Source of the DNA: Escherichia phage vB_EcoP-101120B1-2
Length of the DNA stretch: 39,845 nt
Sequence record: MZ234022.1
Strand: one strand, 5' to 3'
In this document: positions 1 through 39,845 of the stretch, piece after piece
Numbering within the stretch: the stretch's first letter is position 1
How the letters are laid out: each line of letters starts with the position of its first letter
The notes under the pieces: model-generated
The model's input: the letters and a program-made list of their open reading frames with translations, nothing else
What the model was told of the DNA's origin: nothing
Databases searched by the model: none
Program-made: the position numbers and the translations under genes

Positions 1-3000
1 ATGCAGGAGCAAGAGGACCGCTCTACGTGGTTCGGTTTCGGTGCGGCTACAGAAGCTGAAGTGAAGAACTCTATGGTCGGCGTGGCTATACGAGCTGGTC
101 AGACTGAGGACTCACTGGATGTCATTGGCGATGTGTTCAACCCAACCAGATGGAACAACCATAAGTGGTCTCGTGAGGAGCTAGACCAGATTCGTAACGC
201 TGGGGTTTTGCCTCAGTATTACGGAGTCATTACTGGTGGCTCTCCTCAGAACCTGACCGAGCTTATTAACTTGGCGCTTGAGAACCAGAAGTTGGACCAA
301 GAGAAGGCCAAGGCTGGGACTGGTGCTCAACTGGCGGCTGGTGTGATTGGTGCTGGCGTGGACCCTCTGACCTACGTTCCTATTGCTGGGCAGGTAGGTA
401 AAGGTGGTAAGCTAGTCAACAAGATGTTCACTGTGGCTGCTCAGTCTGGTGCTCTGGCTGGGGCATCCGAGATTGCTCGAACATCAGTTGCTGGTGGGGA
501 CGCTCATGTTGCTGAAGCTATCCTTGGTGGCGCTCTCTTCGGTGGTGGCATGACTGCTATCGCTGATGGACTAGGCAGAGCCTTAGGTCGCAACACTAAT
601 GAGTTTGCTGGTCCAGCTACACGTTTGGAAGCTCGTGAGACAGCTCGTAACGTTGATGGTCAGGACCTGTCCCGTCTCCCTATTCAGGAAGGTGAGCAGA
701 CCTTTAGTCATCAAGGCGTTAAGTTCGCTGACGTTCCGAATGAGCCGGGAAGTGTACGATTAGAAGACGGTTCAATCCTGATTGGTGAGAACCCTCTGAA
801 CCCTAAGACACGTCAAGTCTTTGACGAAGTGATTGAGCCGGAACGTGCCGCTGCTGGTGTGAACCTTGGTGGACTTACCGAGATTGGCCTGAAGCTGCTT
901 CGGTCTGAGAACCCTGAGATTCGTGGAGTAGCTGCTGACTTAGTGCGTTCACCTACTGGTATGCAGTCTGGGGCCTCAGGTAAAATCGGGACAACTGCGT
1001 CAGACGTGTTCGAGAGACTTCGTTCTGTGGACCATCGGTTCTACAACGACATCGACGATGCGGTTACTGAGGCACTAAAGGACCCGTACTTCCAGACTGC
1101 ATTCTGGCGAGACTCTGGCGCATTCCGTCAGGACATCTACCAGCGTGTGTCTATGGCTATCGAAGATGGTAGCGGAAACCTGAAGGCTGAACTGACTCCG
1201 GGAGAACTGAAAGTCTATGACCTACTGAAGAACCAGTTCGACGCCAAGCGTGAGATGATGGAGAACCCAGCGATGTTTGGTCGTCCAGACGCTCAGTCTA
1301 TCTTTCCGGGTAGCCGCTTCAAGGGAACCTACGTCCCTCATGTGTATAGCAAACAGATGAAGGAGCTGTACATCAAGGAGCTTGGGAGTCCAGAGGCGTT
1401 GCAGGAGGCCATCAAGAAGTCATGGTTGACCAGCTATGCGTCTCGACCTGAAGTCAAGAAACGCGTGGACGAGGCACTTTTAGAGGCTGACCCTACGTTG
1501 ACTCCAGAAGGACTTGCGGCTGCGGTCGATAAGTACGCCAACGATAAGGCTTATGGTATCTCTCACACCGAGCAGTTCGAGCGTTCATCCGTAATGGAGG
1601 AGAACATCAACGGGCTGGTGGGTCTGGAGAACAACAGCTTCCTTGAGGCTCGTAACCTGTTCGATAGCGATATGTCAATCGTTCTTCCTAACGGTCAGAC
1701 CTTCAGTGTCAACAACCTGCGTGAGTGGGACATGGACAAGATTGTCCCGGCCTACAACCGTCGAGTTAATGGTGATATTGCTATCATGGCTGGTACAGGC
1801 AAGACCACGAAGGAAATGAAGGACTTAGTTGAGACCATGATGAACAAGGCTGGCGATGACGGAAAGTTGAAAGGTGAAGTATCTACCTTACGTGACACCC
1901 TGAAGATTCTCACTGGTCGTGCTCGACGTGATGGTGCTGATGATGCGGCCTTCGCTACCGTGATGCGCACGATGACAGACCTATCGTTCTTCGCTAAGAA
2001 TGCCTACATGGGTGTTCAGAACTTAACGGAGATTGGTGGTATGCTGGCTCGTGGTAACGTTCGTGCACTGCTACACGGAGTACCGATGTTCCGTGACCTA
2101 GCCTTCCGTAACAAGAAGGTCGGGGCCTCGGAGATTAAGGACCTGCATAATGTTATCTTCGGTAAAGAATTAGACGACTCAATCCGTCCGTCTAAACAGG
2201 ATGTTATCGACCGTCTGCGATCTTACAGTGACCTTAGTCGTGGTACAGCTACAGCTCTGGGGACTGCTAAGTATTACACTGGTGAACTTGCAGTACGCTC
2301 TCCGTTCACTAAAGTCCTCAACGGTACGACCAACTACCTGTTAGATGCTGGACGTCAAGGCTTCCTGTCTGACATCGTGGAGCATAGCCTGACTGGTAGT
2401 AAGCGTAAGTTCGATGACCGCTGGCTGAAGACCGCTGGTATATCTGGCGAGCAGTGGAGTGGAATTAAGTCCCTAATCCGTGAGTCAGTGACTCGTGGGC
2501 CAGACGGGAAGTACACCATCAAGGATAAGAAGGCGTTCAGTCAGGACCCAAGGGCTATGGACCTGTGGCGTATGGGTGACACCATCGCTGACGAGACGTT
2601 ACTCCGGCCTCATAAGCTGTCAAACATGGACGCCAAGGCTTATGGTCCTCTCGCTAAGACTGTCCTTCAGTTTAAGAACTTCGTCATCAAGTCTATCAAT
2701 GGGAGAACCATGCGAACCTTCTATAACGCCACGAAGAACAACAGAGCGATTGACGCTGCACTGTCGACCGTGATGTCTATGGGTCTGGCTGGTATCTACT
2801 ACATGGCTCAGGCGCATGTCAAGGCTTATGCTATGCAGGATGGTCGAGACCGTGACTACCTTAAGCAAGCTCTGGACCCAACGATGATTGGCTATGCGGC
2901 CCTGTCCCGTAGTTCACATCTTGGTGGCCCACTTGGGGTAGCTAACATTCTGGGAGGCATCGCTGGATATGAGGACACTAAGATGCTCCGTTCGTCTATC

Positions 3001-3303
3001 CTACCTCGTTCTCCTACAGAGAAGCCTGAGCGTGCCATCGCGTATGGTGCAGCTACAAGTGACCCTGTGATGAATGTTGTTGGTAACTTCTTGGAGCAGG
3101 TTCCAGCTTTCGGATATGCTGCTAACGTTGGCGCTTCGGCTTACAACTTGGCTGGCTACCTCAAGGCTGATACTCGTGTCAACGAGCGTGACTACATGAC
3201 CGGGATGTATAATACGTTCCGTGAACTGGTTCCGAACGACCCCATTACCCAGAAGCTGCTGCTTGGAACGTTTGAGGAGCAAGGCATCCACATCAAGGAC
3301 TAA
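1..3303 (+). CDS. Internal virion (core/ejection) protein gp16, C-terminal 1100 aa; the ORF continues from 39261..39845 across the window boundary (circular permutation)
   Basis: Translation aligns along its length with T7 gp16 as recalled (e.g. RLEARETARN, VRSPTGMQSGASGK, GTYVPHVY, SRPEVK, LEARNLFDSD, NGTTNYLLDA, LVPNDP). Window end ...GET joins window start MQEQEDRSTWFGF in frame, matching T7 ...GETLDEYNSRSTFFGF. Confidence 0.9.
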   Translation: MQEQEDRSTWFGFGAATEAEVKNSMVGVAIRAGQTEDSLDVIGDVFNPTRWNNHKWSREELDQIRNAGVLPQYYGVITGGSPQNLTELINLALENQKLDQEKAKAGTGAQLAAGVIGAGVDPLTYVPIAGQVGKGGKLVNKMFTVAAQSGALAGASEIARTSVAGGDAHVAEAILGGALFGGGMTAIADGLGRALGRNTNEFAGPATRLEARETARNVDGQDLSRLPIQEGEQTFSHQGVKFADVPNEPGSVRLEDGSILIGENPLNPKTRQVFDEVIEPERAAAGVNLGGLTEIGLKLLRSENPEIRGVAADLVRSPTGMQSGASGKIGTTASDVFERLRSVDHRFYNDIDDAVTEALKDPYFQTAFWRDSGAFRQDIYQRVSMAIEDGSGNLKAELTPGELKVYDLLKNQFDAKREMMENPAMFGRPDAQSIFPGSRFKGTYVPHVYSKQMKELYIKELGSPEALQEAIKKSWLTSYASRPEVKKRVDEALLEADPTLTPEGLAAAVDKYANDKAYGISHTEQFERSSVMEENINGLVGLENNSFLEARNLFDSDMSIVLPNGQTFSVNNLREWDMDKIVPAYNRRVNGDIAIMAGTGKTTKEMKDLVETMMNKAGDDGKLKGEVSTLRDTLKILTGRARRDGADDAAFATVMRTMTDLSFFAKNAYMGVQNLTEIGGMLARGNVRALLHGVPMFRDLAFRNKKVGASEIKDLHNVIFGKELDDSIRPSKQDVIDRLRSYSDLSRGTATALGTAKYYTGELAVRSPFTKVLNGTTNYLLDAGRQGFLSDIVEHSLTGSKRKFDDRWLKTAGISGEQWSGIKSLIRESVTRGPDGKYTIKDKKAFSQDPRAMDLWRMGDTIADETLLRPHKLSNMDAKAYGPLAKTVLQFKNFVIKSINGRTMRTFYNATKNNRAIDAALSTVMSMGLAGIYYMAQAHVKAYAMQDGRDRDYLKQALDPTMIGYAALSRSSHLGGPLGVANILGGIAGYEDTKMLRSSILPRSPTEKPERAIAYGAATSDPVMNVVGNFLEQVPAFGYAANVGASAYNLAGYLKADTRVNERDYMTGMYNTFRELVPNDPITQKLLLGTFEEQGIHIKD

Positions 3304-3321
3304 ACTATCACTATAGGAAAC
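3299..3321 (+). promoter_or_regulatory. Phage RNA polymerase promoter (T7 phi17 position), motif TAAACTATCACTATAGGAAA
   Basis: One of 11 copies of the ACTATCACTATAGG core; lies in the gp16-gp17 intergenic gap, overlapping the gp16 stop codon. Confidence 0.75.
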
Positions 3322-3367
3322 TGGAGGCGCTACCATAGGTCTCCATTTAAATCACAAAGGAGGCATA

Positions 3368-5899
3368 ATGTCCACGATTACACAATTCCCTTCAGGAAAC
3401 ACTCAGTACAGGATTGAGTTCGACTACCTAGCCAGAACGTTTGTTGTTGTTACGCTGGTGAATAGCTCTAACCCTACCCTGAACCGTGTACTGGAAGTTG
3501 GTCGAGATTACCGATTCCTTAATCCAACGATGATTGAGATGTTGGTTGACCAATCAGGTTTCGACATAGTTCGTATTCACCGTCAGACTGGAACTGACTT
3601 AGTGGTAGATTTCAGGAATGGCTCAGTGTTGACAGCTAGTGACCTGACCAATTCAGAGCTTCAGGCTATCCATATTGCAGAAGAAGGTCGAGACCAAACG
3701 GTTGACTTAGCGAAGGAATATGCCGATGCTGCTGGTAGCTCTGCTGGCAACGCTAAGGATAGCGAGGACGAAGCACGCCGAATCGCTGCGAGTATCAGGG
3801 AAGCTGGTCTAATTGGCTATATTACCCGTCGCTCCTTCGAGAAAGGCTACAACGTTACAACATGGAGCGAGGTCCTGCTATGGGAAGAGGATGGTGATTA
3901 TTACCGCTGGGATGGTACGCTTCCAAAGAACGTTCCTGCTGGTTCAACTCCTGAAACTTCCGGTGGGATTGGATTAGGTGCGTGGGTTAGTGTTGGTGAT
4001 GCTGCTTTAAGAAGTCAGATTTCAAACCCGGAAGGGGCAATACTCTACCCGGAATTGCAGATGGCAAGATGGCGTGATGAGGGTGATGTTCGAGGCTGGG
4101 GTGCTAAAGGGGATGGTGTAACAGATAGTACGGAGAATATAGCTGCTTCACTAAGTTCTCAAAAAGCTGTCGTAGCATCAGAAGGTGTATTCTCTAGTTC
4201 TGGTATTAATAGTAATTACTGTAACTTAGACGGTAGGGGTAGTGGCGTGCTAAGTCACCGTTCCAGTACAGGTAACTACTTAGTATTTAACAATCCACGT
4301 ACAGGTCGCTTAAGTAATATTACGGTAGAAAGTAATAAGGCGACTGATACAACTCAGGGACAGCAGGTATCTCTTGCGGGTGGAAGCGATGTTACTGTAA
4401 GTGACGTTAACTTCTCAAACGTTAAAGGTACTGGTTTCAGTTTAATCGCATACCCTAATGATGCGCCACCTGATGGACTTATGATTAAAGGCATTCGAGG
4501 TAGCTATTCCGGCTATGCTACTAATAAGGCAGCCGGATGCGTACTTGCTGACTCCTCAGTTAACTCCCTCATAGATAACGTTATTGCTAAGAACTACCCT
4601 CAGTTCGGAGCAGTAGAGTTGAAAGGTACAGCCAGTTACAACATAGTCAGTAATGTTATAGGGGCAGATTGCCAGCATGTAACTTACAACGGCACTGAAG
4701 GGTCAATAGCTCCTTCTAATAACATTATAAAGGGGGTGATGGCTAATAACCCTAAGTATGCAGCGGTTGTTGCAGGCAAAGGAAATACTAACTTAATCTC
4801 AGACGTGCTCGTAGATTACTCAACTTCTGATGCTAGCCAGGCTCATGGCGTTACCGTAGAAGGGTCTGATAACGTCATAAATAATGTGCTTATGTCAGGA
4901 TGTGATGGTACTAACTCTTTAGGACAAAGGCAGACTGCTACAATTGCACGCTTTATAGGTACAGCTAATAACAACTATGCGTCTGTATTTCCTAGCTACA
5001 GTGCTACAGGTGTTATTACTTTCGAATCCGGCTCTACCCGTAACTTCGTAGAGGTAAAACACCCTGGCAGGAGAAACGACCTTCTCAGTTCTGCTAGTAC
5101 TATTGACGGTGCAGCTACTATTGACGGCACTAGTAATAGTAACGTAGTGCACGCACCTGCCTTAGGGCAGTACATAGGTAGTATGTCAGGTAGGTTCGAA
5201 TGGTGGATTAAGTCCATGTCACTCCCTTCAGGCGTTCTTACTTCTGCTGATAAGTACAGAATGCTTGGGGATGGTGCTGTGTCATTAGCTGTAGGTGGTG
5301 GTGCATCTTCTCAAGTTCGACTATTTACTTCTGATGGTATTTATCGGACAGTGTCCCTCACCAACGGCAACGTGCGTCTTCCTACCAGTAGCACAGGTTA
5401 TTTGCAGTTAGGTTCTAATGCAATGACCCCAGATAGTACTAATACATACGCATTAGGTTCCGCAAGTCGAGCATGGTCTGGCGGTTTTACTCAATCAGCA
5501 TTCACTGTTGTCTCAGATGCTAGGGATAAAACAGAGCCTCTTAATATCTCAGATGCTTTACTGGATGCTTGGTCTGAAGTTGACTTTGTGCAGTTTCAGT
5601 ACTTGGACCGAATTGAGGAGAAGGGTGCAGACTCAGCTAGATGGCACTTCGGCATCATCGCTCAGCGAGCTAAGGAGGCCTTCGAACGTCACGGTATAGA
5701 TGCACATCGCTATGGCTTCCTGTGCTTCGACAGTTGGGATGATGTATACGAGGAAGATGCCAATGGCTATCGTAAACTGATTACACCAGCAGGTTCCCGC
5801 TACGGTATTCGTTACGAGGAAGTACTGATATTAGAGGCTGCGTTGATGCGGCGTACTATTAAGCGTATGCAGGAAGCATTAGCTGTTATGTCTAAGTGA
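3368..5899 (+). CDS. Tailspike protein (gp17 homolog): T7-like N-terminal adaptor domain, pectate-lyase-like beta-helix depolymerase body, C-terminal intramolecular chaperone domain
   Basis: SD CAAAGGAGG upstream of ATG. N-terminus EFDYLARTFVVVTLV resembles T7 gp17 FEYLARKFVVVTLI. Central motif WGAKGDGVTDSTENIAAS is typical of pectate-lyase-3 beta-helix tailspikes. C-terminus carries SDARDK (Ser716, Lys721) in the spacing of the peptidase S74 Ser-Lys dyad. Confidence 0.85.
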   Translation: MSTITQFPSGNTQYRIEFDYLARTFVVVTLVNSSNPTLNRVLEVGRDYRFLNPTMIEMLVDQSGFDIVRIHRQTGTDLVVDFRNGSVLTASDLTNSELQAIHIAEEGRDQTVDLAKEYADAAGSSAGNAKDSEDEARRIAASIREAGLIGYITRRSFEKGYNVTTWSEVLLWEEDGDYYRWDGTLPKNVPAGSTPETSGGIGLGAWVSVGDAALRSQISNPEGAILYPELQMARWRDEGDVRGWGAKGDGVTDSTENIAASLSSQKAVVASEGVFSSSGINSNYCNLDGRGSGVLSHRSSTGNYLVFNNPRTGRLSNITVESNKATDTTQGQQVSLAGGSDVTVSDVNFSNVKGTGFSLIAYPNDAPPDGLMIKGIRGSYSGYATNKAAGCVLADSSVNSLIDNVIAKNYPQFGAVELKGTASYNIVSNVIGADCQHVTYNGTEGSIAPSNNIIKGVMANNPKYAAVVAGKGNTNLISDVLVDYSTSDASQAHGVTVEGSDNVINNVLMSGCDGTNSLGQRQTATIARFIGTANNNYASVFPSYSATGVITFESGSTRNFVEVKHPGRRNDLLSSASTIDGAATIDGTSNSNVVHAPALGQYIGSMSGRFEWWIKSMSLPSGVLTSADKYRMLGDGAVSLAVGGGASSQVRLFTSDGIYRTVSLTNGNVRLPTSSTGYLQLGSNAMTPDSTNTYALGSASRAWSGGFTQSAFTVVSDARDKTEPLNISDALLDAWSEVDFVQFQYLDRIEEKGADSARWHFGIIAQRAKEAFERHGIDAHRYGFLCFDSWDDVYEEDANGYRKLITPAGSRYGIRYEEVLILEAALMRRTIKRMQEALAVMSK
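5516..5896 (+). other. Predicted auto-cleaved C-terminal intramolecular chaperone domain of the tailspike (residues 717-843); cleavage predicted after Ser716
   Basis: SDARDK motif with Ser and Lys five residues apart, followed by a roughly 125-aa domain, as in the endosialidase/T5 L-shaped fibre chaperone domains (recalled from literature). Confidence 0.5.
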
Positions 5900-6123
5900 G
5901 TAATACTGGTACGGTATTTCGCACAATGAAATCGTTGAACACACTGACGAGGAGGGTAATGTCACTACTACGGAAGAACCTGTATACACCGAGGTGGTTA
6001 TTCACGAAGAGGGTGAGGAGTGGGGGTGTTCGGCCTGACGGAATTTTCTTTGCTGAAGCCGCTTATCAGAGAAGAAAACTGGAAAGAATCGAAGCCAGAC
6101 TTTCTGCTCTTGAACAGAAGTAA
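5896..6123 (+). CDS. Hypothetical basic protein between tailspike and holin; start uncertain (GTG 5896, ATG 5926 or ATG 5959)
   Basis: ORF from the track. Arg/Lys-rich with a C-terminal coiled-coil-like segment (RRKLERIEARLSALEQK). No well-spaced SD for any candidate start; T7 has no gene here. Confidence 0.25.
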   Translation: MSNTGTVFRTMKSLNTLTRRVMSLLRKNLYTPRWLFTKRVRSGGVRPDGIFFAEAAYQRRKLERIEARLSALEQK

Positions 6124-6233
6124 TAAACAAAACCATTTTGCCATTAGGTTGGTGGGGTAGAGACTAACTACACGCTAACCAACGTATGTAACAACTTTGG
6201 GTCACGGACGACCCGCTTTAAACTGGAGGTTTT

Positions 6234-6428
6234 ATGATTGAGTTAGACTTCAAGAATGAGGTCCTTAAAGCCTCTCCTATCGTCGGGACCGCTGCGGCTG
6301 ATGGTGCCAGTCGGTTCTTCTTCGGACTTACACTGAACGAATGGTTCTACGTTGCAGCTATCGCGTACACCGTTGTCCAGATTGGTGTGCTAGTCTACAA
6401 AACGATTAAAGGAGGTGGTAAAACATGA
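6234..6428 (+). CDS. Type II holin (gp17.5 homolog)
   Basis: MIELDFKNEVLKASPIVGTAAADGASRFFFGLTLNEWFYVAAIAYTVVQIG closely matches T7 gp17.5 as recalled; single hydrophobic segment; SD GGAGG. Confidence 0.85.
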   Translation: MIELDFKNEVLKASPIVGTAAADGASRFFFGLTLNEWFYVAAIAYTVVQIGVLVYKTIKGGGKT

Positions 6429-6688
6429 CGCAGATGGACTTAGAGAAGTTCCTCTTGATGCTGGATACTGAACGTGCTAGACTCATGCTGCAAGACCTGC
6501 GGGATGACTCTAAGCGTTCACCTCAGCTTTACAACGCCATTGAGAAGCTACTGGCTCGTCACAACTTCGTGCTAAGTAAGGTGTCTGTGGACGAGAAGAC
6601 GCTGGCTGATATGGAGGCCCTGAACGCAGAGTACGATAAGGTGCTTTCAGCGACTGAGGATAATGACACCGGGTATGGCGTTCAATAA
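6425..6688 (+). CDS. Terminase small subunit / DNA maturation protein A (gp18 homolog)
   Basis: 87 aa at the T7 gene 18 position; FLLMLDTERARLMLQDL...SPQLYNAIEKLLARH resembles T7 gp18 ITFLEMLDTAMAQRMLADL...SPQLYNAINKLLDRH. Confidence 0.85.
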   Translation: MTQMDLEKFLLMLDTERARLMLQDLRDDSKRSPQLYNAIEKLLARHNFVLSKVSVDEKTLADMEALNAEYDKVLSATEDNDTGYGVQ

Positions 6689-6692
6689 GTGT

Positions 6693-6736
6693 TAGACTCA
6701 AGGTCATTACTATATGTAGTGGCCTTTATGGTTAAC
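6693..6736 (+). promoter_or_regulatory. Conserved RNA hairpin, late family copy 1 (candidate RNase III processing site, T7 R18.5 position)
   Basis: TAGACTCAAGGTCAT...GTGGCCTTTATG shared with 16336..16379 and 23562..23602. Stem AAGGUCA/UGGCCUU (one G-U) is conserved while the loops differ. Confidence 0.45.
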
Positions 6737-6789
6737 ACTAACTAGTGGAGGAGACTCTACGTGAAATCTGATAAACCGGGAGGGCAACT

Positions 6790-7233
6790 ATGCTCGAATT
6801 TTTAAAGAGAGCGGCTCCGTGGTTACTTGCAGCAGTGATGTTTGCTGGTGGCTACCACACCGCTAACAATAAGTGGGAGGCTAAGGTAAATGCAGAATAC
6901 ACCTCGAATCTTAAGGCATCGGAGGATACAAGGCTTGCTGTCCAAGCTGAAGTCAACAAAGTGTCCAAACGGTTTCAGGACGAAATGTCCTCGCTGGAAG
7001 GCAGCACTGACAGGATTATTGCTGACCTTCAGTCTGACAATAAGCGGCTGCGCATCCGAGTCAAACCTACGAGTGGAACCACGCAAAGTGACGGTCGATG
7101 CGTCATTGATGGTTACGCCGAACTTGACGAACGAGATGCTAAACGTCTTATCTCCATCGGACTGAAAGGGGACGCTTGGATTAAAGCACTACAGGATACT
7201 ATCCGCAAACTTCAACAAGACAAGGAGAAATGA
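6790..7233 (+). CDS. Rz-like i-spanin (gp18.5 homolog)
   Basis: MLEFLKRAAPWLLAAVMFAGG N-terminal TM segment; ...STDRIIADLQSDNKRLRIRVK...DERDAKRLI...GDAWIKALQDTIRKLQ matches T7 gp18.5 as recalled. Confidence 0.85.
   Translation: MLEFLKRAAPWLLAAVMFAGGYHTANNKWEAKVNAEYTSNLKASEDTRLAVQAEVNKVSKRFQDEMSSLEGSTDRIIADLQSDNKRLRIRVKPTSGTTQSDGRCVIDGYAELDERDAKRLISIGLKGDAWIKALQDTIRKLQQDKEK
6890..7165 (+). CDS. Rz1-like o-spanin lipoprotein (gp18.7 homolog), embedded in the +1 frame of the Rz gene
   Basis: Contains lipobox-like LTISGC followed by ASES...VDASLMVTPNLTNEMLNV, matching T7 gp18.7. Embedded Rz/Rz1 architecture. Exact start uncertain. Confidence 0.65.
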   Translation: MQNTPRILRHRRIQGLLSKLKSTKCPNGFRTKCPRWKAALTGLLLTFSLTISGCASESNLRVEPRKVTVDASLMVTPNLTNEMLNVLSPSD

Positions 7234-7670
7234 TGCTCAGTGATTCGTATTTCTATGATGAGTCCAGTAAGTCTGGCCTGAAGTCCCTGCGTTCTGGTAA
7301 GGATGTGGGGTGTGTGGGAAACCACGGGTATTATCAGGTAGGAACTCGACGTCATGGACTCCTGCTGGCCCATAGAGTCGTCTGGGAGCTAACCAACGGT
7401 CCTATACCAGAAGGGATGGAGATTGACCATATCGACCGCTGCCGGACTAACAACAGGCTGGACAACCTCCGGCTAGTTACTTCAAGCGAGAACTCCTGCA
7501 ACACCTCAGGACATTCCGACTCAAAGACTGGAGTTAAGAACATATCGTTCCATCAGAATGGCTACGCTATCGAGGTCATGCGTAAGGGGGTCCGTATGCG
7601 AACAACACGTCCTACTTTAGAGGAGGCTATCTCTGTCCGGGACCTAATGCTGGAGGGACTCTATGTCTAA
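7230..7670 (+). CDS. HNH homing-endonuclease-like protein inserted between the spanin and large-terminase genes
   Basis: Motif [30 protein letters not shown] (His-Asn-Asn HNH core with Cys ligands); ATGATG start after SD AAGGAGA; overlaps the gp19 start by 8 nt. Absent at this position in T7. Confidence 0.75.
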
Positions 7671-9429
7671 GAAAACACCTGCTGAAAGACAGGCTGAAAT
7701 GACCCAAAGGATGAGGGACGACTTCGTGTTCTTCATCTTCGTTCTCTGGAAAGCGCTGAGCCTTCCGGTTCCAACCAGATGTCAGATAGATATGTGTAAG
7801 AAGCTGGCTGCTGGCGATAACCGACGCTTCATCCTTCAGGCGTTCCGAGGTATTGGCAAATCGTTTCTGACCTGTGGTTTCGTGGTCTGGAAGCTATGGA
7901 ATAACCCAGACTTGAAGTTCATGATTGTGTCGGCCTCAAAGGAGCGAGCCGATGCTAACTCCATCTTCATCAAGCGAATCATCGACCTCATGCCTCAGCT
8001 TCAGGAACTCAAACCTAAGCAGGGACAGCGAGATGCGGTTATTAGCTTCGACGTGGGACCTGCCAAGCCAGACCACTCACCTTCGGTTAAGTCCGTTGGT
8101 ATCACTGGTCAGTTGACTGGTAGTCGTGCTGACATCCTGATTGCCGATGACGTGGAGGTTCCGAACAACTCAGCGACTCAGGCTGCACGAGACCGTCTAT
8201 CAGAGCTTGTGAAAGAGTTCGACGCTATCCTGAAGCCGGGAGGTACGATCATCTATCTGGGTACTCCTCAGAACGAGATGACCCTGTACCGTGAGCTGGA
8301 AGGTCGTGGGTACACCACTACTATCTGGCCCGCTCGTTATCCACGCGACAGGAAGGACTGGCAGTCTTACGGCGACCGTCTGGCTCCTATGCTTCAGGCA
8401 GAGCTGGAAGAGGACCCTGAGTCCTTCTACTGGCGTCCGACTGATGAAGTACGCTTCGATGATACGGACCTGAAGGAACGTGAGCTGTCCTACGGTAAAG
8501 CTGGCTTCGCTCTACAGTTCATGCTTAACCCGAACCTGAGTGATGCCGAGAAGTACCCTCTTAAGCTCCGTGACCTTATCGTAGCCGACTTGGACCCAGC
8601 GTCCAGCCCAATGGCCTACCAATGGTTGCCGAACCCTCAGAACAAGCGTGAGGACGTTCCTAACGTTGGACTCATGGGTGACTCGTACCACACGTATCAG
8701 ACTGTAGGTTCTGCCTTCAGCTCATACACCCAGAAGATTCTGGTCATTGACCCTAGTGGTCGTGGTAAGGATGAAACTGGATATGCGGTACTGTACCAGC
8801 TCAACGGCTACATCTTCGCTATGGAAGTTGGTGGCATGCGTGGTGGTTATGAATACTCTACGCTGGAAGCCTTGGCTAAGATTGGTCGTAAGTGGAGGGT
8901 AAACGAATACGTCATTGAGGGTAACTTCGGTGATGGTATGTACCTTGAGCTATTCAAGCCTGCATCGGCCCGTATCCATCCTGCGGCTGTAACTGAAGTG
9001 AAGAGTAAGGGTCAGAAAGAACTACGCATCTGTGACGTTCTGGAGCCTATCATGGGGTCTCACAGACTTATCGTTAACGCTGCTGCTATCGTCCAAGACT
9101 ACCAGACAGCCTCTGACAAGGATGGTGTTCGTAACCCTATCTACTCTCTATTCTATCAGATGACACGTATCTCTCGTGAGCGTGGAGCCTTGGCACACGA
9201 TGACCGACTTGATGCGCTGGCTATCGGTGTACAGTTCTTCGTTGAGTCGATGGCTAAGGATGCCAACAAAGGCGAACGTGAAGTCACTGAGGAATGGCTG
9301 GAGGAACAGATGGAGAACCCACGGAAAGGCTTCGAGTCCATCCACACTGAGTTCTGGGACAATGGGGTCCGGGTAACTCACGATACGGACGACGAGCTTG
9401 GACTAGGGTCATACGTTACGTTCCACTAG
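7663..9429 (+). CDS. Terminase large subunit / DNA maturation protein B (gp19 homolog)
   Basis: 588 aa; long stretches match T7 gp19 ([91 protein letters not shown]). Confidence 0.95.
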
Positions 9430-9523
9430 CTGAATGAATAATTATAGGTGAAAGCCGCATGAATACGCGGTTAGTAACCTATAGTTACTACCAGTCTAAC
9501 ATACTGTTTTACAAGGAGTTTGG

Positions 9524-9546
9524 ACTTAACTATCACTATAGGGAAG
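9524..9546 (+). promoter_or_regulatory. Phage RNA polymerase promoter near the right genome end (phiOR-like), CTTAACTATCACTATAGGGAAG
   Basis: Core ACTATCACTATAGG, downstream of the gene 19 stop. Confidence 0.7.
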
Positions 9547-9726
9547 ACCCCCGGTTACTTATAGTATTACTGTAGTGAATATACATATGCAGACTTTATG
9601 CAAGACCTTAGGAGGCAGACTCCGAGTTCTTACCTAAGGCTTGCACCGATGGAAGGAGGGTGATATTAATCATAATCCCTCCAATACAGATAGTCACCGA
9701 CCATAGATACAGGAGGTATGTAGCAT

Positions 9727-9885
9727 ATGGCAAAGACCAAAGCTGTACTTAAAGCTCTGGCGACCAATCGAGCTACATACAGGTTTCTTGCTGCTGTTCT
9801 ACTTGCTGCTGGCGTTACTGCTGGAAGTCAGGGGGTCGGGTGGGTCGAGACTCTCGTATGTTCTCTGGTGTCTGAGTGTCGTTAA
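9727..9885 (+). CDS. Small hydrophobic protein (52 aa), candidate gp19.5 analogue
   Basis: ATG preceded by SD AGGAGG; MAKTKAVLKALATNRATYRFLAAVLLAAGVTAGSQGVGWVETLVCSLVSECR. Under the 60-aa track threshold. Position corresponds to T7 gene 19.5. Confidence 0.4.
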   Translation: MAKTKAVLKALATNRATYRFLAAVLLAAGVTAGSQGVGWVETLVCSLVSECR

Positions 9886-10121
9886 CGCCGTAATGGTAAC
9901 AATCAACGAAAGTAAGACCTAAGGTCAGTTCATAGCTGACGCTACTCTACTGACCTTAGCTACTGTAGTCAAGGACTTTAGGTAACACCTTAAAAGAAGC
10001 TCACTTAGGGTCATCCTACTTATTGGTCTATCCTAGTGTCGCCTGACCTACGGTCCTTGACCTACAGTAGCTGGTTCCTAAGGAGGGACGATGAGTTTTG
10101 GACCAAAAGTTTGAGACCACA

Positions 10122-10310
10122 TCTCACAGTTCAAGAACATCAAGTCTCCCCCATAGGCCTCTTTCAGTCCAGACCAAAGGCCCTACCCCAGTCTATCATA
10201 AGGTTGGACCGATGGTCAAGACTTCAGGTCAACGATAGGTTGTGGCTATGGCTTAGGGAAGGACGATAGGTTGGGACTATGGGTCTGTCTTTGAGTCTCT
10301 ATCTGTATCA
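10122..10310. repeat. Predicted direct terminal repeat / concatemer junction region (present once in this circular assembly); genome left end predicted near 10122
   Basis: TCTCACAGTT...CCCCCATAGG...GTCTGTCTTTGAGTCTCTATCTGT resembles the T7 left end TCTCACAGTG...CCCCCATAGGGGG...GTTTGTCTTTGGGTG...CCCTATCTGTTACAGTC as recalled. Boundaries are approximate. Confidence 0.3.
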
Positions 10311-10324
10311 GACCTTGAGTCACT

Positions 10325-10381
10325 ACCTACAGTCTAACTACCTACAGTCATCGACCATCGGTAATGCCGCTACCTACAGTC
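10325..10381. repeat. Three direct copies of ACCTACAGTC (10325, 10340, 10372), with related copies GACCTACGGT / GACCTACAGT at 10044-10070
   Basis: Seen directly in the sequence. Analogous in position to the short repeat arrays beside the T7 terminal repeat. Confidence 0.5.
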
Positions 10382-10507
10382 ATCGACCTACGGTTAATAG
10401 ACACAAGGATATAGACTTAAGGTCTAATACATGTTAGTCAAAGACTATATCCTCTTAGTCACTATGGGGCCGACGATAGCTTAATCAATATTATTTAAGA
10501 TTACCTA

Positions 10508-10536
10508 TTGACTACAGGTCCAGACTATGGCTTAAT
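10508..10536 (+). promoter_or_regulatory. Host sigma70-type early promoter (T7 A1-like): -35 TTGACT, 17-bp spacer, -10 CTTAAT
   Basis: TTGACT at 10508-10513 and CTTAAT at 10531-10536; downstream ACGACACGGCAAC resembles the T7 A1 transcribed region ACACGGCGAA. Confidence 0.45.
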
Positions 10537-10648
10537 AGCTTCCGTCAACACGACACGGCAACAACCGGATAGTGAAGACGCCGGGTCATCCCGGTTAAGT
10601 AGACAGCCTGATAAGTCATACGAACAACAGGCAGATGACAGAAAGTAG

Positions 10649-10678
10649 TTGACAAGATGTACCGACTTAAAGTAGTAT
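10649..10678 (+). promoter_or_regulatory. Host sigma70-type early promoter (T7 A2/A3-like): -35 TTGACA, 18-bp spacer, -10 TAGTAT
   Basis: GTAGTTGACAAGATGTACCGACTTAAAGTAGTATGTACCACATC resembles T7 A3 TTGACAACATGAAG...TACGATGTACCACATG. Confidence 0.45.
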
Positions 10679-10790
10679 GTACCACATCAACACGAAACAA
10701 CGGTGACGACCAACACTGAAACGGTCTACCTGAAGTCCTCTGACTGAAGGGAATGCTCTTTAACAATCTGGATAAACTCTTAATGTGCGC

Positions 10791-10854
10791 CGACAGTGAT
10801 TAACTACAGGGTCTTTGAGTCTACATCTGAAGGCCCTGACTGATAGTCACTAAC
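10791..10854 (+). promoter_or_regulatory. Conserved 64-nt hairpin, early family copy 1 (candidate RNase III site, T7 R0.3 position)
   Basis: Near-identical to 11939..12002 (one mismatch); shorter variant at 11119..11171. Upper stem CAGGGTCTT/AAGGCCCTG, lower stem AGTGA/TCACT, separated by an internal loop, as in T7 RNase III sites. Confidence 0.55.
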
Positions 10855-10861
10855 TTAACGG

Positions 10862-11116
10862 ATGGACACTATGAAACACTTAAGCACAATCACTAATCGC
10901 AATGAAGTATTCGTGAACACTAAAGGTTATGCGTGGATTCAGCTTAAAGAGATGAGAGGAGCGCGTCACCGTGTGGTAGTTCGCAAGGTATCAAGCAAGC
11001 CGTTCAGCAACTACAGCGTAGATACTATGCGTATAGACAACGAGACTTACCTGATAGACTCGCAGATAACCGTGCGTCCTACAGCGGGCATCTCAGCTCC
11101 TTATTTCGCTAACTGA
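10862..11116 (+). CDS. Hypothetical early protein (84 aa), first gene of the early operon, upstream of the Ocr homolog
   Basis: ORF bracketed by two copies of the conserved early hairpin; MDTMKHLSTITNRNEVFVNTKGYAWIQLKEMRGARHRVVVRKV...; basic. No T7 counterpart recognised. Confidence 0.55.
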   Translation: MDTMKHLSTITNRNEVFVNTKGYAWIQLKEMRGARHRVVVRKVSSKPFSNYSVDTMRIDNETYLIDSQITVRPTAGISAPYFAN

Positions 11117-11118
11117 GA

Positions 11119-11171
11119 GTGATTAACTACAGGTCGTTAGACTGATAGCGGCCTGACTGATAGTCACTAAC
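11119..11171 (+). promoter_or_regulatory. Conserved hairpin, early family copy 2 (shorter variant) immediately upstream of the Ocr homolog
   Basis: GAGTGATTAACTACAGG...GGCCTGACTGATAGTCACTAAC shares both flanking arms with copies 1 and 3. Confidence 0.45.
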
Positions 11172-11199
11172 ACATAATTAACTTTGAGAGGATATAACT

Positions 11200-11706
11200 A
11201 TGGAACGTAATGCTAACGCATACTATGAGCTGCTGGCTGCAACCGTTGAGGCATTTATCGAGCGTATTCAGTACGACCACCTGACTCAAGATGATGACTA
11301 CAGCGATGCGCTGCATGAGGTCGTAGACGGTCAGGTTCCACACTATTACCACGAGATTTTTACGGTGATGGCTGCTGATGGTATAGACCACGAGTTCGAA
11401 GACTCTGGGCTGATGCCTGAAACCAAGGACGTAACGCGTATCCTACAAGCTCGCATCTATGAGGCGCTTTATAACGATGTGTCTAATAGCTTGGATGTAG
11501 TCTGGTTTGAGGATGAAGAGGCAGAAGAAGAGGATGAATATTGGGTAGTTGACGCTAAAACAGGCGCAATAATTGTGCAAGCTGTAGCTCTTGAGGTCGC
11601 TACTGCATGTACCAAGGTTAACTATGCGGCAGGTCGCCACCTGAAGGTGGAAGACATCAATGATAACGTAGTGTTCGACCCTGCGGCTGAGGACTGCGAG
11701 CGATGA
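11200..11706 (+). CDS. ocr: Ocr-like DNA mimic (gp0.3 homolog, anti-restriction) with an extra C-terminal region of about 45 aa
   Basis: [43 protein letters not shown] matches T7 Ocr [43 protein letters not shown]. The acidic run [10 protein letters not shown] corresponds to the T7 C-terminus but the ORF continues (168 vs 117 aa). Confidence 0.85.
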
Positions 11707-11873
11707 TAACTTACGGTTTATGCCAGCACCACGTCACCAACGCCCGACTTATGGTCAAGACCGGGCGGTTAACCCATGATGAGACTATGCGTCTCCTGAA
11801 GGTGGTCTACAAGCGCCGCAAGCGCATACACGACAGTTTGCACGCTGAGGATAACCAACAATGCTCCAGATAA
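11703..11873 (+). CDS. Small hypothetical early protein (56 aa), basic
   Basis: ATGA overlap with the Ocr stop; [56 protein letters not shown]; weak RBS. Confidence 0.3.
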
Positions 11874-11938
11874 CTTATAGCAGCGAACAAGCGTTCTACG
11901 ACGGGTGCTACGAGATGATGAAGCGCGATACTTGCTAG

Positions 11939-12002
11939 CGACAGTGATTAACTACAGGGTCTTTGAGTCTACATCTGAAGGCCCTGACTGATAGCCACTA
12001 AC
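11939..12002 (+). promoter_or_regulatory. Conserved 64-nt hairpin, early family copy 3 (candidate RNase III site)
   Basis: 63 of 64 nt identical to 10791..10854; immediately upstream of ORF 12019. Confidence 0.55.
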
Positions 12003-12018
12003 AACTGAGAGGACAGAT

Positions 12019-12246
12019 ATGAACACAATCACTGGTGCCATAGCCAAAGGTTTTCGAGCAATTTTCAGTGAATCGCAAGAAGTATGCACCAATCATAAAT
12101 TCGTACTTTCTTGCGTAGTAGGGGACGAGTTTGACGGATTCGATAAACTGGTGGTTTGCGACCATTGTGGACAAGAGGCTATCCAACGCTCAAACGGTAA
12201 ATTTGAATTAATAGACGATAGCCTTACAGAAGGAGACGGCGAGTAA
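12019..12246 (+). CDS. Hypothetical early protein (75 aa) with Cys-containing motif (C..C...CDHCG), possible zinc ribbon
   Basis: SD GAGAGGA upstream of ATG; MNTITGAIAKGF...VCTNHKFVLSCVVGDEFDGFDKLVVCDHCGQEAIQ; acidic C-terminus. Confidence 0.55.
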   Translation: MNTITGAIAKGFRAIFSESQEVCTNHKFVLSCVVGDEFDGFDKLVVCDHCGQEAIQRSNGKFELIDDSLTEGDGE

Positions 12247-12378
12247 CCTAGATAAACAGGAGAGAACCAAATCGTAGCTTGACCATAACGCTGACAGGTG
12301 GATACTGAGTGATAGACGAGAGGCCGTCGAATGATAGGTGGCCTCAAAGATTATCACTTGAATTAATAGGAGTTAACT

Positions 12379-12468
12379 ATGAGTGTGGGATATTGGGTCT
12401 GCCTAGCGCCAGTTATCTGGATGATAGGCTATGGGTTATACGACTGTATTAAACGGAAATCACTATGA
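12379..12468 (+). CDS. Tiny hydrophobic peptide (29 aa), putative
   Basis: SD AGGAG 6 nt upstream of ATG; MSVGYWVCLAPVIWMIGYGLYDCIKRKSL; ATGA overlap with the next ORF. Confidence 0.25.
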   Translation: MSVGYWVCLAPVIWMIGYGLYDCIKRKSL

Positions 12469-12662
12469 GTCTTGCACTATTGATAGCCATAGGCTATGGA
12501 CTTATCGCATACGTGCTGGTGAGAGACATCAACAAGGCACGTAAAGTCTATAAATTCAACTATGTACGTATGGTCCGCTGGACTGTACGTCAACCTAACG
12601 GACGATTCCTGCGCAATTTAGCGAACGTCTGGGATATAGCAACTCTTGGGAGCAAACTGTAA
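12465..12662 (+). CDS. Hypothetical early membrane protein (65 aa), N-terminal TM segment
   Basis: MSLALLIAIGYGLIAYVLV then basic tail; translationally coupled to its neighbours. Confidence 0.45.
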   Translation: MSLALLIAIGYGLIAYVLVRDINKARKVYKFNYVRMVRWTVRQPNGRFLRNLANVWDIATLGSKL

Positions 12663-12988
12663 TGAACAAGTCATACGGGATTAATCTGGTACACTCTATG
12701 GACGCAGAAATGAACATGTTAAGCCTACTGGCTACCGGGTATCGTCACGGAACGTCAAGTCACACCGCACGTCAACAGCAGGAGAGGGACCGTGTACTAC
12801 AGGCGCGACTCAGGGCAGAGGGCCATAAGTCCGAACTGATGTGTCTGGCGTATGGCGGACGACCGATCACTGACGATGGTAAACTTCTGGTATCAGGCTG
12901 GAAGGCGATAGACCAACGGTCAACCATCAAGCACACGACTCACGGTGACTTCAGCCGTCTCCACGCTAACCCACTGATATGCAAGTGA
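12662..12988 (+). CDS. Hypothetical early protein (108 aa), last gene before the RNA polymerase gene
   Basis: ORF at the position T7 uses for gene 0.7, but far too short to be the 359-aa kinase and no kinase motifs seen. Confidence 0.5.
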   Translation: MNKSYGINLVHSMDAEMNMLSLLATGYRHGTSSHTARQQQERDRVLQARLRAEGHKSELMCLAYGGRPITDDGKLLVSGWKAIDQRSTIKHTTHGDFSRLHANPLICK

Positions 12989-12993
12989 TTATG

Positions 12994-13016
12994 ACTTAAC
13001 TATCACTATAGGACTC
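12994..13016 (+). promoter_or_regulatory. Phage RNA polymerase promoter immediately upstream of the RNA polymerase gene, CTTAACTATCACTATAGGACTC
   Basis: Core ACTATCACTATAGG; +1 about 75 nt upstream of the gene 1 ATG; leader contains direct repeats AAGTGAAAGAC x2. Confidence 0.7.
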
Positions 13017-13085
13017 AAGGTCTAAGACTCCAAGTGAAAGACCAAAGAGACTTTAAGTGAAAGACTAATAACAAGGACTTTAAGT

Positions 13086-15767
13086 ATGAGCGTCATCTCT
13101 ATTGACAAACACGACTTCTCTGATGTGTCGAACGCCATTGAGCCGTTTAACCTGCTGGCTGACCACTACGGGCAAGACCTTGCAGTCAAACAGCTTCAGC
13201 TTGAGCATGAGGCCTACACTGAAGGTGAGCGACGTTTCATCAAGAACCTTGAGCGTCAGACCGAGCGAGGGGAACTGGCAGACAATCAGGTCGCCAAGCC
13301 TTTGATGCAGACTCTGGTTCCTAAGATTGCGCAAGCCGTCAAGGAGTGGCACGAAGGTCCAGACGGGAAGCTGTCAACCTCACGTCCGAGCGTAGCGTTC
13401 ACCATGTTAAGCACTGAAGAGAAGGCCGTCAAGGACCGCTCTCTTCGCATCTCCTGCGAGTCTGCTGCGGTTATCATACTGAAGGTCATCCTCTCCAAGC
13501 TGGTCAAGCCTGAAGGTATACCGATTACACCGATGGCCTCCGCGATAGGTCGCACACTTGAGGATGAAATCCGATTCGGTCGCATTCGTGACAAGGAGAA
13601 GGAGCACTTCAAGAAGGCGATAGCTGATAACCTGAACAAGAGAGCCGGGGCATCATACAAGAAAGCCTACATGCAAGCGGTCGAGACATCCATGCTGGAG
13701 CAAGGCCAACTAGAAGATGCGTGGGGAACTTGGAGTCCGACCGAGGCTGTCCACGTTGGAATCAAGATGCTGGAGATTGTCATACAGTCAACACAACTGG
13801 TCAAGCTTAAGCGTTACGGTGCTGGCAATGCAGCGGCTGACGTTGAGATGGTCCACCTGTCAGACTTCTGGGTCAAGAAGATGGCACAACGAGGATTCAG
13901 CCTTGCGGGTATCGCCCCAGTCTACCAGCCTTGCGTCGTTCCGCCTAAGCCGTGGACTGGTGTCGTAGGCGGTGGGTATTGGGCCAAAGGTCGAAGACCA
14001 TTGCCACTGATTCGCTTAGGGTCTAAGTCTGCGGTAGCACGTTATGAAGACGTATACATGCCTGAAGTCTATGAAGCTGTGAATATCATCCAGAATACAC
14101 CTTGGAAAGTGAACAAGAAGGTATTGGACGTGGTGAACAGGGTCGAGAAGCTGAACAACACGCCTATTAATGACATCCCTCAGATGGAACCGCTGAAGCC
14201 TGAGGACTATGCTGGTGAAACCGAGGAGGAACTCAAGGCATGGAAGAAGGCTGCTGCTGGTATCTATCGCCGCGAGAAGGCCAGACAGTCACGCAGATTA
14301 TCACTGAGCTTTATCGTTAACCAAGCAAACAAGTTCTCTCAGTTCAAGGCCATCTGGTTCCCGTACAACATGGATTGGCGAGGTCGTGTCTACGCTGTCC
14401 CGATGTTCAACCCTCAGGGTAACGACATGCAGAAGGGGCTCCTGACTCTGGCAGTCGGCAAGCCTATTGGTGCTGACGGTTTCAAATGGCTGAAGGTCCA
14501 CGGTGCAAACTGTGCGGGTGTCGATAAAGTCACCTTCGATGAGCGCATCAAGTGGGTGGAAGACAACCACGAAAACATCATGGCTGCTGCTAAGGCACCG
14601 ATGGATAGCATTGAGTGGTGGGGCAAGTTAGACTCTCCGTTCTGCTTCCTAGCGTTCTGCTTCGAGTATGCTGGCGTAATGCACCACGGCTTGTCTTACT
14701 CCTGCTCGCTGCCGATAGCGTTCGATGGGTCCTGCTCTGGGATTCAGCACTTCAGCGCTATGCTTCGCGACCACATCGGTGGACATGCAGTAAACCTGAC
14801 GCCATCCGGTAAGGTCCAAGACATCTACCGCATCGTGTCTGACCGCATTGAGGAGGAGCTTAAAGTCCTACTGGTTAACGGTACGGACAACGAGATGGTA
14901 ACTCACGAGGACAAGAAAACTGGTGAGATTACCGAGCGTCTCAAGCTGGGGACACGAGAGCTTGCCCGTCAGTGGCTGACCTACGGTATGTCACGAAAGG
15001 TCACTAAGCGTTCGGTCATGACTCTGGCCTACGGGTCGAAAGAGTACGGCTTCGCAGACCAAGTTTACGAGGACATCGTGATGCCAGCGATTGACTCAGG
15101 GTCTGGCGCTATGTTCACTGAACCAAGCCAAGCAGCTCGCTTCATGGCTAAGATGATTTGGGAAGCTGTGAGTGTGACCGTAGTTGCTGCGGTTGACGCG
15201 ATGAAATGGCTTCAGGGTGCTGCCAAGCTGCTTGCTGCTGAAGTGAAGGACAAGAAGACTGGAGAAATCCTGAAGCCTTGTCTTCCGGTACACTGGGTCA
15301 CACCTGATGGTTTCCCTGTCTGGCAGGAATACCGAAAGAAGGACACCACTCGTCTGAACCTGATGTTCTTAGGGTCATTCAACCTTCAGCCTACCGTCAA
15401 CAAAGGCACGAAGAAAGAGCTGGACAAGCACAAGCAGGAGTCAGGCATTAGCCCGAACTTCGTCCACTCACAAGATGGTAGCCACCTCCGCAAGACTGTA
15501 GTCCACACGCACCGCAAATATGGCGTGATGTCATTCGCAGTGATTCACGATAGCTTCGGGACCATCCCGGCTGACGCTGAGTATCTGTTCCGTGGAGTCC
15601 GTGAGACGATGGTCGAGACCTACCGCGACAACGATGTGCTGCTTGACTTCTACGAGCAGTTTGAATACCAGCTTCACGAGAGCCAGAGAGACAAGTTGCC
15701 TGAGCTTCCTAAGAAAGGTAAACTGAATATCGAAGACATCTTGTCTTCAGACTTTGCATTCGCTTAA
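13086..15767 (+). CDS. Single-subunit DNA-dependent RNA polymerase (gp1 homolog)
   Basis: 893 aa, collinear with T7 RNAP (883 aa): RFGRIRD, FQPCVVPPKPWTG, AIWFPYNMDWRGRVYAV, FNPQGNDM, DGSCSGIQHFSAMLRD, VTKRSVMTLAYGS, FVHSQDGSHLR, IHDSFGT, C-terminal DFAFA. Confidence 0.98.
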   Translation: MSVISIDKHDFSDVSNAIEPFNLLADHYGQDLAVKQLQLEHEAYTEGERRFIKNLERQTERGELADNQVAKPLMQTLVPKIAQAVKEWHEGPDGKLSTSRPSVAFTMLSTEEKAVKDRSLRISCESAAVIILKVILSKLVKPEGIPITPMASAIGRTLEDEIRFGRIRDKEKEHFKKAIADNLNKRAGASYKKAYMQAVETSMLEQGQLEDAWGTWSPTEAVHVGIKMLEIVIQSTQLVKLKRYGAGNAAADVEMVHLSDFWVKKMAQRGFSLAGIAPVYQPCVVPPKPWTGVVGGGYWAKGRRPLPLIRLGSKSAVARYEDVYMPEVYEAVNIIQNTPWKVNKKVLDVVNRVEKLNNTPINDIPQMEPLKPEDYAGETEEELKAWKKAAAGIYRREKARQSRRLSLSFIVNQANKFSQFKAIWFPYNMDWRGRVYAVPMFNPQGNDMQKGLLTLAVGKPIGADGFKWLKVHGANCAGVDKVTFDERIKWVEDNHENIMAAAKAPMDSIEWWGKLDSPFCFLAFCFEYAGVMHHGLSYSCSLPIAFDGSCSGIQHFSAMLRDHIGGHAVNLTPSGKVQDIYRIVSDRIEEELKVLLVNGTDNEMVTHEDKKTGEITERLKLGTRELARQWLTYGMSRKVTKRSVMTLAYGSKEYGFADQVYEDIVMPAIDSGSGAMFTEPSQAARFMAKMIWEAVSVTVVAAVDAMKWLQGAAKLLAAEVKDKKTGEILKPCLPVHWVTPDGFPVWQEYRKKDTTRLNLMFLGSFNLQPTVNKGTKKELDKHKQESGISPNFVHSQDGSHLRKTVVHTHRKYGVMSFAVIHDSFGTIPADAEYLFRGVRETMVETYRDNDVLLDFYEQFEYQLHESQRDKLPELPKKGKLNIEDILSSDFAFA

Positions 15768-15782
15768 CAACAGGAGAAGTAT

Positions 15783-16013
15783 ATGTCAATGAAACTTGTA
15801 GCACACAACAGGGTATTCAACGATGGGTCGGGACGTTGCCATGTAGAGCTGACTTATAAGGATTTAATCATTCTCCGAGACAGATTACAGTCGGGTGTGA
15901 CTGGGTGGATTCAACCTAACGAGTACAACCTTATAGCTTCGATTGATGAAGTTCTTAACGCGTGGATGGAAGACGAGCGCATTCAGTATCCGTCATTCCC
16001 TCTAATTAGATAA
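15783..16013 (+). CDS. Hypothetical protein (76 aa) between the RNAP gene and gene 1.1
   Basis: SD AGGAGA upstream of ATG; no T7 counterpart recognised at this position. Confidence 0.5.
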   Translation: MSMKLVAHNRVFNDGSGRCHVELTYKDLIILRDRLQSGVTGWIQPNEYNLIASIDEVLNAWMEDERIQYPSFPLIR

Positions 16014-16023
16014 GGAGAGAGTT

Positions 16024-16239
16024 ATGAAATTTGCACACAAGCATACTGGCGTTAATGGTGGGACTCAAATCGTGACCGTAACAGAACACAACGGCAAGGG
16101 TCTGGTGAAGACCACGGTCACCCCTACCGAGATGTCCAAGCAGCTTAACATCCCGTTCAAGACTCTTGTATATCTGGTCGAGTCCAGCCACGAGAAGTAC
16201 CTGAAGGACGCAGTGTCCAAGCTGGAGCAGGCCAAATGA
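16024..16239 (+). CDS. Hypothetical protein (71 aa) between the RNAP gene and gene 1.1
   Basis: SD AAGGAGA upstream of ATG; MKFAHKHTGVNGGTQIVTVTEHNGKGLVKTTVTPTEMSKQ... Confidence 0.5.
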   Translation: MKFAHKHTGVNGGTQIVTVTEHNGKGLVKTTVTPTEMSKQLNIPFKTLVYLVESSHEKYLKDAVSKLEQAK

Positions 16240-16314
16240 CAGACATACAGTTACTGGCCCTGTGGCTGGGAGCACTCGCAGTATTCACTTTAATCCAACG
16301 CAGAAGAGGTTAAC

Positions 16315-16337
16315 CCTAAACTATCACTATAGGCTTA
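16315..16337 (+). promoter_or_regulatory. Phage RNA polymerase promoter (phi1.1 position), CTAAACTATCACTATAGGCTTAG
   Basis: Core motif, intergenic. Confidence 0.75.
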
Positions 16338-16379
16338 GACTCAAGGTCATGACTCAAAGTCGTGGCCTTCATGATTAAC
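16336..16379 (+). promoter_or_regulatory. Conserved RNA hairpin, late family copy 2 (candidate RNase III site, R1.1 position)
   Basis: TAGACTCAAGGTCAT...GTGGCCTTCATGATTAAC; same stem as copies at 6693 and 23562. Confidence 0.45.
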
Positions 16380-16410
16380 CCTAAATAAACACTACTGGAG
16401 ATTTAACCGT

Positions 16411-16590
16411 ATGTATCAGAACACTATCAACTTCGAGCGCATCCGTGAACGTCAGCAGACTGAAGGTTACATCCCTAAGGGCCGCAAGCTGAACAAGACT
16501 AAACGTGGCGGTGGTATCAAAGGCGCTTTCAGAAACGCTGAAGGTAAAGACTCTCTGGTCAACCAAGAGAAATACTTCGTAGGAGCATAA
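16411..16590 (+). CDS. gp1.1 homolog (59 aa, basic)
   Basis: MYQNTINFERIRERQQTEGYIPKGRKLNKTKRGGGIK...; GRKLNKTKR matches T7 gp1.1. Below the track threshold. Confidence 0.6.
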   Translation: MYQNTINFERIRERQQTEGYIPKGRKLNKTKRGGGIKGAFRNAEGKDSLVNQEKYFVGA

Positions 16591-16594
16591 CTCT

Positions 16595-16858
16595 ATGGGC
16601 CGACTTTATAGTGGCAACCTCAACGCTTTCAGAGCAGCGTGTAACAGGCTTTATCAGTTAGACTTCTGCGTGATACAGCAGGACTGGTACGACGCGCATC
16701 TTCGGAAAGAGTGCATGAGACTTCAAGTCGAGGACCGAGCTGGTAACATCTTCGCGCTTGAGACCTTCGCACACTACGATGAAGACGTGCTGTATAATAC
16801 CGCAACCGACTACCTCAACGGTCTCGCTGACCATCTCGACACATGGAGCAAAGAATAA
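16595..16858 (+). CDS. gp1.2 homolog (inhibitor of host dGTP triphosphohydrolase Dgt)
   Basis: MGRLYSGNLNAFRAACNRLYQLDFCVIQQDWYDAHLRKECMRLQVEDRAGN... matches T7 gp1.2 MGRLYSGNLAAFKAATNKLFQLDLAVIYDDWYDAYTRKDCIRLRIEDRSGN. Confidence 0.9.
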   Translation: MGRLYSGNLNAFRAACNRLYQLDFCVIQQDWYDAHLRKECMRLQVEDRAGNIFALETFAHYDEDVLYNTATDYLNGLADHLDTWSKE

Positions 16859-17946
16859 TGACAACTATCAAAACTAACCCTCACCGCGCTGTAGATTACT
16901 CTGAGTCTGGAATTAAGAAGGCACTGGAAGCAGCCGGGTCTCTGGAAGCTGAAGTGAAGTACGATGGTGTGCGCCTGAACCTCCTGGTCCTGCGTGAAGG
17001 TGAGACCTACTGGCTTAGCCGCGAGTCGAAACCTCTACCAGCCTTGGAGTGGATGAACTCTGAGTTAGGTAATGCGTGGACCCAAGCTGACTGGCGATGG
17101 TTCCTGCGTCAATCCGGCTACGAAGGTGTGGGCATGATGATTGATGGCGAGGTCATGGTCAAAGGTGTAGACTTCAACACCTCCTCAGGTCTCATCCGAA
17201 CGAAGTGGCTCAAGCCTAACAACGAGGAGTTCGCTGAATACTATTCGCCGGCGACTGGTGGAAAGAAGCTCCCGTTCTGGGGATCCCGGTCACGACTTCA
17301 GGTTGTGGTATATGGCGTTGTCGATATGACAACCATAGCAGACCCGAAAGCAGAAGGTCCTATCCATAGCGTAACCCGCCTGAAGGCTGAAGCTATCGTC
17401 CCTCTCCTCCAGAAATACTTCCCGGAAATCGACTGGGTTCTGTCTGAGTCACACACGGTCTATGACCTTGAGTCGCTCAACTCCCTGTACGAACAGAAGC
17501 GTCTGGAAGGACATGAGGGTCTGGTAGTCAAGGACCCACTGGGTAAGTACAAGCGTGGCAAGAAGTCTGGCATGTGGAAAATGAAGCCTGAGGAGACCAT
17601 CGACGGGACCGTGTGTGGCCTCGTGTGGGGGACTCCTGGTAAGGCTAACGAAGGTAAGGTCATCGGCTTTGAGGTTCTACTGGAGGATGGCATGGTGGTC
17701 AACGCCTGTGGTCTGACTGAAGAACAGAAGGACGAGTTTACGGCTAAGGTCAAGGAGGACACGCTTGCTGCGGTTGGCATCTTTGCGCCGTACGGCATTG
17801 GTGGTAACGAACCTTGCTTCGATAACCCATACGAAGGCTGGCAGTGTGAAGTCCTCTTCATGGAGAGGTTCCCTGATGGCTCCCTTCGTCACCCCAGCTT
17901 CAAGTGCTGGCGTGGAACCGAAGACAACCCAACGGTGAAGTCATGA
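16858..17946 (+). CDS. ATP-dependent DNA ligase (gp1.3 homolog)
   Basis: Adenylation motif EVKYDGVR (KxDG); N-terminus MTTIKTNP matches T7 ligase MMNIKTNP. Start taken at the TAATG overlap with gp1.2 rather than the longer track ORF. Confidence 0.9.
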   Translation: MTTIKTNPHRAVDYSESGIKKALEAAGSLEAEVKYDGVRLNLLVLREGETYWLSRESKPLPALEWMNSELGNAWTQADWRWFLRQSGYEGVGMMIDGEVMVKGVDFNTSSGLIRTKWLKPNNEEFAEYYSPATGGKKLPFWGSRSRLQVVVYGVVDMTTIADPKAEGPIHSVTRLKAEAIVPLLQKYFPEIDWVLSESHTVYDLESLNSLYEQKRLEGHEGLVVKDPLGKYKRGKKSGMWKMKPEETIDGTVCGLVWGTPGKANEGKVIGFEVLLEDGMVVNACGLTEEQKDEFTAKVKEDTLAAVGIFAPYGIGGNEPCFDNPYEGWQCEVLFMERFPDGSLRHPSFKCWRGTEDNPTVKS

Positions 17947-18122
17947 GTACACAACTTTATATCAACATAGCAAGTGGTCAACTCTACGCTGTGGTAAATG
18001 GCGAGCTGTGGTATCGTAAACTCAAGAAGTGGGCCAAGTCCTACTACGATGAAGAGACAATATCAACCATGAGTAATCGCTACCGTAAGGCTGCTAAGGT
18101 GAACAACTTTAAGATGCGTTAA
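17943..18122 (+). CDS. Small hypothetical protein (59 aa) after the ligase
   Basis: ATGA overlap with the ligase stop; MSTQLYINIASGQLYAVVNGELWYRKLKKWAKSYYDEE... Confidence 0.4.
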   Translation: MSTQLYINIASGQLYAVVNGELWYRKLKKWAKSYYDEETISTMSNRYRKAAKVNNFKMR

Positions 18123-18181
18123 CGTCAACCCAGTGGTCTTAGGACTGCTGGGTTTCTTTGCTTCTGGGCCACCAGCTAGAC

Positions 18182-18204
18182 CCTAAGCTATCACTATAGG
18201 ACAA
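18182..18204 (+). promoter_or_regulatory. Phage RNA polymerase promoter (phi1.5/1.6 position), CCTAAGCTATCACTATAGGACAA
   Basis: Core CTATCACTATAGG with one upstream substitution. Confidence 0.7.
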
Positions 18205-18230
18205 CCCTAACCGACCAAAGGAGAAACCTT

Positions 18231-18485
18231 ATGTCTAAAAACTTAATGTTCAACCGATCTACTCGAAGCTTCCACCTGTCGCATAGCCCATTCAGCTTCC
18301 ATAAAGCTAATCAACCATTACCCCGCTTTGGTAAGACAGTGGCTCTGTCTCCAGCAGTTCATGCGCTAGTCACCCGCAAGTCTATGCTGAAGGCTATGGA
18401 TAAAGAACAAGTTGATGTGCCTGTGGTCATTACAAAATGGCCTCGCATTAAGCTGGCACTTCTGGTAATTAAGGAGGCGCTCTGA
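18231..18485 (+). CDS. Hypothetical protein (84 aa), gp1.6-like by position
   Basis: SD AAAGGAGA upstream of ATG; assignment by position only. Confidence 0.5.
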   Translation: MSKNLMFNRSTRSFHLSHSPFSFHKANQPLPRFGKTVALSPAVHALVTRKSMLKAMDKEQVDVPVVITKWPRIKLALLVIKEAL

Positions 18486-18817
18486 TGACATACTGTGATA
18501 GCACCACATACTGTGAAGCGTGTAATGGTGACGACCGCTTCCCGCACGTTGGTAAACTTGTAGGTAACAAACTACAAGAAATTGATGACGTCCGCAAGCC
18601 GTCCCACTATCAGGTCTTTGATAGCGTGGAATCCATTGAGATTATCGCACGGTCAATGACTGTGAGTGAGTTCCGTGGGTTCTGCATGGGTAACGTCCTG
18701 AAGTATCGACTCCGGGCTGGTAAGAAGTCCGAACTGGCTACTATGGAGAAGGACCTGAACAAAGCATCCTTCTATCAGAAGCTGTTCGACTTGCATAAAG
18801 GTAAGTGCTATGCTTAA
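18485..18817 (+). CDS. gp1.7-like nucleotide kinase, short form (110 aa)
   Basis: C-terminal KPSHYQVFDSVESIEIIARSMTVSEFRGFCMGNVLKYRLRAGKKSELATMEKDLNKASFYQKLFDLHKGKCYA matches the T7 gp1.7 C-terminus; N-terminal region shorter than the 196-aa T7 protein. Confidence 0.8.
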   Translation: MTYCDSTTYCEACNGDDRFPHVGKLVGNKLQEIDDVRKPSHYQVFDSVESIEIIARSMTVSEFRGFCMGNVLKYRLRAGKKSELATMEKDLNKASFYQKLFDLHKGKCYA

Positions 18818-18992
18818 TGATATTGTGTATTACTGTGTAGTATGCGCCGGAGTTGGAGCACTAATCCTTTTAATATATTGGGCCATAGAGGTGTAATATG
18901 GAAAAGCCGAGTGAGTGGTGCGAGCGTAAATTTGAGGAGACAGGTAACGTCGATTACCTTCAGCTCTACAACTTATGGAAGGAGCGTGGTCT

Positions 18993-19151
18993 ATGACTGA
19001 CGTAGAGAAGAAGTACATCGTGGAGCTTGAGGGTCGCATTCAGTCCTTCGAGGTTCCGGTGTACGCAAAGTCTCTTGAAGAGGCTACCCTGAAGTCCCAA
19101 GAGTATGAGGACGCTGGGTTTGTGGTCGGACGGATTCGCCCTGAGACCTAA
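18993..19151 (+). CDS. gp2 homolog (inhibitor of host RNA polymerase), 52 aa
   Basis: [33 protein letters not shown] matches T7 gp2 [42 protein letters not shown]. Below the track threshold. Confidence 0.75.
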
Positions 19152-19169
19152 ACTATCACTGTAGGACAG
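19147..19169 (+). promoter_or_regulatory. Phage RNA polymerase promoter variant (phi2.5 position), CTAAACTATCACTGTAGGACAGA
   Basis: Core with A to G change (CACTGTAGG instead of CACTATAGG). Confidence 0.6.
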
Positions 19170-19208
19170 ACGTCCAGTTCGTAACTTTAAATTAGGAGAT
19201 TTACACCA

Positions 19209-19907
19209 ATGGCTAAAGAGCAACTGAAGACTTTCACCACTCCGGTAGCTGGTATCGTTGAGCCTTACGCATGGCTGAACAAAGCAGACACCAAGTTTAA
19301 TGAACGTGGTGAGCATAAGGTTAACCTGACATTCGACCTGAGCAACCCGAAGGTCCGTAAGATGATTGATGTCTTACAGAAGATTCACGACGATGCGTAT
19401 GCGAAAGCACTCGCAGACCACGAGAAGAACCCACCTCAGGTTCAGCGTGGCAAGAAGCCTATTGAACCACGAGAGGGCGACATGCCGTGGATTGAGAATG
19501 GGGACGGTACTGTTACCATGAAGTTTAAATGCTTTGCGTCTTACCTGAAAGACGGCAAGTCAGAGCCTATCGTATTACGGTTCTACGACACTGATGCTAA
19601 GTTAATCCGTGACGTCCCGAATATTGGCGCTGGCTCCAAACTGAAGGTCAAGTTCAAAGTCCTGCCGTTCAAGTGGAACGCTGCGACTGGTGCAAGCGTT
19701 AAGCTCCAGCTTGAGTCCTGCCGTCTGGTAGAACTGAAGGAGTGGAAAGGTGATGGTGCTGGTGGTGATGGTGGCTGGGGTGACGATGAAGACCTCGGTA
19801 CTGGGTACAAAGCGTCAACCGATGGTGACTTCGGGTCTGATGACTTCGGTGACGATGGTTCCGAAGGTGGTGACGACTCCAGCTCTGGTGGCGATTACGA
19901 CTTCTAA
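19209..19907 (+). CDS. Single-stranded DNA-binding protein (gp2.5 homolog)
   Basis: 232 aa; FKCFASYLKDG, GAGSKLKVKFKVLPFKWNAATGASVKLQLES match T7 gp2.5; acidic tail ending DYDF. Confidence 0.95.
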   Translation: MAKEQLKTFTTPVAGIVEPYAWLNKADTKFNERGEHKVNLTFDLSNPKVRKMIDVLQKIHDDAYAKALADHEKNPPQVQRGKKPIEPREGDMPWIENGDGTVTMKFKCFASYLKDGKSEPIVLRFYDTDAKLIRDVPNIGAGSKLKVKFKVLPFKWNAATGASVKLQLESCRLVELKEWKGDGAGGDGGWGDDEDLGTGYKASTDGDFGSDDFGDDGSEGGDDSSSGGDYDF

Positions 19908-20362
19908 TGGCCCAATGGTCTGCAAAACGGGGGCACTCTGTGGGTGCCTACCGCTCTGGACTTGAAGCCAAGAACCAGCAGTGGCTGGAACAGAACGGCG
20001 TCAAAGCGGAGTACGAAAGCCATTATATCAACTATGTGATTCCGGCTTCCGACCACAAGTACACACCAGATTTTATCCTTCCCAACGGTATCATCGTGGA
20101 GACCAAAGGTATCTTCGATAGTGATGACCGTAAGAAGCACCTTCTGGTACGAGAACAGCACCCAGAGTTAGACATCCGGTTCGTGTTCTCAAGTTCACGC
20201 TCCAAGCTATACAAAGGGTCCCCGACCACGTATGGCGCATGGTGCGAAAAGAACGGCTTTAAGTTTGCCGACAAGTTTATCCCTGTTGAGTGGCTGCGAG
20301 AGGCGACTGTACGTCTGCCTTCAGGTATACTCATTCCCAAGAAGAAAGGAGTTAAGAAATGA
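19907..20362 (+). CDS. Endonuclease I (gp3 homolog, Holliday-junction resolvase)
   Basis: VIPASDHKYTPDFILPNGIIVETKG...DDRKKHLLVREQHPELDIRFVFSSSRSKLYKGSPTTYG matches T7 endonuclease I. Confidence 0.95.
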   Translation: MAQWSAKRGHSVGAYRSGLEAKNQQWLEQNGVKAEYESHYINYVIPASDHKYTPDFILPNGIIVETKGIFDSDDRKKHLLVREQHPELDIRFVFSSSRSKLYKGSPTTYGAWCEKNGFKFADKFIPVEWLREATVRLPSGILIPKKKGVKK

Positions 20363-20850
20363 GCCAGAAGTTTAAACTGTTAGTAGATATATATGGTTGG
20401 CCTCGTGGGACTATCGTTACCAAGTGTAAGAAGGACCCAGCTCCGTTGCCTACCCTTACCCTAGTTGAGTGCCAGACTCCAGGCAAATACAAACATGGGC
20501 CTAACGGCTTCAATACTCAGCCTAAGGGCATGTGGGGAGCATGGATTGCTGACAGATATCTTGAGGAAATCAAACCAGAAGAGGAACTCACTGGTGTACA
20601 GACCACTCAAGTCCTTCCAGCTTCGAGCGTACCTCCTGTGACAGTGAAACGCGAAGTCCTGACCATCGACAAGATTGGTGTAGGCCAGACGTTCATCGTC
20701 CATGGAAAGCCTGAAGAAGTTTACGTGAAGATTAGCAACTCACACGTCTTCAACCATAAGCATCTCCAGATGCACACCACGGACGCACAACGCTTCACCC
20801 AGCACCTGAATCTGGTTGTCGTAGAATTGGTGGTGTACAATGGTAAGTAA
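20359..20850 (+). CDS. Hypothetical protein (163 aa) inserted between the endonuclease I and amidase genes
   Basis: SD AAAGGAG upstream of ATG, translationally coupled on both sides; no T7 gene at this position; no motif recognised. Confidence 0.6.
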   Translation: MSQKFKLLVDIYGWPRGTIVTKCKKDPAPLPTLTLVECQTPGKYKHGPNGFNTQPKGMWGAWIADRYLEEIKPEEELTGVQTTQVLPASSVPPVTVKREVLTIDKIGVGQTFIVHGKPEEVYVKISNSHVFNHKHLQMHTTDAQRFTQHLNLVVVELVVYNGK

Positions 20851-21298
20851 GGTACAGTTCAATCCACGGTCCCGGACCGACGCTATCTTCGTTCACTGTT
20901 CGGCTACCAAGCCAGAGATGGACATCGGGGTAGAGACCATCCGTATGTGGCACAAGCAGCAAGGCTGGCTGGACGTAGGCTACCACTTTATCATCAAGCG
21001 CGATGGTACTGTGGAAGAGGGACGCCCTGTCAATGTCGTAGGGTCACACGTTAAGGACTGGAACTCACGGTCTGTAGGCGTCTGCCTTGTAGGTGGAATT
21101 GACGCTAAGGGCAAGTTTGAAGCTAACTTCACTCCAGCCCAGATGAACTCCCTGCGCAACAAGCTGGCTGACCTGAAGGACTTGTATCCTCAGGCAGAAA
21201 TCAAGGCTCACCACGATGTAGCACCAAAGGCTTGCCCAAGTTTCGACTTGCAGCGCTGGCTTAACACTAACGAACTGGTCACTTCCGACCGAGGCTAA
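20840..21298 (+). CDS. N-acetylmuramoyl-L-alanine amidase / T7-type lysozyme (gp3.5 homolog)
   Basis: TDAIFVHCSATKP, GWLDVGYHFIIKRDGTVEEGR, GVCLVGGIDAKGKFEANFTPAQMNSLR, HHDVAPKACPSFDL, ELVTSDRG match T7 lysozyme. Confidence 0.95.
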   Translation: MVSKVQFNPRSRTDAIFVHCSATKPEMDIGVETIRMWHKQQGWLDVGYHFIIKRDGTVEEGRPVNVVGSHVKDWNSRSVGVCLVGGIDAKGKFEANFTPAQMNSLRNKLADLKDLYPQAEIKAHHDVAPKACPSFDLQRWLNTNELVTSDRG

Positions 21299-21312
21299 TA
21301 AGGAGAATTAAC

Positions 21313-21525
21313 ATGATTAAACTTATTGAATTTCTGGGTCGTCTGGTTGTGCGTGGCTATTCTCGTGCTGCGAGTGTGGAACGAAAAGTCGCATCTGCTG
21401 CGGCTAAAGGTGCGGAAGCGGCTGCTGCGGAAGCGGATAGTCTGCGCATCAAGTCTCTGGACGCTGGCCTACGTGCCAAAGGTCTTGACAAGAAAGCCGA
21501 GCAACTGAAAGGCTTCTTCAGCTAA
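21313..21525 (+). CDS. Hypothetical Ala-rich protein (70 aa) after the amidase gene
   Basis: SD AAGGAGA upstream of ATG; N-terminal hydrophobic segment then AAAKGAEAAAAEADSL... Confidence 0.45.
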   Translation: MIKLIEFLGRLVVRGYSRAASVERKVASAAAKGAEAAAAEADSLRIKSLDAGLRAKGLDKKAEQLKGFFS

Positions 21526-21542
21526 ACTATCACCTTAGGGAT
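21520..21542 (+). promoter_or_regulatory. Phage RNA polymerase promoter variant (phi3.8/4 position), CTAAACTATCACCTTAGGGATG
   Basis: Core with two substitutions (CACCTTAGG), probably weaker. Confidence 0.5.
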
Positions 21543-21588
21543 GAGACCACGGGTCTTGTCCCTTTGTTCGCATTTGAGATTAAGAAAT

Positions 21589-21667
21589 GTCTCCATAGCT
21601 CAAACGGTAGAGCGGTGGGTCGTGATGGCCTATTGCGATTAGGGTTCGAATCCCCGTGGAGACGCCA
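21589..21667 (+). tRNA. tRNA-like element: canonical acceptor stem, D-arm, T-arm and 3' CCA, but a non-canonical anticodon region (possible degenerate tRNA or tRNA-like processing signal)
   Basis: GTCTCCA (21589-95) pairs perfectly with TGGAGAC (21657-63), followed by G and CCA. D-arm GCTC-AAACGGTA-GAGC. T-arm TAGGG-TTCGAAT-CCCCG with one A-C mismatch. No 5-bp stem with a 7-nt loop and U33 could be folded in the intervening 26 nt. Confidence 0.4.
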
Positions 21668-21678
21668 CTAAGGAGTGA

Positions 21679-23382
<1,704 letters not shown>

Positions 23383-23393
23383 GGAGGAGTACA

Positions 23394-23558
23394 TTGCTAA
23401 GAAAACTTAAAGCTCGCTACCATCGGTTCATGTACAAATGGTGGAGCGATGAAGCAACCTGCCTGTCGAACATTCTGGGAGACCAGCGGTTCAACTCTGA
23501 GGCATGGAAGAAAGCTAACCGGAAGTTCATGTATCACTTCTTGCGTACAGACTTCTAG
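23394..23558 (+). CDS. Small hypothetical protein (about 54 aa), gp4.x-like by position; TTG start inferred
   Basis: Strong SD AAGGAGG 7 nt upstream of TTG at 23394; in-frame alternative ATG at 23430; the track ORF starts at GTG 23361 inside gp4. Confidence 0.35.
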   Translation: MLRKLKARYHRFMYKWWSDEATCLSNILGDQRFNSEAWKKANRKFMYHFLRTDF

Positions 23559-23561
23559 GTC

Positions 23562-23602
23562 TAGACTCAAGGTCATTCATAGCGAGTGGCCTTTATGATT
23601 AG
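23562..23602 (+). promoter_or_regulatory. Conserved RNA hairpin, late family copy 3 (candidate RNase III site, R4.7 position)
   Basis: TAGACTCAAGGTCATTCATAGCGAGTGGCCTTTATGATTAG; stem AAGGUCA/UGGCCUU. Confidence 0.45.
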
Positions 23603-23622
23603 ACTAAAGCGGAGGATTAACC

Positions 23623-25794
23623 ATGTTTGACCTTAAGAGTATCTGGGGTTCTGACATCGAGACCAACGGTCTCCTTGATACAGTCTCCCAGTTTCACTGT
23701 GGGGTCCTGATTAACGCCGAGTCGAATGAGACCCTTAAGTATGGGGTAGCTCCGATGGTCGGTATCGTCGGCGGCTTCAAAGAGTATGTTCATAAAGTGG
23801 AAGAGATTGCCGCATCACCTGATGGTATGCTGGTATTCCATAACGGTATCAACTATGACGTCCCGGCTATAGACAAGCTGAAGCGTTTGTACTTTGGGAA
23901 ACGCTTTAACTTCCCGAAACATAAGATGATTGATACCTTGGTGCTGGGACGCTTGATGTATCCAAACATTAAGTTCTCAGACATGGGCGCGGTGAAAGCT
24001 GGTCGTCTGCCACCTAAGATGATGGGACGCCAGTCTCTTGAGGCTTGGGGCTATCGTCTCGGTGAGATGAAAGGTGAGTACAAACACGATTACGTTGCCA
24101 AGTGCAAGGCTGAAGGTATCGAATATAAGGCTGGGGACGAATGGTTGTTCCCGTCTCAGGAGATGCTGGACTATAACGTTCAAGACGTTGTGGTCACACT
24201 GGCGTTGTTCAAGAAGTTCCTGACTGACAAGTATTACTTCCAGTCTGAACAGTTCGCTTTCGACCAGATTTATGCGTTGCGTCTGGAACATGATGCTGCG
24301 TGGACCTGTGCGAAGATGGAGCGTAATGGCTATCCGATGAACACCGAGATGGTCGAAGGCTTATATCGTGAACTCACTGTCAAACGAGCAGAGTTGCTGG
24401 ACAAGCTGCGTTCGACTTTCGGTAGCTGGTACGCACCAAAGGGAGGCAAGGAGTTCTTCAGGCATCCACGGACAGGTAAGGACCTTCCGAAGTATCCGAG
24501 GGTCGTGTATCCTAAGGTCGGTGGCATCTTTAAGAAGCCGAAGAACAAAGCTCAACGCTTAGGTCTTGAACCTTGTGAACGCGATACGCGAGACACGATG
24601 GAAGGAGCACCATTCACGCCAATCACTTACGTTGAGTTTAATCCGGGAAGCGGAGACCACTTAGCGAAAGTCCTGATGGAGCGTGGCTGGGAGCCTGTTG
24701 ACTTCACTGACACCGGGAAACCTGTAGTCGATGACGAGACGTTGGAACACGTTAAGTTACCAGACGCAGAGGCTCAGGCTTGCGTAGAGCTGGTCCGTGA
24801 GTATCTGGTAGTCCAGAAGCGCATCGGTCAGGCGGCTGAAGGTAAGAACGCATGGTTGAAACTTGTAGGTCCAGACGGACGGATGCACGGCTCAATAAAC
24901 CCATGCGGGGCAGTAACCGGACGTGCGACCCATAGTTCACCAAACATGGCTCAGGTCCCGGCTAACGGTGCTCCATATGGTGAGACTTGCCGTGGTGCTT
25001 TCGGTGCAGCGTGGAACAAGAAGGACGGTAAGCCAGACCCTTGGATTCAAGTTGGTGTGGATGCCTCAGGTCTTGAGCTTCGTTGTCTTGGGAACAGAGC
25101 GGCTCCGTTTGATGGTGGTGCATATGCGAAGACTGTGGTAGAAGGTGACATCCACTGGGCCAACGCAGTAAACGCTGGGTTAGCACCTAACGTCCAACGC
25201 GATAAGTCTAACCACGACCATGAGGCTTTCCGTAACAACGCTAAGACGTTCATCTACGCGTTCCTGTATGGTGCAGGGGCCGCTAAGATTGGACTGATAG
25301 TAGGCGGTGGTAAGAAGGAAGGTTCAGCGCTCATGAAGAAATTCATTGAGGGTACACCAGCTATCAAGGACCTCAGGGAAGCTGTAAGTAATACGTTAAT
25401 CTCAGACTCTAAGTGGGTGGACGGAGAGAACATCGTTAAATGGAAACGCCGTTGGTTGCGTGGACTCGATGGTCGCCGTATACACATACGGTCTCCACAC
25501 TCAGCACTGAACGCATTACTTCAAGGTGATGGTGCGGTAGTATGTAAGCACTGGATTGTTGAGACTGAACGTATGCTCGAAGAGGCCGGGTATGTCCACG
25601 GCTGGGAAGGAGACTTTGCGTACATGGCATGGGTCCACGACGAATTGCAGATTGCAGCTCGGAACATGGAGATTGCCGAAGATATTCGCAGGATTGCTCA
25701 ACTTGCTATGCGTAAGGTGGGTGAGTTCTATAACTTTAAATGTGTCCTTGATACTGAAGGTAAGATTGGACCAACTTGGAAGGAGTGTCACTAA
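23623..25794 (+). CDS. DNA polymerase (gp5 homolog, family A with 3'-5' exonuclease)
   Basis: 723 aa; DIETNGL, FHNGINYDVPA, LEAWGYRLGEMKGEYK, YNVQDVVVT, GAVTGRATHSSPNMAQVP, KTFIYAFLYGAG, WVHDELQ, all collinear with T7 gp5. Confidence 0.98.
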   Translation: MFDLKSIWGSDIETNGLLDTVSQFHCGVLINAESNETLKYGVAPMVGIVGGFKEYVHKVEEIAASPDGMLVFHNGINYDVPAIDKLKRLYFGKRFNFPKHKMIDTLVLGRLMYPNIKFSDMGAVKAGRLPPKMMGRQSLEAWGYRLGEMKGEYKHDYVAKCKAEGIEYKAGDEWLFPSQEMLDYNVQDVVVTLALFKKFLTDKYYFQSEQFAFDQIYALRLEHDAAWTCAKMERNGYPMNTEMVEGLYRELTVKRAELLDKLRSTFGSWYAPKGGKEFFRHPRTGKDLPKYPRVVYPKVGGIFKKPKNKAQRLGLEPCERDTRDTMEGAPFTPITYVEFNPGSGDHLAKVLMERGWEPVDFTDTGKPVVDDETLEHVKLPDAEAQACVELVREYLVVQKRIGQAAEGKNAWLKLVGPDGRMHGSINPCGAVTGRATHSSPNMAQVPANGAPYGETCRGAFGAAWNKKDGKPDPWIQVGVDASGLELRCLGNRAAPFDGGAYAKTVVEGDIHWANAVNAGLAPNVQRDKSNHDHEAFRNNAKTFIYAFLYGAGAAKIGLIVGGGKKEGSALMKKFIEGTPAIKDLREAVSNTLISDSKWVDGENIVKWKRRWLRGLDGRRIHIRSPHSALNALLQGDGAVVCKHWIVETERMLEEAGYVHGWEGDFAYMAWVHDELQIAARNMEIAEDIRRIAQLAMRKVGEFYNFKCVLDTEGKIGPTWKECH

Positions 25795-26078
25795 TGGCTA
25801 TTACTAAACGTATTCGTGTGAGTTTTGATCTGAAGATGGTTGCTAACTCAAAGGAAGAAGATACCATGTGTCGCCAACTGGCTGATATGACTAAAGCCTA
25901 CGCTGAGGGTGAGAAGCTGGATGGTCTTCAGTTGGCTCTGGTCAAAACCGCAATCGAGTCAGGCCCTGAGTCTGCCCTTGAAATTGCCCTCAAGAAGACC
26001 ATCAAGGAGAAGCTGGTAGACGACTTTGGTTATGGCCAGTTCGGAGTATCTAACCTGCGATTCGAGGTCAAGCAATGA
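25794..26078 (+). CDS. gp5.5-like protein (94 aa)
   Basis: TAATG overlap with the gp5 stop; [22 protein letters not shown]... at the T7 gene 5.5 position. Confidence 0.6.
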   Translation: [94 protein letters not shown]

Positions 26079-26284
26079 GTGAATACTTACGGGTCCTAGC
26101 GGCCCTTAAGTCCTGCCCGAAGACCTTCCAGTCCAACTATGTGCGCAACAACGCTGCACTTGTGGCTGAGGCTGCGAGTCGTGGACATCTAAGCTGCCTG
26201 TCTATGGATGGGCGTAACAACGGTGCGTGGGAGATTACCGCTGCTGGCACCAAGTTCCTGAACCAACACGGAGGATGCCTGTGA
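26075..26284 (+). CDS. gp5.7 homolog
   Basis: MSEYLRVLAALKSCPKTFQSNYVRNNAALVAEAASRGHLSCLS...GAWEITAAGTKFL matches T7 gp5.7 MSDYLKVLQAIKSCPKTFQSNYVRNNASLVAEAASRGHISCLS; identical length (69 aa). Confidence 0.9.
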   Translation: MSEYLRVLAALKSCPKTFQSNYVRNNAALVAEAASRGHLSCLSMDGRNNGAWEITAAGTKFLNQHGGCL

Positions 26285-27147
26285 GCGAAAAGAAAATAGC
26301 TCTGGTGCTAGACGGTGACTACTTAGTGTTCTCTTCTATGGCTGCTGCCGAGGACGAGACAGACTGGGGTGATGGCATATGGACCCTTATCTGCGACCAT
26401 GAGAAGGCTCGTCGTATCCTTGAGAACACCATCGCTGAAATCGTTAAGAAGCGTAAGGCGTGGAAAGACGCTAAGATTGTGATGTGCTTTACTGACGATA
26501 ACAACTGGCGTAAGGACGTGCTACCTACCTATAAGGCCAATCGTAAAGGTTCCCGCAAGCCTGTAGGTTACAAGAAGTTCGTAGCCGAAGTGATGGCTGA
26601 CCCACGGTTCAACAGCTTCCTGCGTCCTACGCTTGAAGGTGATGACTGTATGGGCATCATCGGGACCAGACCTCAGATTGTCGGCTGTGACCATGCGGTT
26701 CTGGTATCCTGCGATAAGGACTTCAAGACCATCCCGAACTGTGAGTTCTTCTGGTTAACCACTGGTGAAATCCTGAGTCATACGACTGCTGAGGCAGACT
26801 ACTGGCACATGGAGCAAACCATCAAGGGTGACACTACAGATGGATACGGTGGCATTCCGGGGATGGGTGAGGACACCACTCGTGCGTTCCTTGACGAGCC
26901 GTACTACTTCGTGCAGGAGAGCCGTGAGCTTAAGACTGGTAAGAACAAAGGCCAGATTAAGACTGAGTGGAAGAAGTATCCAAAGCGTGAAGACATGACG
27001 CTGTGGGACTGCATGGTGACTCTGGCTGCTAAAGCGGGGATGACCGAGGAGGAACTTCTGGTCCAAGCTCAGGTAGCTCGTATTTGTCGAGCCTCTGACT
27101 ACGACCCTAAGTCAAAGGAGGTCATCCTGTGGACACCATCCATGTAA
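26275..27147 (+). CDS. 5'-3' exonuclease (gp6 homolog); start ambiguous (ATG 26275 or GTG 26281)
   Basis: LDGDYLVF, FTDDNNWRK, YKANRK, KPVGY, LEGDDCMGIIG, SCDKDFKTIPNC, TIKGDTTDGYGGIPG, GKNKGQ, LWDC, AKAGMTEEEL match T7 gp6. SD GGAGGA precedes both candidate starts. Confidence 0.93.
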   Translation: MPVSEKKIALVLDGDYLVFSSMAAAEDETDWGDGIWTLICDHEKARRILENTIAEIVKKRKAWKDAKIVMCFTDDNNWRKDVLPTYKANRKGSRKPVGYKKFVAEVMADPRFNSFLRPTLEGDDCMGIIGTRPQIVGCDHAVLVSCDKDFKTIPNCEFFWLTTGEILSHTTAEADYWHMEQTIKGDTTDGYGGIPGMGEDTTRAFLDEPYYFVQESRELKTGKNKGQIKTEWKKYPKREDMTLWDCMVTLAAKAGMTEEELLVQAQVARICRASDYDPKSKEVILWTPSM

Positions 27148-27273
27148 TTTACTGGGCCGGACTTCTGGCCCTTTACTGCATGTACAAGTGGTTCGGGTCG
27201 AACAACCGCCCTAAACACTGAGTCTAACCGATAGTCATATCCTATCAATCCAACAGTCATCCATAGGTGAAAT

Positions 27274-27296
27274 ACTAAACTATCACTATAGGGACT
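27274..27296 (+). promoter_or_regulatory. Phage RNA polymerase promoter (phi6.5 position), CTAAACTATCACTATAGGGACTT
   Basis: Core motif, intergenic. Confidence 0.75.
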
Positions 27297-27357
27297 TTAG
27301 GACCTAAGATATGACTATAAGATAGACTTTAGTCTTAACTTAAAGAGGAGATTCAAG

Positions 27358-27630
27358 ATGGCGATTAATGCTATTGAAAACGTTGTTAAGCAGTTACAGG
27401 AAGAAAGACTTGATGTCCCTAACATCTCCCAGTCTGCCATCCAGTTCCTGCACGTACTGTTCAACGCAAGCTACGCTGAGAAGATGGGAGCTATCAGTCT
27501 CCTCAAGCAGCAGGGCTACAGCGATGCGTTCATTGCTGGGTTCATCAAGGGTCTCCAGTATTGTTCTGACACTCTCGACTCTGCGATTGCTATGCGTCGT
27601 GAGCTGAAAGATACCGTTCAGTTCGATTAA
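27358..27630 (+). CDS. Hypothetical protein (90 aa), gp6.5-like by position
   Basis: SD AGAGGAG upstream of ATG; first gene after the promoter at 27291. Confidence 0.5.
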   Translation: MAINAIENVVKQLQEERLDVPNISQSAIQFLHVLFNASYAEKMGAISLLKQQGYSDAFIAGFIKGLQYCSDTLDSAIAMRRELKDTVQFD

Positions 27631-27644
27631 CTGTAGGAGGGACT

Positions 27645-27869
27645 ATGTGTTTCAGTCCAAAGATTAGCACTCCGAAGCCTTCGGTCCAAGCACCTGAACC
27701 AGCACCTCTGAGTGAGGAAGTTGCGTCAGTTGACATCGGGGCTGAATCGGATGTGGACACCAACGAGACCAAAGGTATCAAAGACCTGAAGGTCAAGAAG
27801 GAGTCTGCACCTAAAGATAAATCGTCAGTGAGTCGCGCCATGCGAGCCTCTGGCGTAAACATGGGGTAA
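27645..27869 (+). CDS. gp6.7 homolog (small virion protein)
   Basis: N-terminus MCFSPKI and APEPAPL match T7 gp6.7; SD AGGAGGG. Confidence 0.8.
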   Translation: MCFSPKISTPKPSVQAPEPAPLSEEVASVDIGAESDVDTNETKGIKDLKVKKESAPKDKSSVSRAMRASGVNMG

Positions 27870-27873
27870 GACA

Positions 27874-28278
27874 ATGCTACCATATCTCAACTCACGCGAA
27901 GGTCGCCACATGTGCGCCTGTCGCCTCTGGGAAGACGGGCAGTATAACTTCAAGTCATTCGAGGACTTCAAGGCTCATACTTACCGTATGGCTGACGAGT
28001 TCGAAGGTGAAGAGTACACAATCTACGATGTCTCAGGTCAACCAGTAGCGTATCTCTACATGCTGGCTACCGCATCTTGGCACCGACCGACTCCCGGTCT
28101 TGACCTTTCAATCGTCGCTATTCGTAGTGACTCTCAGTCCTCCCGCAAGGTTCTTGAGACTGTCAGGCACATCATAAACGAAGAATGCAAGCGTTGGGGT
28201 CTTGGCTGGTATTCTCGTGTCAAGCATGTTTCCGGGTCGGTAGACATCGTAACAACTAAGGAGATTAACCGTGGGTAA
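27874..28278 (+). CDS. gp7-like protein by position and size (134 aa); alternative start at ATG 27910
   Basis: ORF from the track; weak SD at 27874, better-spaced GAAGG before 27910. Confidence 0.55.
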   Translation: MLPYLNSREGRHMCACRLWEDGQYNFKSFEDFKAHTYRMADEFEGEEYTIYDVSGQPVAYLYMLATASWHRPTPGLDLSIVAIRSDSQSSRKVLETVRHIINEECKRWGLGWYSRVKHVSGSVDIVTTKEINRG

Positions 28279-28519
28279 ATCAATCAGTAAGGCTTTCAAG
28301 AAAGTGGTGAACAATGCGTTGGGGACCGTTGGTCTAGGTAAGGACGATGCGCCTAAGGTTGTTGAGGCTCAGACCCCAGCAGCACCAGTGGAAGTACCGA
28401 ACGACAAAGTGGAGGATGTGGATACTGAAACAACCGCATCTGACGAGAAGAAAGTGAAGCGTTCCGGTAAGCGTAGCCTTCAGGTCTCTCGTACCTCTGG
28501 TGGCGGTATTTCTATTTAA
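28271..28519 (+). CDS. gp7.3 homolog (tail-associated protein), GTG start
   Basis: C-terminus KRSGKRSLQVSRTSGGGISI matches T7 gp7.3 ...KKSLSVARSSGGGINI; SD AAGGAG 7 nt upstream of GTG. Confidence 0.8.
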   Translation: MGKSISKAFKKVVNNALGTVGLGKDDAPKVVEAQTPAAPVEVPNDKVEDVDTETTASDEKKVKRSGKRSLQVSRTSGGGISI

Positions 28520-28530
28520 GGAGGTGACGA

Positions 28531-30099
28531 ATGGCTGAACGTGAAGGGTTCGCTGCTGAAGGAGCCAAAGCGGTCTATGACCGACTGAAGAACGGTAGAC
28601 AGCCATATGAGACACGCGCTCAGAACTGTGCTGCTGTCACTATCCCGTCACTGTTTCCTAAGGAGTCCGACAACTCGTCTACTGAGTACACCACTCCGTG
28701 GCAATCTGTGGGTGCTCGCTGCTTGAACAACTTGGCTGCGAAGCTGATGTTGGCATTATTCCCTCAGTCACCGTGGATGCGACTTACAGTCTCCGAATAT
28801 GAGGCAAAGACCTTGAGTCAGGACTCAGAGGCGGCTGCTCGTGTTGATGAAGGGCTGGCTATGGTCGAGCGTGTGTTGATGGCTTACATGGAGACTAACA
28901 GTTTCCGTGTCCCATTATTCGAGGCGCTGAAGCAGCTTATCGTCTCAGGTAACTGCCTGCTCTACATCCCTCCTCCAGAACAAGGAACCTACAGTCCTAT
29001 GCGAATGTACCGCTTAGTGTCCTACGTTGTTCAACGTGATGCTTTCGGTAACATCTTACAGATTGTGACTCTCGACAAGGTAGCGTTTAGTGCTCTACCG
29101 GAAGACGTGAAGTCTCAACTCAACGCAGACGACTATGAGCCTGACACCGAGCTTGAAGTGTATACGCACATCTACCGTCAGGACGACGAGTATCTGCGCT
29201 ACGAGGAAGTGGAAGGCATTGAGGTGACAGGTACCGATGGTTCCTACCCGCTGACTGCATGTCCATACATCCCGGTACGAATGGTTCGACTGGATGGTGA
29301 AGACTACGGTCGTTCTTACTGCGAGGAGTATCTGGGCGACCTCAACTCGCTGGAGACGATTACAGAAGCTATCACAAAAATGGCTAAGGTAGCCTCCAAG
29401 GTGGTGGGCCTCGTTAACCCGAACGGTATCACGCAACCTAGACGTCTGAACAAGGCGGCTACAGGTGAGTTCGTGGCTGGTCGAGTTGAGGACATCAACT
29501 TCCTGCAACTGACGAAAGGTCAGGACTTTACGATTGCTAAGTCGGTGGCTGACGCTATCGAGCAACGTTTAGGCTGGGCCTTCCTTCTTAATAGTGCTGT
29601 TCAGCGTAATGCCGAGCGTGTCACTGCTGAAGAGATTCGTTATGTTGCTGGCGAACTGGAGGCGACCTTAGGTGGCGTGTACTCAGTACAGTCACAAGAG
29701 CTTCAGTTGCCTATCGTCCGTGTGCTGATGAACCAACTTCAGTCTGCTGGCATGATTCCAGACCTTCCGAAAGAAGCGGTAGAGCCTACGGTCTCCACTG
29801 GTCTGGAAGCGTTAGGTCGTGGTCAGGACTTAGAGAAGCTGACTCAGGCAGTCAACATGATGACCGGGCTACAGCCTCTACAACAGGACCCAGACATTAA
29901 CTTGCCTACACTGAAGCTGCGACTGCTGAATGCCTTAGGCATTGACACCGCTGGTCTGCTACTGACTCAGGACGAGAAGTTGCAACGCATGGCTGAACAA
30001 TCCGCTCAAGGAGCTGTGGTCAATGGTGCGTCTGCTGCTGGTGCTAACATGGGTGCTGCTGTGGGTCAGGGAGCTGGTGAGGACATGGCTCAAGCCTAA
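28531..30099 (+). CDS. Portal (head-tail connector) protein (gp8 homolog)
   Basis: 522 aa, SD AAGGAGG, at the T7 gene 8 position; acidic flexible C-terminus. Confidence 0.9.
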   Translation: MAEREGFAAEGAKAVYDRLKNGRQPYETRAQNCAAVTIPSLFPKESDNSSTEYTTPWQSVGARCLNNLAAKLMLALFPQSPWMRLTVSEYEAKTLSQDSEAAARVDEGLAMVERVLMAYMETNSFRVPLFEALKQLIVSGNCLLYIPPPEQGTYSPMRMYRLVSYVVQRDAFGNILQIVTLDKVAFSALPEDVKSQLNADDYEPDTELEVYTHIYRQDDEYLRYEEVEGIEVTGTDGSYPLTACPYIPVRMVRLDGEDYGRSYCEEYLGDLNSLETITEAITKMAKVASKVVGLVNPNGITQPRRLNKAATGEFVAGRVEDINFLQLTKGQDFTIAKSVADAIEQRLGWAFLLNSAVQRNAERVTAEEIRYVAGELEATLGGVYSVQSQELQLPIVRVLMNQLQSAGMIPDLPKEAVEPTVSTGLEALGRGQDLEKLTQAVNMMTGLQPLQQDPDINLPTLKLRLLNALGIDTAGLLLTQDEKLQRMAEQSAQGAVVNGASAAGANMGAAVGQGAGEDMAQA

Positions 30100-30117
30100 A
30101 CTATCACTATAGGAACA
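30095..30117 (+). promoter_or_regulatory. Phage RNA polymerase promoter (phi9 position), CTAAACTATCACTATAGGAACAA
   Basis: Core motif overlapping the gp8 stop. Confidence 0.75.
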
Positions 30118-30188
30118 ACGTCTGGTCTACAATTTGTAGGTTTCTAGTCCAGTTGTTCCTACCATTTCAATCAAAGGAGAATGACTCA

Positions 30189-31073
30189 ATGTCTCAATCA
30201 GTTTATGCCGAGTTCGGCGTTAGCTCTAATGCAATCACTGGTTCCGTTGAGGACCTGAACGAACACCAGAAGTCTATGCTTGAACAGGACGTAGCTGTTC
30301 GTGATGGCGATGACGCTATTACCTTCAAGCAACTGGAAGCCGAAAACGAAGAGGCGACCGAAGAAGACGAGAACGTCGAAGAGACGGAGGGTGCTGAAGA
30401 CAACGAGTCCGATGACGAAGAGTCTGAGACCGATGGTGAGCAGCCTGAGTTCATTGAACTGGGTGATGCACCGAAAGAGCTGACCGAAAGTGTCACCGCT
30501 CTGGATGAAAACGAAGCTGCATTTGACGACATGGTGTCTTCCGCTGTAGAAGCTGGCAAGGTCACTGCTGATGAAATTACCGCTATCAAGGCTGAATACG
30601 CCAAGGACGGTAAGCTGTCTGACGCATCCTACGCTAAGTTGCAGGAAGCAGGTTACACCAAGCGTTTCGTAGATTCGTTTGTCCGTGGTCAGGAAGCTCT
30701 GGCTGAACAGTATGCTGCTGGAGTGGTTCGCTACGCTGGTGGAGCTGAACAGTTTAACCGCATTCTGTCTCACCTTGAGTCAACCGACCCGTCAACTCGT
30801 GAGGCACTGGAAGCTGCTATCGTTCGTAAGGACATTTCGACTACCAAAGCTCTGCTGAATCTGGCTGGCAAGACTCTGGGTAAAGCTGTTGGTGTTAAAC
30901 CTCAGCGTACCATCACCACTCAGGCTAAACCTGTGGTCGCACCTAAGGCTCCTCAGACCGAAGCATTCAGCTCCAAGGCTGACATGATTAAGGCTATGAG
31001 TGACCCGCGATACCTTCGTGACGCTAAGTACACGATGGAAGTACGCGCTAAGGTAGCTGCCTCAAGCCTGTAG
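30189..31073 (+). CDS. Capsid assembly scaffolding protein (gp9 homolog)
   Basis: Start at ATG 30189 (MSQSVYAEFGV, cf. T7 VYASFGV) after SD AAGGAG; highly acidic N-half; C-terminal KAMSDPRY matches T7 gp9. Confidence 0.9.
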   Translation: MSQSVYAEFGVSSNAITGSVEDLNEHQKSMLEQDVAVRDGDDAITFKQLEAENEEATEEDENVEETEGAEDNESDDEESETDGEQPEFIELGDAPKELTESVTALDENEAAFDDMVSSAVEAGKVTADEITAIKAEYAKDGKLSDASYAKLQEAGYTKRFVDSFVRGQEALAEQYAAGVVRYAGGAEQFNRILSHLESTDPSTREALEAAIVRKDISTTKALLNLAGKTLGKAVGVKPQRTITTQAKPVVAPKAPQTEAFSSKADMIKAMSDPRYLRDAKYTMEVRAKVAASSL

Positions 31074-31074
31074 G

Positions 31075-31097
31075 ACTAAACTATCACTATAGGGAGA
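31075..31097 (+). promoter_or_regulatory. Phage RNA polymerase promoter (phi10 position), CTAAACTATCACTATAGGGAGAC
   Basis: Best match to a TATAGGGAGA initiating sequence, upstream of the major capsid gene. Confidence 0.8.
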
Positions 31098-31199
31098 CCA
31101 AGAGACAGACTCAAGGTTTCCCTATTACTTCAGTCCATACGGATTGGGCGTACAGTAAGTAATAAACTTTATCTTTCAATTGAATAGGAGAATTATCAT

Positions 31200-32249
31200 A
31201 TGGCAAACGTTCCGGGTCAGAAAGTTGGTACAGACCAAGGTAAAGGCAAATCTGGTTCCGACGCTCTGGCGTTGTTCCTGAAGGTCTTTGCTGGTGAAGT
31301 CCTGACCGCATTCACTCGCCGCTCTGTAACTGCTGACAAGCATATTGTCCGTACCATTCAGAACGGTAAGTCTGCTCAGTTCCCGGTCATGGGACGCACC
31401 TCTGGGGTGTATCTGGCTCCGGGTGAGCGACTGTCCGATAAGCGTAAAGGTATCAAACATACCGAGAAAGTGATTACCATTGATGGTCTGCTGACTGCCG
31501 ATGTGATGATTTTCGACATTGAAGACGCGATGAACCACTATGACGTGGCTGGCGAGTACTCCAACCAGTTGGGCGAAGCTCTGGCTATCGCTGCCGATGG
31601 TGCGGTACTGGCTGAGATGGCTATTCTGTGTAACCTACCGGCTACATCTGATGAAAACATCGCTGGTCTTGGCAAAGCGTCTGTGCTGGAAGTTGGTACT
31701 AAAGCAGACCTGAACACTCCGGCTAAGCTGGGTGAAGCAATCATCGGTCAACTGACCATTGCTCGTGCGAAGCTGACATCCAACTACGTTCCTGCTGGCG
31801 ACCGTTACTTCTACACCACGCCGGACAACTACTCTGCAATCCTCGCGGCTCTGATGCCGAACGCTGCTAACTATGCTGCGCTGATTGACCCAGAGACTGG
31901 TAACATCCGTAACGTAATGGGCTTCGTGGTTGTTGAAGTTCCACACTTGACTCAGGGTGGTGCTGGGGAAACTCGTGGTGCCGATGGTATCACTATTGCG
32001 ACTGGTCAGAAGCACGCCTTCCCAGCTACTGCTACTGGTGATGTTAAAGTTGCTCTGGACAACGTTGTGGGCCTGTTCTCTCACCGTTCTGCTGTAGGTA
32101 CTGTTAAGCTGCGTGACTTGGCGCTGGAACGTGACCGTGACGTCGATGCTCAGGGCGACCTGATTGTTGGTAAGTACGCTATGGGTCACGGTGGTCTGCG
32201 TCCAGAAGCAGCAGGCGCACTGGTTTTCACAGCGGCGTCAGCGGGTTAA
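31200..32249 (+). CDS. Major capsid protein (gp10A homolog)
   Basis: 349 aa; LALFLKVF..GEVLTAF, GKSAQFPV, HTEKVITIDGLLTADV, MNHYDV, ILAALMPNAANYAALIDPE, IRNVMGF, VVEVPHLT, HRSAVGTVKLRDLALER, KYAMGHGGLRPEAAG match T7 gp10A. Confidence 0.98.
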   Translation: MANVPGQKVGTDQGKGKSGSDALALFLKVFAGEVLTAFTRRSVTADKHIVRTIQNGKSAQFPVMGRTSGVYLAPGERLSDKRKGIKHTEKVITIDGLLTADVMIFDIEDAMNHYDVAGEYSNQLGEALAIAADGAVLAEMAILCNLPATSDENIAGLGKASVLEVGTKADLNTPAKLGEAIIGQLTIARAKLTSNYVPAGDRYFYTTPDNYSAILAALMPNAANYAALIDPETGNIRNVMGFVVVEVPHLTQGGAGETRGADGITIATGQKHAFPATATGDVKVALDNVVGLFSHRSAVGTVKLRDLALERDRDVDAQGDLIVGKYAMGHGGLRPEAAGALVFTAASAG

Positions 32250-32512
32250 CGACCTTTAAGGCCCTCTCTACAGAGGGTCCTACCTTAGAGACGTATAGTT
32301 CTACGGTGGGAACCAGCCTGAAGGTTGACTTCCCTGAGCTTTCAGATGTGACCGATTGGTCGCTGCTTGAGGTGACTACGCCTGATGGTGTTAGCTACTC
32401 CCGTAGAACCAACAGTCTCTACTTCAAGGCCACCTCTGGCGTGGAAGGTCTGGTGATTGTTGGGTATGACGGTACGCCTGTGCGTTCCTTCAACGTATCT
32501 TTCACAAACTAA
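32228..32512 (+). CDS. Minor capsid protein 10B extension: -1 frame ORF reached by programmed -1 frameshift at GGTTTTC (32222..32228); adds about 94 aa
   Basis: The -1 frame is open from 32174 to the stop at 32510-32512, overlapping the last 25 codons of gene 10. The heptamer GGTTTTC matches the T7 gene 10 frameshift site as I recall it. Tphi-like terminator follows. Confidence 0.6.
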   Translation, partial: HSGVSGLTTFKALSTEGPTLETYSSTVGTSLKVDFPELSDVTDWSLLEVTTPDGVSYSRRTNSLYFKATSGVEGLVIVGYDGTPVRSFNVSFTN

Positions 32513-32517
32513 TTGAA

Positions 32518-32557
32518 ACCCCTTGGGTGCCTTCGGGTGCTTGAGGGGTTTTTTTTG
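32518..32557 (+). terminator. Tphi-like intrinsic terminator (hairpin plus T8 run)
   Basis: AACCCCTTGGGTGCCTTCGGGTGCTTGAGGGGTTTTTTTT resembles T7 Tphi AACCCCTTGGGGCCTCTAAACGGGTCTTGAGGGGTTTTTTG. Confidence 0.8.
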
Positions 32558-32571
32558 CTTAAGGAGGGACT

Positions 32572-32661
32572 ATGTTCCTTATTTACACAGGGTTAGCACT
32601 ATTCGTCTTATTCTGGGCGTACCTGCTGCCCAGCTCACCGTCTAGCCCCTATGACCGCTAA
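32572..32661 (+). CDS. Tiny hydrophobic peptide (29 aa) between the terminator and gene 11, putative
   Basis: SD AAGGAGG 4 nt upstream of ATG; MFLIYTGLALFVLFWAYLLPSSPSSPYDR; stop overlaps the gene 11 SD. Confidence 0.25.
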   Translation: MFLIYTGLALFVLFWAYLLPSSPSSPYDR

Positions 32662-32672
32662 GGAGTAAACCT

Positions 32673-33239
32673 ATGTCTCAATACATTCCACTTAATGCTA
32701 ACGATGACTTAGATGCCATCAACGATATGTTAGCTGCTATTGGTGAACCAGCAGTCCTACAGCTTGACGAAGGTAACGCTGACGTCTCGAACGCTCAACG
32801 TATCCTGCATCGTGTTAATCGTCAGGTCCAAGCTAAAGGCTGGAACTTTAACATCAACGAAGCTGCTGTCCTGACGCCTGATGTCCAAGACAACAGGATT
32901 CGATTCCTGCCGTCTTACCTTCGGGTCATGACTGCTGGGACCACCAGCTACTACAGCAACATGGGTGGATACCTATACGACCTGTCCACTCAGTCAACCA
33001 CTTTCACCGACCCTATAACGGTAGAGCTTGTTGAGATGAAACCGTTCTCGGAGATGCCTGTGGTATTCAGGGACTACATCGTTACCAAGGCCAGCCGTGA
33101 GTTCAACGCTAAGTTCTTCGGTAGCCCAGAGTCTGAACTGTACCTTCGTGAGCAGGAATCAGAACTCTATCAGCAGGTCATGGAATACGAGATGGACACT
33201 GGTCGCTACAACATGATGTCCGACATCGGGAGGGACTAA
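32673..33239 (+). CDS. Tail tubular protein A (gp11 homolog)
   Basis: 188 aa, SD AAGGAG, at the T7 gene 11 position. Confidence 0.85.
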   Translation: MSQYIPLNANDDLDAINDMLAAIGEPAVLQLDEGNADVSNAQRILHRVNRQVQAKGWNFNINEAAVLTPDVQDNRIRFLPSYLRVMTAGTTSYYSNMGGYLYDLSTQSTTFTDPITVELVEMKPFSEMPVVFRDYIVTKASREFNAKFFGSPESELYLREQESELYQQVMEYEMDTGRYNMMSDIGRD

Positions 33240-33466
33240 TGGCTAGTCACAACCTGAAGATTCACCGCCAGCACTTTGGTCCGGTACAACTAGGTCTAAA
33301 GACAGCAGAGCTGAGACTTAACGACCGGGACTTTAAGGTTGGCGACTGGCTTATCCTGAATGAGTGGGACAACGGGTATACTGGACAACAGGTAGCACGT
33401 AAGGTTGTCCACATTGCTGACGTTGGTGACATCGCTGAGGGATACGTCCTAATGAGTATGATTTAA
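33239..33466 (+). CDS. ASCH/PUA-like small protein (DUF3850-like, 75 aa) inserted between tail tubular genes A and B
   Basis: KIHRQHFGPVQLGLKTAELRLNDRDFKVGDWLILNEWD...YTGQQVARKVVHI...EGYVLMSM fits the DUF3850 pattern as I recall it; TAATG coupling with gp11. T7 has no gene here. Confidence 0.6.
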   Translation: MASHNLKIHRQHFGPVQLGLKTAELRLNDRDFKVGDWLILNEWDNGYTGQQVARKVVHIADVGDIAEGYVLMSMI

Positions 33467-33475
33467 GGAGGGCCT

Positions 33476-35833
33476 ATGCCACTAATTACTCAATCAATCA
33501 AGAACCTTAAAGGTGGCATTAGCCAGCAGCCAGACATCCTGAGGTTCTCGGACCAAGGCGAAGAACAGGTAAACTGCTGGTCATCAGAGAGTGATGGCCT
33601 ACAGAAGCGTCCACCTACAGTCTTCAAGAGACGTCTTAACATCGACGTTGGGAGCAACCCTAAGTTCCACCTGATTAACCGTGACGAGCATGAGCAGTAT
33701 TACATCGTGTTCAACGGGTCAAACATTCAGGTAGTTGACTTGAGTGGTAATCAATACTCAGTTTCCGGTGCGGTAGATTACGTTAAGTCGTCCAACCCGC
33801 GAGATGACATCCGTGTCGTTACTGTTGCAGACTATACGTTCGTCGTTAACCGTAAGGTTGTCGTTAAAGGTGGAAGCGATAAGTCACACTCTGGTTATAA
33901 TCGTAAAGCACGCGCTTTAATTAACCTGCGCGGTGGACAGTATGGTCGCACCCTTAAGGTAGGAATCAACGGTGGAGTTAAGGTCTCGCATAAGCTGCCA
34001 GCAGGTAATGATGCCGAGAATGACCCACCTAAGGTGGACGCTCAAGCCATTGGTGCAGCTCTGAGAGACCTTCTTGTTGCTGCCTATCCTACCTTCACGT
34101 TCGACCTTGGGTCTGGCTTCCTGCTAATCACAGCTCCTTCAGGGACCGACATTAACTCAGTGGAGACTGAGGATGGATACGCTAACCAGCTAATCAGCCC
34201 AGTCCTCGACACGGTGCAAACAATCTCTAAGTTGCCTCTTGCGGCTCCAAATGGGTACATCATTAAGATTCAAGGTGAGACCAACAGTAGCGCCGATGAA
34301 TATTACGTGATGTACGACTCCAACACTAAGACGTGGAAGGAGACAGTAGAGCCGGGAGTGGTCACTGGGTTCGATAACACCACAATGCCACATGCTCTGG
34401 TGAGACAATCTGACGGCTCCTTTGAGTTCAAGACTCTGGACTGGTCCAAGCGTGGTGCTGGTAATGATGACACAAACCCTATGCCTAGCTTCGTGGATGC
34501 CACGATTAACGATGTGTTCTTCTACAGGAACAGGCTGGGGTTCTTGTCAGGTGAGAACGTAATCATGAGCCGTTCAGCCAGCTACTTTGCGTTCTTCCCT
34601 AAGAGTGTGGCGACACTGAGTGATGATGACCCTATTGATGTAGCTGTAAGTCACCCTAGAATCTCAATACTTAAGTATGCCGTTCCGTTTAGCGAGCAGC
34701 TACTACTTTGGTCTGATGAGGTTCAGTTTGTGATGACAAGCTCTGGGGTCCTTACCTCGAAGTCTATCCAGCTTGATGTAGGCTCAGAGTTTGCCTTAGG
34801 TGACAATGCCAGACCGTTCGCTGTAGGACGCTCAGTCTTCTTCTCAGCTCCTCGTGGGTCATTCACCAGCATTAAGAGATACTTCGCTGTAGCTGATGTG
34901 TCTGATGTGAAGGATGCCGATGATACAACTGGTCACGTACTGTCCTACATCCCTAACGGGGTGTTTGATATTCAAGGTACAGGGACTGAGAACTACATCT
35001 GCGTCAACTCTACAGGTGCATACAACCGTATCTACATCTACAAGTTCTTGTTTAAGGATGGCGTACAGCTTCAAGCCTCTTGGTCACACTGGGAGTTCCC
35101 TAAAGCTGATAAGATTCTGGCATCTGCTTCCATTGGCTCTACCATGTTCATTGTTCGTCAGCACCAAGGCGGCGTGGACCTTGAGCACCTTAAGTTCATC
35201 AAGGAGGCAACTGACTTTCCGTCAGAGCCGTATAGACTCCACGTTGACTCCAAGGTGTCTATGGTCATCCCAATTGGCTCGTTTAATGCTGACACATATA
35301 AGACTACGGTTGACATTGGTGCTGCTTATGGTGGTAATGCCCCTTCTCCCGGTCGGTACTATCTGATTGACAGTCAGGGTGCTTATTTGGACCTTGGGGA
35401 CTTGACCAGTATCTCTACTGTGATTACCCTCAACGGCGATTGGTCAGGACGTACAGTGTTCATCGGGAGGCCCTATCTGATGTCCTACAAGTTCTCACGG
35501 TTCCTGATTAAGATTGAAGATGATAGTGGCACCCAGTCTGAAGACACTGGTCGTCTACAGCTTCGTCGGGCTTGGGTCAACTACAAGGACACTGGCGCTC
35601 TGAGACTCATTGTCAGAAACGGTGAGCGAGAGTTCGTTAACACCTTTAATGGGTACACCCTTGGTCAGCAGACCATAGGGACTACTAACATTGGTGACGG
35701 GCAGTATCGCTTCGCTATGAATGGTAACGCATTGACCACGAGTCTAACCTTAGAGTCCGACTATCCTACCCCAGTGTCAATCGTTGGGTGTGGCTGGGAG
35801 GCGTCATACGCTAAGAAAGCTCGTTCCGTTTAA
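33476..35833 (+). CDS. Tail tubular protein B (gp12 homolog)
   Basis: 785 aa, SD AAGGAGGG, at the T7 gene 12 position (T7 gp12 794 aa). Confidence 0.9.
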   Translation: MPLITQSIKNLKGGISQQPDILRFSDQGEEQVNCWSSESDGLQKRPPTVFKRRLNIDVGSNPKFHLINRDEHEQYYIVFNGSNIQVVDLSGNQYSVSGAVDYVKSSNPRDDIRVVTVADYTFVVNRKVVVKGGSDKSHSGYNRKARALINLRGGQYGRTLKVGINGGVKVSHKLPAGNDAENDPPKVDAQAIGAALRDLLVAAYPTFTFDLGSGFLLITAPSGTDINSVETEDGYANQLISPVLDTVQTISKLPLAAPNGYIIKIQGETNSSADEYYVMYDSNTKTWKETVEPGVVTGFDNTTMPHALVRQSDGSFEFKTLDWSKRGAGNDDTNPMPSFVDATINDVFFYRNRLGFLSGENVIMSRSASYFAFFPKSVATLSDDDPIDVAVSHPRISILKYAVPFSEQLLLWSDEVQFVMTSSGVLTSKSIQLDVGSEFALGDNARPFAVGRSVFFSAPRGSFTSIKRYFAVADVSDVKDADDTTGHVLSYIPNGVFDIQGTGTENYICVNSTGAYNRIYIYKFLFKDGVQLQASWSHWEFPKADKILASASIGSTMFIVRQHQGGVDLEHLKFIKEATDFPSEPYRLHVDSKVSMVIPIGSFNADTYKTTVDIGAAYGGNAPSPGRYYLIDSQGAYLDLGDLTSISTVITLNGDWSGRTVFIGRPYLMSYKFSRFLIKIEDDSGTQSEDTGRLQLRRAWVNYKDTGALRLIVRNGEREFVNTFNGYTLGQQTIGTTNIGDGQYRFAMNGNALTTSLTLESDYPTPVSIVGCGWEASYAKKARSV

Positions 35834-35840
35834 CTTATTG

Positions 35841-35890
35841 AAGGGCCTATAGATTTACCTTAACTATCACTATAGGGACTATAGGCCCTT
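35841..35890 (+). repeat. Perfect 12-bp inverted repeat (AAGGGCCTATAG / CTATAGGCCCTT) bracketing the gene 13 promoter (candidate processing hairpin, R13 position)
   Basis: Arms at 35841-35852 and 35879-35890 are exact reverse complements; the promoter core lies in the 26-nt loop. Confidence 0.5.
35858..35880 (+). promoter_or_regulatory. Phage RNA polymerase promoter (phi13 position), CTTAACTATCACTATAGGGACTA
   Basis: Core motif, intergenic between genes 12 and 13. Confidence 0.75.
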
Positions 35891-35919
35891 TAAGTTATAA
35901 TACTTTAATAGGAGACTTT

Positions 35920-36390
35920 ATGTATATTCGTAAAGCTACTGAACCCGATGTCCACCACTTTCTATGGAATCTTTCGGCAGATGATGTTAATGAGTGCAAA
36001 GCAAACTACGGGTCAACCGTGGGTCTCTCTGAAAGACTGCTTAAGCACCTATCTCCGTCATCTGTGGTTTTAACGAACGGTGTAGGCGAAGTGTTTGCCT
36101 ATGGTGGAAACCAAGGGGATAACGTATGGTTCTTGACTTCCGGTCTTGTCTATAAGCTGAGACCTAAAGAGAAGCGAGAGTTCATGAAGCGTATCTCTGA
36201 GTACAGGGACTTAATGTTAGACCAATACGGGACCATCTGGAACTACGTGTGGTCAGGCAATAAGTCTCACATTAAATTCTTGAAGTTGCTTGGGGCTAAA
36301 TTCCATGATGATTGGACTGTCAGCCCGGTAACTGGTGAGCGTTTTCAATTATTCACTATCTCTAAGGAGGACGTATGTGTGAACCCGTAA
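35920..36390 (+). CDS. Internal virion protein A (gp13-like, by position)
   Basis: 156 aa, SD AGGAGA; overlaps the gp14 start by 16 nt. Confidence 0.6.
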   Translation: MYIRKATEPDVHHFLWNLSADDVNECKANYGSTVGLSERLLKHLSPSSVVLTNGVGEVFAYGGNQGDNVWFLTSGLVYKLRPKEKREFMKRISEYRDLMLDQYGTIWNYVWSGNKSHIKFLKLLGAKFHDDWTVSPVTGERFQLFTISKEDVCVNP

Positions 36391-36962
36391 GTATCGGCAT
36401 GGGTATCATGGCTGTAGCCGGGGCCACTATGTCCGCATCCCAGCAGGCCAAGGCCGAAGGTGCAGCAATTGACGCTCAGAACCGACAGGCTCAGGAAATG
36501 GTTAAGCAGATGAACTACTCTGACGCCAACCTGAGGATGCAGGAGCGAGACCTGAAGGAGCAGCAGATGGCTGAACTGACAGAGACCACGCTCAACGGTA
36601 TCCGAAATCAGGGTATGGTACGAGCTGCGGTGGCTGAGTCCGGTCTGGAAGGTAACTCTATGGACAGGATTGAACGTCAGGTCGAAGGGGATACAGTCAA
36701 GGAGCGAGCAGGGATTACAGAAAGTTACAACCGCGACTATGCGGCTATCTTCGGGAACCGTATCGCCAACATTGAGAACACCAAGTCTGCTATCCGTGGT
36801 CAGGGTAAAATTATCAAGACCAGCCCACTGGCTCATGCACTTAATGTTGCAAGCGCCGGGATGCAGGGGTACGCTGCTGGTAAGTCAATCTCTGGGGCAT
36901 CAAGCTCTGGTGGTGCTGCACCGATTAGTGCTGCTAAAGGCACACCTACAGGTCATAGCTAA
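36375..36962 (+). CDS. Internal virion protein B (gp14 homolog)
   Basis: 195 aa vs T7 196; MC... N-terminus, GNSMDRIERQVEGD (T7 GSSMDRIKRVTEGQ), NRDYAAIF (T7 RRDYQAIF), C-terminal AAKGT.TG. Confidence 0.85.
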   Translation: MCEPVSIGMGIMAVAGATMSASQQAKAEGAAIDAQNRQAQEMVKQMNYSDANLRMQERDLKEQQMAELTETTLNGIRNQGMVRAAVAESGLEGNSMDRIERQVEGDTVKERAGITESYNRDYAAIFGNRIANIENTKSAIRGQGKIIKTSPLAHALNVASAGMQGYAAGKSISGASSSGGAAPISAAKGTPTGHS

Positions 36963-36973
36963 GAGGAGGACTA

Positions 36974-39256
36974 ATGGCTAGTAATATTGAATCAGCTCTG
37001 GCTAATCGGACTATGGGTCGCGGCAGAGCGCCGGGTAAAACTATCGCCGTAAACTATCAAGCAGCCAACGTTCAGGCTCCGACTGGGGACTCCGGGCTGG
37101 CTCGTGCATTGACTAACTTCGTTGAGTCTGGGACAGGATTGTACAAGCAGTTCAAGGACGATGAGAAGACCAGAGCTGACGAGCGGTCTAACGAGATTAT
37201 CCGTAAGTTGACACCTCAGCAGAGACGTGAGGCTATCCAGAACGGCACATTGCTGTATCAGGATGACCCTTACGCTATGGAAGCACTTCGAGTCAAGACT
37301 GGTCGTAATGCTGCCTTTGCCGTAGACGACGAGATTAACGTTAAGATTCAGAATGGTGAGTTCCGCACACGTCAGGAAATGGAAGAATATCGACACCAGC
37401 GACTTCAGGATGCCGCTAAGTCATATGCCGAAGAGGCGGGTATTAACCCTACCGACGAGTTCTTCCAGCGTGGATTCAACGATAACATCACGGACCGAAA
37501 CATCGCTATCTATGGGTCTTTCAATAAGTATTTCAGCAAGCAGTCTGAAGAGACAGCAATGTTGAACACTCGTATTGAGATGAACTCATTCCTGAACGAT
37601 GGGGACCTGATGCGTTCGCCTGAGTCTGGAAAGACCTTCATGGCCTACCTTCGGGATGGACTAACGACTGCAGCTATCCCTTCGGACCAGCGAGCACGAG
37701 AGGTCATTACCCAGACGGTACGTGACGCAATCCAGAAGTCTGGAGGCTCAAACTTCCTACAGCAAGTTCGAGGCGAGCGAATCACCCTTAACGGTGTGGA
37801 TGCTACAGTCGAAGAGATTGTAGGACCTGATGTCTTCAACGCTGCTATTGTTGAGGCACAGGGCACTGAGTACAAGCTGGTGGCTAAGTATCAGGAAGAC
37901 TTGGCTTTAGGCGTTCAGTCTGCGATTCTTCAGGATGACCCGACCATCGGTCTGGCCCAGATTCAGAAACTCAAGGAGCAGAACAACCTGCTTCAACCGG
38001 GTGAAGAACTCACGCCTCAGCGTCAGATGCTTATTAATGCCGAAGCCAGCTTGCTTGAAGCGGTCAAGCGTAAGTCTGCTGAACAGGCGAAGGAGAACAC
38101 TAAGTTAATCCAGACCCAGAACAAGCAACTGGTCATTGACCAAGTGTATCAGCGACGTCTGGCTGGGGACAACGTGTCCACCAACTATGAGGACCTTCCT
38201 GTCTCTGACGCTACAGGTGAGTTCAAGCGTTCAGATATGAACAACTACGCGTCTGCCAAGCTACAGCAGATTGACCAGATGGACATCCCTGAGGCTGCTA
38301 AGGACGCTCAGAAGGTGGCATTGTTAAGAGCTGACACTAACAACGGTCCATTCCGTAATGCCTTCCAGACGCTGACTCAGGACGCTGCTGGTGAGTGGCA
38401 AGCTGCGGTCATCCGTGGACAGTACGACCCAGACAAGATGAAACGCTTCGAGTCTCTTCGTCGTGCCTACACTCAGGACCCTTCAAGTTTCGCTGCTCTG
38501 TATCCTGACCAAGCTCAGTTGTTCTCTACGTTCGACCAGATGGACAAGATGGGTCTGGACCCTCAGACGATGATTGAAGCCGATAAGCAAGCTGCAAGTC
38601 AAAGCCGTGAGATGCGCATGGAGTCAGACAAGGCGTGGCAGGAGTTGAAGAACGACTCTCGGAATAAGGACCTTTCGCGTCTTCCTACGTCTCTGGACGC
38701 AAGTGCTCGTAAGGTCTGGGACTCATGGTACTACCGTACAGGTAACGCTGATGCTGCAACTCAGCAGACTCAACGATGGCTGAATGAAAATACCGTAACG
38801 TTCCAGTCTGAAGGTTCTGACGGTAAGTCCATCGGCATGGTGTCAAAGCACCAGCTTATGGTCGGGGATAACCCAGAGTCGTGGCAGGTTGGTCGAGACA
38901 TTATCGACACCGCTCGTAAGCAGCTCATTAAGGCCAACCCTTGGGTAGTGAACTCTCAGTTGTCCGTTGTTGAACAGAACGGCTCTATCTTCCTCCAAGA
39001 CGCTACAGGGACTATTCGTATTCGCTACGATAAAGAACTTGTAGGTAAACTCTACCGCGAACAACAGCAGAAGGCACAAGATGCCGCATACGCTCAGGCA
39101 GAACGTGACGCTAACAAGCGCGCGCGTATCGTCGGGACTAAAGCTGCTGGTGACAAACGTCGAGCTGACCGAGAGGCCAACATCGAGAAGCGCGGAGGGA
39201 TGTACAATGACGTCTCATTGGAGGGTATCGCAAACGTACTAATCGGTAAGGAGTAA
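36974..39256 (+). CDS. Internal virion protein C (gp15 homolog)
   Basis: 760 aa, SD GAGGAGG, at the T7 gene 15 position (T7 gp15 747 aa). Confidence 0.85.
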   Translation: MASNIESALANRTMGRGRAPGKTIAVNYQAANVQAPTGDSGLARALTNFVESGTGLYKQFKDDEKTRADERSNEIIRKLTPQQRREAIQNGTLLYQDDPYAMEALRVKTGRNAAFAVDDEINVKIQNGEFRTRQEMEEYRHQRLQDAAKSYAEEAGINPTDEFFQRGFNDNITDRNIAIYGSFNKYFSKQSEETAMLNTRIEMNSFLNDGDLMRSPESGKTFMAYLRDGLTTAAIPSDQRAREVITQTVRDAIQKSGGSNFLQQVRGERITLNGVDATVEEIVGPDVFNAAIVEAQGTEYKLVAKYQEDLALGVQSAILQDDPTIGLAQIQKLKEQNNLLQPGEELTPQRQMLINAEASLLEAVKRKSAEQAKENTKLIQTQNKQLVIDQVYQRRLAGDNVSTNYEDLPVSDATGEFKRSDMNNYASAKLQQIDQMDIPEAAKDAQKVALLRADTNNGPFRNAFQTLTQDAAGEWQAAVIRGQYDPDKMKRFESLRRAYTQDPSSFAALYPDQAQLFSTFDQMDKMGLDPQTMIEADKQAASQSREMRMESDKAWQELKNDSRNKDLSRLPTSLDASARKVWDSWYYRTGNADAATQQTQRWLNENTVTFQSEGSDGKSIGMVSKHQLMVGDNPESWQVGRDIIDTARKQLIKANPWVVNSQLSVVEQNGSIFLQDATGTIRIRYDKELVGKLYREQQQKAQDAAYAQAERDANKRARIVGTKAAGDKRRADREANIEKRGGMYNDVSLEGIANVLIGKE

Positions 39257-39260
39257 CATA

Positions 39261-39845
39261 ATGGCGACTCGTGGTATTCGCAATAACAATCCGGGTAACA
39301 TCCGGGTAAGTAAGGACCAATGGGAAGGAATGACTGGAGATGATGGCGCATTCGTCACCTTCGATAGTCCAGAGTCTGGCGTCCGAGCTTTAGGTAAAAA
39401 CCTGCTGTCCTACGGTCGCCAAGGTTATGATTCCATCGAGAAGATTATCAACAGATGGGCACCTCCTAACGAGAACGACACTAAGGCTTATATTGACTCA
39501 GTGGTGGCTGCAACTGGTATTCCAGCTACACAGAGTCTCGACCTATCGGACCCTGACACCCTGTCTTCTCTGGCACAAGCTATCAGCTTCCATGAGACAG
39601 GCTCACGGTACGACCCTGAAGTCTATCAGAAGGGAGTCGCACGGGCACTCAACGGCATTAGCCCAAAGACTCCACCAGTAAGCGCTAACGTATTTGACGC
39701 ACTCACGGAAGGACTCAAGGCTAAACCTAAAGTAGCTCTGGGTGAGAACCTTCCGACCGCTGCTGGTCTGAACATTGAGGGTCAAGCACCTGAATCTCCC
39801 AACGAATCGTTCGGTGAGATGTTCTATAAGGCTACTGGAGAGACC
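39261..39845 (+). CDS. Internal virion protein gp16, N-terminal 195 aa (ORF continues at position 1); this domain does not resemble the T7 gp16 lytic transglycosylase domain
   Basis: SD AAGGAG upstream of ATG; open to the window end and joins 1..3303 in frame. MATRGIRNNNPGNIRVSKDQWEGMTGDDGAFVTFDSPESGVRALGKNLLSYGRQGYDSIEKIINRWAPP... lacks the T7 AWTESRF motif. Confidence 0.85.
   Translation, partial: MATRGIRNNNPGNIRVSKDQWEGMTGDDGAFVTFDSPESGVRALGKNLLSYGRQGYDSIEKIINRWAPPNENDTKAYIDSVVAATGIPATQSLDLSDPDTLSSLAQAISFHETGSRYDPEVYQKGVARALNGISPKTPPVSANVFDALTEGLKAKPKVALGENLPTAAGLNIEGQAPESPNESFGEMFYKATGET

What the first reader, a model, noticed from the sequence alone, without database searches (positions are those of the whole stretch)
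21589..21667. tRNA-like element between the gene 4 promoter and the primase-helicase gene
A 79-nt segment has a perfect 7-bp acceptor stem, a canonical D-arm (GCTC-AAACGGTA-GAGC with G18 G19), a T-arm with TTCGAAT loop and G53-C61, a discriminator base and 3' CCA. The 26 nt between the D- and T-arms cannot be folded into a canonical anticodon arm: no 5-bp stem with a 7-nt loop carrying U33 was found, and the best stems place G at position 33. It could be a degenerate tRNA, a tRNA with an unusual anticodon region, or a tRNA-like RNase P or 3'-processing signal in the gene 4 leader. I do not recall tRNAs in T7 itself.
Basis: seen in the sequence. Interest (0 to 1): 0.65.

Follow-up and report, generated by a model that had tools for sequence, protein, structure and literature searches.

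The report
Conserved non-decoding tRNA-shaped phage RNA
A T7-like coliphage carries, just upstream of its primase-helicase gene, an optional 79-nt RNA that is tRNA-shaped and strongly conserved but has no usable anticodon, so it probably acts as an RNA-processing signal or tRNA mimic, not in translation.

Summary
Window 21589-21667 (+) is called a tRNA by ARAGORN and by Rfam RF00005 (38.7 bits, cut-off 29; canonical tRNAs score 60-72). The window is a Kayfunavirus. The element is an optional 88-nt cassette present in 34 of 219 related phage records, always between a phage promoter with a 5' hairpin and the gene 4 ribosome-binding site. GenBank annotators call it Thr, pseudo(GTG), 'OTHER' or nothing, and one paper mentions it as a 'pseudo-tRNA'. 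It is not a decaying pseudogene. In 16 genomes the acceptor, D and T arms have 0 of 53 variable sites, against 108 of 226 at gene 4 third codon positions, and stems show compensatory changes. It is also unlikely to decode: the anticodon loop lacks U33 and a purine at 37, the arm has non-standard junctions, and the 'anticodon' differs between close relatives. A second, smaller element (acceptor stem plus T-arm, no anticodon arm) occupies the equivalent leader slot in Przondovirus Klebsiella phages. Best reading: a selected, non-decoding tRNA-shaped module recognised by host RNase P and 3'-end enzymes. It acts either in cis as transcript 'punctuation' (favoured) or in trans as a tRNA mimic. Function is untested. 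Interest is moderate.

The parts
21526..21541 (+). Phage RNA polymerase promoter (ACTATCACCTTAGGGA). Transcription start is inferred at G21538 by analogy with T7.
   Evidence: The motif occurs 7 times in the window, all on the + strand, against 0.33 expected from shuffles. It is conserved in relatives with and without the element.
21538..21562 (+). An 11-bp hairpin at the 5' end of the transcript (GGGAUGAGACC-ACG-GGUCUUGUCCC), followed by a U-rich run.
   Evidence: Read directly from the sequence. Relatives show compensatory A-U to G-C changes (GAGACC/GGTCTT versus GGGACC/GGTCCT). A weak Rfam match aligns it as a terminator-type hairpin.
21579..21589 (+). Left, degraded copy of the translation-initiation block (ATTAAGAAATG). 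Its Shine-Dalgarno sequence is destroyed and its last G is base 1 of the tRNA-like element.
   Evidence: The empty form of the locus reads ...GTGATTAAGGAGTGACCAATG. In the tRNA-bearing form this block is duplicated on both sides of the insert.
21589..21667 (+). The tRNA-shaped element, 79 nt, including the encoded CCA. It is the cargo of an 88-nt optional insert (21579/80 to 21666/67).
   Evidence: ARAGORN; Rfam RF00005 at 38.7 bits; clean 88-nt indel against a tRNA-less relative; covariation; purifying selection.
21589..21595 (+). Acceptor stem, 5' strand (GUCUCCA). The inferred RNase P cleavage site lies between U21588 and G21589.
   Evidence: It forms 7 of 7 Watson-Crick pairs with 21657-21663. 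Phage pO91 has a U2-A71 to C2-G71 double change, and Kc166A has a register slip that keeps the stem paired. Cleavage is inferred, not shown.
21598..21613 (+). D-arm: a 4-bp stem GCUC/GAGC with loop AAACGGUA containing G18 G19.
   Evidence: The stem is invariant in all 8 distinct variants.
21616..21632 (+). Anticodon-arm equivalent: a 5-bp stem (21616-21620 with 21628-21632) and the non-canonical loop CGUGAUG. It is preceded by two linker bases (G21614, G21615) where a tRNA has one.
   Evidence: This is the only register in which every natural substitution keeps or improves pairing. The loop varies at 3 of 7 positions among relatives. The window's own T21616 turns the majority C.A mismatch into a U-A pair.
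21633..21639 (+). A 7-nt variable region (UUGCGAU). Class I tRNAs usually have 4-5 nt here.
   Evidence: The 6 scored sites (21634-21639) are invariant in the enterobacterial phage copies (0 of 6 variable) and different in Kc166A.
21640..21656 (+). T-arm: stem UAGGG/CCCCG (one U.G pair and one A.C mismatch) with loop UUCGAAU.
   Evidence: Kc166A carries a G-C to A-U compensatory change and repairs the A.C mismatch to A-U.
21657..21667 (+). Acceptor stem 3' strand (21657-21663), discriminator G21664 and encoded CCA (21665-21667).
   Evidence: In Kc166A the stem register slips by one base and the 'CC' moves with it (ACCU).
21667..21684 (+). Right, intact translation-initiation block (ACTAAGGAGTGACCAATG): Shine-Dalgarno AAGGAG at 21670-21675 and the gene 4 start codon at 21682-21684.
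   Evidence: It is identical in tRNA-less relatives.
21682..23382 (+). Gene 4, the primase-helicase (566 aa). It is context, not part of the element.
   Evidence: ORF list and annotation of identical relatives.

Best explanation
The element is a tRNA-derived RNA module that is under selection but does not decode. It sits as an optional 88-nt cassette in the leader of the gene 4 transcription unit. Shown here: it has a tRNA cloverleaf supported by covariation. Its acceptor, D and T arms are far more conserved than neighbouring synonymous sites. Its anticodon arm is non-canonical and its loop varies between close relatives. Inferred: phage RNA polymerase transcribes it from the promoter at 21526-21541 and by read-through from upstream promoters. 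The RNA folds into an L-shape. Host RNase P cuts between U21588 and G21589, and host 3'-end enzymes trim back to CCA21667. That would have two consequences. It would cut the class II polycistronic RNA 14 nt upstream of the gene 4 start codon, and it would release a roughly 79-nt tRNA-shaped RNA. I favour the first as the selected function. That makes it a cis-acting 'tRNA punctuation' mark or insulator that gives the downstream message a defined 5' end, as tRNA-like t-elements do in plant mitochondria and where T7 itself uses RNase III sites. The released RNA would then be a by-product. The main reason is that the analogous Przondovirus element keeps only the acceptor stem and T-arm. That is the minimal RNase P substrate and a poor mimic of a whole tRNA.
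For: tRNA calls come from two methods. Covariation: 90.5% of cells are paired, 6 pairs show double changes, and 0 of 500 shuffles reach this; slid controls give 32-56% paired. Selection: acceptor, D and T arms have 0 of 53 variable sites in 16 genomes, against 108 of 226 at gene 4 third positions (Fisher p about 1e-13) and 12 of 65 in the adjacent leader (p = 5e-4). The anticodon arm plus variable region has 4 of 26. Non-decoding: the loop CGUGAUG has G33 and U37, there are two linker bases and a 7-nt variable region, and ARAGORN assigns Ser, Thr, Met or Stop to near-identical relatives. Rfam scores are 36-39 bits against 60-72 for canonical tRNAs. RNase P-friendly features are read from the sequence: U at -1, G at +1, a perfect acceptor stem and RCCA. 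In Kc166A the CC follows the one-base slip of the acceptor register. An independent analogue in Przondovirus keeps acceptor and T-arm constant (1 of 31 variable sites, and that change preserves the pair) while the central domain varies (7 of 36). It also ends just upstream of a Shine-Dalgarno sequence. The promoter is confirmed.
Against: No expression, cleavage or end-mapping data exist, so RNase P processing is an inference from general substrate rules. About 85% of Kayfunavirus records lack the element yet keep an otherwise identical promoter, hairpin and ribosome-binding site, so any cis effect on gene 4 is dispensable. Its position next to the ribosome-binding site is also explained neutrally. 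The slot is a cassette hot spot bounded by repeated translation-initiation blocks and accepts other cargos, and the ORF downstream of the element is not always gene 4 (HNH in SH5, nucleotidyltransferase in Kc166A). The invariance of every unpaired core nucleotide is stronger than a simple cleavage signal would seem to need. A cut so close to the ribosome-binding site could harm rather than help gene 4 expression. Only 8 distinct sequences exist, and most acceptor-stem 'double changes' come from a single register slip in one phage.
Confidence: 0.4

Rival explanations
1. It is a trans-acting tRNA mimic or decoy. The excised tRNA-shaped RNA, made in large amounts by phage RNA polymerase, binds or occupies a host factor that recognises tRNA shape or the acceptor/CCA end. 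Candidates are a tRNA-targeting defence nuclease or toxin, a CCA-modifying toxin, or another tRNA-binding protein. This would protect host tRNAs or block the factor. It would be an accessory anti-defence RNA.
For: Its distribution is patchy among very close relatives (gp4 N-terminus 100% identical with and without it) in a slot that carries alternative accessory cargos, which is typical of accessory or anti-defence genes. The whole L-shape core is invariant, including every unpaired tertiary-interaction base and the variable region, which suggests recognition by a shape-reading protein. Many tRNA-targeting defences, and phage tRNA countermeasures to them, are known (papers listed, for example PMC10264068, PMC11464382, PMC11555353). 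In Kc166A the element lies next to a class II nucleotidyltransferase head-domain protein, and that copy lacks A76.
Against: A decoy for an anticodon nuclease should mimic and conserve a specific anticodon loop, but here the loop is the most variable part. The Przondovirus analogue lacks an anticodon arm and a proper N73-CCA end, so it is a poor whole-tRNA mimic. No partner or target is identified. The nucleotidyltransferase is not generally linked to the element: 195 phages have it without any tRNA call, and 33 of the 34 element-bearing records lack it. The PADLOC scan of that protein found nothing.
Confidence: 0.3
2. It is a working, aminoacylated decoding tRNA with an unusual anticodon arm, for example Ser(UGA), Thr(CGU), a His-like GUG reader, or an ochre suppressor in the variants with UUA. 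It would supplement or replace a host tRNA.
For: ARAGORN and Rfam call it a tRNA. The core is fully tRNA-like with an encoded CCA. Phage tRNAs with altered anticodon loops that still function are documented (PMC10264068, listed). In the majority variant an alternative register gives a loop with U33 and a purine at 37 (Thr CGU). Phage pO91 has U33 with anticodon UUA in the supported register.
Against: The register with U33 has a G.G mismatch in every copy, and natural substitutions break it. The supported register has G33 and U37. The putative anticodon changes identity among near-identical phages: UGA or UUA in one register; CGU, CAU or CUU in the other. There are two linker bases, a 7-nt variable region and no long arm as Ser identity would need. 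No close canonical relative was found: the nearest phage tRNAs share at most 59 of 79 bases, and tRNAs with the same acceptor stem are Arg. The Rfam score is half the canonical value.
Confidence: 0.08
3. It is a functionless tRNA pseudogene or a hitch-hiking remnant of a past insertion. Its uniformity would reflect recent spread of one cassette by recombination rather than selection.
For: tRNAscan-based annotations label it 'pseudo' or 'OTHER', and one paper calls it a pseudo-tRNA (PMC8402661). Most kayfunaviruses do without it. The slot exchanges cassettes by recombination.
Against: Core sites show 0 of 53 variable, against 48% of adjacent synonymous sites and 18% of the adjoining 65-nt leader. 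A recent sweep would need recombination breakpoints exactly at the cassette edges in many lineages. There are compensatory double changes in the acceptor and T stems. All five independent single changes in the anticodon stem convert mismatches or wobble pairs to Watson-Crick pairs. The element is retained in the distant Kosakonia phage with structure-preserving changes.
Confidence: 0.07
4. It has a replication-linked role. The tRNA-shaped RNA would serve the neighbouring primase-helicase as a ready-made primer through its 3' end, as host tRNAs can do for T7.
For: T7 can use E. coli tRNA as a substitute primer for lagging-strand synthesis, normally masked by gp5.5 (Zhu et al. 2012, as summarised in PMC11506809). 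The element lies directly upstream of gene 4.
Against: From memory, and not verified here, the T7 primer that tRNA ends mimic is ACCA, which needs A73. This element ends GCCA, and most host tRNAs already end ACCA, so a phage copy adds nothing. In SH5 and Kc166A another ORF separates the element from gene 4. The Przondovirus analogue is about 250 nt and one or two small ORFs away from gene 4.
Confidence: 0.03

Closest known systems
Canonical phage-encoded tRNA genes (T4, T5 and many large phages; Rfam RF00005)
   Same: It has a cloverleaf with a 7-bp acceptor stem, a D-arm with G18 G19, a T-loop UUCGAAU, a discriminator and an encoded CCA. It is transcribed as part of a longer phage transcript and has to be excised by host enzymes.
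   Different: The anticodon loop lacks U33 and a purine at 37. There are two linker bases and a 7-nt variable region. The 'anticodon' is not conserved between close relatives. The Rfam score is about half the canonical value. It is a single element in a roughly 40-kb T7-like phage, a group that normally has no tRNAs (1 of 79 gp4 loci).
Plant mitochondrial t-elements and the mitochondrial 'tRNA punctuation' model (from established knowledge)
   Same: These are tRNA-like structures without decoding function that sit at mRNA boundaries in polycistronic transcripts made by a phage-type RNA polymerase. They serve as RNase P / RNase Z cleavage signals that define mRNA ends.
   Different: Those are organellar and their cleavage is experimentally shown. 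Here the host is a bacterium, cleavage is only inferred, and the element is optional.
mascRNA, the MALAT1 3'-end tRNA-like element (from established knowledge)
   Same: It is a tRNA-like cloverleaf with a poorly conserved anticodon loop. RNase P recognises it to process the flanking long RNA, releasing a small CCA-ended tRNA-like RNA that is not aminoacylated.
   Different: It is eukaryotic and nuclear, and it defines the 3' end of the upstream RNA. No sequence relationship exists.
E. coli tRNA-mRNA co-transcripts such as thrU-tyrU-glyT-thrT-tufB (from established knowledge)
   Same: tRNAs lie upstream of a protein-coding gene in one transcript. RNase P and RNase E release the tRNAs and leave a translatable mRNA.
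   Different: Those tRNAs decode, and the spacer to tufB is about 100 nt. Here only 14 nt separate the CCA from the start codon.
T7 RNase III processing sites such as R3.8, between gene 3.5 and gene 4 (from established knowledge; gh-1 annotates putative sites in this region)
   Same: They occupy the same genomic neighbourhood and have the same presumed outcome, cutting class II polycistronic RNA just after a phage promoter.
   Different: The structure (a long imperfect hairpin) and the enzyme (RNase III) are different.
tRNA-like domain of tmRNA
   Same: An acceptor stem plus T-arm 'top half' without an anticodon arm resembles the Przondovirus analogue in particular, whose T-arm matches the tmRNA/tRNA consensus at 15 of 15 positions.
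   Different: There is no G3.U70 alanine identity pair, no mRNA-like domain and no tag ORF. ARAGORN finds no tmRNA.

Membership tests
tRNA (Rfam RF00005 / ARAGORN) | Score above the curated covariance-model threshold, and a cloverleaf call | tested here: met
   38.7 bits against a 29-bit cut-off, and an ARAGORN call. However, the score is only 36-39 bits in all copies, against 60-72 for canonical tRNAs run in the same search, and the Kc166A copy falls below the threshold.
tRNA (functional elongator) | A 7-bp acceptor stem, a D-arm with G18 G19, and a T-arm with a TPsiC loop closed by G53-C61 | tested here: met
   Read from the sequence. Pairing is supported by covariation. The T-stem has one A.C mismatch.
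tRNA (functional elongator) | A 5-bp anticodon stem with a 7-nt loop carrying U33 and a purine at position 37 | tested here: not met
   The supported register gives loop CGUGAUG with G33 and U37. The only register with U33 has an invariant G.G mismatch and is broken by natural substitutions.
tRNA (functional elongator) | Standard junctions: one base at position 26, and a variable region of 4-5 nt or a long arm | tested here: not met
   There are two bases (G26, G27) between the D and anticodon stems, and the variable region is 7 nt.
tRNA (functional elongator) | Anticodon conserved among orthologous copies | tested here: not met
   8 variants exist in 19 genomes. The loop varies at 3 of 7 positions, and ARAGORN calls Ser, Thr, Met or Stop.
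tRNA (functional elongator) | Aminoacylation and use on the ribosome | not testable with these tools
   This needs acid-gel or periodate assays and polysome or EF-Tu association experiments.
tRNA pseudogene (neutrally decaying) | Evolves at about the neutral rate, without structure-preserving bias | tested here: not met
   The core has 0 of 53 variable sites, against 108 of 226 synonymous-type sites (p about 1e-13). Substitutions are compensatory or improve pairing.
tRNA-like processing elements (t-elements, mascRNA type) | A tRNA-like fold with a non-functional anticodon region | tested here: met
tRNA-like processing elements (t-elements, mascRNA type) | Located at a boundary between RNA units within a longer transcript | tested here: met
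   It lies 51 nt downstream of the inferred transcription start, and its CCA ends 2 nt before the Shine-Dalgarno sequence and 14 nt before the gene 4 start codon.
tRNA-like processing elements (t-elements, mascRNA type) | Actually cleaved by RNase P (5') and a 3' endonuclease or exonucleases | not testable with these tools
   Only substrate features can be read from the sequence: U at -1, G at +1, a perfect acceptor stem, a T-arm and GCCA.
tmRNA | G3.U70 alanine identity pair, and an internal tag-peptide reading frame | tested here: not met
   The 3:70 pair is C-G. ARAGORN reports no tmRNA. Rfam tmRNA is matched only by the T-arm of the Przondovirus element, at 9.7 bits.
Suppressor tRNA | An anticodon complementary to a stop codon, in a canonical loop | tested here: not met
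   The window copy reads UGA (a Ser anticodon) in the supported register. UUA appears only in pO91 and PDP21P1, in both cases with a pyrimidine at position 37.

The most novel reading that the evidence does not exclude
T7-like phages of at least two genera (Kayfunavirus and Przondovirus) carry optional, strongly conserved, non-decoding tRNA-shaped RNAs in the same leader slot, and these act in trans as tRNA mimics. They would be abundant decoys that blunt host tRNA-targeting immunity or another tRNA-shape-reading factor. That would be an RNA-based counter-defence distinct from the known strategy of supplying replacement decoding tRNAs.
Probability: 0.25. Interest if true: 0.8.

Novelty: new variant of a known kind. 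Interest (0 to 1): 0.5.

Why it matters
T7-like phages are the textbook case of phages without tRNAs whose transcripts are processed by RNase III. A tRNA-shaped element that cannot decode, yet is more conserved than second codon positions of the adjacent essential gene, has to be doing something. Databases currently file it inconsistently as Thr, pseudo, 'OTHER' or nothing. If it is an RNase P 'punctuation mark', it would be a bacterial-virus counterpart of mitochondrial t-elements and a natural, compact RNA insulator. If it is a trans-acting mimic, it would add an RNA decoy to the phage counter-defence repertoire. Both ideas are directly testable, because natural isogenic-like phages with and without the 88 nt already exist. 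In practical terms, annotation pipelines should not count it as a decoding tRNA in therapeutic Kayfunavirus genomes.

Tried and rejected
1. Source of the element. blastn of the 79 nt against 5,426 complete E. coli genomes found nothing, but the database is too large for short seeds to reach significance. A metagenome pattern scan found nothing. IMG/VR held only phage ST31 itself. The nearest canonical phage tRNAs sharing the D-arm are Asn, at no more than 59 of 79 bases. Bacterial tRNAs with the same acceptor stem, T-loop and G73 were all tRNA-Arg (51 of 51). That pattern was biased, and the element lacks the Arg-type D-loop (it has GGUA where those tRNAs have GGAUA, read), so the ancestry is left open.

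2. Alternative anticodon-arm registers. Both 26-30/38-42 (ARAGORN 'Thr') and 31-35/47-51 were rejected because natural substitutions break them.

3. Whole-leader fold. It gave no informative structure (z = -1.2). I also started that fold 3 nt downstream of the transcription start.

4. First diversity run. It used a gene 4 frame off by one. This was corrected.

5. Functional link to the Kc166A nucleotidyltransferase. It was considered, but the gene is common in T7-like phages that have no tRNA call, so stacking of cargos in a hot-spot slot is the simpler reading.

6. tRNA-as-primer idea. It was considered and given low weight because the 3' end is GCCA (the primary paper is not held).

7. Generic detector for a tRNA top half (acceptor stem plus T-arm). 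It recovered the element plus two G.U-rich hits inside coding sequence (window 724-789 and L132 2175-2256), treated as chance. About 0.15 hits are expected per shuffled set of all loci.

8. Phage DY1. PMC8402661 names it as carrying the pseudo-tRNA, but it was not among my 34 hits and I did not trace it.
Full report
**Observation.** Window 21589-21667 (+) reads GTCTCCATAGCTCAAACGGTAGAGCGGTGGGTCGTGATGGCCTATTGCGATTAGGGTTCGAATCCCCGTGGAGACGCCA. ARAGORN reports it as the only tRNA in the window, as 'tRNA-Ser(tga)' (cloverleaf). Rfam RF00005 matches 21589-21664 at 38.7 bits, against a gathering score of 29, with E = 7.9e-05 for the whole window. No other Rfam family comes close in a permissive search.

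**Context.**
- The window is a Kayfunavirus (T7-like, Studiervirinae). In the 701-nt stretch compared (21300-22000) it is identical to Escherichia phage vB_EcoP-101120B2 and four PM phages.
- The upstream motif ACTATCACCTTAGGGA (21526-21541) belongs to a family of 7 copies, all on the + strand, against 0.33 expected. It is therefore a phage RNA polymerase promoter.
- Transcription should start at G21538. That is also the first base of an 11-bp hairpin (21538-21562), which shows compensatory changes in relatives.
- The CCA of the element ends 2 nt before the Shine-Dalgarno AAGGAG (21670-21675) of gene 4. The gene 4 start codon is at 21682 and the ORF runs to 23382.

**Distribution.**
- 34 of 219 phage records that share this region carry the element, and all are Kayfunavirus. 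Their hosts are E. coli, Salmonella, Enterobacter, Klebsiella, Citrobacter and Kosakonia.
- GenBank annotators disagree: tRNA-Thr, tRNA-Pseudo(GTG), tRNA-OTHER, a bare 'tRNA' label, or nothing.
- One paper remarks that a 'pseudo-tRNA gene' is predicted at this position in several kayfunaviruses (PMC8402661). I found no characterisation of it.
- Of 79 T7-like primase loci taken from IMG/VR (53-100% protein identity), only ST31 has any tRNA call nearby.

**It is an optional cassette.**
- A tRNA-less relative aligns perfectly on both sides of a clean 88-nt gap.
- The empty form reads ...CATTTGTG-ATTAAGGAGTGACCAATG (13 of 22 close loci).
- In the occupied form the block A(T/C)TAAGGAGTG is present on both sides: ATTAAGAAATG|TCTCC...GACGCC|ACTAAGGAGTG. 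The left copy has lost its Shine-Dalgarno sequence, and its last G is tRNA base 1.
- The same slot holds other cargos bounded by the same repeat:
  - a 59-aa ORF in L125 and L182 (phrog_6794);
  - an HNH endonuclease after the element in SH5;
  - a 179-aa nucleotidyltransferase-like ORF after it in Kc166A.
- Phages with and without the element can have 100% identical gp4 N-termini. Presence and absence therefore turn over quickly.

**Structure.** Nineteen genomes give 8 distinct sequences.
- On these, the cloverleaf has 90.5% of cells paired, against 32-56% in slid controls. Six pairs show changes on both sides, and 0 of 500 shuffles reach this.
- Five of those six pairs are in the acceptor stem. 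Most come from one event in Kosakonia phage Kc166A: a one-base register slip in which the A7-U66 pair is lost and an A.A is added at the end. They should be counted as one event.
- The independent cases are U2-A71 to C2-G71 in pO91 and G-C to A-U in the Kc166A T-stem.
- For the anticodon arm I compared three registers. Only 28-32/40-44 (window 21616-21620 with 21628-21632) survives. C28>U (the window's own variant), G29>A, U32>C and G40>A (seen twice) each turn a mismatch or wobble pair into a Watson-Crick pair. The ARAGORN 'Thr' register and a third register are broken by the same substitutions.
- In the supported register the loop is CGUGAUG, with G at position 33 and U at position 37. C32 and G38 could pair, leaving a pentaloop, as in the minimum-free-energy fold. 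Two bases link the D and anticodon stems, and the variable region is 7 nt.

**Selection.** I used 16 genomes, excluding Kc166A, SH5 and pO91.

| Region | Variable sites |
|---|---|
| Acceptor, D and T arms plus CCA | 0 of 53 |
| Anticodon arm plus variable region | 4 of 26 |
| Adjacent 65-nt leader | 12 of 65 |
| Gene 4 second codon positions | 21 of 227 |
| Gene 4 third codon positions | 108 of 226 |

- Core against third positions gives Fisher p of about 1e-13. Core against leader gives p = 5e-4. Core against anticodon arm gives p = 0.01.
- A neutral pseudogene is therefore excluded, unless one cassette spread very recently with breakpoints exactly at its edges in many lineages. That is unlikely, because the flanking leader is polymorphic.
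- The loop is the most variable part (G34>U/A, G36>U, U38>A in element numbering). As a result ARAGORN assigns Ser, Thr, Met or Stop to near-identical phages.
- Rfam scores are 35.9-38.7 bits for all copies, against 60-72 for canonical tRNAs in the same run. Kc166A falls below the threshold.
- Taken together, the molecule is selected for tRNA shape, not for decoding.

**A second element.** A covariance model built from the 8 variants gave weak hits spanning the full model length (13.7 bits) in another genus, Przondovirus (KP32/K11-like Klebsiella phages).
- The sequence, for example L163 1187-1254, follows a K11-type promoter and 5' hairpin.
- It has a perfect 7-bp acceptor-type stem (UGGUCAG/CUGACCA) and a T-arm CGGG-UUCGAUU-CCCG, 15 of 15 identical to the tRNA/tmRNA consensus.
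- It also has a D-like hairpin, only a tiny central hairpin, and a tail CACCA that runs straight into the GGAG of the next small ORF.
- 143 of 381 related records hold it. An element-less relative shows it is again a clean insertion just upstream of a Shine-Dalgarno sequence.
- Across 7 sequences the acceptor stem and T-arm have 1 variable site of 31 (A>G, keeping a U.G pair). The central domain has 7 of 36 and refolds differently between variants.
- Neither ARAGORN nor Rfam calls it, no record I fetched annotates it as an RNA, and I found no paper on it.
- Whether it shares ancestry with the Kayfunavirus element or is convergent is open. Their 3' halves look similar (UGCG..AUU.GGGUUCGAxUCCC).

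**Mechanism.** The sequence shows a good bacterial RNase P substrate: U at -1, G at +1, a perfect acceptor stem stacked on a T-arm, an intact D/T elbow and GCCA. In Kc166A the 'CC' moves with the slipped acceptor register. From established knowledge of RNase P and tRNA 3' maturation, I infer that any transcript crossing this region is cut at 21588/21589 and trimmed towards CCA. That would sever the polycistronic RNA 14 nt before the gene 4 start codon and release a tRNA-shaped RNA of about 79 nt.
- I favour selection on the cis effect, meaning 'tRNA punctuation' or insulation of the downstream translation-initiation region (confidence about 0.4). The reason is that the Przondovirus analogue retains only what RNase P needs.
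- The main rival is a trans-acting tRNA mimic or decoy (about 0.3). The patchy, accessory-like distribution and the invariance of every unpaired core base support it. The variable loop and the truncated Przondovirus form count against it.
- A decoding tRNA (about 0.08), a neutral pseudogene (about 0.07) and a primer role for the adjacent primase (about 0.03) are unlikely.
- None of these functions was testable here.

**Comparison with known systems.** It passes the sequence and structure thresholds of the tRNA family but fails three defining features of a working elongator tRNA: the anticodon loop, the junction geometry and a conserved anticodon. It fails the defining feature of a pseudogene, which is neutral evolution. 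It behaves most like plant mitochondrial t-elements and mascRNA, which are tRNA-like folds without decoding function at RNA boundaries, cut by RNase P. It also resembles bacterial tRNA-mRNA co-transcripts such as the tufB operon. It sits where T7 uses an RNase III site.

**Novelty and score.** Its existence is already recorded, in inconsistent GenBank annotations and one sentence in a paper. The following appear to be new: the evidence that it is selected yet non-decoding, the cassette architecture, and the second element in Przondovirus. I rate it a new variant of a known kind, with interest 0.5.

Noticed in passing
L163 1187-1254 (also L165, L167, L168, L170, L171, L173, L179, L183, L186; GenBank loci L208-L211): Przondovirus (KP32/K11-like) Klebsiella phages carry a 68-72-nt mini tRNA-like element at the equivalent leader slot, after the promoter and 5' hairpin and ending at the GGAG of the next small ORF. 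It has a perfect 7-bp acceptor-type stem and a canonical T-arm, but no anticodon arm. 143 of 381 related records hold it, it is a clean insertion relative to IME321, and it is not annotated as an RNA in the records I fetched. Some records place a probably spurious 'hypothetical protein' ORF over it.
   Followed up: partly
window 21579-21589 and 21667-21684; L125 and L182 (about 1240-1503): The slot between the gene 4 promoter and gene 4 is a cassette hot spot. Cargos are bracketed by repeats of the translation-initiation block TAAGGAGTGACC(A/G)ATG. Alternative cargos are the tRNA-like element, a 59-aa ORF (phrog_6794, unknown function), an HNH endonuclease (SH5) and a nucleotidyltransferase (Kc166A).
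   Followed up: partly
L003 1594-2133 (Kosakonia phage Kc166A): The ORF immediately after the tRNA-like element, in the one copy that ends ACCU instead of GCCA, is a 179-aa protein with the class II nucleotidyltransferase head motif (GGCARD...DWD). It matches phrog_1614 at 1.5e-28 and Pfam PolyA_pol only at 15 bits, below the cut-off. The same small gene sits in the amidase/primase slot of 195 T7-like phages (gh-1, Dickeya JA10, Klebsiella Sibilus, Pseudomonas 3MF5) that have no tRNA call. Its substrate is unknown.
   Followed up: partly
window 21538-21568: An 11-bp GC-rich hairpin starts exactly at the inferred transcription start and is followed by UUUGUU. It is conserved, with compensatory changes, in relatives with and without the element, and it looks like a 5' stabiliser or a terminator/pause-type hairpin. 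Przondovirus has an analogous 7-bp hairpin at the same place.
   Followed up: no
window 3304, 9529, 21526, 27279, 30100, 31080, 35863 (+ strand): There are seven copies of the phage promoter core ACTATCAC(TA/CT)TAGG(G/A)A. The gene 4 copy is the only one with CCTTAGGGA in place of the consensus CTATAGGGA.
   Followed up: no
window 21616: The window and four other identical records have T at element position 28, where the other 12 majority-type genomes fetched have C. This single change converts the C.A mismatch at the base of the anticodon stem into U-A and flips ARAGORN's call from Thr(cgt) to Ser(tga).
   Followed up: yes
window 21587-21598: The degraded left initiation block leaves a 3-codon mini-ORF, ATG TCT CCA TAG, that overlaps the 5' acceptor strand. 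Its Shine-Dalgarno sequence is destroyed (AAGAAA), so it is probably not translated.
   Followed up: no
window 21313-21525: The 70-aa ORF upstream of the promoter belongs to phrog_1950 (unknown function). It is highly divergent between relatives and is absent from LM33_P1-type genomes that still carry the tRNA-like element, so it is not linked to the element.
   Followed up: partly
L010 (Salmonella phage vB Seyj3-1, MW416012): The record annotates a truncated primase/helicase followed directly by 'tail fiber' and 'tail tube' genes. This suggests a misassembly or an annotation problem in that record.
   Followed up: no
L081 6848-7327: A Bacilli metagenome-assembled genome contig, fetched only for its tRNA-Arg, carries an OLE RNA (RF01071, 208.7 bits) about 90 nt downstream of that tRNA. 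It is unrelated to the finding.
   Followed up: no

Follow-up and report, generated by a model that had tools for sequence, protein, structure and literature searches.

A T7-type −1 frameshift at the end of the major capsid gene of a Kayfunavirus phage very probably appends a predicted Ig-like domain

Introduction

Condron, Atkins and Gesteland reportedly described in 1991 the programmed −1 ribosomal frameshift by which gene 10 of bacteriophage T7 yields the capsid proteins 10A and 10B. The efficiency of this shift in T7 is about 10%. Fraser et al. are said to have defined in 2006 a class of Ig-like domains (Big_2, I-set and FN3) that are appended to phage structural proteins. In the review by Atkins et al., G_GU is named in the T7 gene 10 heptamer, and the frameshift extension is Ig-like in T3 and not in T7 (PMC5009743). 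The same source reports that frameshifting in T7 gene 10 depends, in an unexplained manner, on a CCCC within the terminator, which lies >200 nt downstream (PMC5009743). In phage K1F, gene 10b has likewise been ascribed to −1 frameshifting, and fusing gfp to it (g10b::gfp) gave a stable fluorescent phage (PMC6277420). For phage Kvp1, mass-spectrometric data showed that 10B is produced through a −1 slip at TTTTCA (PMC2579914).

Annotated relatives of the phage analyzed here also carry this architecture. In phage Peacock (98.4% nucleotide identity), a joined CDS of the same length (1313 nt) is annotated as a "minor capsid protein" made by −1 frameshifting, and its extension (QEG09703.1) shares 96% amino-acid identity (90/94 residues) with the one described below. 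The 10B of phage CR8 (CDM21625.1) is annotated with a slip at "tttt" and has a homologous extension of 50% identity. The CR8 record notes "matches in mass spectrometry analysis", the matched peptides being unspecified, and the text of the CR8 genome announcement mentions neither 10B nor mass spectrometry. KP32-like extensions show ~45% amino-acid identity; KP32 isolates and Pectobacterium phage PP81 name the fragment a "minor capsid protein". Among the papers searched, none was found that links the genus name Kayfunavirus with frameshifting. Here, we describe the end of gene 10 in Escherichia phage vB_EcoP-101120B1-2 (MZ234022.1), whose whole sequence of 39,845 nucleotides is referred to as the window.

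Results

Gene 10 and its surroundings

Over 1.5 kb around the site, sequence comparison gave 99.9% identity to Escherichia phage vB_EcoP-101120B2 (MZ234023) and to further members of Kayfunavirus, a genus of K1F-like phages within the T7 group (Autographiviridae, Studiervirinae). The order of genes is T7-like, namely portal, scaffold, gene 10, terminator, gene 11 and gene 12. The window is circularly permuted relative to the T7 convention, with gene 10 at 31.2 kb of 39.8 kb instead of ~21-23 kb, and this permutation of coordinates is common to the MZ2340xx series of records. The capsid gene is as follows.

31200..32249, + strand: gene 10 in the zero frame, major capsid protein 10A, 349 aa, 36.4 kDa (ORF list, Pfam, structure matches)

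The zero frame ends at TAA 32247..32249. The 10A protein matched the Pfam family Gp10A-like with an E-value of 1.7e-104, and a PDB sequence search aligned its residues 1-344 to the solved capsid proteins 9vvq, 7y23 and 2xvr of T7. The same search found no structure covering the 10B extension, as the solved capsids stop at residues 1-344.

Two small ORFs were observed further downstream. Between the terminator and gene 11, a strongly hydrophobic ORF of 29 aa (MFLIYTGLALFVLFWAYLLPSSPSSPYDR) lies at 32572..32661, preceded by a near-perfect Shine-Dalgarno (SD) sequence, AAGGAGG, at 32561..32567. MZ234023 labels this ORF hypothetical; it gave no PHROG match, and the annotations of K1F and Peacock lack it, although one related locus, L025, carries a variant. 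Between the tail tubular genes 11 and 12, a DUF3850/ASCH-like ORF of 75 aa (PHROG "RNA-binding protein") occupies 33239..33466; its start overlaps the gene 11 stop, and T7 and T3 have no gene at that place.

Slippery site and open −1 frame

The last codons of gene 10 read CTG GTT TTC ACA GCG GCG TCA GCG GGT TAA. Because the codons run CTG GTT TTC ACA, the heptamer GGTTTTC stands in the register X XXY YYZ (G GTT TTC), six codons before the gene 10 stop. The original prediction had named this heptamer as the slippery sequence of T7, and the comparison bore this out: it is identical to the T7 site, and it is homologous and in register in T7 and K1F. The −1 frame had also been described as open across the end of gene 10, from 32174 through 32512, which was confirmed from the sequence and its translation; the run comprises 113 codons and closes at TAA 32510..32512.

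32222..32228, + strand: slippery heptamer G GTT TTC, at which a tandem −1 shift after Phe343 is proposed (sequence, relatives, PMC5009743)
32228..32512, + strand: −1 frame extension of 10B, 94 codons plus stop (translation, dN/dS, AlphaFold2 model)

A shift after F343 would append 94 residues, and the translation gives exactly the residues quoted in the prediction. The computed product has 437 aa and 45.9 kDa, as compared with 349 aa and 36.4 kDa for 10A, and the net gain past the zero-frame stop is 88 codons. The predicted tryptic peptide over the shift junction is YAMGHGGLRPEAAGALVFHSGVSGLTTFK, with a monoisotopic mass of 2930.49 Da. A tandem slip at the heptamer predicts the junction ALVF followed by HSGV, and a shift in the stop context predicts TAASAG followed by LTTFK.

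In the window, GGTTTTC occurs 2 times as compared with 3.7 expected, indicating no enrichment. The naive chance of the open run was ~0.01 for the 88 codons past the stop and ~0.003 for all 113 codons. An empirical null taken from the −1 frames of the other genes was uninformative, as many of these frames continue into the next gene. The case for a frameshift rests on the relatives.

Conservation among related loci

We gathered 30 related loci from GenBank phages and IMG/VR. One of them, L009, was left out because it has no capsid ORF of at least 250 aa, its capsid gene being annotated as fragments. In 25/25 loci carrying the exact heptamer, GGTTTTC was in register and the −1 frame was open to the end of the module. 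These loci include Kayfunavirus (a dozen contigs), Przondovirus (KP32, K11 and TH50), Caroctavirus CR8, T7 and K1F, and CTGGTTTTCA is invariant and in register in every one of them. In a divergent locus (L030; IMGVR_UViG_2974609768_000001, ~1395..1715), AGTTTTC was found at the homologous position and the same module is still open in the −1 frame; AGTTTTC would be a weaker context for P-site re-pairing.

The position of the recoding event within the 25-codon overlap also has to be considered. Since the −1 frame is open from 32174, any shift from 32174 to 32249 gives an extended product, and GCGGGTTAA is conserved in the window's own clade. Hence the extended protein could in principle arise by P-site slippage at G GGU UAA (32243..32249), or by slippage of the phage RNA polymerase on the run of four T. 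However, GGTTTTC alone is conserved across all clades, whereas the stop context differs in EV136_1, KP32 and CR8. Known RNA polymerase slippage tracts are far longer than four T, so the run here lies far below their length. Moreover, the T7 site has been mapped to the GGTTTTC heptamer, as cited in PMC5009743. Recoding at these other places is judged very unlikely, and the tandem slip at GGTTTTC is preferred.

Selection was then analyzed as dN/dS on the portion of the extension beyond its overlap with 10A, using comparisons with at least 12 nt differences. In these comparisons, dN/dS was 0.09-0.18 in the −1 frame, in contrast to 0.6-3.9 in the other frames. For L007, L008 and L024, the most divergent among the relatives with equal length, the −1 frame gave 0.12, 0.18 and 0.17, respectively, as compared with 1.1-3.9 in the other two frames. 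Third codon positions of the −1 frame held 29/41 and 37/60 of the differences in this non-overlapping part. Across genera, the −1 ORF is kept at amino-acid identities down to 42-50%, with 24 invariant residues in the alignment (A1). A tblastn search with the 94 residues found the module in 454 phage records, the leading groups being phages of Klebsiella (285), Escherichia (53), Salmonella (35), Enterobacter (19) and Pectobacterium (13). Judged from these substitution patterns, the extension evidently evolves as a protein under purifying selection in the −1 frame.

These data also bear on whether the open −1 frame might be a relic that is not expressed, or an ORF that arose by chance in the stretch from gene 10 to the terminator. 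Such a view could appeal to the ~1% naive chance of an 88-codon open run and to the loss of half of the module in L025. Nevertheless, the purifying selection is strong and specific to the −1 frame, the ORF with its invariant residues is kept across genera, and the domain has a confident predicted fold, as described below. A relic or chance ORF therefore appears extremely improbable, and an expressed frameshift extension is the reading followed here.

Relation of the extension to the annotated 68-aa ORF

The 3′ part of the extension coincides with an ORF of the public annotations.

32306..32512, + strand: 68-aa GTG ORF, annotated as a stand-alone hypothetical protein in most GenBank records seen (ORF list)

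In MZ234023 and MT862763 this ORF is labelled hypothetical, and MZ234023 and the other records closest to the window carry no joined 10B annotation. Gene callers yield module fragments of 54, 63, 64, 68, 75, 83-84 and 87 aa, nearly all of which are called hypothetical, and a 78-member cluster holds calls of 64, 68 and 87 aa for a fragment of the module.

If 32306..32512 were an independent small gene of 68 aa with its own initiation, gene 10 would encode 10A only. Many records do list it as a hypothetical protein of its own or as a free-standing "minor capsid protein", and a GTG is present at 32306. This GTG, at extension codon 27, is the first start in the −1 frame past the stop; it has no SD-like sequence upstream, in contrast to the neighbouring genes, which are preceded by strong SDs, and the codon is GTA in L007. 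Among the compared lineages, neither a conserved start codon nor an SD for a stand-alone gene was found. Depending on the lineage, the first in-frame start falls at extension codon 27, 31, 8, 11, 9, 14 or 24, and none has a good SD, whereas every locus is open from the heptamer up to any start. Between the 10A stop and GTG 32306 lie 19 codons that, within the window's own clade, already show a third-position excess, with 5, 5 and 11 variable sites at the first, second and third codon positions. The segment ALSTEGPTLETYSSTVGTSLK of the extension peptide lies upstream of residue 27 and thus outside the 68-aa ORF. Because the predicted first β-strand (extension residues 21-26) precedes the GTG at residue 27, the 68-aa product would lose this strand. 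Independent initiation at 32306 is thus considered highly improbable, and we read the 68-aa ORF as the 3′ part of 10B. The programmed −1 frameshift that the original prediction proposed is accordingly supported by the 25/25 loci, by dN/dS and by the lack of an independent start.

Predicted fold and family of the extension

An AlphaFold2 model of the extension was built on a 13-sequence alignment. The pLDDT was ~50 for residues 1-20, indicating disorder, and 85-90 for residues 21-94, so that the extension is predicted to consist of a linker of ~20 residues and an Ig-like β-sandwich of ~74 residues.

32228..32287, + strand: predicted disordered linker, extension residues 1-20, HSGVSGLTTFKALSTEGPTL (pLDDT ~50)
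32288..32509, + strand: predicted Ig-like seven-strand β-sandwich domain, extension residues 21-94, PHROG 7473, no Pfam family

The first 7 codons of the linker overlap the last codons of 10A. Against PHROG, the extension matched phrog_7473, a family of unknown function, with an E-value of 6.7e-37. Neither this extension nor its counterparts in KP32 and CR8 gave a Pfam match at or near the cut-off, whereas the T3 extension, used as a control, matched Pfam Big_2 (E 4.4e-10); sub-threshold Big_3 matches were seen in 3/13 family members. The best Foldseek match in the PDB was the Ig-like domain of lambda gpV (E 9.9e-4), the capsid of phage N4 also being in the list, and the sole strong match in BFVD was the PP81 "minor capsid protein". 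Thus, by its predicted fold, the module is an Ig-like β-sandwich at the C-terminus of a structural protein, and it falls outside Pfam Big_2, I-set and fn3. These predictions fit the small surface decoration domain that had been suggested for the extension.

A word-indexed sequence search for in-frame fusions of capsid and domain, or for other contexts of the module, gave short ORF fragments only. An exhaustive profile search added a few fragments, low-complexity repeat proteins and one BACON-repeat protein, the last with an E-value of 3.6e-10; against the BACON domain (PF13004/PF19190), the profile-profile probability from hhalign was 37%. The "ALYF..DG..G.ELWKYDGT" matches of the profile search were rejected, as they look like motif or composition matches.

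The extension had been called unusually long. A shift adds 94 residues here, 96 in KP32, K11 and TH50, 91 in CR8, 56 in T7 and 48 in K1F; counted in codons past the zero-frame stop, the values are 88 here, 93 in KP32/K11, 86 in T3, 53 in T7 and 44 in K1F. Thus the description holds against T7 and K1F, but not against the T7 group as a whole, for which the length is ordinary.

Terminator, module boundaries and stimulatory signals

The Tphi-like terminator said to follow directly was found in place.

32515..32557, + strand: Tphi-like intrinsic/T7-RNAP terminator, hairpin plus T run, with CCCC at 32520..32523 (terminator scan)

Its stem (32515..32552) has 17 pairs and starts 2 nt after the −1 stop. 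The terminator is nearly identical in K1F and EV136_1, and Tphi of T7 is clearly related. When the window, K1F, T7, EV136_1 and KP32 were aligned, the sequences were conserved up to CTGGTTTTCA and again from the −1 stop and terminator (…AACTAA…AAACCCCTTGGG…), whereas unrelated or divergent modules lie in between. K1F and the present phage belong to one genus and carry different modules. By this alignment, the extension appears to occupy an exchangeable cassette whose borders are the slippery site on one side and, on the other, the −1 stop and the terminator.

The following was observed on spacing. In every GGTTTTC-type lineage (e.g. L004, L010 and L013), the −1 stop lies 2-14 nt before the terminator stem, and the distance from the shift site to the terminator ranges from ~150 to 300 nt across these lineages. 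In T3, which is of the CCCAAAG type, the terminator lies ~160 nt past the 10B stop. Locus L025 (IMGVR_UViG_2974604219_000001, 1495..1780) shows a natural deletion of the module's second half and of the terminator stem, after which the −1 frame runs on into the small hydrophobic ORF. Accordingly, the 10B domain and that copy of the terminator may be dispensable, or else the deletion is an assembly artefact.

When 72-109 nt after the heptamer were folded in nine lineages, no conserved canonical 3′ stimulator was found 5-9 nt downstream. Compared with shuffled sequences, the folds were inconsistent between lineages, the z-scores being −1.1 (first 72 nt) and −1.6 for the window and, again over the first 72 nt, +1.7 for K1F and −3.6 for KP32. 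An Rfam scan of 31000..32800 gave two chance-level matches only, with none at or near the gathering score. A hairpin, GGCCCUCUC-UACA-GAGGGUCC, was noticed at 32259..32281, 30 nt 3′ of the heptamer, and its position is retained with other sequence in L008 and L024. It was rejected as a stimulator, being too far downstream and not significant against shuffles. By analogy with T7, the conserved terminator with its CCCC at 32520..32523 is a candidate for a distant frameshift stimulator.

Discussion

This analysis provided the site, its register, the open frame, the purifying selection, the absence of any independent start and a fold prediction. Taken together, gene 10 is very probably decoded in two ways through a −1 ribosomal slip at GGTTTTC, giving 10A and an Ig-like-tailed 10B. 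In this mechanism, most ribosomes would stop at TAA 32247..32249 and release the 349-aa 10A. A minority would slip back by one base, the tRNA-Val and tRNA-Phe on GUU UUC (32223..32228) re-pairing on GGU UUU, and would then read the −1 frame to TAA 32510..32512 to make the 437-aa 10B. This protein would consist of 10A residues 1-343, the linker of ~20 residues and the Ig-like β-sandwich of ~74 residues. It would co-assemble with 10A and place the Ig-like domain on the head surface at a sub-stoichiometric copy number. In T7, the C-terminus of the capsid protein points outward, and T7 display vectors fuse peptides to the C-terminus of 10B; therefore, the Ig-like domain would decorate the exterior of the head. 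We infer the ribosomal nature of the shift, its efficiency, the presence of 10B in virions and a possible ligand for the domain.

The modules of the T7 group would be interchangeable, comprising the low-complexity tail of T7 and K1F, the Big_2 domain of T3 and the phrog_7473 domain, each filling the interval from the conserved slippery site to the −1 stop and terminator. As a speculative and rather doubtful extension of this idea, the phrog_7473 module may represent a hitherto undescribed family of Ig-like domains that decorate the capsid and may be glycan-binding (BACON- or Big-like). These would move as a "frameshift cassette" between T7-group genera, always from GGTTTTC to Tphi, and would serve to adjust how virions attach weakly to capsule, mucus or polysaccharide of the cell surface. 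The terminator next to the cassette may act as a distant stimulator at any cassette length (150-300 nt).

The value of these observations lies mainly in annotation and engineering. Because most records seen split 10B into a capsid gene and a bogus "hypothetical protein" of 54-87 aa, virion proteomics and pangenome counts are slightly wrong for therapeutic-candidate coliphages and for Salmonella and Klebsiella phages. The linker followed by an autonomous Ig-like domain, as predicted at the C-terminus of 10B, offers a natural and probably dispensable display site in Kayfunavirus and Przondovirus, comparable to K1F g10b::gfp. Furthermore, interchangeable modules behind one slip site form a natural series for probing what the long-range T7 frameshift stimulator needs.

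Compared with T7, the shift is in the same gene and at a homologous position, 5-7 codons before the 10A stop, with an identical G GUU UUC followed by A, and in both phages the −1 stop adjoins a Tphi-type terminator with CCCC. However, T7 appends an unrelated, low-complexity and probably non-globular stretch of 56 residues (53 net), whereas 94 residues (88 net) with a predicted Ig-like domain are appended here; the distance from shift site to terminator is ~220 nt in T7 and ~290 nt here. K1F, the type species of Kayfunavirus, shares the context AGGCGCACTGGTTTTCA (17 nt round the heptamer) and the terminator, but carries a T7-like tail of 48 residues (44 codons past the stop) in place of the Ig-like module. 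In T3 and phiYeO3-12, a −1 shift close to the 3′ end of gene 10 adds an Ig-like domain of ~86-90 residues, similar in size and presumed surface-decoration role to that described here; T3, however, slips on CCCAAAG (Lys) instead of GGTTTTC, and its domain belongs to Pfam Big_2, in contrast to the present module, which has no Pfam family. Peacock, CR8, the KP32-like phages and PP81 have the same heptamer, joined-CDS architecture and a homologous extension, and they do not differ in kind from the present locus. As the 10B product is annotated in Peacock and CR8 and has been treated in the work on K1F, Kvp1 and T7, the mechanism and its presence in the genus were already known. The finding is thus a rediscovery of the classical 10A/10B frameshift of the T7 group, already annotated in a 98%-identical phage, to which the assignment of an Ig-like fold outside Pfam, the cassette view and the mis-annotation in most records seen add modest increments.

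Follow-up and report, generated by a model that had tools for sequence, protein, structure and literature searches.

Gene 11.5 of Kayfunavirus phages: a late DUF3850/ASCH-family gene between the tail tubular genes, under purifying selection and probably not encoding a tail part

Does a small gene lodged between the two tail tubular genes of a T7-like phage encode a part of the tail, or a protein with some other business in the infected cell? The question is raised by the genome of Escherichia phage vB_EcoP-101120B1-2 (MZ234022.1), analysed here as one stretch of 39,845 nt (hereafter the window). Gene 11 (tail tubular protein A, gatekeeper/adaptor; 32673..33239, plus strand) and gene 12 (tail tubular protein B, nozzle; 33476..35833, plus strand) were identified by the Pfam profiles Tube (E=2.8e-46) and Phage_nozzle (1098 bits, E=0), respectively. 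Between them lies gene 11.5 (33239..33466, plus strand), with an ATG start, a TAA stop and a 75-aa product of 8.5 kDa (pI 6.4). This agrees with a first-pass annotation of the same DNA, which had placed a 75-aa ORF at this site and described it as interrupting a normally adjacent pair of genes. It does interrupt such a pair, since genes 11 and 12 of T7 are only 23 nt apart with no ORF in the interval. The whole gene 11–gene 12 stretch is 100% identical to that of Escherichia phage vB_EcoP-101120B2 (MZ234023) and 94–97% identical to that of many Kayfunavirus (K1F-like) phages.

The gene is tightly packed against both of its neighbors. One base is common to the gene 11 TAA (33237-33239) and the gene 11.5 ATG (33239-33241), and the resulting TAATG stop/start overlap (33237..33241, plus strand) is the same in 20 of 20 syntenic loci. 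The Shine-Dalgarno sequence of gene 11.5, GGGAGGG (33228..33234, plus strand), is located 4 nt before the ATG, inside the last gene 11 codons (Gly-Arg). This purine run, as GGGAGGG or GGGAGAG, is kept in all phages carrying gene 11.5 and likewise in K1F-type phages, in which it serves gene 12, whereas in Cronobacter phage Dev2, which has no overlapping start after gene 11, synonymous changes have turned it into GGTCGAG, the Gly-Arg codons being GGT CGA and not GGG AGG. Conservation of the run wherever a start overlaps the stop, together with its alteration in Dev2, supports a functional role for the embedded Shine-Dalgarno sequence. We infer from the stop/start overlap that translation of gene 11.5 is coupled to that of gene 11. 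At the other end, gene 12 starts (33476) nine bases past the gene 11.5 stop, and its Shine-Dalgarno sequence AAGGAGGG (33465..33472, plus strand) overlaps the gene 11.5 stop codon and is like that of the T7 gene 11/12 junction.

Phage RNA-polymerase promoters of the window belong to a 10-copy repeat family, ACTAAACTATCACTATAGG. The nearest upstream copy for genes 10, 11, 11.5 and 12 is a phi10-like promoter (31072..31093, plus strand), the next is a phi13-like promoter downstream of gene 12 and before gene 13 (35855..35876, plus strand), and there is no copy between 31093 and 35855. A strong Tphi-like intrinsic terminator, with a 17-bp stem followed by a T run, occupies the interval between genes 10 and 11 (32515..32552, plus strand). 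Given this terminator and the promoter-free stretch 31093-35855, genes 11, 11.5 and 12 would be transcribed late by read-through, as in T7, and the layout of these signals places gene 11.5 within the late transcription unit. Scans for sigma-70 promoters and terminators returned nothing specific to gene 11.5, and Rfam gave no match in or near it, the sole match in the window being a tRNA at 21589.

Gene 11.5 is a real gene and not a chance ORF, and it is under purifying selection where present. Twenty related loci have orthologs at the same site, with frame, start, length and junction all kept. The median pairwise dN/dS (Nei-Gojobori) among nine divergent orthologs, in comparisons that come close to saturating synonymous sites, is 0.12; gene 11 gives 0.09 and gene 12 gives 0.15. 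In codon adaptation and GC content (0.487 vs 0.499 genome-wide) the gene does not stand out from the genome as a whole. Two minus-strand ORFs covering the same region (33262..33432 and 33296..33412) are unsupported, as the substitution pattern agrees with the plus-strand frame.

The product is a stand-alone, minimal domain of the ASCH superfamily (PUA-like beta-barrel), belonging to the DUF3850 family. Pfam DUF3850 (PF12961) matches residues 4–73 over profile positions 2–76 of 77 (E=1.9e-19, 70.1 bits vs a cut-off of 22.9), and Pfam ASCH (PF04266) matches as well (E=1.4e-5, 26.2 bits vs a cut-off of 21.2). The first-pass annotation had named the absence of a profile match as what would refute its DUF3850/ASCH-like assignment; since both profiles match above their cut-offs, the assignment stands. 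The ASCH signature GxKxxExR is intact (G19-L-K-T-A-E-L-R26), and the DUF3850 motif K-x-x-E-x-R-x-N-D-R, followed by G-D, is complete. The only sequence relative in PDB is 3iuw (E=1.2e-10 with a single sequence, 5.7e-24 with the family profile), an 83-aa structural-genomics entry from Enterococcus faecalis named 'activating signal cointegrator'; it is the solved representative of DUF3850, and the gene 11.5 protein has its fold. A fold search of BFVD led to no characterised protein, its matches all being DUF3850 and ASCH proteins of phages, and PHROG 986, labelled 'RNA-binding protein', is matched at 2.8e-35. No NCBIfam model matches the protein, and the single marginal match among PADLOC defence models (14 bits, E=0.007) does not place it in a defence family. 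DUF3850 as a whole is a very large family: with clustering at 50% identity, an exhaustive profile search at E≤1e-3 matched 16,087 cluster representatives, many of them extended at the N or C terminus. A word-indexed search with the single protein found 31 close relatives, and a profile search found 3,460 matches, with the 120 matches listed being nearly all single-domain proteins with generic names. Database names for the family are all generic, and among the papers found that mention it, a functional statement is made only in a study of ParB-CTPase fusions (PMC12704722). What is unusual about gene 11.5 as a member of the family is its position among late tail genes.

That position appears to be old and to have been vacated at least twice. 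With tblastn, the protein is found in 489 phage records, in about 154 of them at an identity of at least 80%, and Kayfunavirus phages from Enterobacter, Kosakonia, Pectobacterium, Hafnia and Escherichia have divergent orthologs (61–89% identity) at this junction. The gene is absent, with genes 11 and 12 intact, from T7, the type phage K1F, pO2, ZG49, ST1749, phiHAO2-2, EcoP-R1, Pipis and Dev2, and also from Citrobacter phages SH3 and SH4 (tables in PMC4925675). In K1F the gene 12 ATG stands exactly where the 11.5 ATG would be, so that gene 12 reuses the GGGAGGGACTAATG junction. Of the 60 best-matching records, 25 have this single-piece junction, and they stem from many separate isolates; the six of them that were compared have identical boundaries, with gp11 and gp12 ~98% identical to those of the window. 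The Dev2 junction is different and consists of TAA, an 11-nt spacer with its own Shine-Dalgarno sequence, and ATG. In neighbour-joining trees of gp11 and gp12, the basal lineages (EclP_26, Kc166A/LET1, ENT2/EV136_1 and CR44b) all carry gene 11.5, K1F-type phages form part of a crown clade in which they are intermixed with carriers, and Dev2 is the sister of the carrier GA2A. The T7-like Shine-Dalgarno sequence of gene 12 is present downstream of gene 11.5 and missing in K1F. With gene 11.5 found in every basal lineage and no T7-like Shine-Dalgarno sequence left in K1F, the parsimonious reading is that the ancestral Kayfunavirus already had the gene and that at least two deletions followed, the K1F-type and Dev2-type boundaries being different. 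The opposite polarity, with the K1F state as ancestral, was considered and rejected on the same grounds.

A third kind of departure from the intact gene is seen in CR44b. Its 'gene 11.05' product is only 45% identical to the protein of the window, compared to 82% for gp11 and 76% for gp12, and has changes at invariant sites (K7 to I, E24 to D, N28-D29-R30 to S-I-P, and G68-Y69 to N-F), while in all other Kayfunavirus orthologs the family-invariant residues are kept. Xenologous replacement was considered as the source of the low identity and rejected, the nearest relatives of the CR44b protein still being Kayfunavirus 11.5 proteins.

These losses bear directly on the suggestion that the product is tail-associated, either as a minor virion component or as an assembly chaperone of the gp11/gp12 tail tube. 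Such a role would fit the placement of the gene between genes 11 and 12, its overlap with the gene 11 stop, the late transcript that it has in common with both, and a synteny that is kept across most of the genus. However, K1F-type phages with gp11 and gp12 98% identical to those of the window do without gene 11.5, as do Dev2, SH3, SH4 and T7. Mass-spectrometry matches are given in the CR44b GenBank notes for gp7.3, 8, 9, 10A, 11, 12, 14, 15, 16, 17 and 17.01, thus including both tail tubular proteins, but the record notes none for 11.05. This evidence is indirect, since the CR44b ortholog is diverged and its motif is lost, and a protein of 8.5 kDa is easily missed. Published virion mass spectrometry on Kayfunavirus gave nothing decisive on this point, and the virion proteome of Enterobacter phage B1 is too shallow to be informative, as even gp11 and gp12 were missed. 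Outside this junction homologs keep other company: in a census of 61 non-redundant other loci, which took the largest ORF within 2.5 kb on either side, tail genes were absent from the 116 neighboring proteins. The natural deletions beside the same tail proteins, together with the CR44b mass-spectrometry notes, argue against a structural or essential assembly role. We conclude that the gene 11.5 product is probably a dispensable accessory protein and not a tail part, and consider a tail-associated function highly improbable.

The gene might alternatively be cargo, selfish or neutral and of no benefit to the phage, such as what is left of a mobile cassette that settled in a permissive junction. 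The 11/12 junction is indeed an insertion hotspot: Hafnia phage yong1 and Enterobacter phage B1 both have an Endonuclease VII-type ORF between gene 11.5 and gene 12 (in yong1 a separate gene adjoining 11.5), and gene 11.5 itself has undergone at least two losses as well as decay in CR44b. Like the homing-endonuclease inserts and accessory genes of T7-like phages, the latter being small and non-essential and lying among conserved core genes, it varies in presence and absence among near-identical genomes, is dispensable for lytic growth and sits at a site that also hosts an EndoVII-type ORF. Unlike the mobile inserts of these phages, it lacks a nuclease domain (HNH, GIY-YIG, LAGLIDADG or EndoVII), with DUF3850 and ASCH as its only Pfam matches, and has neither its own promoter nor its own terminator; it appears to be ancestral to the genus and vertically inherited, not recently mobile. 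Neutral cargo would also be hard to reconcile with a dN/dS of 0.12 across lineages with saturated synonymous sites, with family-invariant residues retained in all orthologs but that of CR44b, and with fully ameliorated GC content and codon usage. We therefore find this explanation very unlikely, and favor a dispensable but selected accessory function.

If the gene is selected, the conserved residues may hint at what for. K21, E24, R26, N28, D29, R30 and G35 are invariant across the family (alignment A5), and the same seven are nearly invariant in 94 fused homologs (alignment A2); H4, K7, D36, E42, G49 and S73 are near-invariant in the family. Most of the invariant set falls within codons 20-30 (LKTAELRLNDR; 33296..33328, plus strand), which combine the ASCH octapeptide GxKxxExR with the DUF3850-specific N-D-R, and we presume this motif to be a putative ligand-binding or active-site loop. 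The density of polar residues in a domain of only 75 residues suggests a specific pocket or active site. The block has the lowest pLDDT of the predicted structure (58), which would fit a loop that becomes ordered upon ligand binding. Generic binding of polyanions or nucleic acids is unlikely given the near-neutral pI of 6.4; the net charge is -1.

A biochemically defined comparison is with YqfB, the E. coli N4-acetylcytidine amidohydrolase (sequence confirmed against 1te7 and 9kyf), and with human EOLA1. These proteins share the PUA-like barrel, in which a helix follows strand 1, and, like the gene 11.5 protein, are small, acidic and single-domain. An amidohydrolase of this type, deacylating N4-acetylcytidine or related free nucleosides in late pyrimidine salvage, would be consistent with several observations. 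In an hhalign comparison (probability of 61%, covering residues 9-47 only), the octapeptide G-L-K21-T-A-E24-L-R26 pairs with G-R-K21-T-I-T24-I-R26 of YqfB, and two of the four YqfB catalytic residues (K21, T24, R26 and E74; PMC9599836), namely K21 and R26, are kept. YqfB-type enzymes, whose substrates are free nucleosides, are likewise small and acidic (PMC9599836), and one DUF3850 homolog is fused to a dNTP pyrophosphohydrolase. However, the Thr24 nucleophile is replaced by Glu in the gene 11.5 protein and in every other family member, Glu24 being the canonical GxKxxExR form of ASCH. The Glu74 segment has no alignable counterpart, as nothing beyond residue 47 is aligned and the gene 11.5 protein, ~28 residues shorter than YqfB, ends at 75. 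Nor does a T7-like phage have an obvious need for salvage of N4-acetylcytidine. The change of nucleophile and the unalignable Glu74 segment argue that this is not a YqfB-type amidohydrolase, an alternative that we rate as quite unlikely, although the protein may hydrolyse by a chemistry other than that of YqfB.

The family context elsewhere points in another direction. In IMG/VR, gp11/gp12 flanks are seen only for loci with an identity of at least 85%, and in the 61 other loci the raw neighbor counts include Phage_GPA (8), Rep (7), N6_N4 methylase (6), C5 methylase (1) and DUF3987 (5), methylases thus being present in only about 12% of the sampled loci. Helicases, IstB/DnaC-like proteins, NinG, Prim-Pol, Rad52, integrases, thymidylate synthase and one terminase make up further neighbors. 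The family therefore resides elsewhere in replication, recombination and methylase regions, and the first-pass annotation was right to call a location among late structural genes unusual. Extensions in the 94 longer members mostly lack a Pfam match; DUF551 is found in 11, and a dATP/dGTP pyrophosphohydrolase domain and LexA, MarR or Crp-type HTH domains are seen in single cases. One homolog is a single ORF in which a phage Dam methyltransferase is fused to DUF3850. Published work describes ParB-CTPase-DUF3850 fusions that are enriched in phages, adjoin parA and bind CTP (PMC12704722), as well as ASCH domains fused to Dam and ParB, operonically linked to N6-adenine methylases and predicted to bind modified bases (Iyer and colleagues, PMC4738411). 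An ASCH-like barrel has further been described as a 5hmC DNA glycosylase (preprint, bioRxiv 2026.02.25.707755). Guilt by association of this kind favors DNA or deoxynucleotides over RNA as the likely ligand.

The competing proposal, which corresponds to the label of PHROG 986 and of several GenBank records, is an RNA-binding protein, conceivably one that regulates translation or acts as a small RNase, with late mRNAs, host tRNA or rRNA as its targets. The earliest links made for PUA and ASCH domains were to RNA metabolism, YTH domains are among the structural neighbors, and ZmASCH cleaves ssRNA, at least according to the passage of PMC7641849 that cites this activity. The label, however, is inherited, the YqfB homologs do not bind RNA (PMC9599836), the near-neutral pI and net negative charge speak against it, and the fusions and neighbors (Dam, ParB, replication initiators and DNA methylases) are centered on DNA. 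We consider RNA binding fairly unlikely.

Taken as a whole, the observations are best accommodated, with a probability of roughly 0.55, by a late, non-structural, dispensable but selected ASCH barrel that accepts a nucleobase, probably a modified one. The protein would be synthesized late from the phi10 read-through transcript, with its translation coupled to that of tail gene 11. The polar loop G19-x-K21-x-x-E24-x-R26 and N28-D29-R30, together with D36 and E42, would form a predicted nucleobase pocket, receiving a base that is either flipped out of nucleic acid or part of a free nucleoside or nucleotide. The ligand would probably be a modified base, for example a methylated or acylated one, which the protein might either bind or hydrolyse. 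The gene would owe its position to an early insertion into a permissive junction, in the Kayfunavirus ancestor, and this position would carry no implication of a tail role. Within this explanation, the part concerning a non-structural accessory protein of ASCH fold is much firmer than that concerning a DNA or modified-base ligand; ligand identity, the choice between binding and catalysis, and the biological role are what we infer from the evidence above. The family is usually found in an early or replication context, and late expression beside tail genes, which departs from it, counts against this explanation.

PUA-like readers of modified bases include YTH (m6A), EVE/SRA (5mC, 5hmC), the ASCH sensors of type IV restriction and the 5hmC DNA glycosylase BapA. 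The gene 11.5 protein differs from these in being phage-encoded and stand-alone, with no effector nuclease, and no conserved aromatic cage is evident in the alignment of its family: W37 and W43 are conserved within Kayfunavirus only, and Y47 and Y69 are semi-conserved family-wide. The genome is nearly devoid of Dam and Dcm sites (six GATC vs 143 expected; five CCWGG vs about 77 expected), so that a reader or hydrolase of methylated bases would see host-derived DNA or nucleotides and not phage DNA. In this way gp11.5, as a late-made reader or hydrolase of methylated or otherwise modified bases, might tell host-derived DNA or nucleotides, with their Dam and Dcm methylation, from the phage genome, a tentative and rather doubtful suggestion. 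If true, such a protein could clean up modified nucleotides that the phage recycles from host DNA, or could mark or protect DNA so that it withstands modification-dependent restriction in the next host, and the natural isolates with and without gene 11.5 would be the first tractable genetic system for DUF3850 function.

Irrespective of its ligand, gene 11.5 offers a handle on a very large, phage-enriched family, as it presents the domain alone, in an easily engineered 40-kb phage. Two independent clean deletions and one motif-decayed allele provide near-isogenic natural controls, making phenotype screens straightforward, and results could inform the ParB-CTPase-DUF3850 and Dam-DUF3850 fusion proteins. 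The gene is already present in the public annotation of dozens of Kayfunavirus records, under the labels hypothetical protein, 'DUF3850 domain-containing protein', 'RNA-binding protein', 'unknown product' and, in CR44b, 'gene 11.05'. To these records we add the recurrent deletions with two distinct junctions, the decayed CR44b allele with its mass-spectrometry notes, the DNA-centered family context and the failed match to the YqfB active site. As regards naming, the evidence argues against 'tail protein', and the 'RNA-binding' label is unproven.

At the junction between genes 11 and 12, gene 11.5 and its surroundings vary among relatives of the window's phage. In Citrobacter phage CR44b, the ortholog, gene 11.05 (positions 22053-22277 of its locus, L097), retains the ORF and the hydrophobic core of the protein, and family-invariant motif residues are replaced (E24D, and NDR to SIP, in the numbering of the window's 75-aa protein). 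Its identity has fallen to 45%, compared with 76-82% for the flanking genes, meaning that 11.05 is evolving far faster than its neighbors. This replacement of the motif together with the fast divergence indicates that selection on the CR44b protein has relaxed or that its function has changed. In Hafnia phage vB_HpaA_yong1, an ORF matching Pfam Endonuclease_7 (E=2.6e-20; positions 1939-2379 of locus L090) lies between genes 11.5 and 12 and overlaps the start of gene 12. ORF41 of Enterobacter phage B1 is of the same kind and occupies the same position (PMC12785254). These ORFs, of 146-158 aa, look like homing endonucleases, and their insertion at this site in yong1 and B1 marks the 11/12 junction as an insertion hotspot. 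Elsewhere in the DUF3850 family, in an IMG/VR contig (L027, 4530-5228), a C-terminal DUF3850 domain (E=5.4e-28) is fused within a single 232-aa ORF to a phage Dam-type N6-adenine methyltransferase (PF05869, E=1.8e-35).

Public labels for the locus at 32673-35833 disagree between records (MZ234023 and several others). The product of gene 11 is named "tail fiber protein" in several of them, and in OR594182 and OR594184 the tail-tube names give way to labels taken from PHROG, for example "similar to internal virion protein". Upstream, in the space that separates the major capsid gene from the Tphi-like terminator, a 68-aa ORF (32306-32512, + strand) belongs to PHROG 7473, of unknown function, and has "gp10.1" of Dev2 as its counterpart. 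It is missing from the annotation of K1F, CR44b, and EV136_1 at the corresponding position, and so may represent a further accessory gene of the late region that varies between phages.

The early region carries a 64-nt direct repeat, 98% identical between its copies (10791-10854 and 11939-12002), as well as shorter copies at 11115-11133 and 11152-11171. Its sub-motifs GACAGTGATTAACTACAGG and CCTGACTGATAGTCACTAAC occur three times each, and neither matched the phage promoter consensus. Immediately 5' of the primase/helicase gene, a tRNA-like element (21589-21667, + strand), unannotated in the source record, was called by ARAGORN as tRNA-Ser with anticodon TGA and scored 38.7 bits against the Rfam tRNA model. 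T7-like phages are not expected to carry tRNA genes. The complete region is present in only about 33 of the 135 matching Kayfunavirus records, where its labels vary (tRNA-Thr or tRNA-OTHER). Finally, the genome as a whole strongly avoids Dam and Dcm sites, with six GATC sites observed against 143 expected and five CCWGG sites against about 77, while other 4-bp palindromes occur at close to expected counts.
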